From NCBI GenBank assembly GCA_951406725.2, contig OX597832.1, forward strand, positions 34,038,001-34,102,000: a stretch of 64,000 nucleotides of DNA. The letters run 5' to 3'. Under the pieces are notes generated by a model. It was not told where the DNA came from. It worked only from the letters and a program-made list of their open reading frames with translations, and ran no database searches. Both the position numbers and the translations under genes were made by a program. Below, piece by piece: positions 1 to 64,000 of this stretch. The stretch comes from Octopus vulgaris (Eukaryota). The first letter of the stretch is position 1, and each line of letters begins with the position of its first letter.

Positions 1-293
1 TAAAAGTGTGTGTGTATGTATGTATTGATGTGTGCATGTATGTGTATGTATGAATGTATATATGTATGTGTGTGTATGTATGAATGAATGTATATATGTA
101 TGTGTGTGTATATATGCATGTATGTATATATGTATGTGTGTATGTACTAATGTATGTATGTATTTCTCTATCTATCTATAAATATGTCTGTGTGAGGGTG
201 TGTTCACATATATGCATCGATATATTTGTATATATGAGCGTGTGTATATATATATATATGATTGCATATGTCTGTCTTCTCTGTCTATGCTTG

Positions 294-336
<43 letters not shown>

Positions 337-978
337 TATATTTATATATACATACATATGTGTGCATATATATATACTTATGTATATATATATATACACT
401 CATACATACATACATTCATATCTCTGTGTATTTTTATATTATTTATATATTAATAATTATATGCCATTACACATATATATACAGCTACGTATCCATGTAT
501 ATGCGGATAAAGAAAACATAAAGGATCTGACAAACATAAGTACTTCAATAGAATCTTGGTGTAGTGAGTGAGTGGTGAGGTTAGAAAAGCGTACATCTAT
601 ATGTCTTTGTGTAGGTCAGTGTTCACGTACGCCTGTGTCTTCACATCCATCACCGAATATATATATGTGTGTGTGTGTGCGTGTGTGTATTTGTAAATGT
701 CAGCTCAGTATATTTGCTTGTGTATATCTTTTGCTATTATCTTAATATTAATTAAAATGGAAAAATGTATCTTCATAAAGCTAGGCTGCTTTATTCTCTT
801 TGCAAAGATCAATAGGCATTGGTGAAGCATACATTCATTAAACAAGAACCTACACAGCCCATTGTTGCGTGTGTTTGTTTTACATAAGACTAATTCCAAT
901 GTATGTAAATGTGAAGTTTTCTTTGTGAATAACTACCAGACGAACAAACAGATAGACAGGCCGTAGGAATGGAGACTT

Positions 979-1011
<33 letters not shown>

Positions 1012-1240
1012 TGTTTATCGCTGAAGATTTCTCATTGTTCTTGTATCTTCTTAATATGTGGTGTAAATATGCATCCATAAATATGCTCGTGTTTACATTT
1101 ATATTTATGTGTCGCTAAGCGTATATTTTTGTGTACATTTATGTTAGTGAGTGTGTGTATATATACTTGTGTTTCTGTGCGTTGATTTTTACACCTGCAG
1201 TTTTGTGATTAGTTTTAAACCTGTGTATATATTTATGTGC

Positions 1241-1279
<39 letters not shown>

Positions 1280-2185
1280 CATAAACATATACATTTATGT
1301 ATATATACACATACATTTTTATATAAACATATATTTATGTATATATATATATACACACACATACATATTTATGTATACATACATATACATATATATGTAT
1401 ATATATATATATATTTGCATAAGCATACATAGATATATTTATGCATATATACATACATAATTATGTATATATATATATATATGTATGTAAGGATATATAT
1501 ATATATATACTTACATACATATATACACACACACATACATATTGAGTGCGCGTGTGTGTGTGTGTGTAGCTGTCAGTGTTTAATAATATGTGTATACGTA
1601 TGAATATGTGTATATACATATGTATATGCGTATGTGTGTGAGTGTGTGTGCGCATGCGTAATCTAACGTCTCTTTGCAAGAAAATAAACAAATTGTGTCA
1701 ATATATTTTGCTGTATATTTATATTTGTTTTTGCTTTGTCTCTGTATTTTTTTCCTTCATAAAACAATGCTTTCTTCAGATGTTATTGAAGTTCATTTAC
1801 AGTGCAATGTTTGTTTAGCGTTAGATCTCTCTGTCTATCCATCTCTGAATCTATCTATTTCTCTATCTATGAATATATATATACACACACATATATATGT
1901 ATTTTTTATACATACACATATATGTGTGTATATTTATATTTCGCCGTTTGTTTGTACAAAGACACTGAAATAATCCTAATTTGTAAAGCTAAATATGCTA
2001 GTATGGACATAAATATATACATACATGCATACATAGATATATAATTACCCATTTATATACATACATATACGTAACTATATGCATCTTTATGTATATTTGT
2101 GTATATGCGGATGTGTACTTACATATATATGTGTATATATGTATATCTAACTATGTATGTATGTATGTATGTATTTATCTATCTA

Positions 2186-2234
<49 letters not shown>

Positions 2235-2299
2235 ATGTGTGTGTATACGTATGTATATGTGTGTATTCCTATGTATATATATGTGTGTGTATTCCTATG

Positions 2300-2330
<31 letters not shown>

Positions 2331-2651
2331 ATGGATATACGTGTGTATGTGTGTATGTGTATAAATATATACTTGTGTCTGACATTTCTGTCCGTCTGTA
2401 TGTATATGCACGAACATGAACCTACTTGTCTAAGTTTTAATCTTCCTTTCTCCTACTTTCTTTTTCCTGTGTCAGCGAAAGCTGATCAGGTCATTTGACC
2501 TCAACTGGAACGCAAGATTTCCACGTTCATATTTGAATTTATTTTTTTTTTGTGATTCTATATCATTTGCTTTCATTGATTCCCTAACTTGATGCGCATG
2601 TAACAACTAGCCAGCCGACCCGAAAATTCTCTGTTGAGACTTCTTTATCAA

Positions 2652-2703
2652 TGAACCTGAAGAGACCCAGGCTGATATGTCGAAACGTGTTGCACCTAAT
2701 AAA
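2652..2703 (+). ncRNA. Hammerhead ribozyme-like motif (type I, minimal, degenerate)
   Basis: CTGAAGA (2657) - GAC/GTC stem II - GAAAC-GT-GTT, followed by AATAAA (2698). Stem I pairing is poor. Confidence 0.55.
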
Positions 2704-2726
2704 AGACTTATACGAAATCCATCTCC

Positions 2727-3316
2727 TATGCTCACCACCTCCAAAAAAACCTCATGTCCAACACTCAGCAGGCAAGGAGATGCTCACAGACTTGTGGGAC
2801 AAGCGTGGAGTAGTGATGATGGATTTTCTGGCAAAGGGCACCACAATTAACGGGGCATATTATGCCTCGCTACTGCAGAAATTGCGGGACGCCATCATAG
2901 CAGAAGGGCGTGGCATACTCACCAGTGATGTTCACCTCCTCAAAGACAACGCCCCAGTTCACAATGCGCATGTTTCCCAGATGAAAGCACATTCCTGCAG
3001 CTATGAAATACTTCTCCATCCCCCTTACTCTCCCGATCTCACACCATCTGACTTCCACTTCTTTCCAGCCATGAAGTCTTTCTTGGAGGGGAAGCACTTT
3101 TCGGATGATGAACTTATTTCCGAGGTAAAGTCTTGGCTCCAGACGCAACCTACTGACTTCTATAAACGAGATCTTCACAGCTGCATAAAATGATGGGAGA
3201 ATTACCTCACCCGTGGTGGTGGCCATATAGGGAAGGACTAATAATTACGCCAAGCTTCGTTCATCCCATTCCTTGAGAAATGGGTCAGGGGAAATCTTGA
3301 ATGAACATCCCTCGTA
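2727..3316 (+). mobile_element. Mariner transposase 3' fragment with right TIR (non-functional)
   Basis: Translation SAGKEMLT..WD..G..GTTING.YY..LL..L...DNAPVH...HPPYSPDLTPSDFHFF is the mariner catalytic region. It ends in TIR-like ...CATCCCTCGTA. Confidence 0.92.
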
Positions 3317-3330
3317 GATGACCTACGTAC

Positions 3331-3510
3331 GATTAAGGTAGATCGATCCGTCGAAGGAAGGAAAGGAAGCAAGGCGTGGTGTTGAAGGGAAGATGGTGTC
3401 TGAAGGAGACTCTGGAAAATTTGATGTCTGTTGAGGGATGACACATCCGAAACGATCGCGATCAGAGTAATGTAACAGAGAGTAGTTAAGGAAATAGAGC
3501 AAGCCGCCAT
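3331..3510 (-). CDS. Candidate first coding exon of a secreted protein (signal peptide-like)
   Basis: ATG at 3510, MAACSISLTTLCYITLIAIVSDVSS hydrophobic N-terminus, 60 open codons, phase-0 donor GTACGT at 3330. Unique, non-microsatellite sequence. It competes with an HHR-like motif on the other strand. Confidence 0.35.
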
Positions 3511-4361
3511 TTCTGTGTTATCTTCTATCAAACAACTTGCCTACACAAATTTTGTAATATTCCAGACGAATGAAACAATTTTATATTCACGTGGAATCCT
3601 GTCCCTGAACACCAATTTGTTTGACAGACGAATTTCCAGCGTTCCCACCAATAAAGAAATATTCTGTTAGGCATCACCCATGGTGAAGCGGCACCTTTGT
3701 TGGTGACGAGTTCGAAGGAAAAATCAAATACTCGCTCTAATGTTTGATGCGAAAACTAAAGGACGGCATTGTGATATGATATGGTTTCCAGACTCTTTGA
3801 TTCACAAGTGAAATCTTTTATAGCAAAATACCTTTCGACTCTGATAAGCCTTTGCCTTGCAACTAAAACAGCACGTAAACAAAAGTGTAAGTGGAACAAA
3901 CTGGAAATCTATAACGGTCATAGCATAAGTGTAGAAAATACGTCATAAAGCAGCAAGACTGACGTGAAATACAGAAAGCCAAATACTTTCCAACTTGTGA
4001 ATTCATGTAACGTCCTCGTAATTAGCTTTGAGTTAGCAATCACCTTTATAGAATCCAAACTCGTAGTGACACGGTTTATAGGTATTACAGATGAAATGAT
4101 GAAGAACATCTAATATCTTAATTTTACAAACACATAGTTGCCCACAAAAATCAATTAAGTATATAGCATATACGCACGCGCGCGCGCGCGTGTGTGTGTC
4201 TTTAATACGTGCCTGTCTCTAATACGTGTATTATACCTATATGTATATAGATCGAAACAGTTAGATGAGTGTGTATATATGAATACAAAAATAGCTTTAT
4301 TAGATTATATTTCTCTATGTATATAATTGTAGTAATGAAGAATTCATATATATATATATGT

Positions 4362-4406
4362 AGTCTGACGAAGGCAAGCAATCAGAACCTCGACATCACT
4401 GTCAAC
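4362..4406 (+). ncRNA. Degenerate hammerhead-like motif
   Basis: CTGACGA-AGG...CCT-CGACA (GAAA mutated)-TCACT-GTC, located right after (TA)n. Confidence 0.4.
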
Positions 4407-5129
4407 CTTTTCCTTGTAAAAGTTTAATATTCATAGTTTACCATAATCGTTGAGAAATAATTCAGTCTACCGTTCAATTGCTTTTTGAATATATAACGTA
4501 GCATAAAAAACAACAACACATGTAATGCACACACACACACACACACACACGTGTGTGTGTGTGTGTATGCATGTATGCATACATGTATTTAATTAGTGCT
4601 AGATATGACGTCAGGTGATTGTGATCCTGAAATTTTCTTACTGCAAATTAAATTTCAATATACTGCGAAGTCTTATTATTGAGTTGAATCTTTCTTCAAA
4701 TCATTTTTATTCTAAGCTCAAATGAAATTGTGAATAATTCATAGTAATATGATACTATAATTTAAATTATTATTATATATTCTGTCACCTTAGATATATT
4801 GTAGCGTCGGAGACAGAATCGCCTACATTTGCAAGAAAAAAAAACAACTCCATTTTTATTTTTTGCATCCTTCCTTTTTGTTTTTCTCTTTCACAATTTC
4901 AATCTCCTGTCAGACAAATCTTTAGTTCTAATTGCATTCAACTACAATCACGGCCACCGTAAACCTCATACATCGTAAAATTACACACACACACTCACAC
5001 ACACACATATATACATATATATATATATTCAATAGTTATACATACACAAAAGCTCAGAAATATATATTGTCGTGATTAATAATAAATGTTCGTATACTCC
5101 ATCTTCCGTCTTTCATTTCCCACATATGT

Positions 5130-5161
<32 letters not shown>

Positions 5162-5569
5162 ATGCGTGCTGTGTGGTAATGTTTCAGCAAGTAGCAAAGC
5201 ACTCGATCAGCTCAGATATTCTGACAGCAAAAAGTCACAAGGCTTGTGAAATACACCAAGCCAATTCTCCTGGTTGCAATATTCATTTATTTTGCCATTT
5301 TTCTAGCTGATAATTACATGAAGACTGTTTCTCAACTGGGTTGAAGCCAGTTGACGCTTGACCAGGAAGGAAAAATCACAAGCAGAAGACAGGAGGGATA
5401 ACCAGTTACGTAAACGAGACTGGAGTAGTTTATGATGTGTCCGGGGGAGGGGGGCTTTAGTTCATGCTAAGAGATATGTATTAAAATGCGGGCATAAAGA
5501 ACGAATCTCGTTCCCGGAATTTACTCAGTCACTGAAGGTCCTTAACCTCTTTAAAAGATACAATATTGA

Positions 5570-5690
5570 TATTGCTTTACCTATCCTGGCCTGGACTTCA
5601 ACTTCTGCTTCACCTTCGTTGGTAATTCAGTATCCGAGATAGGAAAGCTTATCGACGTACATAATTAAATCATGTCTAAGATTAACAAGA
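5570..5690 (-). mobile_element. RTE-clade LINE reverse transcriptase fragment
   Basis: Minus translation VDKLSYLGY*ITNEGEAEVEVQARIGKA matches the RTE motif 'F.YLG...EV..RI.KA'. Confidence 0.65.
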
Positions 5691-6049
5691 AGTTGTGCTT
5701 GATACTGCCCTTGTGGCAAATTAAATAAAATTAAGAAGTTGTGCTTGAGCGACATCAATCACGAAGTCATGAAAGGCAGAGACGACGCTGATAGTATTTG
5801 AACTCAGAACATTGTCTCATTATTATTGCTGTTTTTCTCACCACCACCTCAACATTCTCTACATAATTATCAGCATCACACTATCCCGTATTTTTTCCTA
5901 TTCACTGGCAAAAGTTGTATTCTTTGATATCAGCATCAGGTCGTTGCCTCACCACAAAACACACTCACAACTTTCATGCAGGTGCTTGCGCTTACAAACC
6001 CGAACACATAAAACAGAGAAATGGAAATACACGCGCACGCTTGCATATA

Positions 6050-7015
6050 TACTGTATATACACGACTATAAAACGTCCTCGCCTATAAGACATACAAGGT
6101 TCAAATTTGGAATTTTATCATTGACCCGACTATAAGTTGTAGCGACGTTTTTGATGTTGGAGAGCAAAGTTCGATAAAGAGTTGCAGTGAAGCTGGCTTT
6201 GTCGTTCCCCGTAGTTTTTACCGAAATTGTGTTTTATCCTTTAACATCGACTGTCCGAGTTTCAACCATATGGAAAAAACGGAGGTGTCTCGTTCATATT
6301 AATTATTAGCTTCCAAGTCGAACTCGTGGATCTTTCGAAGGTCTGTTACATACTGATGGAAGGAATCAGCTTTGCTGTCTACGTGGGTGGTAATTTCTGT
6401 GAGATATGAGTCCTCTCTTTCAGTGTTAGATTGTGGCGTTCCATAAACCTCGTACAACAGCCAGGGCATGCTTTAAAATCGGATATGCCATGTTCTTTAG
6501 TCACTTGGAGAGCCCGCAATCTAATGATGTTTCTCGTGACAAAACCATTCGTTTGTAGTTCAGTCACCCAGTCTCTCAATATAATCTCCTCATTGGGACT
6601 CATCAGACCCCAAATTCTCTTTCTGCATCTCGATTTCAATGCAACTTTGTGTCTTCAACAGTTTTCAGCTTGAAAGTGATATCATAAGAATTCCTCTTCC
6701 TCTTAACAAACAACATGACGTCGAATTCAAGAAAGACCGGTACGGTGCAAAAAGAAACGAGTGTTAAATTCACGTTTTAAAAATTAATTGTTTATTTCAT
6801 TCTTACAGAAGTAAAGAAATATATGTAAAGATCGTTTTCCGTGTAATTCTCGGCTTCGGAATTAGCTATTTGCGGTTTTTCGGTTATTCCAGGTGTCGGA
6901 ACTTCAGACGTGACTTGTACCTAGAAGACATCGAAAGATTTCTTTATGGGATGCGCTTATAAGTCGCACCCCACATATTTAGGTAAATATTCCCAGGAAC
7001 ATAAGTGCGACTTAA

Positions 7016-7017
<2 letters not shown>
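6050..7017 (-). mobile_element. pogo/Tigger-like DNA transposon remnant
   Basis: Fragments RNSYDITFKLK (HTH), L.DWV.ELQ..G..V....IR..A...FKA..G...RFM.RH.L (CENP-B-like HTH) and NM.ETP..F....T.D.KG...TTG.DK (DDE start). Ends TACTGTATATACACGACTATAA and ...GTGCGACTTA. Confidence 0.85.
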
Positions 7018-7078
<61 letters not shown>

Positions 7079-7124
7079 ATAGAGAGAGAGAGAGATTTGT
7101 ATTTATAAATTTGATTCCCGACCA

Positions 7125-7395
7125 GATGGTTCCTCGTTCAGACTGACTCTGTGACAACTTGGCCAAGTGTGGTCTACCATAAGCTCGAGCCAACGAAAGA
7201 CTTTGGAGTGTATTAGGTAGAGGTGAAACGAAGCAAACCCCATCGTATATCTCTGTATGTATTTGGGTTGTCTCTGTCTACTACCAATGCTTGACAAACG
7301 GTGTTGGTGTGTTTATCTACCCATAGGAGATTAAAGATGGTCCCCAACATGGCCGTAATCTAACGACTGTAAGAAGTGAATGATAAAAGATAGAA
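7125..7395 (+). mobile_element. tRNA-derived SINE family 1, degraded copy
   Basis: Similar by eye to the full copy at 57229-57618. Confidence 0.6.
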
Positions 7396-7651
7396 AATAT
7401 ATACATATATACATACATACATACATACATACATACATACATACATACATACGTGTGTATGTGTGTGTAACGATCAACGTATATTCACATTAAAACTTAT
7501 GGCAGACAATAAGATGACGCTATATTCCGAGTCCATTATTCTACGGAAAATGGCAATAAATTCTGTCTGCAATGTCTGAAAGGCGAGGATACTCAAGTGT
7601 CATGAGCGAATATGCATCTGTGTGGGTACACAGGATGATAATGTGTGTGTG

Positions 7652-7690
<39 letters not shown>

Positions 7691-8070
7691 CATACATGTA
7701 TTTATTGGTACATAAATATATATATAAGATATAGATTTATATATGTGTGTGTATACTTATGTATATATATAGAGAGAGATAGACAGAGAGATCGATGAAT
7801 ACATACATGGATACATACAAATATAGACATTTGTATCTATAAGTTATATATATATATGTGTGTGTGTGTGTGTGAACATGTATCTACATACATGAAGATA
7901 TAAATATGCATATATATATAAATATATATATATGCATAATTTTTATACATATATACATTTATATACACAAGTATACAAGCGTATATATATACGTGTATAT
8001 ATGCATGCATGTATGTATGGATAGTATTCTATCAAAGATATGTATTTATGTATGTTTGTTTATATGTATG

Positions 8071-8116
<46 letters not shown>

Positions 8117-8323
8117 GTACGTATACATGTATTTACATAAGTACGCATATTTAATATCTTTTTACATTTTGATAGCAAAACTTAAAAGTGCACAATACAA
8201 CAATGAACCGGTGTTTTTGATGTTTATCGAGTCTGATATATGTTCATTCATGTGTGGCTCTATCTGTTTATGCATGGATTTGTATATATATAAACATATG
8301 CGTGTTTGTGCGTGTGTGTATAT

Positions 8324-8358
<35 letters not shown>

Positions 8359-8510
8359 CATACATGTGCAAGTATATATGTATGTATGAGTGCATGTATA
8401 GGCTATATTCTAGCGATGCTTATCCGTCGGATGTCAGGAAGTGATACATGTTTTCCTAGAATTCCATGTTCTGTTATTAGTTTTTCCGCTTACGGTGGTG
8501 GTGGTGTTAA

Positions 8511-8700
8511 GGCGGTGAGCTGGCAGATTTGTTAGCACGCCGGGCGAAATGCCTACGTTCTGAGTTCAAATTCCGCTGAAGTTGACATTGCCTTTCACCC
8601 TTTCAGGATTGATAAATTAAGTACCAGTTGAACACTGGGGTCAATATGATCGATACATCTCCCCCCAAAATATCTGTTTTTCTGACGAAATTTGAAATTA
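8511..8700 (+). mobile_element. tRNA-derived SINE family 2 (Deu/Nin-like central domain)
   Basis: GGCGGTGAGCTGGCAGA head, B-box GAGTTCAAATTCC, and GCCTTTCA.CCTTT..GATAAA.TAAGTACC domain, ending in (TTA)n. Other copies at 35.3, 35.4 and 52.3 kb. Confidence 0.8.
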
Positions 8701-10542
8701 TTATCATTATTGCTATTATTATTATTATTAATCTCGATGCAGCATCCATCCTCTGACATTTTTCTGTTCTTCTGTCATCCAGAGCTTAAGATTACGATCA
8801 TTATTTCGATGCCTTTCAACTCCATCACTCTAAAATGCGGTCGCTAACTACACAGCATCAAAATTCTAGAGAAGGCCTTTGATTCATGAAAGATTGTTGT
8901 ATTTTTTATATTCTTAGAAACCTAAACTCTGGTTTTACCAAAAACTAAAATGAACAAGAAAAGACATCTCAAAATCAAAGTACAATCACGTTTTCGTAGA
9001 CATTTTCTTCAGAAAAATATTTCCCGGAAGTGTGTAATGTTACATTTTCCCGTTCGATAGGATTTCTTCCGTTCTCTTTGCTGCAAAAATTTGCTAAGTC
9101 GACAAATGTTTACATCCAAAAAGAAAATGATTTCTGCTGAAGTTTGCAATATGGCGGAAATCTTGTGTTTCTCTGTTCCAGTCCTTACAGCTATACGTCA
9201 CTTCCGTGGGCAATCGTACCAATAATGCTGATAATGTAATACGTACACACACACACACACACACGGCAAATTTGTCTTATATTTCACATCAGATCAATGT
9301 GGGTGCTTATTTATGGATGTGTGAGTGCGTGCGTGTATGTGTGTGTGTGTGTGTGTCTAGTGCGTATGATGCTGTTTAATTGGGATGTTATTAACCATAG
9401 CTTTGTTCCAGTGGGAGCAGACTTGTTATCAGCAACGACATTCCGTAAAACTTGGCTTGCAGTGCACGCCAGTGCACGTGTGTACTGCCTATAATGCTAT
9501 TTTGTGACAGGTTAAGCCAGTTGGAATTGACTTGTGATCAGAGACATTCTGAAGCTGACCTTCCCGTACACACTTGTTGACGTTATGTCCGTGCGAACCT
9601 GGGCGCACGCGCTTGTGTGCGTGTCTTTGGGTCTTTTGTGTTCCCCAGTAACCTGCTTGCTAGTCGGTGTTGACTTAGGGGTTCGACTATAGAAACCGAT
9701 ACATTAAGTACCAGGCATTAAAAGATTAAGTTGATAAGTTCGGCTACAACCTTTCAAGACGATGGTCCAGCATGGCCGCATTCGAATAAATGAAACGTAA
9801 AATATTAAAGATTAAGTGTTGCATCGATCCAAGCCTTGTGAATGAAGGGCATCTGACCGGATGTGGCCGTAAAATGAAGAGTGGCAACCCTCTCATACAC
9901 ACAGTGTTACACTGGTTCTGTGTGGGCATGAAGGGCACACGTGACTGTACATAGAGAGATATCAATTTAATTAGAAAGCAACTTGGTGGTCATCTTCGAA
10001 AACAACTGAGATCCATTTCATTTATTGGTGTTGCGCATATGAGTAATGTTGTGCATGTATGAGTGGTGTTGTGATGTAGCCCTTGGCTAGTCAGCCTTGC
10101 TTTCACAGACATATCATCAAAAATCGCTCCAACCAAACCCATCTAGTCCTTTTGTCTTAGTAAAAGTCACTTATGCCCATTTTGTTTCAGTTTTTGAAGA
10201 CGGTAACATGTGATTTTGTGAGAATTTAGGTGTTATTTTTAGCAACCCGAACACAGGCTGCAATTCCGCATACGAAACATAGCAGGAGGTGTTTCACAAA
10301 CGTCTTCGATTAATGTAATCATTTTTGGATGTAATCAATGGTATTTCATGATTGCCTTATTCTAAGACGAAACCAGAGCGAATCAATAGAATTTCTTATT
10401 TTGTTGTGTTTTATTTTTATGGGGTGGGGTGGGGTTTATTTATTTGCTTCTATGTATTTCTGTCTTTCTTCGTCCCCATTTAACAATATCTGAGAATCTC
10501 TCTCTCTCTCCCTCTATTTATCTATCTATCTATCTATCTATA

Positions 10543-10587
<45 letters not shown>

Positions 10588-11701
10588 GTATGTCTGTCTC
10601 TCTGTCTCTCTGTCTGTCTAACTATCTATTGATGTTTTCTTCTCTCGATCTCTCTCTGTCTCTATCCCTTTCACTATCTGCGTTTCTCTCTCTCTCTCTT
10701 ACACAGTCTCTCTATACCTCTCTCTGTCAGCATTTGAATATGTCTGCCTACTCTTTCTCATATTCACACACACACACACACTCTCTCTCTCTCTTTCTCT
10801 CTCTCTCTAGCTCTCACTGCCTCACAGCATTTAGCTGTCTACAAATCTTTAATTCCTCTCTTTCTCCCTTTCCCCTTTTCACTCCTACTCTCTCTCTCTA
10901 CCTCTGACACTCTCCCAACTTTCTTCTCTCTTCTGAATTCCCCTTTTCCTCCTTCATTCCCACTTTATTACCCAATCATCCTTTCTCTCATTCAACCTCA
11001 CTTTCTTTCTTTGTCTCCCAACCCCCTCTTCTCTCTCTCTCTTTCTCTACCTATCTATCTTTCTATCTTTCTACCTATATTTCTACCTGTCTTTCATTCT
11101 ACCTGTCTTTCTTTCTACCAGTCTGTCTTTCTATCATTATATCTATCTATCTAATTTCATCATCCTTTCTCCACAGTTTTATATTTTCTCTCTATCAGCA
11201 TACACGATTCTGGACCTCCTCTATCTCTCAAATATTCTCTTTTCTCTCTCTCTCTCTCTCTAGCTTTGTCTGTCTGTGTGTCTTACACAGTCACACATCC
11301 ATAACAATCATACTTTTGTAATACTCACCATTCCTACTTTTTCTTCTACATCTCACCAGAATCATGTCTCATATTTTTTCCCTCGACCGCAACCTACCTC
11401 GTTTCCCACCTCTCATCTGTCTTCCATGCTCTGTGAAAACTGACGTGGAATCGTACCGAGATAGCACTCGGTATTTTACGGTTCAGTCACCAGAATCAAA
11501 CCGGAATTTGTCACATTATTCATATTTCTAAGGAATTACCATTATCAAAGAGGAAATGAAATATGTATGCAGTAATACGGGGTTCGATATGAGGGGTAGC
11601 AGTTCTTATCATCAAAAGTTTTGATACTTTCAATGAACAAAAAAATATAGAATAAAATGATATACAAATACATTCACAAATTTATACACATGCGCACGCT
11701 C

Positions 11702-11739
<38 letters not shown>

Positions 11740-12261
11740 CATTCACTGCAACTCGTTGCTAACCCTGAGCTAGAGAGAAACTTTGAGCTTATCGAATTTG
11801 CTCGTAACTTCGATATGGGGAAAAGTGCGTAACCCTCGACGGCAATAAATTATTGTTCCTGACCGTACACGGTCCACTTTTTGTTTCTATCCTTGCCATA
11901 GACTACCTGATTTTTACCAATTTCCTGCACTGGGATCAATGGATCTTCTCCTTGTCTTGTATATCAACATAAATGTGTGTGCGTCTGTGTGTGTGTGTGT
12001 GTGTGTGTCTACAGGGGGAGAGAGAGAGTCAACAGGTGAGATTCAGAGATGCTCGATATAGAAAACACGTCGCAGTGCTCAAATGATTTGAATTTACTAT
12101 TTATGTTCATCGAGGACTAAGGTCGTGATTTAAAGAATATCTTTAAGAGGAGTCCAGGTGAGCTGATATGGACGTAATGATTTCAATAAACAAAGAAACA
12201 AAAACTTTAAAAATTCAAACGATGAGCATTCGTGTATAAGACAGAAGATATAATATTTACA

Positions 12262-12435
12262 GACCGGATGTACATAGAGTAGAACCGGCTGTTTCTGGGG
12301 AATCGGATTATGTAATAGTTGTCGTGTTGGCAGATGGAATGTGCAAAATGTCAAGAATACGCAACCATTAGTGGATGCATATAAACATTGCTGTAAACCT
12401 GGCCTCTGTCTTCAGGGTGGAGAGATTAGTATTTA
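12262..12435 (+). pseudogene. Decayed Cys-rich EGF/laminin-like exon remnant
   Basis: After TTTACAG: TGCT*SRTGCFWGIGLCNSCRVGRW...CCKPGLC, with EGF-like C/G spacing and an in-frame TAG. Confidence 0.3.
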
Positions 12436-12889
12436 AGTGTATTTAATGGGTTTCATATATCATTGCAAAGAATAATGAGGATGATCTACAACCGATGTGT
12501 GTGTGTTTGTATGTGTGTTTATATATATAAAACAAATATCAATTAAGATAAAAGAACTGCTCGAAACGTTTTTGTAGAGTACCATTTTATTAATTTTTAC
12601 AAGGAAGAACTTGATTCTGACTTCAAAGGATCCGTCAATGGAAAAAGTTTGGCAAAATACATAATCTTTATGGGTTTATCTGGATTATAGTTTATGATAA
12701 ATGCATGCATTTCGCTTACATTTATTTTGTATTATAGCTAGAAATTGCAACAAGCATATTCAGATTTGAAAACCCTAATAAGTGCTTATAACAACACAAT
12801 CACTTTGGTCGAAGTTTAAAATTTCTTGACAGAAAGATAAAATAACACAAACCTCAACTTCCGCCAGACGTCACTAGTGCAAACAGTTG

Positions 12890-13245
12890 TTTTCAAGTAT
12901 CACTTGAGAAGGAAAGTGAGAGTAGAGAAGCAAGTTTTGTCCAGCGAATGTTTAAAAAAAGCTGGGTGAATGTAGCAAGGATGGCGCGTATGAATGACGA
13001 AGCCACCTTGAGACTAATCCTATGAACCCGGACAATTTTAAGACGGATAAACCTCATCTGCTTCCCCCTTTACACTTTACATCATGACATTTCTGTGATA
13101 CACGATCCCTATTGATCGTTTTTTTTCTTTCCTTTTTACGATTCCTTTTGACCAAAAACCTACCCCACTTTTCTCCCCCAAAACAAAAGCTCTACCTTAT
13201 AATCTGTCCCGTCTCTGTTCAGCCCTGTTTGGCCAATAAACAAAC
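12890..13245 (+). mobile_element. Tx1/L1-like LINE 3' end
   Basis: FKYHLRRKVRVEKQVLSSEC..K.WVNVARMA C-terminus (frameshifted), then a pyrimidine-rich UTR and AATAAA near 13235. Confidence 0.55.
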
Positions 13246-14575
13246 ATCTTTAATCATTGTTTTGTAAAGACTAAAACAGGATAAAAATCATTTTTAGTTT
13301 CAAAGATGGTCGCTACTTTCATTTGGCACAGTTTATTTTTTCACCTTCTTATATGAATGAAAGGTAAATAATATCAAAATCGCTGTATCAAACCAAAGTA
13401 GCTCTCTTCATTATACGACTTTATCTACCCATTTCCTGCAAAGACGGAGTTTCCTCCTCTTCTTTTCTATTTCCTCCTCCGCTTCCTACACTACTCCTTC
13501 CTAAATCTACTTCCGCTTTACATAATTCTTATTTACATTACTCCACCAACAAAATAACGAACAACCAAATATTAATATAAGCAAGAAAGAATCAAAGAAA
13601 ATCACAGTTTAATGACAGTTCTGAAATCGAAAATTCGAGGTCACTATCAAACTAATATAAGCGAAGATTGTCTCATAACTCAACTAATCCTTTACTCGGG
13701 ACTGTTACATTATTTCATGACCCCAGAAGGATCAAAGGCACAAATAACCTTGCTGGTATTAGAACTTACTGCACATTCAGCCCAAAAAAAATTCTGCAAA
13801 GGAATTCGAATTGTCAGCAGTAAAGAACTGCTCACCAAATCTGTGACTGTTTATCTTCTGAGAATACACACAGACACAAATCGATTTTAAATTTTGATGT
13901 TAGTCTCAAGTGATAAAATCTGATTATAGATTTATCTTCAGTCAATCAGAACATGTAAATAAAAATGTTTTAGACGTCAGGAATTTCGAATAAATTTTTA
14001 TTCTAACAATGAATTAAGTATATTTTATTTAATTCTATTTCAACAATGTCGTTACATCTATGACATTACGACTATGATGCTGATACAAGGAGATTATATA
14101 ACTCATGTTTGGAGGAATGGATTGTACACGAGACCTTCACAGACACTTTGAGGAGGTGACATTAAAAACATTAACGTTTCGTTTAACTTGCAAGTCAAAA
14201 GCTCGAGGTTTCACGTAAACGATGATCAGACAGTCGTAAGAAAATACTTATAACATATATGTGTATGTGCGCATATATGCCTGTGTGTGTATGTGAATAT
14301 GTGCGTGAGTGTGTATGTTTTTTTTAAAGTCAAGTAATGTGCAAAATCAGTGGACAAACAGCCGTGATACTCAATAGTTTTTAGAATCGTATCGTGTTTA
14401 TTAATTTTTACACGGAGAGGTTTAACAGCGGCTTCTAAGTTTCGGTCTCTCTGATGTCGATGCACTACAAAGGCCGAAGCATTAAGAATTAGTTTATTAT
14501 AGCGTGATATTGAATCGATAAGTTTGTACAGTTCAAAGATAACCGGTGATTTTCGTCAGTCGTAAAAAATTGATC

Positions 14576-14826
14576 TCATATGTCGATCTCATCTAGATAA
14601 AGCAGGACAATTTTCTCTAAGGTCACGTGAGGCGTCTGGATGTTTCGGTGATCATTCGCCTCTTCAGTTGTTTCTGAACCAGTGACAATTATTCGTTTCA
14701 TTACTTCGTTTGTGTATGTATAGTCGTGTATTATATATTTATCGTTCTTCCTCACTACCATTGCCACAATCACCACCACCACTAACAGCAATACAACCAC
14801 CACAAGAAGCGACACTATTTTCAAAC
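14576..14826 (-). CDS. Candidate transmembrane plus cytoplasmic-tail terminal exon (possibly pseudogenic)
   Basis: Acceptor TTTAATTTACAG, phase 1, then LKIVSLLVVVVLLLVVVVIVAMVV-RK and about 55 further open codons. The Val run may partly be a (GTG)n artefact. Confidence 0.3.
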
Positions 14827-15029
14827 CTGTAAATTAAAATGCCATTTAGAAATTGATGCATTTCCATACATGATGCAGGGCCATTCTTTGTGTTGGCAAG
14901 GAAACAATGGGAACAATTGTGAAGACTTGTTCAGTTCACAGTTTGGCCATGTTTAGTATTCTGTCGAAGCCTCACTATGAATATTTCGATGACAATCAGA
15001 CATGTGTATTTAAGTAATACAAAGAGGGT

Positions 15030-16470
15030 TTGTTGGTGTTAGTGTTGTTGTTGCTGGTGATGGTGGTGGTGGTGGTATTTGTTAGCTGCAGAGTTTTCGC
15101 TGCTGGTGGTGATTGTTGTGTAGGTGGTAGTTTTCGCTGCTTGGCATTGGTGGTGTTGTCAGAGGTGTGTTGGTTGTAGAGAAGAGGACGGTGTTGCGGG
15201 TGGTGTCTGTCTTGATGGAGGAGGAGGTGGTGATGGTGTTTCTCTTGTTCGTGGTGAAATGTTCGTGGTGTATGAGATGGCGGTGAGTGTTGTTGCTTGC
15301 GTTGGTGCTAGTAGTTGGACAAGGTTGTGGTTATTCTGGGTACCATTTTTGAGTGTGGTGACGGTGGCGCGGTGTTGCTTGTAACGATGATGGTAACGGA
15401 GGAGGTGGTAGTTTTTGCTACTGATGGTGGATGTGAGGTTGGTGGGGGTGTTATGGTAGAATTCTCGATGGGATAGTGAAGGTGTTGGTATAGTAGGGAG
15501 AGGTGAGGAGATTTTCTTTCTTGATAGCGTAGAGTCTTTCGATTCGCTGCTATTGGTGATTGTGGAGATGGTGATGGTGGTGGTAGTGGTGCTGGTGATG
15601 GGGTGGTGGTGGTAGTAGTAGTTGTTGTATGAAGTGAGTATAGGTGACGGAGGTTGTAGTGGTGGTGGTTGTGCTGCTGCTGTTGGTGATGATAGTGGCG
15701 GGCTTTGGTGAGTGCTGGTGATGTGGTGGTCGTTAGTGGAAAGGCGGATGATCTTTCTGTTGTTGCTAATGATAATGATGGCAGTGGTGATGGTTGTGAA
15801 TGCTGTATAGGTTGTAGTGGTGATCATTGTGGTCGTAATATGAGAGGCATCGGTGGTGGTGGTGGTGGTGGTCAGTGTAGCTTTGGTGGCGGTAGCAGTC
15901 ACGCCAGTAATGCTGTTGGTGTTGAGGTTGATTGTGGTGGAGGTGGTGGTGGGGTCGACGTTCTTAGTGGTATTAATGGTGGTAACATGGGTAGACGTAT
16001 AGGTGGTAGCGGCGGTGGTGGGTTTTTGCTGCTGTTGTTGATGGTAGTGGAACTTGTGGAGTTGGTAAAGGTGTTGGTGAATGCGGCGGCGCAGCGGTGG
16101 TGGTTATATTTGTGTTGGTGTTGTTATGGTAACTTTTAGTGGATGTGATGGTGGTGATCAAGGCATTTGTTGTTGCTTGGGAGGTGGTGGTGTTGGTGGT
16201 GATGGAGGTGGTGGTAGTCGTCGTCGTGGAATTGGCAGACAAGCTGACGTTGTGGGTGGTAGGCGTTATTGTTGTTTGTGGCGGTGGTAATGGTGGAATG
16301 GTAGCAGTGGTGGTGGTGGTGGAGGTGGTGCCAGTGATGGTGTGGTGGATGATGACGGTGGTATTGATACTAGCATTGATGATGATTGTTGTGGTAGTGA
16401 TGGTTGCATGAGATGCTAGCGGTGGGGGTGGAAGCGGCTGTGGTGGTGGGGGTGGCGGTGGTGGTGTCAG
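15030..16470. repeat. Degenerate (GGT/GTG/GAT)n low-complexity tract
   Basis: About 1.4 kb of imperfect trinucleotide repeats; the source of the poly-T/P/G/V ORFs. Confidence 0.9.
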
Positions 16471-16486
16471 TTGTTGCTGTCTGGAA

Positions 16487-16671
16487 TCAACTGTCATCCA
16501 TTCGGTCGCTGCCGTCGTTGTCCTTCTTCTCCAATAATCTCCATGTGAATGATTGCCTTCTGTAAAACACTCCAAGATTAAATCTTCCATGCTGTTTAGC
16601 ATTTAAATGGTCTCTTTTAGTCTTTGATTTCCTGCGGTGATTGCTCTTCACTTCCAAGCAATCCTGATTGG
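16487..16671 (-). CDS. Candidate terminal coding exon of an unknown host gene
   Basis: T-rich tract plus CCAAAG acceptor, phase 1, then NQDCLEVKSNHRRKSKTKRDHLNAKQHGRFNLGVFYRRQSFTWRLLEKKDNDGSDRMDDS*. A unique island between two low-complexity tracts. Confidence 0.45.
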
Positions 16672-16739
16672 CTTTGGAACAAATAACAAAAATATATTAA
16701 CATAAAAATAATATAGAATGAAATAAATAAAGTATCATA

Positions 16740-17430
16740 AAATGAAATTAAGAACGAAAATGAAGGCATTAAGAAGAAGCTAAAGAGGAAAGAGCCGGAA
16801 GAAGAGAAGACGAAGGAGAAGACGAAGAAGAAGGAGGAGGAGAAGAAGAAGAAGGAGGAGGAGGAGGAGGAGAAGAAGAAGAAAAAGGAGGAGAAAAGGC
16901 AAAGAAAAAGAATGAAAAAGACGAATAAGATGATGAAGAATGAAGATGGAGAAGAAGAATGAAGAGGAAGAGGCGGAAGAAGAAAACTGAAGCAAAAAAT
17001 ATGAAGACGAAGGAAAAGAAGAATGAAGATAAAGATGGAGAATGCAGAATGAAGATGAAGAAGAATATGCAAAAGGAAGATGAAAATGGAGAAGAAGGAA
17101 GATGAAAAAATAGAAGGAAGGAAGAAGATAAAGAACAAAGATAGAGGATAAAGAAGAGGATGATGAAGGAAGATGAAGGAAAATAAAGGAAGAGGAAGGA
17201 GGAGGAGGAGGAGGAAGGTGGAGGATGAAGACGGAAGATTACGAAGAAAAAGAACAAAGTGAATTATAAAGTTGGAAGCAAAGGAGAGAAAATATAAATC
17301 TGAAAATAGTAAAGAAGAAAGGAAAGAAAAGGAAAGAAAGGGGAAAGAAACTAATAAAGGTGGTAAGAAGGAAGGAAAGAAACAAAGAATGAAAGAAAGA
17401 TATTGTGAAAGAAAGATGAAAATGTTTGGA
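16740..17430. repeat. Purine-rich (GAA/GAG)n low-complexity tract
   Basis: About 700 bp of almost pure A/G on the + strand. Confidence 0.9.
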
Positions 17431-17757
17431 AGAATAAAGTCACGTGATAGCTGTTGAGCAACGTCACCTTTGGTTAATTATTTGATTGAAGTCGGTTGGT
17501 TATCCCACATTCTGTGGTATTTCGGCTCTTTACGTTCTGTTTTCAAATCTCAGGTAGGCTAACTTTGCTACCATCCCTCCCGAGCTGTGTGTACTATGTG
17601 GCACCTGGGGCAATTGACTTCTACAATAATCTTGGACTGACCAAGCCTTGTGGGTGGATTTGGTAGACGGAACCTGAATGAAGCCCATTCTGCACACACA
17701 CACACATATACACATAAACACTCACACATACATATATATTATTAAATGCATATACTA

Positions 17758-17803
<46 letters not shown>

Positions 17804-17806
<3 letters not shown>

Positions 17807-18035
17807 GTATTTTCCGATGGCTGCAATGGTGCGTCAGACTATATAACTCTCAAGTCAGCGGTATTAGAAAACATCTCTGGATTCAGGGATAGGGAGGATA
17901 ACTCACCCTCAATCCGATTTGGAGTGGTGGACATCGATATTTCGCCATTTTTGTGGATTGTACAATTTTTTTTAACACCATTGACTTGAGAGTTATATAT
18001 TCCGCCACGCCATTGCATCCACCGGAAGATACACG
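17804..18035. repeat. Foldback element (about 68-bp imperfect inverted arms)
   Basis: GTGTATTTTCCG..ATATAACTCTCAAGTCA versus TGACTTGAGAGTTATAT..CCGGAAGATACAC, adjacent to (TA)n. Confidence 0.85.
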
Positions 18036-19614
18036 AAACATATACATGTATATTTTGTTTTGCGAATGTATTCTTACGCATATAGTTGCATATCTAGACA
18101 TGTTCATATATACTTAAATGATAAACTCCAAGAAAGTTTTACAGATTTTCACAATTCTAGTGATATCTTGGATCTGTAGTTTTCGAATCAGCTTTCTGGT
18201 TTTGAGAAGCATAATTTCTCAAGATTGGTATTTAGGCAGTGTGTTACATATCCCAGTGCTCCGTGCATGTGTGTGTAGCAAATTAGGTGGTAACTCTATG
18301 CACGTACATAACTACAGAGTTGAAACGCAAAGTAAAGTGCAACACACTTAACGTATATAAGAACGCGGTGAACTTACACAATCTGTGAACATACAAATAA
18401 ATGAAGGAATAACTTCTCACCTATTCAGGTTGGTGGTTAGAAAAATGTAAATACTTTAGAAAAACGTGTTAATACGGCAGCATTGCTGAAGAAAAAGATA
18501 ATTAATCTCATTTCAAGTAAGTTAATGTTAATGTCGTGATATCGGCCTAATTAAGGTCTTTCTCCACATGACAGTAGGTTTAGTGAATATAAATGAGTGT
18601 CTGGATGGAGTTTGTAGGTCATCCGTTTACTGGTGAGATGAACATGACCGGCATTCAGTGTAAATACCTCAATATCGATTAGCTAAAGAGAACTAATAGA
18701 TGAAGTTTTTAATGTATAACATGGGAATGTGACGAGTAAACGAGAGGCCAGTGGGATCAAAAGGGCCCGGTTATAGAGTGAATATCGGTTTGCACTTTTA
18801 AGGCAACAAATTACTAGGACTGTTAGAGATTTGGATAGAATGCCTGGTAGCGTTATTTGTTTTAACACTGCGCTCTCAATTCAAATCCCGCCGAGGTCAA
18901 CTTCTCCTCTTGTCCTTTCCGAGTCGGAAAAATGTATGAATCCAAGGGTGGGAAATCAGAAGATCAATAAGAAAGTTGTGTGAGATGCCTTGCAGTGTCT
19001 GACCTTGCTTTTTTTAATTCTGGCAACAACACTGCCTCGACAACTGGTTCCAATTTGTATCAAGTATGCGACCTTACAGCTAGATAAATATCAGTAACGT
19101 AGAGAGGACGCATACATGCAGGAGTGACTACAATTCGTCCTCAGAATATCTTTCCTAGAGCTGAGCAAATATATGCAGGTGCGTGGTCAACCTTCGCCGA
19201 TGAAGGGTTTTCTCAGCTCAATCTTTTGGTATCATAATCACCAAGAATGTAGCGTGAGAGACACCTTCATTCTTGTAAAGTGAGATCGATTACCTCCGAC
19301 CTTGAATAATTTTAGAGTATTGACCATCCAATATTTTGCCCATTAACGCACTAACTCGAACATTCGGTCCCCAGAAGAGGAGAGGTTGGCAGAAAGTTTA
19401 CTTCCAATTTTGTTTCCGCGCTTGTCCTCAACTATTGTCATGAATGAAAGAGTAAGATCGTGAGTACAAACAGCCGGAAAACAATGGCTGTTTGGAATTA
19501 GCTCTGGAGTAATTTTACTCCACAAGGTGCAAAGGCCGGAGATCAGCATCTCTCCAGACTGAGCCGCTACTTCTTGGCATTAAGAGACTATAACTCTAGT
19601 AATACAGTAATTAG

Positions 19615-19810
19615 AAAGCCGCAGGAAGAAATCACAAGACCGATTCTTCGAGCCTAGTCAACTAGCAGAAAACTGGGAGTAGACTGAGAACAAGGTCAGT
19701 GAATTCTATCCATAGTCTCACTTTCCGGTAATCCAGCCGGAAAATATAATGAACGTTGCTTCTGATAGAACCCAATGGAAGAAGTACCTCAAGATTTGAT
19801 AAATTGATGG
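19615..19810 (+). mobile_element. RTE-like LINE 3' end
   Basis: Degenerate 'ILRA...GR.RTR...IHSL...IQPENIMNVASDRTQWKKYL' C-terminus. Confidence 0.55.
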
Positions 19811-20671
19811 AGGGAAGGAGAGAATAAAGGAATGAAATTGCTAATTGTCTTCTAGCTTTCTATTTTAAAACGGTTTGTTCAAAGAGATTTGACTGCTTGT
19901 TCCAGCAGTTTGTTAGACTCCACTTGTTATGCAGCTGGTGGTGATTGGCAGAGGTTTTTGTGTTCTTACGTGTAGGAAGCGTAAAAATAATATTGCTTTT
20001 TTTCAATCAAAATCATTAAAAATCAGAAATAAGTATTATAACCTTTAACAATTTCTATCTTTCACACGTGATCTTTTGTAATTTTGTTTACATCTTGTCT
20101 ATTATTTTTTATTTAATATTCATAGAGCAAACTTATTCAAGCAATAACAACATCAAGGTCACAAAGAACAGTAGCGATATGTCAATTAGAGTATTTAAAA
20201 ATCAGCTTAAATGAGTCACTCATCAATTATTTCATTTAGTCATTTACTATTTCACAATAAACCGGAAAATAATTTACGATTGAAGTCAGAAGTGAAGAGA
20301 CAATGAAGAGGAGGGAGAACAGAAAGATGTAGAATGCAATAAACAAGAAAAACAAGAAAAACACACAATAAACCAACAAACAATCAAACATAACGAAATT
20401 ATTTCAATTCTATAAAGGGTGTCAGTAAATGTAAATCAAATTTATTTCGACATCAAAAGAACACCACAGACTGTTATGTCAGTATATTATCACCCATGGA
20501 AGGACATTTATGTATTATTTATCATAGAGAATAGGTTTTCTTAAGCATAAGCGCAAGGGAATTAGCTATTTAGTCCGACAATAGAAAATACACTCGACGG
20601 GATTGTGACGCAAATTTACTAAACGATTGATGTGTCCAGCAATATGTTCTCACGAATATATATATATATAT

Positions 20672-20703
<32 letters not shown>

Positions 20704-21722
20704 AACATAGACGCACATATATATATGTATGTACAAACATATACTTATGTGTGTGTGAGTGGCTGTGCGGGCTTGTGGGTGCAAATACATAGTCATCTAT
20801 TTATTTATTAAATAATTTGAGTATACTCAGGTTGCAATGATAACACCGCTTTCCTCATTCCTAGTGAAGATTGCATTAATATTAATGCTATTCTCTGTCA
20901 GAAAAAAGCAGCATTTCAAAGACAAATCGACAAGATCGAGACTTCCATTCTCACGGTGAACTCATGGTCGAGGCTAAAATATTGACTTCACAAAAATATA
21001 CATAATTCAACATTCACTACGATAAAAGAAAGTTTGTGCATCGAAAGCGTAGTAAAGAGATTTGAAGGAATGAACAGTGAACACGTAATAGGTGAGTGTC
21101 AGCAGACATGGCCTGCGATATAATTTAGTTCTTCTACAGTTTGTTGAACTTATAAGAACCGCAGCTAAGGACAGGATCTGCGTAGAACAATAACTTAGAC
21201 ACGATGAGATAATGTTTATTGTGATTTTTTGCTTAAGATAGATCGTGTCATAAAATGCTGGACAATAGTCATCAAGCGAATACCTTTTTTACTTTATACT
21301 ATTTAGATCAAATGTATTTGATCAGCGTAACATAATGCAGAAAAATTGATTACTGATGATCTGCAGTTGTTCCGCATTCCATTACGAATGGAACATCCAC
21401 TGCAGGAGCTGCAAATAACCACAATGGTGAAATGTACGTAGGGAACAAATTATATAAAGTTTATTTATCTTAATTTCTTCTATTATATATATATATATAT
21501 ATATATGAAGAAACATAACTCTTGAAAAGTTTGCAAGACGCCACGAAAATTTTAAGAAAATAAAAAAGATATAAGTGGAATTTTTACCGGTGAGTGTGTT
21601 AAACTATAAGGCACCAAAAGAGAATGACTCTCCCCAGACGAAACAGAATATGCTTCAACACATGAACTCATATAAAGAATCTTGCAAGCCAAATCCCAAA
21701 AAAGAAATATATATAAATATAT

Positions 21723-21942
21723 AATTGCAGCGTGGAAGGTGTTTATAAACCATTTACATCACACAAAAACCCGTTAGATTCACTTCAGCATTTATATTCC
21801 GTGTGACACGAAATTTTGTCGGGTGAACAGGTTGCAGTCTCAAAGCGATGAAAATATTTTGGCAACTTAAATTAAAATGTTGAAGAGAACCTAACAATTT
21901 TTGTGTTTTAAATGGCTTATAAACACCTTCCACGCTGCAATT
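21723..21942. repeat. Foldback element (about 70-bp inverted arms)
   Basis: AATTGCAGCGTGGAAGGTGTTTATAA versus TTATAAACACCTTCCACGCTGCAATT; the arms extend inward imperfectly. Confidence 0.9.
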
Positions 21943-22044
21943 TTCTTTCCAGCACACGATCTCAGGTCAGGTCACTTGCTATAGAAGTACATCTCCGTAA
22001 TATACATACATACATACATGTGTGTGTGTGTGTGTGTGTGTATT

Positions 22045-22353
22045 CTTTTATTCCCTTACTTTTTGTCATTTGACTGCTGCCATGCAGGAGCACCACCTTA
22101 AAGGGTTTTTTCACTCGAACAAATCGACGCCAGGACTTATTTTTTGTAAGCCCAGCACTTATTCGATCGGTATTTTTACTGAACCGCTAAATTACGGGGG
22201 CGTAAACACACCAGCATCGGTTCTCAAGTGATGTTAGGCGGGACAAAATAGACACAATGACACACACATAAATATATACACACGTGTGTGTATATGTAAA
22301 TGTGTATGTACATGTATGTATATATATAGATATACATTTATATATACATACTT

Positions 22354-22401
<48 letters not shown>

Positions 22402-22810
22402 AGAGTAAGCGCATAAATGTGAAACAGCCTGGGAAAAAATAGTAGTCGAATACCGGAGTTTATCATTAAAGCTGCAAAAAAATCTCAAAATATATCCCCC
22501 AAAACTGTTGGTTTCATGGTCCCGTTCGTCGGGCGACTGCCCGAGAAGCGGGTAAGTGAAAATCGGAGTAGCAGTTCTTAAAATCTTTTTGTGATACTTT
22601 TCGTGAGGCTTTTGCAGCTTTAATAATGCGTGTGTGTGTGTGTGTGTATGCGTGTGTATGACAGGCTTCTTTCTGTTTCCGTCTACCAAAGCCCCTTACA
22701 AGGCTTTGGTCTGGCCGGGCCTATAGTAGAAGGCACCTGTCTAAAGTGCCATGCTGTCGGACTGAACTGGGAACGATGTAGTTGAGAAACAAGCTTCTTA
22801 CCACACAGCC
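22045..22810 (-). mobile_element. SINE family 1 copy interrupted at its internal microsatellite by a ~225-bp element (22400-22625)
   Basis: The 3' part (22045-22260) and 5' part (22660-22810) match the reverse complement of 57229-57618. The insert has the IR TTAAAGCTGCAAAA/TTTTGCAGCTTTAA and relatives at ~47240 and ~62080. Confidence 0.8.
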
Positions 22811-23479
22811 AAAGAACATTTTATTAAAAAATATTTCTTTCTGAAATTTATGAGGAAACATTGATCAGTTAGGTCAGATTTTTGAGATGTATGCTGATAT
22901 TTCACTAATTCATCTTGACTATTAGGGATTCTTTTGACCCTGAAAGGATGGAAGATGTCAGCTCGCCAAATAGGCTTTGATACATCGGAGCATTTTGTCC
23001 GATTCTAATAGATTTCCAATCTATATTGCGTTCTTAGAACTATAACAACTTGATTTTGGCAAACAGCCGTTTCTGTTAATTCACTGCACTTAACCATATA
23101 AATTCCCAGGAACAAAGAAAGACGCAACAGTTTTTTTCTTCTGATGGCTGATGGAAGATGATGTTGATTAAATTGGCCCCCATTGTATGTCTGCTATTCA
23201 TTTCATCAACGTTGGATGGATGCATTCACTCTAATAAATACTGCAAAGCATATATTTTCACTCATCTCTATCACCCATTTCCCCTTTCACAAGAGTAATA
23301 ATAACGGTTTCAAATTCTGCCACAAGGGATGAGTCGATGCAATACGCATTGCACGTATATATAGATAAATATTCATATATATTTGTGTATTTATTTATTT
23401 GTATATATATAGAAAAATAGATATAAATGGTGATATGAATATATGTACGTATATGTATGTTTTGAAAGTATATACAGCC

Positions 23480-23536
<57 letters not shown>

Positions 23537-23988
23537 CTTCACAACACACGCATATATCACATATATACGTATGTATATGAGTTTGTGGGGTAAGATATAA
23601 AACCCTACATACCTGCACAGAGAACGGGGCTCATCTCAATCTTACTTTTGCTCTTTTCACGAAGGCGTTTTAATGCCGAAACATTGAAATACCACCAAAC
23701 AAGCTAAACGGTTTGTTTCCACACTTTTAATTCGAACCTGTTTTGTAATGGTTTTCCAGGTCACTGTCAATATATTGTGTGTGTGTGAAGTAGGTGCATA
23801 TATGTTAGTGTTCTAGGCGCCTATGTGCGCATGTGTGTGTTGCAACAGCAAGTATTTTATCTCAAACGATATACAATCGAAATGTATTGTTTGATAACTT
23901 TATAATTTCATAGGTTTTCGTCTTCTATCACGTTTATTCTCCAAATCAACATCCGTCATAGACACCTTTATATCTATCTTCCTCTTCA

Positions 23989-24061
<73 letters not shown>

Positions 24062-24704
24062 TACATCTCCTAAACAATTTTATTCCATTAGATAGTCTTT
24101 AACAAGTTCATAGATTAATTTTCAATAGTACATTCTCAGCGCCTTCAGGCAACTTACTCTTTTACATGCACAAACACATAAACACATACTATGTGTGTAT
24201 ATATGTATACGTATGTATACATATATATATATATATATATATATATGGATATATGGATATTTATGTGTATGTATATGTATATATATGTAAATGTATGTAT
24301 ATGTATGTATATATATATATATATGTATATGTATATATAAGTATATGTATGTATATATGTATATATGTATGTATATATGTATGTATATATGTATATATGT
24401 ATGTATATATGTATCTATATGTATGTATATATATATGTGTGTATGTATATATATGTATATATGTGTGAATATATATATGTATGTATATATATGTATATAT
24501 ATATGCATATATATGTATAATACAAGTATTTTTTTGCGTGTGTGCATGTGTATGCATACCTATAAACGTATATACATATAAGTATACATGTATATACATA
24601 TGTATGCACACGTATATACACACACATATATATACATAAGTATATGTATATATATATATATATATATATACATATACTTATGTATATATATGTGTGTGTA
24701 TATA

Positions 24705-24738
<34 letters not shown>

Positions 24739-24783
24739 CATAGCTGCTTGTACGTGTGTGGAAATATATAAATCTATATGTAT

Positions 24784-24836
<53 letters not shown>

Positions 24837-25157
24837 GTGTGTGAGTGTAAACATTTCTGTATATGTACCTGCACACGCATAGACACAGCGTACACACATA
24901 ATGCTGTATTAAGCAAACAAGACAAACCTTAAGAGAGACAAGTTTTCCCAAATGTGTGTGCGTATTGTTTGTTTGTGTGTGTGTGTGTGTATATCCTAGA
25001 TATACATATTATTCAGTGAACTCTCCGCCTCTTGCTACCGCTCATGTCTTTTTACTCCCACTTCCTCTATAACCTCTTAATGTTCAGCTACTTTACATTC
25101 CAACCTGACATTGGTTCGTTATACTCTTTCCTTCCTGATGCATTTGGCGAAGTCTTC

Positions 25158-25211
<54 letters not shown>

Positions 25212-25743
25212 AAGCCTCTTATGTTATAGTTCTTAATAACTCTATTTTAAGTCTCTCTGTATAAATATTGTTTTTGTCTAGAGTATATATATACATACAT
25301 AATACAAATAAGAAAATGAAGAAACAAATTTAGTTTGTTCAACTTTCGGATATTAGAATGTTGGATTATTTATTCATTTAACAAAATTAGAACCTTAATA
25401 GCATACATATATATCTTATATTTCAATACATATAAAAAAAATAATACAAATTATAAATATCATATTATAAATTATTGAAATCATTAAAATTACTTCCTAC
25501 AGCTGTTTCAGCCTATGGCTAAAAGTAGTTATTTTTATTGCCTATAGTTGTCAACAGTATATTGGATAAATACTATCCCTTAGTGGGTTACACCCATAAC
25601 CCCTATCTTACTTTATATATATATATATGAAATGTGTATACTGGGCGTTATGTTTTACATTACTAGATTGTAATTCTTGGAAACGGCTTCGTTACAGGTT
25701 CCTTTTCAATCGCACAGTAACATACATAGGATCGTCATTTATA

Positions 25744-25860
25744 TAGCGGTCTGATCAATACGTATCCGGAATGTTGCCACAGTGGGAAATCTAAAGCATG
25801 CAGTGTGAAGCTGCTTGGCACAGATTGACCTTGGACATTGTGCTTGCGCATTAGGTTTTA
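25744..25860 (+). mobile_element. Mariner-like left end fragment
   Basis: TA..GGTCTGATCAATA.GTATCCGGA resembles mariner TIRs. Confidence 0.45.
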
Positions 25861-26310
25861 GCGAATAAAGGTAAGACTATAGGAGAAAGATAACGGCATT
25901 ATTTGCAACCTTAAAAAGGTTGATCGATAGAAATTGAACCAAGAAACGAAAAATGTCAATGAAATTCTGAAATACATCAGAACAAACAACATCACAGAAA
26001 AAATAATTTGATCACGGCAGCAAGTGCTGTTGTAGCGGAAAACGTGGGTGTTGATGTAAAGAAAAAGAAATATAATGGGAGAGACAAAAAAAAAAGATCC
26101 ATGGTGGAAAAGAAGAATACAGGCAGAGTTAGACATGCTTTCGAAGGAAATCTCTGTGTTAGACCGAAAAGAGAAAGGGGAGCTTAAAAGCGAACAAAAA
26201 TACAGGGTAATGAAAAGGAAGTATAATATTGAAAGGGCCTGAAAGTAGGAGTGGAGGAACTGAAACAGCGCCTCGTTGCAAAGAAAGTATAGATGGACAG
26301 AATAAGATTG
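25860..26310 (+). mobile_element. Dong/R4-clade LINE ORF fragment (N-terminal to RT)
   Basis: NLKKVDR*KLNQETKNVNEILKYI.TNNITE...DPWWKRRIQ...KY.I...EELKQRL, characteristic of R4/Dong ORFs; frameshifted. Confidence 0.75.
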
Positions 26311-26423
26311 AAGCTATTAACATCTGAGCAGTTTCATTCCTTAGCTATGGGGGAGGGGTAATCACATGGACAGTAGACGAACTGAACAGCTCAGACAGAA
26401 AGACAAGGAAGTTTCTTTATATA

Positions 26424-26665
26424 ATTTACATTGGACGGATATTTGTCTGCATCTTTGTTGTTAACACAACGTTTCCGATGATATACAGCCTTCATCAGTA
26501 TCTTGTGGAAATTTTGAACCTGGGTTCTCATTCCTAAGGTATTTTTCGATGTTGTTATTGTTATTATTATTATCATCATCATTATTATTACTATTGTTAT
26601 TATTATTGTTATTATTATTATTTTTATTCAGGCTACAAAATTCCGAGTTCGATTCCTGATCGTGA

Positions 26666-26700
<35 letters not shown>

Positions 26701-26838
26701 GCATAAAAAAATACCTTAGGAATGAGAACCCAGGTTCGAAATTTCTGCAAGACACCTGATGAAGGCTGGAGGGTATATCAGCCGAAACGTTGCGTTAACA
26801 ACAAACAATATGAGGACAAATATCCGTCAAATGTAAAT
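26424..26838. mobile_element. Palindromic non-autonomous element with one hammerhead per arm (Penelope pLTR-like)
   Basis: Inverted arms around an (ATT)n/(AAT)n centre; HHR motifs at 26463-26502(-) and 26751-26796(+). Confidence 0.8.
26751..26796 (+). ncRNA. Minimal type I hammerhead ribozyme
   Basis: GACAC-CTGATGA-A-GGCTG(loop)CAGCC-GAAAC-GTT-GCGTT. Intact core, 5-bp stem II, palindromic stem III (AACGTT), stem I with one mismatch. Confidence 0.8.
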
Positions 26839-26869
26839 AATGTACATAATTCCTCATCTCTTAAATATA

Positions 26870-26945
26870 GAACTGTATTAAGGAAGTTACTAACTAGATA
26901 TGGGACACTCCACCCAAAAAGTAACACAACAGACTGTATGTACCA
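26870..26945 (+). mobile_element. Dong/R4 RT C-terminal fragment
   Basis: RKLLTRYGTLHPKSNT/RLYVP matches the R4 'HPK....RLY.P' motif; followed by (ATT)n. Confidence 0.7.
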
Positions 26946-26946
26946 A

Positions 26947-26999
<53 letters not shown>

Positions 27000-28181
27000 G
27001 GACTGTTTACTTGAGCGGGTTCTACAAGTGTCTCTCTGTTGATTATCTAAATGGTTAAAGAATGGCAGCATCTAGACAACATATACAAACTATTGATTAA
27101 CTCACTGTTAAATAGGTTTAGTAATCGAAGTATGTTTGATTGTCAAATATTCTTGGAAAATGCATCAGAAATTCCTCAACTGAATTTTCATACGTTGACA
27201 TCGTGACATATACTCCTCTATTCACATACAAAAGCAGATATTTTAATGTTTTCAGTATCATATGTGTAAATTACACGAAAGCAAGGAGAGTGGCTATTGT
27301 TACTGCCGTGTCAGTGTTGGCGAATACCAGATTGTATACTTTCTCTAACATGCTATAATGTTTCAGCATACAGGAAGTAAATTATGATGGAAATGATAAA
27401 TTGTATTTGGAAACACTTCAACGAACATTAAGGGTTGTAGTTACAAGAAATTACCAATTCCGATGCTTTGTTCAAAATTGCGAAAAGGAAATGAAATATG
27501 TTGCATTTCTCCGAGAAACAAAGACCTGACTTTCTGCTAAGTTAATGCAATGGATGTATATTCTAAAAGGGATAAGACTCTATTATAATTGTTAATTTAT
27601 CATAATTTAAAATCCATCGAAATATACATTTCTTAGGCTATCATACTGACATTCTGAATTTATAGAGACGATGAGGATGTTTTTATAGGTATTTACAGTA
27701 AGTTATTTATATGTTTTATTGAGAGATTATTGGAATGTATATGTATAGAGTGTATTTATACAGCTTTAACGAGTGCCAAACAAATATTTTGGGATTTAGC
27801 GAATAATAACTGCATACATATACCTATCGTATTCTTTGATGAGCAAAATGGCGTCAAATGTAGAGCCCATTGTGTATATGGAACTGCACTAAACAAACAC
27901 GATTGCCAAAACAAGATGTGCTTGATCCCGTGGTATAATCCACTTTCTCCGTAAAAAAGACCCTTCAAATATCGTCAGGATAATCCCAAACTTTATTAAT
28001 GAACATATTACAGGGACAATACAATCGTTAATGGAAATAATGTAAAAGTAAGCTATAATATCATCAAAATTCCGCAGCATCCATGGATGTTTCTTTTCCT
28101 GTACGATCACAAAATTATCATTATTATTTTTATTATTATTATTAATAGTAGTAGTAATATATGTGCGTGTGCGTGTGTAAA

Positions 28182-28500
28182 GGTGCATGGCTCAGTGGTT
28201 AGAGTGTTGGGCTCACAATCATGAGGTTGTGAGTTCGATTCCCGGACTGGCTGGCTATTGTGTTGTGAAGCAAGACACTTTAGTTCACGTTGCTCAAGTT
28301 CTCTCTGTTGTAGGAATGAATTGCGAAGTCAAAGGTTCCAAGCTGTATCAGCCCCTTTGCCTTTCCCTTGGGTAACACTGGTGGCATGGAGAGCCAGGAA
28401 GGTAGTATGAATGGTTGACTGGTGGTCTTCCATTAACAACGTTTCCTGGATTTGTGCTTCGGTGGGAAACTTTCAACCCATGGCCATTCAGGGGCTTTAA
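28182..28500 (+). mobile_element. tRNA-derived SINE family 3
   Basis: A-box TGGCTCAGTGG and B-box GAGTTCGATTCC. The 3' part is repeated at 38960-39232. Confidence 0.85.
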
Positions 28501-28582
28501 CATTATATACATATATATACCTATAACTATACATATATACAAGGAGATATACATGTATATACATAGACATACACACAAACCA

Positions 28583-28619
<37 letters not shown>

Positions 28620-28639
<20 letters not shown>

Positions 28640-29655
28640 AAACTGAGAATGTGTGTCTGTCTGTCTGTGTTTCCCTAAAACTTGAGAACTACACAACCAA
28701 TTTCATTCAAATTTTACACATGCCTTACTTAGGGGCTATGTAGTTTCATGGGCAAAAAAATGTTCAGCTTCTTGCCCAGAGTGAGCCCATAGGAATATAT
28801 CATATCTTCTCCAATATTTCAGTATTACGTGTTAAAAGTGAAAGAAAAATATTTCTCTATTTTATGTCAGATGCTTTCACTTTAACAATAAAAATAATAA
28901 TAACAATTGAATTATATGTAGTAAGTAATAATTAAAATCAAACTAAAGTATAATATAATCGTAACATAACAAAAGTAAAAATAGCAATTGGTATAAAATT
29001 GCATCAATGACTTGAACTTGAATAAGTGGTTTCACATGAATGGGAATAAATTAAAAATAAAATTAGCGTTCAGGAATGGAATAGTTCAGATGGATAATAA
29101 AAAATTGAATTAAAGAAAAGACTATTGTCTATAAATTATACAATGTAGAGAAAAAAGAAGATCTGAACACCTGGAGGAAAGCACCATCGAAAAGTGTCTT
29201 GGTGCGACTATGAAAGATATCTAACCAGAAGCGGTAAATTCGCCACAATAGAAGCAAGGTTCGAGTCAACGGAGCGTGCAAGGGAGTACTCGACTCGAAC
29301 TTGCAAAGTGGAAATATTTTATTTTTACCTTTATGTCTGGGACGTAGGACGTGCCGGATAAAAAATTAAAATGTCCCCCTCACCCAGAAGTTGAGGTAGG
29401 CTGGATTGTAGCCACACTTCTAGACAAGAGGGAGGACAAGATACAATTGATCGAAATTTCAAGAGACGGTCTTACAATTCCAGTCTGTTATATATTTTGA
29501 GTATTGTTATCACTAGCGATATCAAGATATCTTTGTATTTTGTATTTTATGTGTAGATGTATATATATAGATGTACATGTAATATGTACACATAAATATA
29601 CACATATATACATGCACTAGCTCTATGACCCGGCAACGACGGGTCATAATGCTAG
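28620..29655 (+). mobile_element. Non-autonomous Helitron
   Basis: 3' GC hairpin ATGACCCG-GCAACGA-CGGGTCAT followed by CTAG (29652-29655) then T. The 5' region has (GTCT)n and a typical 'CCAATTTCATTCAAATTTT' motif. The 5' TC is obscured by (TA)n. Confidence 0.75.
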
Positions 29656-29671
29656 TATATATATATATATA

Positions 29672-29947
29672 ATCAAGAAGCGATGCAGTACGACTGTTTC
29701 AAGCGGCTCCAATTCATTGAACAATGCAATCATTACATCAATTTAAATACAGGACTATCGTCAGCTCCACAAATGGTTTTAATCAGTCGGACACATTAAT
29801 ATAATTTTACTCATTAATGTGTCCAACTGATTAAAATTCTACCTATTTGTGCAGCTGGTGATAGTCCTGCATTTAAATTGATGTAATGATTGCATTGTTC
29901 AATTATATGGAGCCGCTTGAAACGGTCGTACTGCATCACTTCTTGAT
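29672..29947. mobile_element. Palindromic element with one hammerhead-like motif per arm
   Basis: About 130-bp arms with a 12-bp spacer (29801-29812). + arm: TGCAG-CTGGTGA...GAAAC-GGTC-GTA-CTGCA. - arm: CTGACGA...GAAAC-AGTC-GTA-CTGCA. Confidence 0.8.
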
Positions 29948-30451
29948 AGCTTGTTGCTTAATTTCCATTTATTCACCTTACTTCGAGCTGTGCGGACAAT
30001 ACCGAGCTGATTTGGTGCTTCAAATTAAGTACCTAATTCAACTGAATCTATCTATCTATCGCACAATGTCTGACACGTGCAAATCTTTCCTTAAAAATTC
30101 TAATATACTTGTGCGCGTGCAAGTGTGCGTGTGTGCGCGTGTCTGTTATTCCGTGTCGACACCGTTATCGTGATGACAAGTTAAGTTTCCATTTTGCTTC
30201 TCTAAATTTGCTATTCGCATGGTAAAAATGCATTTATTTGTGCCATGCAGTAATCAAGAGGTTCCATTGCTACCTCACAGAACGCGTTTACATAAATTTA
30301 ATAAACAGATTCTTCAATGTATATTTTAATTACAACAAATGGTGTATTTAATTCCAAATTGTGTGTTTAATTATTCGTTTTTGAAATTAAAAGAAATCAA
30401 TAAAATATGTCGCCTGAAGGATATACATTCATACACACAACACACACATTC

Positions 30452-30488
<37 letters not shown>

Positions 30489-30884
30489 TTCCATCGTCTT
30501 GCCTTAAAAACCCTTATCGTTTGTTTTTACTGTGTTATTCTCCTTGTCCTGTCTTTTACTGTTTTTATTTGTATTGCTTTTACTGTCTTGTTTTGTTTTT
30601 ACTGTCCTGTTCTTGTCACCATTTTTATCCCTCCGCAAAAAATCCCAAATTTTATTTAATTTGCTTTGCGGGAAGGATTGTTTCAACGAAGTCGCGTCTT
30701 GTCCTTACCTTCGATGCGCAGAGTAGATAAAACAGGAGACAACTAAAGAAGGAGAATGTTCCTTGTGTTGTATGTCTTGTACTCTGTCATTTCGTTGTTT
30801 GAAAAAGTCCGTTTCCATGTTTTTGTTTTTATGCTTTCGTTTCTCATTGTGTTCTACGTTTTTTTGGTGTCCTGCAGCCATATA

Positions 30885-30942
<58 letters not shown>

Positions 30943-31759
30943 CATATACATATATGTATGTATGTATGCATATGTTTTATTTATTAATTTATTATTATAT
31001 ATATATATATATATGTGTATATACGTCTTCAAGCTACGCCTATTAAAACTATGCAAAAACTACCACCACCACCACTAATGGTACTACTCCTTCTACTACT
31101 GCTAGAGACGCAACCATCATGACTTCATCACCTAGTACTAGTACCACAACCACCACTACTACTACTACGCAAAACTATTGCCAGAGGCTCAATTTCTCTG
31201 TTAGCAACTCCAATACAAATACAACCATCACCGATCACCTACCAAAATTAACGCAGCCACAATCTCCACTACTGTGCCAATGACACAACAGTCAACGCCT
31301 GTCACTACCACCACTACCCCCCTCAGTGCCATTCATACCAGAATGACAACCAGCACCACCACCACTAACGTCACCAACACCATCATCATCAATATCACTA
31401 TTTTCAAATGTTATCGGTGGCTATTGTTGTACATCAGAATTGGTCACAGATGGTGTTAAGTGCCGACTGATGCTTCAAGTTTTCCTAAGTGAATATCAAT
31501 ATAGGAACTTCGATTTTGGGCGGCCTCTCTTATAATTCAGTGTTAACAGCATTCCTTTATTGTAATATATAATGCATATACAAACACTTTTAAGTGTACA
31601 TATGCGTGTGTGCGTGTGAATATATGTATATATAAATATATACACATACAAATACAATACACACACATATTTATATATACATATATTCACACACATATTG
31701 ACAGATAGATAGATAGATGTTTCGATGCACACATATATAACTTTCTCTGTGTATTATGC

Positions 31760-31792
<33 letters not shown>

Positions 31793-33496
31793 TTCACGCA
31801 TGTACAATGACATTATTTTGTGTGACAAAATAGTGTCATATATTGCTAATGCTCTGTGTATCCTAGCGTCGCGAATTGTGTGTGTTGTTAGGTTAATATT
31901 TGACAGAAAGAATAAATGTTTAAAAGTTGAATTGATGAAGAATGGTTTTGGAAATGTAGAAATCAATATATCTAAGTGAGAATTAGGATATATCGAATAT
32001 TGCCAACCAATAATGAATATTTCTTGTGCGTATATCTAAATATATACACACGTAAGAAAAATTCATTATTGGTCAATTATATTGGATATGATTTAATTCT
32101 CACTTGTGTCCTGGGGACGTTTTTAAATGCATCCAGGAGAGACAATCTGGTTCGGAAGTTCCAGAGAGACGAAGAGGGTGGAGCCACTATTTTTTCCAGT
32201 TCTACACTGGAGAATAATAAAAAATGGGCAACAGGTTTGTCTGACGTAATTTTTCTTGCCCATGTGTAGCATACATGATCAAGACAAACCGTATATTAAA
32301 CATAACGTTACCAGTGGCAACAAAATGAAGGACTTAAGTTCGTTTAGTCAGCCATATTGAACGTGTTAATACTTTGAGTAAGTTTCAACGAGACTTCACT
32401 AAGATTTAAATCAAAACACAATCCTTGTTTAATGAAAAATGTCTCGACAAACAACAATACGGTGTGGAGAGGGGGTAATCGTTTCGTCTGGGAAAAAGAA
32501 AATAAAGAAGAAGAAGAACTAGTGGGAGAGAAGGAGGGGAGGGAAGGGGAGTAGGAGGCTTGTGAGGTGGAGAGTATATAAAAAAAGATGATGGTGAGGA
32601 AAATATTCGTGACGATGAAGTCAACGACTGCAAAAGACAACGATGATGATGACGATGACGGTGGCAGATATTATGGTGGTTATGATGAGAAAGAGGAGGA
32701 AGAGGGTGAAAAAAAGGAGGAGGATAACATCTATAATGACATGGATGTCGACAGCGACGATAATGATGCTGATGATGTTGTGATGATAGTGATGTGGATA
32801 ATGATGATAAAAAGGACGACGTAGACGCAGACGACGATGAAAATGATGATTATGATAATCAACATCACCATCATAACGTTGATGTTGTTGGTGGCGGGGT
32901 TAGTGACTTTTTATGATGATACCCAGCAAGGACATCATCATCATCATCATCATATCTAAGCTAAGGATTTTTATAAACTTTCATTATTATGCAGAATATC
33001 AAGCGACGGCGTCTTCAGTTCAGAGACAGAAGTGAAACTGGATTAAAAAAAGAAACAAAATGTTAGTTTATAATAACATATGACGTTGTTCTTCTTTTTT
33101 TAATTTTTTTTTTTTTTTTTGTAGTCAAAAGAAAATGTATTTTGATGACAGGTGTGCTCTACCGGCTGATATAGGTTGTTCTTAGTGTTGTTGTTGTTTA
33201 GCCTGTCAACCAGCATACTGAGGGAAATATTTGTAGTTTGGTGTGTGTATACATGCATATTATCTTATATTCTTTGACACGTTTCAGTCATTTGACTAAG
33301 ACCATGTTGGAGCATCACCTCAAAGGGGTTTGGTCGAAGAAATCGACCGCAGAGCTTACTCGTCGTAAGCTTATGTCTTACTATATCGGACACTTTGGCT
33401 GAACCGCTAGAGTTACAGGGACATAAACACACCAACATTAGTTGTCAAGCAATGGTGGGGTGAGAAGCACACATAAAGATACACACAACAAACACA

Positions 33497-33546
<50 letters not shown>

Positions 33547-33558
33547 CCTACATACACA

Positions 33559-33727
33559 CAAAGCCGTCTTAAAGCCCGGGTACAGAGAGCAGCCGCCCAG
33601 GGCCTCACAGGTTTGCGCTCCTAATTCTGATCTGTGTTTGTTGTTGCTTGCTGTCACTAAATATTATATGGCCCAGCGCAGTGATTTGTCCAGAGACCTA
33701 AAGCTAAACGCTTCTACTTCGGCCCTG
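33559..33727. mobile_element. hAT-type MITE
   Basis: TIR CAAAGCCG/CGGCCCTG (CAGGGCCG-type) flanked by a near-perfect 8-bp TSD, CATACACA/CATACATA. Confidence 0.65.
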
Positions 33728-34549
33728 CATACATATGTGTGAGTATGGGTTGATACCAGTGGAAGTAAGTTTAAGTCTGTACCGCCCTATGGATATGTAT
33801 GTGTCTCTATAGACATATACGTATATCCCCCAAAATATACTTGCTCATTCTAACAACACATTCAAATGATTTGTGTGTGTGTGTGTATGTGTGTGTGTAT
33901 GTGTCTGTGTGTGTGTGTGTGTGTGTGTTTCAAGGATCTCGACAAAATTGCATGATTTTAATTACACAGTAATAACCATATCCTTTCTTATATTTACCAT
34001 TTTGAATCTTCATCAAATTCTTCCTTCCTGCAATAATATATCTCTCAGTGTTTCTCAAGAAAGACCGAAAGTTATATTGTTCAAGAAATTCAAAAAAAAA
34101 GATGGATTGTTGTAAATTTTGAAATATTTCTCTGTTTCTCACTATGTTCATTATTTTTGTTTATATTACTATCAATCTTCTTTTATTTGTTTTATACTTG
34201 TAAATTTGCCGTTGTTGTATTTGTCGTTGTTGTTGTTGATGATGATGATATTGAGTTCTTTGTATTTGTTTGATTTCGCTTTATTTTTCGTTTGTTTCTT
34301 ATTTGCTTTTACCGTTTTGTTTTGTTCTTTTCCAAGAGAATATTGCATAAAGAATTTAGTCTGAAAATGATATTGTAGAAAATACCTCAAGTGCAGATTT
34401 TTAAAAATCAATAGAATTATTCAGTTTAATCCTCTTAGAAATGAAAAATCAATATGCTACATGGAAATCTTGGAGAATATCTCTGTGATAGAAATTGGAA
34501 GAAATAGCGATATATACATATATATGTAGAAAGAGGAAGTTCTATGAAT

Positions 34550-34586
<37 letters not shown>

Positions 34587-34761
34587 GGAGGAAGAGAGCA
34601 AAAGAAAGATAGTGACAGATGTAGATGCGAAAACAGAAAAACCAACGTATGTATATATGTGTGTGTATACATACATACATACACGTGTGTGTATTGATAT
34701 AGATATACGGATATACATCTATATAGGCTTGTGTGTGCATGTGCACATATGCACACACTCA

Positions 34762-34806
<45 letters not shown>

Positions 34807-35271
34807 GTGTGTGTGTGTGTGTGTGTGTAGAACGATTGAAATAAAGAAAGTGAAAGACAGGAGAGAGAGAACAGAAAAACTGACGAGTAGAATGGCGAAA
34901 TATGGACAATGAAAAGAAGGGATAAACATGTAAAATAGGAGAAAAAGAGAAATGAGGGGGAGATAAAGAGATAGAGGAAAGAATTAGAAGAGAGGGATGT
35001 GTGTGTGTGTGTGCGTATTTGGGTGGAGGTTGTAGATGCAGCATGTGTGTTGTGTGTATGCATAAAGATATATATATATATACATTCGTAGATAGATAGA
35101 TATGCGCTTATACACATAGAGAGGGAAGCGAGAGGAAATGGAATGAGAAAAAGTGATAGACACAAAGAGGAGAGAGTGGGAGAGAGTGAGAGAGAATGGT
35201 TAAAAGAGAAACAGACATTGTTGTTATTAGCACTGATAAAACAAATCGTAGATGTTTTTACAATTATTATT

Positions 35272-35630
35272 GAGTTCAAATTCGAGCGAGGTCGGCTTTG
35301 CATTGCTTCTATTCGGGGTCGATAAAATAAGTGCCAGCGGAGCAGTGGGCTCGAAGTAATCAATTGGCCCCACCCCACGAACTTGCAAGCCTTATACCAT
35401 AGTTTGAAATCATTATTAGTGTTGTGAACGGGCAGAATATTTAGCTTGCCGGATTAAATGCTTAGCGGAATGTCATCCCTCTTTATGTTTTGAGTTCAAA
35501 TTCCGCCGAGGTCGACTTTCCCTTTCATCCTTACGCGGTCGATAAAATGAGTACCAGTTGAGCACTGGGGTCGATGTAATCCTTTTACCCCCTCCCCGAA
35601 ATTACTGGCCTCGTGCCAAAAATTTGATGA
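35272..35630 (+). mobile_element. Two tandem SINE family 2 copies
   Basis: Two GAGTTCAAATTC..CGAGGTCG.CTTT..GGTCGATAAAAT.AGT units. Confidence 0.8.
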
Positions 35631-36000
35631 ATTATTAATGTGTTGTTGCTGTTGTTCTTCTTCATAGAGATAGAATTGTTGTAGTTCTTGTTCTTCACGT
35701 TACTGTTGATGCTGATGTTGCTACAATTGTTTTGTTGTAGTTGTTTTCCTCATTTTGATTTCTGATTCGTTCAGTTTTGAATTTTAAGTAGTAGTGGTGG
35801 TGGTGGTGGTAGTAGTAGTAGTTACAGTTGTAGCTTTCTCCTTCCTCTTCTTTTTCTTATCTTCCTTTTCTATTTATTCTCCTCTTTCTACTCCTCTCCT
35901 TTTCCTTCTGCGTCTCCATATTAGTAGTAGTAAGAGGAACAGAACTATTATACTTTTTCTTTTGATTTTTCTTCTTCATTATATTATTATCGTCATTATC

Positions 36001-36031
<31 letters not shown>

Positions 36032-36474
36032 TTAGTGGTGGTAAAAGTAGTAGTAGTGTTAGTGGTGGTGGTGGTGGTAGTAGTAGTAGTGGTGGTGGTG
36101 GTGGTGGTGGTAGCATTCTTTTTCTTCTTCTTCTTCTTGCTGCTGTTGACTTTGCTGTTGATATTTTTGTTCTGGTTATTGTTGTTGCTGCTGTTGTTTT
36201 TCATTTCATCTCCGCCATTACCGTTGTTATTCCACACACACTTTCTTATCAATAAACTCAAACAAAAATCTACGCAAATCAAATTAAATATTTTAATTAT
36301 TTCGCTAACAATGTACAAGACTACATACATACTCTCAACAGCACACACACACACAAACACACACAGACGTATGTACGGGTATACACAAATCAATGTGCAC
36401 AGACACACGTACACACACATACATATATAGTGAGCCAAACAGACAAACACGGACAGACACACACTCTGCCAAAC

Positions 36475-36528
<54 letters not shown>

Positions 36529-36658
36529 ATAGATAGATATACAACACAGAAGCATACTGCAATGTAAATATATATATGTGTGTGTGTGTGTGTGTGTATA
36601 CAACTAAATTTAAGGAGAAAGATATGTACACACATATAAACACACACACACACTCACA

Positions 36659-36707
<49 letters not shown>

Positions 36708-36812
36708 GCACACACATGTAAAGATAGGGGTGTGCGCACAAATATGTGAAGATATAATTTATAACAGATATATCGAGGTATTATCTGAATATATATATAT
36801 ATATAAACACAC

Positions 36813-36843
<31 letters not shown>

Positions 36844-36907
36844 TGTATGTATGTATGTATGTATGTATGTATGTATGTATGTATGTATGAATGCATGTAT
36901 GTATTTA

Positions 36908-37359
36908 TAGGGGTGGGTCAAATATAACCAAATATTTGTGGACAATTTTTTCCCGCTTTTTCAGGGTAAGTTACCCAGGATTTCTGTTCTGACGGTAACT
37001 CTGCGTTCGAAACAATATCAGCTTCTTACTTGCATCATGTGTGTGTGTGTGTGTGTGTTTATACGTATAGCCCGGATTTTACTTACTGCATTCTTTCAAC
37101 TTATGGATTTTTATTCTCCTACCTGGCAAGCGTGGCTGCCTGCCTACCGTGAAATATAAGACAATATTTTTTTCAGTTTATTGTACTTCGAAACAGATAA
37201 ACATCCACAACCTTCCGCCCCAATAAACTATTATTGTTCCTGAAAGATGTGTTTAGATTGCTTGAAGCTCACCTACTCCTTACACCTCAAACCTTGGATC
37301 TTATATTTATGTGTGTGTGTGTTTATTTTCGTTTTTCCACTCACTCGTATATATACTTG

Positions 37360-37396
<37 letters not shown>

Positions 37397-38322
37397 CGCA
37401 GGAGTGACTGTGTAGCTTCTCAACCACAGGGTTCCGGGTTCAGTCCCACTGCGTGGCAGATTAGGGAAGTGGCCTCTGCTATAGCCTCGGGACAACCAAA
37501 TCCCTGTCAGTGGATTTGGTAGACGGAAATAACTTCCTTAACTTTACAAATGAATGCATGAACTTTTGATACAAGACAAAGGACATAACACCACTACATC
37601 ACATATGGAAGATCCCATCTTTTAAATGGCAGTTAATTTCGGCTTCGTACGCTCGTGCTCTTTCCAAAACTTGCACCATAACGCCCTCAAGAGCTTCAGT
37701 CCCCCACTTTCTCTATTGATGTTCTTCTTCAGTTGCAGCATGGTGCCAGGTTTGTTGACGTAAACCCTCTCTTTCAGATATCCAAGAATGAGACCGTTTT
37801 GCGGCCGGCAATTCAAAGTAGACCGCATACATGGTTCCAACATGATGAGGCAACTGCTCATACCGCACGAGAAACAATGCAGTTGGTATTATAATGCTTT
37901 GGAGAGAGAATAATCTCTCGCTACGGGATATTATTCTCTCTCCTAGCCTTCACATTCCCCAGACTTGACTAGCTGGTATTTTTCTTGTGTGTATACCCGA
38001 AAGAAAGGATTTACTTAAAATCACCGGAGACCCTGGTGTAACTGAAGGAGAGCATCAATAGAGAACTCAGAAGTGGGGTCTGAAACTCTTGAGGGTGTTA
38101 TGGTGTAAGCATTGGAACGACCACGAGCGTGCGAAGCCGAAAATGGTTGTCATTTAACCGATGTCATTTTTCATGTGATGTGGTGGTATTGCACAATTTG
38201 ACTTTTGCATATTAATTTCAATTATGTTCTTTGTAAAATGCCAAAAGTTCATGCATTTATTTGTGAAGTTAAGGAAGTGATTAAAAATTGAAACCCATCA
38301 GTGATTTTTGGGACACCCTGTA
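36908..38322 (+). mobile_element. Tc1/mariner-superfamily remnant with inverted duplication of its 3' part and a SINE insertion
   Basis: HSPDLT..FFL.GYLKERVY...P.T...LK..I motif. TIR-like ends TAGGGGTGGGTCAAA and TTTGGGACACCCTGTA. 37531-37790 is the reverse complement of ~37990-38279. SINE head at 37395-37528. Confidence 0.75.
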
Positions 38323-38563
38323 TATGTATGTATGTATTTGTGTTTCTCCCCTACCACCCGATGTTCTCCCCACTTGAGAACCGATGTTGATGTGTTTGCG
38401 CCCCGTAACTTAGCGGTTTGGCAAAACAGACCCATAGAATAAGTACTAGGCTGACAAAGTATAAACCCTGGGGTCGGTTTCTTCCACCGATGGCGACGCT
38501 CCAGCATGACTGTAGTCAAGTGACTGAAACAAGTAAAAAATAAAGAATGAAAGAATGCGAATA

Positions 38564-38595
<32 letters not shown>

Positions 38596-38799
38596 AGTAA
38601 CCGCATGTGATTTTTGGCAAATTGTCCCTCCTTCGTCTTGGACTTCTCTGATTCTTCCTCTTTCCGAATAAGCACTATGTTCGAAACGTGAAATTTCTAC
38701 TCATTTTCTTCTCTAAGCGTCTTATTAATACGTTGCTCCTACCTCGTTCAAACGTTTGTTTGTTTTTCTTTTTAATTGTTTTTTTAATTGGCTAGTGAG

Positions 38800-38960
38800 A
38801 ATTTACAAAAAAAAGAGAAAAACGGGATGTGTAAACAACAAACAAATGTATCAGTTCAACGCTCGGGAAGTGAGAAAGTGTTTTACGTTTCCAGCCTACG
38901 CTCTTCGGCGAAAGGAAACACAGAAATAAACAGGGAGAGAATATATATATATATATATTA
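38800..38960 (-). mobile_element. Short HHR-bearing element, family A
   Basis: Homologous to 39590-39765 and 59590-59765; minus strand has CG.CGAAGAGCGTAGGCTGGAAACGTAAAA. Confidence 0.7.
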
Positions 38961-39589
38961 CAGGGCTGTGTGCTGTGTTCTTCAGCTAGATACTTAGTTT
39001 ATCTTGCTTCAGTTTACTCAGCTGTAGGAATGAGTTATGATGTCACTGGTGCCAAGCTGTATCGGTCTTTGCCTTTCCATTGCATAACATCGGTGGCGTG
39101 GGCATGGGAGGATCGTATGCAATGGGCGACTGCTGGTCTTCCATAAAGAACCTGTCCCGAACTTGTGCCTTGGGTAACTTTCTAGGCGCCATCCAATGCC
39201 CATCCATGACCGAAAGGGGTCTTTACACTTTGCCCTGTACATATATATCCACACACCACTACACCACATCGTGCCACACCACACACCACCACGCCACAAC
39301 ACATGCCACACATCACCACACCGCACTATCATATCACAGCACACCACCACGCCACACCATACCACTCACCACATCACACCACCCGCACACACAAGCACCG
39401 ACCACTTCCCAGCATCCACACCATCATCCGCACAGCTACACATGCACAAACCCACATGTCAAGGTCACCAGCACTTGTCCACTCGCGCACACGCGTACGT
39501 GCACATTCGTTTTGGGATCGCCACTAATTTATTATCCCCCCTTATTACCTCACCTGTCTGACCAGCTCTGTCCGGCCATTGACATGATT

Positions 39590-39765
39590 GACAGCTATCC
39601 ACTAAAGCTTTCTTTATTCTCTACCTTTTTTTCTCGCGTTCCCTTCTGTTGAGGTGCGTCGGCTCGAAACGTAAAAGACGTTCTTACCTTCCCGAGCGTT
39701 AAACTGACACACGTGTTTGTTGTTTACACACCTCTCTTCGTCTTTTGTTTTTGTAACTTCCAACT
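39590..39765 (+). mobile_element. Short HHR-bearing element, family A (CUGUNGA variant core)
   Basis: CCCTT-CTGTTGA-G-GTGC-GTCG-GCTC-GAAAC-GTA-AAAGA, then a GT-rich tail and (TA)n. Confidence 0.7.
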
Positions 39766-39804
39766 ATATATATATGTATGTATGTATATATATACACAAA
39801 GTAA

Positions 39805-39851
<47 letters not shown>

Positions 39852-39889
39852 CACATATATACACACACTCATACACGCATATATATACA

Positions 39890-39946
<57 letters not shown>

Positions 39947-39959
39947 GTGTGTGTGTATA

Positions 39960-40150
39960 GTTAATCCAAACATGAAAACACAACAACGCGAGGACGTGGA
40001 ACAAGTATAGTGTTATTGGACGCTCAGGAAAGGAAGGAAAGAAGGAGGACTCAATGTTTCGAGCGGAGCTCTTCGTCAGAAACAGGAAATGGAAAGATCC
40101 AAGGAAGGGAAGACGGAGGGGAAAAAATCGCCAACGATACACACATGGTC
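39960..40150 (-). mobile_element. Short HHR-bearing element, family B
   Basis: Reverse complement of 46945-47140; GTTT-CTGACGA-A-GAGC-TCC-GCTC-GAAAC-ATT. Confidence 0.8.
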
Positions 40151-40571
40151 ACATATAAAATGACCAATATGACTTCCACTAATGTCCCTTTATTTTCCAA
40201 TATAATTCCCCTCCTATGCTGCCGGATAGCCACGTGTGAACATTACCGTCTGAGACTCATGTCCATAAGAAGCCGATATCAAATTTCATCAAAATGGATG
40301 GAGAATACCTAACCTATGTAAAACACTAATGTGGTAACAGGTGTTCACCTGACAACAATCTCTATTTTTTTAAGGTCTCTTTTCCAACTTTAGGCAATAC
40401 AATGACCCCTACTTCTAGTAAGTGACTCTTCTACCATCCCCTTACCTACTTCCTCTTCTTTGTAACATGTCTTCCTTTGTTCTCTATACTACTTGCATCT
40501 TTCCACTTTCTTCTTCCCAATTTCCCATACATTAGCCATTCCTTCAGTATTCTGCTTGTTACAACTACAAA

Positions 40572-40696
40572 TGGCTCTGATGAAAATAGTATTAATTTCC
40601 TCAGTTCGTTCAATTTTCCTCAACTGATCAACAGACCAATTAAGCAAACTATAATGACGACCAGAAACAGCTGTAAGCCAGATCTGGTCCAATAAA
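40572..40696 (+). ncRNA. Type I hammerhead ribozyme with long stem II insert
   Basis: TGGCT-CTGATGA-[80 nt with ATAGT/ACTAT, TTAATT/AATTAA, TCAGTT/AACTGA pairings]-GAAAC-AGCT-GTA-AGCCA. Perfect 5-bp stem I, palindromic stem III, AATAAA at 40691. Confidence 0.75.
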
Positions 40697-41102
40697 GGAA
40701 AAATATGGAATGACAATTATCTTTAATTTGTCTGGAACTCATCCAAGGATTTACAATACAGAATTTTGATAAACATAACCTTGGACCCTACCATGAGAAT
40801 AGTTGTTCTTCACTAAACCAAACAATATTGTCAACCTGGTGTGCCAACAGAGAACTTACGAAGTATTTCGCCCTGGATTGATAATCACGCACTATTTGTA
40901 ATGTATATGTGTGTATGTATATATGTATGTATGTATGTATATACATACATGCATATATGCACACATACATGCACACATGCATAGATACACAAATGCAAAC
41001 ACACATGCGCATACATAAATATGAACAGGCACATCCACAGACACATACAGTGATGTATATATACACGCACACACACATGCACACACGTATTCACATATAT
41101 AT

Positions 41103-41160
<58 letters not shown>

Positions 41161-42400
41161 ACATTGACATACACACCGCATCGATGGAAGTTCTTTCCTG
41201 CAAATGTATATTATTGTCAATAAAATTACTTGATCTCAGTAACATGCAATAAATATATTTGATATTCCAGATATCAGCATAGGGATTATCAGAGGGACAG
41301 CATAACGTTGGAAACAACAACAAAAGAAACCATAACAACAATAACAACAGCATCAAAATCGACAATAAATAACCCATAAGATAAAACAAAATGAACAAGC
41401 CAAAGGATATACAAATGTATATAAATTTATAAGCTGTACGATGATATAATAACACTAATAATGATAATAAAACTAATGATATTTATAATATTTATATCAA
41501 CAACAATAATAATGATAATAATAATTCTGTTATCATTGAGAGGAAGGAAGAGATGGAAATGGAGAATGATGTTGATGATGATGATGATTTGGTGGCGTCG
41601 GTGGTGATGGTGGTGGTAGTGATGGTAATGGAAGTAATCATTGTCATCGTCTGCATGGTGCTGATTTGCATGCTGACGGTGATGATGATGATAAATATAA
41701 TGGCAACAACAACAACAATGATAATGATAACAATAATAATGATAATAATAATGATAACAACAAAAATAATAAAAATAATAATAATTGTTCTTGAAGAATA
41801 ATGATGTCAAAGATACGAATAAAAACCTTAATTTATTATTGGCGGGGAAAAGAAGCAAAACAAAAACAAAATGAAATACTGACACCAGTTTCAAAGGGTT
41901 TGAACAGGCTAAATCATTAGTTATTACTGATGATGATAATGATGAAAATGATGGTAGTGGTGATGAGGAGGAGGAGGACGATGTTAGTACTAAAATTAAT
42001 AATAGTAATAATAATTATTAATATATGATAGTAATGATGATAAGAAGAACAATAGTCGTGTGATACTACGAATAAAAAAAATTAAAAAACACCGCAAATA
42101 CATTCTGCGAAAACTTAGAAGTTGAGTAAATCGAAGCCAATAAAGATAAAAAAAATGAAATAATGAAACAAGGAAGGCGAGATAGAGATTAACAGAGAGC
42201 CGTATGCGTTAGAGGAGTGATAGATAGAGAGAAGGAAAAACAATTTCCAAGTTGTTAGATAACCTCTATCAACCCTCGGTAAATCATAAATAATTTTTTT
42301 CAAAAAAGAAATACTGCAAAACAGACACTTAGTAATGACCTCTATTTGTAAAAAAGAATGTCTGTATGCGTGTGTATAAGGATATATGTATGTATGTATG

Positions 42401-42452
<52 letters not shown>

Positions 42453-42960
42453 CATACATACACGCATATTTATCCATATATGCATAGATATGTATTAGAG
42501 ATAACGTTGTGAATTCATACAAATCTACAATATGTTATCTGTTGGCTCCAATCACGTGTTCTGCCCTAAAAATAAACCTTCCTCTTATATCGTAATATTA
42601 TTGATATCACACACTCACATATACTCGCGCACGCACCCACGCTCGCACAAACAGGATCATACACAGATATCTTGCTCATAGATCTCAGAATTTTTGAGAA
42701 CCAGTGATTAACATTAAAATATTTTCGTGCTTCATGGCTTATTTTTATTTTATGTTCTTTGGCTTTCCAAGATTAATCTTAATATTTTCCATAAGAATTT
42801 CCTGTGAGTGAACGGACAATCGTCTTTGAATACTTATCTCTTTTTTTTTCTTATTGTTGTAAGGGACGAAACCTGGCCATATCAGATTTAAGAAATCATT
42901 CTTGTTCCTGTATGTTAAGATTTCTTGTGCTTAGGTTTTAAGCTTAATTCTCTTTTTTAC

Positions 42961-43177
42961 ATAATCCAACGAGCCGAGCGAGGACTCTCTATTTGTTCTC
43001 GTAAATATGGCTGCTCTGTCCAAATCATACAGTTCTATCTTTAATAAAGTGCAGAGAATACTGTACAACGCAGACTGACATATGTCTGACATAGGTCTTC
43101 GTTGAGGACCAAAGACATAAGATATCGACCCTCGTGGCATTTCAACCCAGGACATCTTTTCACTAGTTATACATTGG
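42961..43177 (-). CDS. Candidate internal coding exon, unknown protein
   Basis: Acceptor TTTTTCTTTTGTGGGTAG; open QCITSEKMSWVEMPRGSISYVFGPQRRPMSDICQSALYSILC...SLDY; weak donor GTAAAA. Confidence 0.35.
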
Positions 43178-44419
43178 CTACCCACAAAAGAAAAATTTAA
43201 CTTGACTCGCCATCCTTGTTATAAAAAGTTGTATTGTCAAGATTAATTGCATTCGTAGCATGGTTATTTTATAGCTAATGAAGCGTGATTAATCTCAGAA
43301 AGAGAAAGAATGAGCTCATTTTTTTTTTTAAATCACAGTATTTTGACATAATTCTAATTTTTCGCTTTAAAAGATTTTAAAGAATGTAATTCATTTTATT
43401 AACCACAAGGGCACAAGGTGTTGGTGACAGTGCGAAAACGAAATATAAAATATAGTGTAACCATATTATGGTTACAGCAATGGGATCGAGCCATTATCAT
43501 TCGCAAAATGAGCTCCCGTTAATTTGACTCGGATTGATTTCAATTTTGGTGTATCGATGCAACTCTGAATTTCGATTACGATCGACCAATTACATTATCT
43601 CGCAAACGCAGAAAAGTTCTGTCTCGCTATTGGCTTAAAATAGTTTTCCCGATTTTTAAACCTCTAACTTTTTCCTCCATCTTTTTCTCCACACATTCTA
43701 CCTTCATAACATTTAGACTGGAAAACTTTATTATTATAGCCGATATTCAGATTTTTTACTGTCTTTTAAAACTTGCATGTTTTACGAATGAAAAATACTA
43801 GACCTCATCAACAGTTGAAGCATTTTGAGATCTTGCTTAGTATGGTAAGAAGTTTACATTCCAAGTTCTGTGTTCAGTCCCACAGTATGATAACTTGGGC
43901 AAGTGTCTTCTAATACAGCCCCGGGATCGACCAAAGCCTTGTGAGTGGAATTGGCAAACGGAAACTGAAAGAATCCCGTCGTATGTGTGAGTGTGTTGCG
44001 TGTGTGAGCGTGTATGCGTGTATGTGGGGTGGTATTTATTCATAATGAAATGTAAGAGTTATATAACATTAAAGAAACTTTTCGTTGTTGAAACATTATA
44101 TGACAGAGAAGTCAACACATTAAGTAGAGTAAAGATGTGGGCAGCCCAGCCTGAAGCGGGGGGTCTCTCAGAAGACTTAATTAAACATGACAGGGTTCCT
44201 TCATCCGCACAACGACGGCGTCTGTATGACGTTGATTCGTATGCTACAAATAGCAACGAAACATTTAAATCAACTTCCTCTCTTTCTTAACCAAGAAACG
44301 TAACAGTCTGCCCTTAATACTACTAACATAGACAGTATGGTCATGGTTGAAATTTGTTTGACCATAGGTGTTGCATTCTATCAGTTCTGACATAGAAACT
44401 AAACAACCAACTAATTAAT

Positions 44420-44960
44420 AAAGTTATCGCCATTGTACAAAGCTCAGGTGGGAGCCACAATGAAGTGTAGCTTCTACATTTGGTAAGTTGCTTCGAGACA
44501 GTCTACAAGAGTACAAAAGTATCTTTGACATCTGATAGGTGTTGATGGCTCACCACACATGAAGATAGCGGGAACTCTACTAATAAACCTCGAGTTACTC
44601 ACAGGCACGTTTTGGCCTCTGACCTACAGGTGCAAAGTCTCACCTCTCTGCCTTTTTTACCATTGATACCTCCCCCACTCAGACACCTGTTTCCCTTCTT
44701 GTCGCTACCTTTGATGGGTGATTTCCCCCGAGATCCGAACTAAATCCTAAACCCAATCATTCCTTCCCAGAATTTCAGCCCTTTGAACTCCCTCCCCGTT
44801 CATAGCAAGGCAGTAGGGGTTGACATATTAAAGTTCAAGAGGAACATAAATGGCATCAATCTCACTAAACTGGAAGCGTTGGGAAGATCATTCCGACGGT
44901 CCCTTGAATAAATTAAAGCTCCTGTCTCTTCCTTATGCCTCTGCCACCAGTCCTACAAAA
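44420..44960 (+). mobile_element. CR1/Jockey-group LINE 3' fragment
   Basis: Degenerate YKAQV..TM....IW, YR.KVS.LCLFY, FLPR.SAL*NSLP and FKRNIN motifs. Confidence 0.75.
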
Positions 44961-45421
44961 TCCTCTTTTTCTCTGCACTGGGAATCTTCGTACTGTGTCT
45001 ACCTTACACCTACCGACAAAAACGATCCCCACCCCGCCACTTTTACTACAGTGTTTAAATCACAACTTTGTTGCTATGTCTAAGCTACCATGTCCCTACT
45101 GTTCTGCAAACATCACTACTACTACCAACACAATTTCCCTACTGTGCATAACACTACACTCCAACCTTGCTATGCTTCTAAACCGAGAGTCTCGAGATAC
45201 GGTATTAAACACAAAACCCGAACGTTTGAAAGCTCAGCTATAAAACATTCGAGATTAAAAATTTTGTTCGCTATGGCTTGTTGCCGGCAGACTTCGACCA
45301 ACAGGAGTTTAAACTGATAATTGTCTAAGTGCTTAAAGTGTGACGGATGTTTACTACTTTACATACTTATGCATAGATATACACGTACATGCATAGATAC
45401 TTGCTAACACACACACACGCT

Positions 45422-45467
<46 letters not shown>

Positions 45468-45519
45468 TTGTAACGTGATGCACACAAAATACACATTCAT
45501 CATTAACGCTAATACACAT

Positions 45520-45553
<34 letters not shown>

Positions 45554-46060
45554 CATATATATATATATATATATATCATTATATCTGCGTTTATGTATGT
45601 GTATGTGTTTGTATATATATAATTCTCCACCTATGTATGTTTGTGTGTCGAAAACTTATAGACATATGTAAATACACACATACATCTCCTTTCTAACGAA
45701 GCTATCAAGTAGCGTGTCCTAAAGTTGTTGAAATACGAAATACCACGAAGAAGGAGGGGATTAGCTCAATTGACAAAACCAACCGGATGTCAGGCTTTTA
45801 ACCTCTCTGGTTTGACCATGAAGAAACAATCGATTCTATGTCCACAACCACGAAATGTGGTGTTGCTAAAGTAAAATAAAAATCGATATACCAACATATA
45901 TATATATATACGTAAGTACCTGTGTATGTATGTATGTATGAATATATATATACATATGTGTGTTTGTGTATATACATATATAAAGACTATATGAGTGTGA
46001 ATGTGTTTATCTGTGTGTGTGTATACACACACGCACACATATGTATGTGTGTCTATATAC

Positions 46061-46106
<46 letters not shown>

Positions 46107-46648
46107 TTAGAGACACACGGCTACCGTACCCCCCACACCTTCTCTGCTACAGCCACTGTCACAATCCTGCGCTATTTTTGATTTCTGCTGTGAAAGATTT
46201 TGTAGCTGCTTATTTTTTGTTTATTAGATTTTGTTTTGTTTTGCTTTCCCTTTTGCTATATTCTTTGTTATTAAGCACCATTATCGTGTGATACAAAGCC
46301 GGTGTATTAAAATGTATTTTCCCGCCAGGCTTCAAAATCCCATATATCGTAATCCGATGCAGGTTCACTCACGCACACATTCGTAGGGACGCGTGCATAT
46401 ATACATACATAGTAACAAACACCTACACTTGCACGCAGACTTGCACAATATTCACATCCTTAAAAGACACGCATAGACAAACACTTATTGTCGCAATACA
46501 TGCACGTACTCACGTACTTACTGGCAGGCACACATTAATATACACAAGCAAAATGAAAACATGGAATATGTAAAGTTATACATACACGCATATATATATA
46601 TATGTGTGTGTGTGTGTGTATGTGTGTGTATATATGTGTATATATATA

Positions 46649-46759
<111 letters not shown>

Positions 46760-46944
46760 CAATTGACAAGGCTGCAAAACAAGAAAGTTTTAGAAAAAAA
46801 TATAAGTGGAATATAAACGGGTGAGTTTGTTAGATGTTAACGCATTAAGGCCTTATGACTCTCCCCAAACACAACAATATTTGCTTCAGCACATGAATTC
46901 ACATAATCTTAGAAGCCAGATACAAAACCAAAATGTGTGTGTGT

Positions 46945-47134
46945 GTATCGCTGGCGATTTTTTTTTTCCTCCATCTTCTCTTCCTTGGATCTTTCCTTTT
47001 CCTATGCTTCTGACGAAGAGCTCTGCTCGAAACGTTAAATCCTTCTTTCTTTCCATCCTGAGCGTCTAATAACACTATACTTGTTCCACGTCCTCGCGTT
47101 GTTGTGTTTTCTCTTTGTGTTTTCATGCTTGGAT

Positions 47135-47140
<6 letters not shown>
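46945..47140 (+). mobile_element. Short HHR-bearing element, family B
   Basis: About 190 bp between (TG)n and (TA)n; contains the HHR at 47006-47040. Confidence 0.8.
47006..47040 (+). ncRNA. Minimal type I hammerhead ribozyme
   Basis: GCTT-CTGACGA-A-GAGC-TCT-GCTC-GAAAC-GTT-AAAT. Intact core, palindromic AACGTT stem III, weak stem I. Confidence 0.75.
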
Positions 47141-47204
<64 letters not shown>

Positions 47205-47789
47205 AAAACATACATACATACTCATACATACATGAGCAAGAGGACAAGATGCAAAATGATGCGAAGAAAATGGTACTCGAATACCGAGGGTAGAGCAATA
47301 TATTGTTTCACTACTAAAAACACTTCGTAAACTTACTGGTCATATACATGTGTGTGTGTGTGTGTGTACACATGCACTCAGAGAGACACGCAATCTAACA
47401 CACAGGGACTCAAACGCACATACCAAACCCACTAAGCTTTTAAATATTGCAACCCCCAACGAGGAATCACTTAAAAGTGAGATGAGAGGTATCCCGCTGC
47501 AACATCATGTGATGCGATGTGGTTTAAAATGTTAACGTGAAATGGCGTGGTGTTATGTCATGTGATGTGATCTGATACGTGATGATGATGATGGTAAAGA
47601 AGGATGAGGAAGAGAGTAATAGGGGAGAAGAAAAAGAACAACAAATCGAATTAGAAGAAGGAGGTCAGTTCGATTAAAGTTGTTTCTCTTGATTGATGAG
47701 ATAAATAGCAATTAAATGCTGCAGATCATGATCTTATCATGTGCAAACACTTCATTAATGTAATTTATGAAGACAATATGGCAATTATT

Positions 47790-48300
47790 ATTAAGAGAGC
47801 ATGCGATCAAAGTGGCACAGAGATAAAATATACGAAGCCCAGTATACCAATCATGACTACCTGTCTGTTAAGGGCACACCAGGCACATGCATCACAACCA
47901 TATGTGCGTGACATGGTGATCCTATATCAAGATGAACAGCGTATTACCTTGCAGGTGGGGCCAGAGTTTTCTTCAGGCCTAGTAGCTCAAAAGGTCCCTG
48001 AATAAGGGTTGTTGAAGTACGTTGAAGAAAACATCCATGTTTCAAAGGTAAAGTATTCAAACTCCAAGCAATTTCTCTCAACTCATGGCTATTATGTTTC
48101 TCCACTACTTCTGCTCATGATCAGAGATACAAATATCGTCAACCAAAAAGGGACTTGCTCAACTGGACATGGTCAAACAACTGACAAGCAAATCTGTGAT
48201 ATTGCGCAGAATATTTGCTGTAGCCCATCTTTTATACCAAGAAAAAATGTACATGATAACAATTTTAGTCAGTTAAGATCACAAGCCATGAGAGCCAGTG
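47790..48300 (-). mobile_element. Probable non-LTR retrotransposon 3' fragment (clade uncertain)
   Basis: Higher-complexity block between (TTA)n tracts; weak similarity of 'FLQRTSTTLIQG' to CRE-type C-termini. Confidence 0.35.
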
Positions 48301-48359
48301 TCTTGCTGTTATTATTATTATTATGATCATCATCATCAGCAGCAGCAGCAGTATTAATA

Positions 48360-50130
48360 TTCGCTGCAGGATACGTAAGACGTTCTTCCGAACACGCTTC
48401 GTAAGTTACCCTTTATACTGTGTTTTTCACCTTGTCTGTGGAAAAACCAACACCAATAAAAATACCAATTTACCAACAACAACAGGAACACGTTCTCAGC
48501 AGCAGTAGCCAAAAGGAGACCTCGTTACAGCGTCCACAAATAAAGAGGAAAAGTTTGGCCTCAGCCTGGAAACTCATCAAGCCTGAACAAACCTGGGCCA
48601 ACTTAACCATCCCGAAGGAGGCAATTGGAGCAGTGTAGGAAAAAACAGTTCATTTCAGATTCATCTCAGCAGAAAGAAAGAAATTAGCAATAATAGCACA
48701 AGTTTCTATGATACGGAAATGTATCAGAGATTGATACCGAGTACATAGCGAGGGGCAGACAATACGGCATTATTTCGGTGCTTTTTAAGTCAGAAGCGCT
48801 CGCTATGAAGCACTCAAGGACACCTTGCTCGACCAGCAAGGTCATTACGTATCCCTTCCATATGTGAAAAAGAACAGCGTGTGTCTGCATTCCCAGCATT
48901 CCACCAGGACTTGACATGGGGTGGATTCTGGGATGCGTAGTCGAACAAGGATCAGATACCGTCCCGATAGAGGTGGCAAAGACTGCCAGAGAGAGTCTGG
49001 AGGTACTTCTCTAGATCATTGAGAAAAAAAAACATTTGCGAGCTTTCTGCTCTCAACTGATAATAGATGCAAGGGGTCGAAGGCCTCCACTGCTGCCTAC
49101 GCCCGGACGAGGACCACAACTAACACTAGCACCGGCAAAATCACCAGCAACAACAAACGAAACACCACCAAAGATTATTACCCACCCGAGCGGGAAACGA
49201 GGAAAGCTCTCCAACTCTCCCCACATCAAAGAATATAAACATACACACAGTCACGCTTAGAACCACAGACCCCTCATCTTCCAGTAGTAAAGATGAAGGA
49301 AAATCAAAAAGGTCCCCAAAAACAAAGAATGCACATAAGAAAATCTCCACAAAGCATAACAATACGCACAATAAAAAAAAATACAGACACCACCCACACA
49401 AGCACCTCTCCAACAACACCAACATTAACAGAACCAACACCATCACCAAAACCCCCCCAAACGCAAAATACCTAAACAGACACAAGAACGAACACTCACA
49501 CAAACATATGAAACCGCAGATACAACCAAAACAACACAAACAAAACCATTAGTCAAACAAACAAATAAAACCACACCAACAAAAATTACTCATCTTCGCA
49601 CTTATCAGAAAGGCTAACAAAGAACTGATGGCTCCCTAACACAAATCACTGAAATTGAAATAGAGGGGTGATTTTTTTGAATGGAGCACATTTCAAGTAC
49701 CACATCTGCTTCTGGTGCGAATGCCGCTCGATTCCTACACAAGAATTCAAGACAATTTTCCTAGCGACGTGGGAACGTGAAACTTACACCGAAATGTTTA
49801 CAATACTCACACCGACCTTCACAATACACCGGGAGGTAAGTGAACCTTTCCCCTTTCTCTTTAGCTTGCCAATATGGCCATATTAAGAGTAGGAGGTTTA
49901 AATGTTCGAGACCTGGGGTCGCCCTGGAAGCAGAGGCGTCTGCTCAACGACCTCAGGTCTTTAGAATTGAACGTAACTACTATCAGTGAGACCAGGATTT
50001 CCAACATGCGCGCACTAGTCCTCATTTTCGGCGTCTATCAGATCTTTGTCTGTTAGCCGTCCAGGAATGGGAAGTTGGGTGGCAGTACAGTTTAGGAAAG
50101 ACCTTATTTCGAGGTAAGGTCGATATTGTT
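48360..50130 (+). mobile_element. Tx1/L1-clade LINE 5' portion (decayed ORF1 plus APE endonuclease N-terminus)
   Basis: MAILRVGGLNVRDLGSPWKQRRLLNDLRSLELNVTTISETR (49874) is the APE 'LNVRGL...ET' start. Upstream is a degenerate ORF1 with a GRRP knuckle lead-in and a P/T/K-rich region. Confidence 0.75.
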
Positions 50131-50512
50131 ATTATTACCAACGCCAAGGAGGGAGGTTATGTTTTCATCGGCACTGGTTTGGACGCCTGTCCGTCTGTTA
50201 GCAAAAAACTCAAAAAGTTGTGAATGCTAATTGATAAAACTTGCAGAAACAGTTAGTAATGATACAAGGAACAGATGATGAAATTTTGGTAGTGATCCGG
50301 GAATTTTTATGGATGCTTGAAGGATTTTTCATTTGTTATATTTACTTTACATGAAGTATTACAATGTTACGTTCTTTGAATATCTCCCTTGAAAACACGT
50401 TCATCGTTTCCACGTAACCTATGGTTGCTGTTTCCAAAGTTTATTTTCGTTTCTCTATTAGTAATTTTGCTCGCGTATCGATCATAAAATGAGCTGCTTG
50501 GCGGAGGTCTGT
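50131..50512 (+). mobile_element. Helentron/HINE-like non-autonomous element
   Basis: TTATTACC.ACGCCAAGGAGG.AGGTTATGTTTTC start, CTGTCCGTCTGT motif, and subterminal IR CGCCAAG/CTTGGCG. Confidence 0.55.
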
Positions 50513-50531
50513 GGAGGATGACATGATAAAC

Positions 50532-50990
50532 CTTGACTATTGGGATCGACTCAAAAAGCTCAGGCTTTGCTCCCTCCACCGCCGCTGTGAGCTCTATACC
50601 ATCTGTATGATGTGGATAATATTCCATTAACATTGCCCATCCTTAAAATTTGTGCAAGGCCATTTGTCCACTACAGAAATGTTCGTGTCGTATCACAACA
50701 CTATGACAGAACTATTTCACCTCAATTGGCCCTGCGCGCTTCAACATCGTGCCAGACACACATAAAGAAGGAATGTGACTCCACGGCATTCAAACGATCC
50801 CAAGATGATTACCCCCAACAAATACCAGATAAACCACCCACCCCCAGATATGTCTCTGAAAACAACAACCCTCTTCTTGAATGGGCTACAGTTCCCTAGA
50901 GCTGACTGGTATCCCTTCCAGGTGGTGCTATTAAAGTTGACATGACCTGATTCAACTTCGGCCGAAACTTATCTAATCTAATCTAATCTA
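50532..50990 (+). mobile_element. CR1-group LINE 3' end with (ATCTA)n tail
   Basis: LDYWDRLKKLRLCSLHRRCE...FKRS.D..IPDKP...N.LLEW; same family as 63190-63669; (ATCTA)4 at 50971-50990. Confidence 0.85.
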
Positions 50991-51789
50991 CGCTATAACC
51001 TTTTAATAAAAGTATGACAACGTGGGTAGAGGCTGATATGTTAACATTTCTGATGGTCTTCAGTATAGAAAAGAATTATTAAAGATTTATATAGAACTAC
51101 ATTCAGAGTATGTCTATAAGCTATTGTGTTTATACCTGGTTTCTATCCCCAAACTGTTCTGTTTTGTAGATACAATTTTGCTTTAAGAAAGCACTCCGTA
51201 ATTATAAAAATCAAAAATGTGCAACAATCTCGGTTCCATGAGTATCGGATAATGGATTTTCAACTGTGTAAAGAAACTGATTGTGGTGAAAGCAGAGACA
51301 GTGTTGATGATGACGATGGTCGAGATAAGTATGGGAGGAGGATAAAATAGTATCGGTGATTTTATAATGGCGACAGGAACAGTGTGATGCTGAGGTGATG
51401 GGGATAATAGTAGTGTTGATGATAGTATTAGATGTGTGATGGTGGTATTGCAGTGGTTCTACTGGTTGTGGTGGTGAAAGTGACTGTCAAGGTAACCGTC
51501 ATGATAACATTGATGGCGGTGTATGTGGTTGAAGCGAAAGCAATGACAATGATGATGATGTTGGTGGTTGGGAACTGCTTCAGATGATTCCTGTTTTTAA
51601 AGTATTTAAAAAAAATCATATAGCTGTGATATATTTTTTTTACCCCAGCCAAAGAGGTTATATTTTTGCCGGCGTGGTTTGGGAAATTGGGTGATTTTCA
51701 GCATGCGTGTATTTTGGTGGACTCCAAGTCTCACTTAGAGACTTCAAAGGACAACATTGGTTCAGGTTCCAACTTATTCCTTGTGGTGT

Positions 51790-52262
51790 TTATGTGGGTA
51801 GCGGGTAACTACCTGTGACCTAAGGTGTACTCAAGTTTTCAGCCGTCTTTCAAGTGCTAAGGACCCTCCAGATAATCCTTGCTGTCCCTGAGAGAGATAA
51901 ACTTTCTGTATGAGCTCTACCGGGCATTCTGTTCCAATCCCCTTCAGCCGTTTGTCTATATCTTGGCTTACTGTTCCCAGTGCACCAATTATTATAGGCA
52001 TAACCTTTACTGTTCTCATGCTCCAAATTCTTCCTATTTTAAGGAATTGTATATTTTTCGTTTTTCTTCCTCTTTCTTTACGATCCTGGAATCAGACGGG
52101 CATGATAGGTCAATTAGTAAGTGACTTCCCTTATCTATAATTGTTATGTCTGGTCTATTATTTTCTAACTTCTTGTCCATTTGAATAGGAAAGGCCAACA
52201 AAATCTTACATTTCTCTGACTCCAGTTCTCTTTCGAATCGATGATTGTACCATGTGTTTCCA
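51790..52262 (-). mobile_element. Dong/R4 LINE 3' fragment (restriction-like endonuclease)
   Basis: WYNH....E...KIL..F.IQ.D.....NRPDI..ID.....ID..CP.D...KE.EK...PIIIGALG. Confidence 0.85.
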
Positions 52263-53503
52263 GTATCATCATTTTTATTATTATTTGAAATTTGAAACCT
52301 ATTTTTAACGTCGCGAGCTTTAAAGAATTGTTAGTGCGTCGGTCAAAATGCTTAGCATCATCTCAGTTCAAATTCCGACTAGTTTGACTTTATCTTTCAC
52401 CTCTTCTAGGGTTGATGAAATAAAGTACCAGCCGATCACCGGGATACCTAATCGGTTAGCACCCTTTCCCATAAGTTTCATTCTATAGGGCCTATCGTAG
52501 AAAAAATTATTACTGCGTTGGGTAGGGCCAACGTCATCTTCTCCATTGATCACTTCTGACTTAGAAATATTAAAATAAACGTACCAATCATGCAAAAAGG
52601 ACCGATTCCATAACCTACACATTTTTGGCCCCATTTAATACACTTTCCCGCTCGGAATCTATGGCCTCGTCCGAAACATTCTCTGAAATCACTCTTTGTC
52701 GCCATATTTTATTACAAATTACTCATTTTCAATAATGAAAACTTACGAAAACACAAAAAAAAAACTAAAAAATTGGTAAAACAAATTAAACATGACAAAC
52801 CGAAAGCAAATCAAATAAAATATATTGATCCAATAAAGGAAATAAAATATAAAAAAACCCAAAAATATAATTTAATCAATGAAATCCTAAAGAGAGAAAA
52901 GGAGAGAAAAAGAGACATTATTTTAATATTGTCATTCGATGTTTCTTTATATCTTTCTTCCTTCGTTGTTCTTTCCCTCTCCCCCTTTCCCTCCTTCTCC
53001 TTCCTTTCTCTCTCTCTCTTTCTCTCCTGTTTATCATATATGTGTAAATGTGTGCGCGCATGTGAGCCATTACATATACACACATGCTTATACACACACA
53101 CACACACATATATATATATATTCATACATGGAGAAAGAGACACACACACAGACAGGCAGGTAGACAGACAGACACATAAACAGACACACATAGACAGACA
53201 AGCAGATAGATATATAGACAGAGAGACACACAGACAGCCAGACACACAGATATTCATGATGTAGTAATTTACCCCAATTATTTATTTTTATTCTGTTTCA
53301 TTGTATACCTATCTCTCCCCTAATATACGAACCCTATTTCTCTTTCTCCCACTCCATGTGTCCCTCTCTCATTATCCATTTACTCACTTATATATCTATC
53401 TTTCTACCTATTTCTACGTTCCCCAATCACACATTATCACAGGCTTCACTCTCACACAGTCTTTTATTTCTCCTTCCAGCATCACACCACATTCACTCCC
53501 TTT

Positions 53504-53544
<41 letters not shown>

Positions 53545-54040
53545 ACACACACACACACACACAGGCGCACACACGATGCCGTTTATTTCTCAGTCTTCCT
53601 CTCTTACCTTTGTATATTCTTCGTTTAGAATCAGTCTTGTTTTCCTACCTTCCCAGCTTCGCTTTACTTCTATCGCTTCCTCACTCTTCCTCCCTCCCTC
53701 TCTCCCCCTCTCTATATATCTATCTATATGTCTGTCTCTTCCCTCTTACGCTCTCTAATTATTTATCATTCACATTCCTTCTCTTTCTCACTTCATCACT
53801 CTACGTCTCACTTTGTCTCTCTCTCCTTTTCTCCCCCTCTATCACTCTGTCTCCCTCTCCGGTACCTCTTCCATTATAAACCCCAACAAAAACACCAACA
53901 CAGTATATATTAGCAATTAGCCGGCAACGTCAATGGCCACCAAACGAATTGCTGTCCAACTAACTGTTATTAGCCATTTTCCTTGCATTAAAATTAAGTT
54001 AAATGGAGTTTACGACTTCAGCGATGATTAAGTGGCTGGC

Positions 54041-54081
54041 TGGTCAGGTGGTTGGTCAGGTGGTTGGTCAGGTGGTTGGTC
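54041..54081. repeat. 12-bp tandem repeat (TGGTCAGGTGGT) x3.4
   Basis: Directly visible; each unit contains the E-box CAGGTG. Confidence 0.9.
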
Positions 54082-55231
54082 TCTTGGTCGGACTCTGTTT
54101 AACAAGTTTACGAACATTTTATTACTCAGACTCTTAAACGCACGCATGCGCACTTACGTACACACGTACATAACCACATGAAATCGTAACGCACGCACAC
54201 ACACATACGAACATGAGTATGTGTGTGCTTATACACAGATATATATGTACGCACACACGTGCATATACACATGCATACATGTACATTTATACATATATGT
54301 ATGCATTTATGTATACACATGAATATATATATAGATATATACACGTGCATATATGCAAGCGTGGACGCATGTATATTTTTATATATGTATGTTTTTATGA
54401 ATATATATTCAAGTGTGTGTAGATATATTTTTGTATACACACATACGTAGCGCTGTGTATGTGTGAGAGTATGTTCAAGTGTGTGTGAAAGTAAATGGAT
54501 TTACGTCGTTTTCGACGATGACTGTTCAGTTGTCCAACAAACTGAAAAGACTAGTTATAGAACGAGTGAATAAATGGCTGTGTATTCCGGACATATATAC
54601 CCTTAAAATAATCCACGAGCAGAATCAGAGTAACATAGTGTGTGGAAAGGTTAGACGTTCGAATTACAGGTACAATCCGAGAGGCTTCCTTAAAGTTTCC
54701 ACCAACGTAACTTCAAGTACATGGCTTAGATTGACCTGGAGCTTTGGTAAGTAATTCTTGACAAAGATGCCAAGTTGTGGTTCGAATCTAGGGGCAACGG
54801 ACTGCCAAAGGGACTTGATAAACTTTTGACCATTGCAGCGAATAATGTGTGTTTCACCTTTTCGCTGTCTCCTCTGTTAATCCTTTACGATAGTCTTCCA
54901 GGGTTAACCATTTTTCTCCCCTACCTCACCCTAACACCAGTTTCTATTTATTTCACTTCGCGTTCTTCATGTCGTCCTCTTTCTTTTCGTCCTTATCCTT
55001 CGATCGGCCCCTTGAATTACATTTATACCTCATTTCTATGATTACTTTCTGTATCGCAGAGTTGTTTATTTCTTGTCTCTTCATTTTCTGTTTTGTTTGG
55101 TCCTTTTCTTTCTTTCCTTTGTAATTCAATCATTTCCTGACGGCGTTTTTTGGCTGGCCATTTCCCTTCTGCGCCACCACCATATTATTGTTAAGGCGGA
55201 AAATTACGTTTGACCTCTGGCCCGTAACGGA

Positions 55232-55248
55232 TGACCTTTTGCTGACCT
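55232..55248 (-). promoter_or_regulatory. Perfect DR5 nuclear-receptor element (AGGTCA-n5-AGGTCA)
   Basis: + strand TGACCT-TTTGC-TGACCT, with a third half-site at 55211 and an embedded AAAGGTCA. Function untested. Confidence 0.4.
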
Positions 55249-55760
55249 TCTGTGTCAGTTCCCCGATTGTTTATGCATATATTATTTGTTTCTAATTTAT
55301 TAATTAATGGAAGTAATTAATGGTAGTGATATTCAAATTAGATCGATATATCAGGTATGTTAGATACATGAAATGCCAAAAATGCATAAATATATACATA
55401 TAAAAGGTCCACTGACACAGAGAGCAAATGATATCGAGAATTAAAGAGGGGGGGGGAGGAAAATTTGTAATACCCCCCCCCCACCTTTAATCCTCTATAT
55501 CATTTGCATTTTTTGTATATATATATATATATATACAATTTTAAATATTAATCGGTTTAATTTGCTTATCCCTAAATTTACTTCTATACCCGTTCAAATT
55601 TGAATCTCTTGAGCACAACTAAGTGTATTCTATAAGGTTTTCTGCTCTTCAGAGGATTTTATCCTTTATATACACTGTTCAGTATTTACGTGTTGAAAAA
55701 AATATATTTCTGCTTCTTCTATGTATGTATGAGAGTATATGTATATATATATATATATAC

Positions 55761-55986
55761 ACTCTTTTACCTGTTTCAGTCATTTGACAGCGGCCATGCT
55801 GGAGCACCGCTTTTAGTAGAGAAAATCGACCCCACGACTTATTCTTTGTAAGCCTAGAACTTATTCTATCGAATTATTTTGCCGAACTGCTCAGTTACGG
55901 GGACATAAACATAACACCATCGGTTGTCAAGCGATGTTGGGGGAACAAACACAGACACACAAACATATACACACCCATATATAAAA

Positions 55987-56017
<31 letters not shown>

Positions 56018-56180
56018 CGACAGGCTTCTTTCAGTTCCCGTCTACCAAATCCACTCTCAAGGCTTTGGTCTGCCCGAGGCTATAGTAGAAGACACTTGCC
56101 CAAGGTGACACGCATTGAGACTGAATCCGGAACCATCTGGTTGGAAAGCAAACTACTTGCCACACAGCCACCTATGCGCC
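55761..56180 (-). mobile_element. tRNA-derived SINE family 1, near full length
   Basis: Reverse complement of 57229-57618, including the internal (TA)n. Confidence 0.9.
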
Positions 56181-57228
56181 GATATATATATATACACACA
56201 AGAACGCAAAACATCCGAACAACTAAATGATACAAAAAGGACAACAATACATCCAGATAGACGATACAAAAAAACAAGGACGTGCATTCGAAGCTTTTTA
56301 TCCTCAGTCAAGAACCGGATCATCCTCGCAATTTCGGCTGATTAATCTTGAGATTGCTCCAATCTGACCAGCCCCTACGAAAAACTAAGCTAAGAGCGTT
56401 AGATTCCTTGGAAAAATAGCATCGAATGTATACGAAAACAAGGACGGAAAAACAGACGATGTTACACGAATATAAGTACAAAAATACAATAATAATAATA
56501 ATAATAATAATAACAGAACATAACGTGTGTGTATGTATGTATGTAAGTATGTATGTACAGTTTCCGTTAAGCAAGTCCATTCAGAAGGCTTTAGCTATCG
56601 GGAGGCTTTAGTAGAACATATTTCTGCAAGGGTCCACGCTGAGGTGTTTAATCCGAGTGTGGTTGGGTAACGAAATTCTTAATCACTTAGCAATATGACG
56701 ACGTTTGTCTATGTATGTGACTACGGATGTACATATGTATGTGTGTGCATGTGAGTGTGTGTGTGTGTGCATGTTAGTGTGTGTGTGCGTGCGTGTATGC
56801 AGTTGAGTGTGTGTGCATGTGTGTATTTGTGTATGCACGCATATGTGGTGGGTATATAAATAAAGTGGTTATGTGTATAGACAGACAGATCGCTAGAGAG
56901 AAAGTGAGAGAGAGAAATTCTAGCTAATGGGAAAATCAGGTTTTGTGTATTGATTGGAAAATCAACAAATGACTAAACTTGGGATAATTATGATTTTTAA
57001 AGAGTATATATGTGCACGAGCGTATGTGTATTAATGAGTGTATACATACATACACACACATACACAGTAACGCACACACACTCTCACGCGTACACACATA
57101 TGCACACGCACATACACACACGTACACAAACAAGCACACGCACACGCACACACACGCACAAACACACGCACATATATGTGTGTGTGTGCGCGCACGTACA
57201 CATAAGTACATATAAACTATTACTTATA

Positions 57229-57618
57229 GGCGCAGGAGTGGCTGTGTGGTATGTAGCTTGCTTTATGGCCACATGGTTCCGGGTTCAGGCCCACTGCGTA
57301 GCACCTTGGGCGAGTGTCTTCTACTATAGCCTCGGACCAACCAAAGCCTTGTGAGTGGATTTGGTAGACGGAAGCTGAAAGAAGATCGTCGTATATATGT
57401 GTATATATGCATGTGTGTATGTTTGTCTGTGTTTGTCTCCTCTGTCGTCGCTTGACAACCGATGCTGGTGGATTTACGTCCCCGTAACATAGCTGTTCGG
57501 CAAAAGATACCGATAGAATAAGTACTAGGCTTACAAAGAATAAATCCGGGGTCGATTTGTTCGACTAAAGGTGGCGTTCCGGCATGGCCACAGTCAAATG
57601 ACTGAAAGAAATAAGAGA
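57229..57618 (+). mobile_element. tRNA-derived SINE family 1 (CORE-like), full length
   Basis: GGCGCAGGAGTGGCTGTGTGG A-box, GGTTCAG.CCC B-box, ACCTTGGGC.AGTGTCTT core, internal microsatellite, and tail CAAATGACTGAAA. About 10 copies or fragments in the window. Confidence 0.9.
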
Positions 57619-57625
57619 ATATGTA

Positions 57626-57664
<39 letters not shown>

Positions 57665-57675
<11 letters not shown>

Positions 57676-57970
57676 ACAACGGATTCTCCCGTCGAAGACG
57701 ACGTATGAGTGTACGGTTTTTGTCGAATGATTTGCACAAATGATTTGTTTGTGATGATGAAATATATGTGCCGCACATTAGCTCTCTCACTCCCTCCATC
57801 AAATCGACGTGGTCTGAACAGGTGCACAAGTGTGCCACGCGTCAGGTGTTAAAGTGATCGCAGAACAACGTGAGATGAAGTGGTTTTGCTCCAGAGCACA
57901 ATACAGCAACTGGTCTAGATAATAAACCCACGATCGTGGGTGCAACACACTAAGCACTAGGCCACACGCT
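57665..57970 (-). mobile_element. tRNA-derived SINE (family 3-related), degraded
   Basis: Minus strand starts GAGCGTGTGGCCTAGTG (A-box). Confidence 0.55.
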
Positions 57971-58200
57971 CTCACACCTACCTACACGCGCGGATGTGTG
58001 TGTGTGTGTGTGAGAGTGAGTGTGTGTGTGTGTGTGTGTGTATTTGAGACGTTACTTCTATTTCCAGTCTTCCATATTCACTCATTTGGCTATTGCAGAA
58101 AACACTTATCCAACAATGCTAATGTGTGACGCGTTAGGATTGAACCCGAAACTACGATGTTTTGACGTGAACGTATCAATACACAACTGCACATGTGCGA

Positions 58201-58242
<42 letters not shown>

Positions 58243-58837
58243 GTGAGTGTGTTTGTTAGTGTGCGTGATTATGCGTGTATATTCGTATGTGCACGTGCGT
58301 GTGTGTATATCTAATTTACATGTGCTTCTTTACCAGAGAACTTGCTTAACACCCGGGAGAAATCCTGCCTGGTTCGAATGCAGTGAACATGTCAAGTACA
58401 CTACACACACGTTTTACCACATGACCAAGTAGCCTTCCTGACGATCAACCAACGACTTCTAACAATCAATAATTGCAATATATAACTGCGTGCGTGATTT
58501 TTTTGGCTTTAAATGGGGAAACTATTTTCTTTGTCTGCAGAATACAGCGCTGCTGTATTAGTCACCCGAACACGTCATTCTCCGTTCTTCCGGTGGCAAT
58601 GTACAGCTTTTTTTACTCTCCGTACACTCTTCTTCAGTGGCCGAGGTTGTAATTAATGTGACATGAAAACACGGGTTGAAAATGTGAGTTAAAATGATAT
58701 ATTTGATATTAATTTAAAGAAGCATCTACCTGTACATAGAGATATTATATGTGTGTGTGTGTTTGTGCATGTATATATATATATATATAAATAAATGAAA
58801 GAATGGAGTTGAACGACGAATTAACAAAATTCCTTTA

Positions 58838-58919
58838 TTCTCGACATATGTTTCGAAGGTGCATATTCGTAATTTCGAAGGAATAAGGGGTGCATTATGC
58901 CGCCTTCTCATCAGGAAAA
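58838..58919 (-). ncRNA. Type I hammerhead ribozyme (left arm)
   Basis: Exact reverse complement of 59162-59243. Confidence 0.85.
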
Positions 58920-59161
58920 ACAAGGAACTTATGTCAGCATCAAGATGAACAAAAAATTTTAGATGACTGCCCACACGGAGCCCATAGCGATAATGAGTGT
59001 TTCTTTAAAATATTCCGTTATAAGCAGTGACGTCAAAAACGGTTTTTGACGTCACTGCTTATAACGGAATATTTTAAAGAAACACTCATTATCGCTATGG
59101 GCTCCGTGTGGGCAGTCATCTAAAATTTTTGTTCATCTTGATGCTGACATAAGTTCCTTGT

Positions 59162-59247
59162 TTTTCCTGATGAGAAGGCGGCATAATGCACCCCTTATTC
59201 CTTCGAAATTACGAATATGCACCTTCGAAACATATGTCGAGAATAAA
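59162..59247 (+). ncRNA. Type I hammerhead ribozyme (right arm)
   Basis: TTTTC-CTGATGA-GAAGG.GCATA...TATGC.CCTTC-GAAAC-ATAT-GTC-GAGAA. Canonical core, GUC cleavage triplet at 59236-59238, palindromic stem III ACATATGT, AATAAA at 59242. Confidence 0.85.
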
Positions 59248-59545
59248 GGAATTTTGTTAATTCGTCGTTCAACTCCATTCTTTCATTTATTTGTATTAAA
59301 AAAACACACAAATTTCCACACGAAAGCACGTGATTTCTGCCCTTGGCATGTAGCTTCAACCGTGTTTTTCTGACGTGAATTTGCTACCCAGATATCGGTT
59401 AACCGAATTATCCATAATAAGATAATTCATTCAACTACTCAAATATATATATATAATGTGTGTGTGTGTGTTGATATCTGTCTGAGTACATACGTATAGA
59501 CATCCAATCAAACATTGACATATGTTTGTGTGTCTGTATATATAT

Positions 59546-59589
<44 letters not shown>

Positions 59590-59592
<3 letters not shown>

Positions 59593-59765
59593 GGAGAGCT
59601 TACGAAAAAAACAAAAGACGAAGACAGGTAGTGTTGAAAACAAACAGATGTATTAGTATAACACTCGGGAGTAGAAAAAATCTTTTACGTTTCGAGCTCT
59701 TCTACAGAAAGGGACACAGAAAAAGACAAGGAGAGAAAAAATGTGCGTAGTGGCTAACGATCTAT
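59590..59765 (-). mobile_element. Short HHR-bearing element, family A
   Basis: Minus strand CCTTT-CTGTAGA-A-GAGCTC-GAAAC-GTA-AAAGA (stem II loop deleted). Confidence 0.75.
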
Positions 59766-60666
59766 CATATATATATATACACACGTGTGTTCATGTGTGT
59801 GTGTATACATACACATACAGGCATGTATAAATATATATATATATATATATATATGCGTGTGTGTGTGTGTGTAGGTAAAATGTCTTAATACATCCAGGCA
59901 CGTATCTAGAAAGTACTTAGTGTTCAGCAAACTTGGTTAACCATTACAAACAATCGGATACCAATAAATTCCAATCGAATTAACATCCAACGCAATTCCA
60001 CATGCATCACTTGTAAATCCAAATCTCGCTCAGAAGAATTTCATGAAATCTAGAGTAATCGACAACATAAAGAGGAATGGAGAAAATCGTCTCCTTTCAT
60101 TGATGATTCCATCATATTTAACCGACGACTGTTGCTGTTGAGCCAGTGTATTTAGATATAGAAGGTATAAAATCAGCAAGTGTGTGTATATGCTGAGAGT
60201 GAGAGATGGATGGATGGATTGAGGAAGGGAGGGGAGATAGATATGTAGAAATACAAGTGTTTGAGTTGTATGTTTGTGTGTTTACACAAAGATATATAGA
60301 AACGTGCGTGTGTGTATTTATGAATATATATGCATGTTTTATATTTTGATATATATGTTTTCGTTCCTTCCTTTTTTCTTCTGTTTTTCTAATATATATA
60401 TATAAATATATATAAATATATATAAATATAAATATAGATTAATATATATGTATATATATATAAATATATGTATATATATATATAAATATACGTTTAAATA
60501 TTTGTTGTGCAAGTTTTTTTATGTGAAGTCGTGTGTTGAAACAGATATTGTTGTATTTAGGAATGGTCATTTTGCCAGTTTAGCCAATAAAAACACACGC
60601 ACTATATATTTGGTGTTACTTTGCTTCAGTGTTATTTATTTTTAACATTAATCTTAATCTTATTTC

Positions 60667-60711
60667 GGCCAGAGTTCTTTCGTCACACTCCTGTGACCGC
60701 ATCAGTGGTCC
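60667..60711 (-). ncRNA. Hammerhead-like motif with CUGAUGC variant core, 3' of the Penelope-like ORF
   Basis: GGACCA-CTGATGC-G-GTCAC-AGGAGT-GTGAC-GAAAG-AA-CTC-TGGCC. 5-bp stem II; stem I 4/5. Confidence 0.6.
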
Positions 60712-60983
60712 TTTGTTTTCTTCTTACTTATTTGTGTCTCTCCTTACTAACCGTCAGCCATTTTGTATTTATATTGTATGTCTTCATTTGCGCATGCTTA
60801 TATCTCTATGTGCGTTTATGTTTATTTAGTGTGTGTATGTGGGGGATGCCTGTAATATTTGTATCTTCTGTTTATATATGTTCATGTAATTTGTATTTTG
60901 CATTTTGTTTTGTGTTTTTTGTTTTTGTTGTTTTTGTTTATTCTTATTTTGTTCATGTGTTTACATCCACCCATTATTATCAT

Positions 60984-61156
60984 TACATATGCTTGTATGT
61001 ATGTATGTATGTATGTATGTATAACAACAATACTAGTAATAATAATAATAAATTGAATCGAAAAAAAAAAAAATATATATATACATATACATATGCTTGT
61101 ATGTATGTATGTATGTATAACAACAATACTAGTAATAATAATAATAAATTGAATCG

Positions 61157-61202
<46 letters not shown>

Positions 61203-61290
61203 GCTTGTATGTATGCATGTATGTATAACAATACTAGTAATAATAAATTGAATCGAAAAAAAAAATATATATATATACATACATATATAT
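60984..61290. repeat. Three tandem copies of a ~90-110-bp compound unit
   Basis: Unit CATATGCTT(GTAT)n-AACAATACTAG(TAA)n-ATTGAATCG(A)n(TA)n. Confidence 0.9.
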
Positions 61291-61363
61291 ACATATAATT
61301 ATTTAATTCTATTAGTTTATTTATTTATCTGTGTATTTATTATGTTTTCAGGATCCTCTATCG

Positions 61364-62020
61364 TCATATGTTGTGGTGTGTGTTAGTGCTCCATTCTAGT
61401 TTTCTATTCAGGCTAGGTTTATTTTCTATTATGTGTGTAGCTTCTGTAATTTGTCTAATTGTTGCATCTGATCTATGTGTGGATAATATTTTAATTTCTA
61501 TGTTATTGATTGATCCCCCGTGTTCTTGTTCGGCGTGTTGGTACAGAATCGATGAGCTTTTACCTTCCTTGAGTTGTCTCCAATGCCCATTTACCCTCTC
61601 TCCTATGCTTCTTGCCGTTTCCCCTACGTATGTCGTTCTCTTGTTACTGCATCGTCCCTCTATACATCTTATACTATAGACTACATTTCTGGTTTTACAG
61701 TTTGTTTGTGGGCTAAATCTACATACAGTACAGTACTTATCCGTACAGGGGGGTCTTCTAAAAGGATAGGTTCTAACAATTATAGATTTGATAGGGTTGC
61801 CTGGCTTTTCAACAACCTTAATTCTTAGCTTAAGTTTGTCTAGGGTCCTTCTAAAGCGATACGCCATTTCACCTCCAGGGGTGGTGTCAACGAACATGAC
61901 ACTCTGGTATTTATGGCTATCATACCAAGAGTTGGCCTTCCCTATTTTCTTTTTTGTCCTTTCTATAGTGTTCCATGACTTGTTCCTATAGAGTGGGCAA
62001 ATACCATTCCTATCATTACA
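61364..62020 (-). mobile_element. 5'-truncated Penelope-like element (Naiad-type): RT C-terminus, Cys linker and GIY-YIG endonuclease
   Basis: PLYR..SWN..ER...WY...VMFVDTTPG...IKVVEK.G; C..C..C...C linker; NVVYSIRC..C..YVGETARS..ER..H..H..H..RQITEA..LNRKLEW. About 218 uninterrupted codons, truncated at (TA)n. Confidence 0.9.
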
Positions 62021-63140
62021 TAATATATATATATGTATATATATATATAAATATATAGACGCAAGCACGTAGATGCACACACACAAAAGTAAACTTTCAG
62101 GTGTAAAACAATGTGAGAAAAAAGTGTACTTGAATAACAAAAGTGAAGCAAAATACTGTTTTGTTAAAGCTAAAAACAATTTCTGACAAAGTGTTACTCA
62201 AACGTTCACAGATATAATAATACAGATTCTATATTATTAGTATTTTCTGATAAACGATTATATGTAACTCTGATTAACAGTTCGTGAAACTCTTTTCGCA
62301 AATGATTGATGAGGCCTCATGCAAATTAAATTTTCGTAGGCTCGCCAAATAAGTTATATAAACCTAGCACATAATGTTCATTGAACTTGGTGAGATAGGT
62401 TCGTTTGATGAGTCTACGAATGTTTATGCTGCATAGAACCGAATCGAACTCTGGTCCAAAAATATATGTAAATATATGTAATGTGTTGAATGCCCCCTTC
62501 TTTCGTTGTTCCACTCATTTGTAAACATATATGTGTATGTGTGTGCATGTATGTGTATATATGCATAGGTAGTGCAGTGGTTACACTTGGTTGTTCTAAT
62601 TTGATGAAAAAAACTCATTTTTGAGAACAGGAAATATATTCTGCGAAAAGCTCGCACAGAACAATGAGTTGGCAATCAATTTTAGAAGCTGGTTTTGGAA
62701 TCATTTCTTGAGGGTTGGTCATTTTGTGCAGTGTTGTTTGTTTGTGTGTGTGTTCTGGCAAAATGGGAAGTTGGAAAGGGAATGTGAATGGAAAAGATGA
62801 ATAATAGGAACTGAAAATGTAGAATATTTAGCAATGGGGGTCAAGCGGTGAAGGTTAGATGCAGAAATAGAGGGGAATGGCCAGTGGGGCATGGATAGAT
62901 TGATCCCTCAAACCCAATATATTATACACACAAACACATCAACTCCTCCCAAACTTTGCCAATGATAAGTTCACTTCCTCCATACACACATATATATATA
63001 TACGTATATACACACACACACATATATATATATACATATACACGCACACACACACACGCATATATATATATATACATATATATATACACACACACACATA
63101 TATATATATATATACATATACACACGCACGCACACACACG

Positions 63141-63189
<49 letters not shown>

Positions 63190-63667
63190 CTTAGATATGT
63201 TTCGACCAAAGATTGGTCCAGGCCATGTCTAACTTAATAGCACCACCTGATAGGATTATTTGAATCCTGTTTAAATCAAGTTTTGTTTATGGTCCATTCA
63301 AGTAGTGAGTTTTTGTTGGGTGAGTTGTATCCAATTATGGCTGGCTTAACTGGTATTCCTTGAAGGAATCTATCCAGACTCCGTTTAAAATTGATGGGAT
63401 CCTTTTCGTCTTTGATCTCCCTCGGGACAATGTTAAATAGGGCAGGGCCTGTTGAGGAAAACAAATTATGTTGCAGTGTACATGTATGTTGTGATCTTGA
63501 ATTGGGCAGGGAACGTATGGCCCGTGGTCCAAGTCTTGGATGAACCTTGAAGCTAATGTTTAGGTCGTTTGGGCAAAGTTGGCGGTATATTTTCCACATC
63601 GTACAAATGATGTACCGCTCACGGCGACGCTGGAGGGAGTAAAGTTTCAAGGCTTTAAGGCGATCCC

Positions 63668-63669
<2 letters not shown>
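63190..63669 (-). mobile_element. CR1-group LINE 3' end
   Basis: WDRLKALKLYSLQRRRERY...GPALFNIVP...FKRSLDRFL..IP..P...NSLLEW, then a 3' UTR hairpin and ATCTA. Confidence 0.9.
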
Positions 63670-63710
<41 letters not shown>

Positions 63711-64000
63711 TATATATATATATATATATATGTTATTTATAATCTTATATAGTGTTCACACGCGCATGTTTTACTTAAAATTTACTAATTATGTCCGCCT
63801 GTTATTTGATGTAGGAAAACGCCTGCAGTGTTAATCATTGCTTTATACCGATGTAGATTCGACCGAAGTCTCCAGACGTGTGATGTCACTTCATTTAAGA
63901 ATCCTACAATCAATCTGTCTTCATTAATTTTCCTTCCTCATTCAAATGATAAGGAATGAAAACCTCAAATTCTTTATTGCTCATGACAACAACAAAATTG

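Follow-up and report, generated by a model that had tools for sequence, protein, structure and literature searches.

The stretch of DNA analyzed here comprises 64,000 nucleotides of the Octopus vulgaris genome (hereafter the window; contig OX597832.1, positions 34,038,001 to 34,102,000) and carries a near-perfect palindrome with a hammerhead ribozyme motif on each strand. An earlier note on this sequence viewed the palindrome as a young, symmetric unit of 504 bp and proposed it as a candidate for a viroid-like or retrozyme-like class of foldback elements. This raises the question of whether the palindrome spreads as a unit of its own, or whether it is one product of another type of mobile element.

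Recomputation from the sequence returned the coordinates first described, with a left arm of 252 nt (58789-59040) and a right arm of 251 nt (59042-59292) separated by a single unpaired G (59041). There is one indel, located in a T-run, and there are no arm-to-arm substitutions. Thus, the near-perfect palindrome with its 1-nt loop stands as proposed, but the symmetry does not extend to the whole unit, because a 147-nt tail present on one side only carries the insertion on the right to ~59442. The sequence at 59293-59442 corresponds to the 5′ UTR of the element described below, which precedes the ATG in full-length copies, and we therefore take the full insertion to be 58789-~59442, with (TA)n on both flanks. 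This copy has no protein-coding capacity. Its features are as follows, where PLE denotes a Penelope-like element and signed positions are those of the family reference.

58772..58788, no strand: (TA)n target, left flank (from sequence)
58789..59044, minus strand: left arm, a 5′-truncated PLE 3′ end/pLTR, reference -256 to ~0, with its end at site 0
58830..58927, minus strand: type I hammerhead of the left arm, core from 58914 and cleavage predicted after 58843
58992..59035, minus strand: predicted outward pLTR promoter of the left arm, with CRE 59035-59028, TATA-like 59022-59017, and Inr-like 58997-58992
59040..59044, no strand: head-to-head junction, left arm ~5 nt longer than right, 2-nt TT microhomology
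59043..59292, plus strand: right arm, a 5′-truncated PLE 3′ end/pLTR, reference -251 to 0
59047..59090, plus strand: predicted pLTR promoter of the right arm, with CRE 59047-59054, TATA-like 59060-59065, and Inr-like 59085-59090
59154..59251, plus strand: type I hammerhead of the right arm, long stem II, palindromic stem III, predicted cut after 59238
59293..59442, plus strand: tail of 147-150 nt, the 5′ UTR of the element, with a putative intron donor mutated at 59392
59444..59455, no strand: (TA)n target, right flank (from sequence)

At the center, C59040, which is not the family allele, forms a pair with G59042. Among the short-read contig pieces listed, neither an empty site nor a target-site duplication (TSD) was found for the 58789-~59442 insertion, and the (TA)n flanks would hide any TSD.

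Sequence comparisons identify both arms as 3′ ends (pLTRs) of a PLE present in many copies. An exact 22-mer near the end of the arm occurs 2,256 times in the genome. When the genome was searched with one arm, the best 40 of 2,589 candidates were scored and gave 43 matches, 41 of them near full-arm, with 96-100% identity; among these, the right arm is 96-98% identical to 39 other full-arm matches. Copies extend upstream of the arm by variable lengths, and one long copy (L032) has the order tail, ATG, an open stretch of 833 aa that bears both RT and nuclease motifs, 3′ UTR, arm, and (TA)n. Motifs of RT and of a C-terminal IY..YIG nuclease are present in family copies L031-L034 and not in the window fragment, and no uninterrupted full ORF was found among the long copies examined. 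Pfam and PDB sequence searches with the family protein returned nothing significant, and the RT/nuclease assignment is based on motifs, 11 aligned homologues, and inspection by eye against published Hydra proteins.

In full-length copies, tandem pLTRs lie upstream and inverted truncated partners are present, which is the layout given in the legend to Fig. 2 of PMC8557442. These partners, and the longer copies that have an ORF of the RT plus GIY-YIG type, uphold the connection to the inverted pLTRs of PLEs that was previously drawn from background knowledge. An older subfamily forms a tandem and inverted array with a period of ~3.2-3.7 kb (L163-L165; G000:C20:23328000-23357700), in which a hammerhead regex found no match.

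The family most closely resembles the Hydra clade, as defined in section 11 of PMC8557442, a clade that includes Hydra-1_Obim. At E<=0.001, 6,945 relatives of the family protein were retrieved, and the 11 homologues that were aligned show Hydra signatures. Of these, the family shares DKT, RW at the RWK position, a nuclease without CCHH, and CxxC and CxH flanking E and N. As described for the clade, the RT is followed by a GIY-YIG-type nuclease, a hammerhead is located near the 3′ end, and the target is (TA)n; (TA)3 or more lies beyond 49/63 site-0 ends and 51/54 tail ends in the census presented below. The RT motifs also agree by eye with those of published Hydra proteins. In contrast to the clade description, the family element is ~3.5 kb rather than <3 kb, has RWL instead of RWK, and lacks the CxCx5C cysteines. 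This linker before the nuclease is present in 11/11 aligned homologues, whereas the window family has Asn-rich sequence in its place; in 10/12 distinct translations (the other two are out of frame), the 45 residues preceding IY contain no Cys. The Asn-rich, cysteine-free linker between RT and nuclease was seen in L031-L036, L043, L047, and L171. That the linker cysteines have been lost while (TA)n targeting persists challenges the linker-targeting hypothesis.

Given these motifs, we regard the family as an EN+ PLE that is Hydra-like and closest to the Hydra clade, and not as a full member, because the linker cysteines are missing. It also appears to be distinct from Hydra-1_Obim, since the hammerhead and N-terminus differ by eye from the published ribozyme and protein. 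A literature search of sources other than subscription papers and Repbase recovered no account of the window family or of the one-end-per-arm rule described below. The family is probably new, that is, Hydra-like but undescribed.

The sequence at 59293-59442 also occurs upstream of the ATG in L032 and in most of L133-L162. At 147 nt, this tail far exceeds the 30-40 nt given for PLE tails (PMC8557442). It includes part of a putative 5′-UTR intron of ~67 nt (window 59387-59442; L133-L162), with a GT donor at +100 and a CAG acceptor at +164. Among 30 loci, the donor is present in 21/21 regex-matched copies and the acceptor likewise in 21/21, although the regex itself required the CAG. The tail end falls within this putative intron, and the donor is mutated in the window copy. 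Site 0 was also considered as a splice donor and was rejected, because its GT is not kept in other subfamilies.

Both arms have a canonical hammerhead core, as claimed, but stem II encloses ~50 nt, and an Rfam search found no hammerhead match at the gathering score nor at E<=1. On the plus strand, stem I is formed by 59154-59166 and 59239-59251, with CUGAUGA at 59167-59173, GAAA at 59227, ACATATGT at 59230, GUC ending at 59238, and AATAAA at 59242. The AATAAA is thus located just after the cut site, where it had been reported, but it is part of the 3′ strand of stem I. In each arm, stem I is 13 nt long and broken by a 2x2 loop, and stem III is self-complementary. This stem III is of the dimer type suggested earlier, with a cofold energy of -8.4 kcal/mol; both a palindromic stem III and dependence on dimers have been described for the hammerheads of PLEs (PMC4209133). 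With thousands of copies in the genome, a dimer partner could come from any of them. Rfam matches to miRNA and generic hairpin models were below gathering scores and were rejected as generic hairpins.

The core is intact in 90/109 family arms, drawn from subfamilies 74-100% identical to the reference. In the window copy, two private changes present in both arms weaken stem II, and the constrained ribozyme fold has an energy of -19.1 kcal/mol versus -29.0 for a sibling, the spans being slightly different. Read-through RNA is predicted to fold into a rod comprising the whole palindrome at -447 kcal/mol, versus about -19 for the constrained ribozyme, which agrees with the idea that such a rod would mask the ribozyme. 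We conclude that the hammerheads, CRE sites, and AATAAA motifs are passengers of the pLTR.

The CRE sites that flank the center (TGACGTCA at 59028 and 59047) were noted from the start, and they prove to be a family feature, one per arm. The CRE, TATA, and Inr-like motifs are kept across subfamilies, with the Inr-like A at -206 (A59088 in the right arm), 28 nt after TATA. The 5′ ends of family copies cluster at -210 to -190 (17/74 versus 6.4 if uniform), adjoining this A, and the predicted right-arm promoter coincides with this 5′-truncation hotspot. The window arms reach beyond -206, and the predicted promoter is complete in each of them. Divergent transcription from both arms, as judged from these conserved motifs, is plausible. 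No RNA data set was listed as a holder of the sequence, and a short-read run presumed to be RNA contains family sequence and does not contain the unique left flank of the window locus; neither result has a bearing on that locus. Ribozyme cleavage was considered as the setter of 5′ ends and was rejected, as 0/132 arms end within 2 nt of the cut and 94 span it.

Head-to-head copies are the norm in this family. Our census covers 74 sites, obtained from the first 100 of the 2,256 22-mer matches (chr C1, 156 Mb), with a match just upstream of site 0 required, and it comprises 50 head-to-head pairs, 23 solo copies, and one mixed site. Thirty-five of the pairs overlap and are palindromic. Within the same first 100 matches, all on chr C1, neighbors no more than 5 kb apart are divergent in 25 cases, tandem in 1, and convergent in 0. 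Other head-to-head junctions of the family are present in short-read contigs of three DNA runs, some of them in two runs.

The ends of these pairs follow a simple rule. In 48/50 pairs, a site-0 end on one arm is matched by a +147 end on its partner; the number is 49 if L104 is counted, whose tail is split in two alignments and which proved on inspection to be a site-0/tail pair. Tail/tail pairs number 0 among the 50, and one pair (L097) is site-0/site-0. The excess of site-0/tail pairs has a binomial p~1e-12 against p=0.5, and 14 of the 48 do not overlap. Five apparent tail/tail pairs, from 100 of 496 matches, were rejected, because four are site-0/tail and one is site-0/site-0.

There are at least two exceptions, L097 and L216, which end at site 0 on both sides. 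L216 (327-554; G000:C1:188053600-188054500) has symmetric 78-nt arms, both ending near site 0 and joined via a central (AT)n. L097 (153-849; G000:C1:137074900-137076200) is a 211/211 perfect palindrome with (TA)n and an 11-nt duplication within its left, tail-side arm. Both arms of L097 share a ribozyme mutation that breaks the core.

Very probably, the window locus is a 5′-truncated head-to-head insertion of the multi-copy Hydra-like PLE in (TA)n, in which RT was likely primed by both cut ends at two fixed sites within the RNA, after which the cDNAs were joined end to end. The features observed directly are the family identity, the RT/GIY-YIG-type ORF in longer copies, the (TA)n flanks, the site-0/+147 ends, the 2-nt microhomology, and the frequency of near-symmetric pairs. 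From these we infer all the steps of the mechanism, and fold-back synthesis predicts the same end product. In this scheme, an RT-nuclease, probably dimeric, would cut both strands of (TA)n, and uncleaved pLTR-5′UTR RNA would be primed at site 0 by one 3′ end and at +147 by the other. If the second cDNA stops on meeting the first, a non-overlapping pair would result. Alternatively, the second cDNA may displace the first and recopy the same template, which would yield an overlapping pair and hence a palindrome. Both cDNAs would stop at a similar place, which is in many cases the predicted transcription start near -206 and in the window copy lies near -251/-256, and their ends would then anneal via 2-nt microhomology, followed by fill-in. 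Tight palindromes might later be partly homogenized by template switching.

Several of these steps have a counterpart in the PAc element (Poseidon, Anolis), for which PMC11167929 reports in vitro cutting at AT-rich sites with extension of both strands, initiation of RT at a pair of internal sites that delimit the tail, a predicted dimer, and use of uncleaved RNA, with ribozyme cleavage dispensable. In that report, however, the start site is apparently the same between strands, whereas the paired arms of the window family use different sites in 48/50 pairs. In addition, the PAc hammerhead overlaps the ORF start, whereas that of the window family is upstream of site 0.

The junctions bear on how the arms were joined. 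At BLAST-level resolution, 24/45 have an overlap of 1-20 nt, 2 are blunt, and 19 have 1-29 extra nt. Near-symmetric 5′ ends (within 21 nt, arms >=60 nt) occur in 11/23 census pairs versus 3.7 by permutation (p=1e-4), which extrapolates to ~200 near-symmetric palindromes genome-wide. Zero-loop centers fit two equal cDNA ends joined by 2-nt microhomology.

The main rival is fold-back synthesis, wherein the site-0-primed cDNA snaps back, copies itself, and joins the tail-primed cDNA, or the RNA primes itself. Such a process would explain the excess of symmetric junctions, and self-priming has been proposed for rotifer Penelopes (PMC3846280). Shared rare variants are also found 23 times in 37 pairs with loops <=30 nt and 0 times in the other 14 pairs; four sparse old subfamilies account for ~11 of the 23, however, and a rank test on these variants is not significant (p=0.55). 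L097, whose (TA)n and 11-nt duplication lie inside an arm, has the appearance of a fold-back copy whose synthesis ran on into the flank. Nevertheless, the 14 non-overlapping pairs keep the same end rule without forming a palindrome, and equal cDNA ends that anneal via a 2-nt palindrome explain zero-loop centers better than a hairpin does. We therefore consider fold-back synthesis unlikely and continue to favor priming from both cut ends.

The recurrence of palindrome centers addresses the original proposal, in which the locus would be a foldback element akin to viroids or retrozymes, bearing a ribozyme on either strand and replicating as one unit. By pattern search, tight palindromes numbered 28 at one register and 10 at a second. 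The perfect rod, the two hammerhead cores, the outward promoter motifs, and the identical centers that recur at another register are in line with such an element. The window copy, which has no ORF, shares with hammerhead viroids a type I hammerhead and a ~250-nt unit. However, the center of the window palindrome occurs once in the 2.8-Gb genome. Two groups of four palindromes do share a center, but their members are 4-10% apart (one pair 1-2%), which indicates that identical centers arise repeatedly. Because these same-center palindromes derive mostly from different subfamilies, whose identity to the reference is 87-96%, and all of them obey the PLE end rule, the foldback does not spread as a unit.

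The architecture is likewise at odds with a viroid-like unit, given that the one-sided tail is a PLE 5′ UTR. Non-LTR retrozymes also share the type I hammerhead and the ~250-nt unit with the window copy, which has no ORF, but those of animals are described as head-to-tail tandem arrays that give circles, in contrast to the single inverted pair with PLE termini seen here (PMC7229834; bioRxiv 10.64898/2026.07.22.740005). Excision of a circle by ribozymes needs two in tandem, and because each strand of the window palindrome has a single sense hammerhead, ribozyme-driven circle excision is impossible. We therefore consider a separate foldback class highly improbable, and a PLE insertion primed from both cut ends remains the preferred reading.

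A further concern is that the palindrome was created by the assembly, either as a foldback chimera or through polishing that equalized the arms. No short-read contig piece among those listed spans the junction, so that the center is known from the assembly. Moreover, the arms have zero substitutions between them versus ~2.6% in other pairs. However, the tail is present on the right arm only, the layout agrees with 48/50 census pairs, the junction microhomology is typical of the family, and similar junctions exist in short-read contigs. Other tight palindromes in the same assembly also keep arm differences of up to 4%. For these reasons an artifact seems improbable, although polishing may have affected the identity of the arms alone.

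The description of the palindrome as young finds no support in the pattern of variants. Both arms share private variants, namely a G>C, a G deletion, and a G lost in an A/T run, that are absent from nearly all siblings, and the tail of the window copy has two further rare changes. A search for a source copy with these private variants gave 4 and 6 matches for two variant patterns, with only the two window arms in common. Typical pairs differ by ~2-3% from arm to arm. Arm divergence is 1.0% where loops are <=3 nt (14 pairs) versus 2.1-2.8% otherwise (37 pairs; p=0.009 without the window locus), in a comparison restricted to pairs whose arms stay within -330 and overlap by at least 55 nt. Tight palindromes show low arm divergence although their tails are no poorer in rare variants, which stand at 1.7% in pairs with loops <=3 nt versus 0.7-1.5% in others. 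In a first test of private variants, arm divergence rose with spacer length (rho 0.43, p=0.013), and spacer classes were not separated for shared variants (rho -0.03).

Template switching is a known mechanism by which arms are homogenized. The low arm divergence, together with the core-breaking mutation shared by both arms of L097 and the (TA)n copied into one of them, suggests homogenization of this kind rather than youth, and an effect of consensus calling on arm identity is possible as well. In addition, the window locus was chosen for its perfection. Tight palindromes may be older than the identity of their arms implies.

The architecture as such, with an inverted pLTR and a one-sided tail, is already described for PLEs (PMC8557442, PMC2377424). 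The Penelopes of Drosophila virilis and Adineta vaga (PMC2377424, PMC3846280) likewise have head-to-head pLTRs, junction palindromes, a tail on one pLTR, microhomology joins, and Asn-rich inserts between RT and EN. They differ in that their tail is 31-34 nt, versus 147 nt in the window family, and the D. virilis element is described as TATA-less, whereas a CRE-TATA-Inr-like promoter is predicted for the window family. In the window family, by comparison with these elements, the end rule and symmetry have been counted over 50 pairs.

The single locus is therefore ordinary, one of many truncated PLE insertions, and it is the family-level rule that carries the interest. The origin of inverted pLTRs, one-sided tails, and microsatellite targeting in PLEs is stated to be unresolved in PMC8557442. 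The end rule (48/50), together with the hotspot of symmetric junctions, leads to strand-specific predictions that apply to the in vitro system already in use. More tentatively, we speculate that the family practices an asymmetric form of twin priming, a proposal that might well be correct but to which we would not yet commit. A PLE dimer would load one RNA and use one start site per target strand, and strand displacement with run-off at the pLTR transcription start would mass-produce near-perfect palindromes (about 200 or more, by extrapolation). Targeting to (TA)n would proceed without the proposed cysteine linker, and copies that keep both promoters could yield divergent ribozyme RNAs or long dsRNA.

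The window holds other repeats and hammerhead-like sequences. A second repeat of very high copy number (59591-59765; contig depth summing to as much as ~1.4 million in run X1) lies between (TA)n tracts and adjoins the insertion, and its minus strand carries, by eye, a damaged motif resembling a minimal hammerhead. Inverted copies of a common interspersed repeat of ~200 nt (55985-56184 and 57225-57424) are 82% identical and 1 kb apart, and both come after a TA-rich tract. A regex search for hammerhead-like motifs returned 6 in the 64-kb window, 4 of them outside the palindrome; these are cores of other families at 2657, 26756, and 47010 (plus strand) and at 40079 (minus strand). The core at 2657 adjoins an ORF (2588-3190), a fragment that we take to resemble a Tc1/mariner transposase. 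Finally, two loci, L167 (minus strand, 3920) and L168 (plus strand, 6005), represent a different hammerhead family that has the same ACATATGT stem III and a long stem II, with another stem I.
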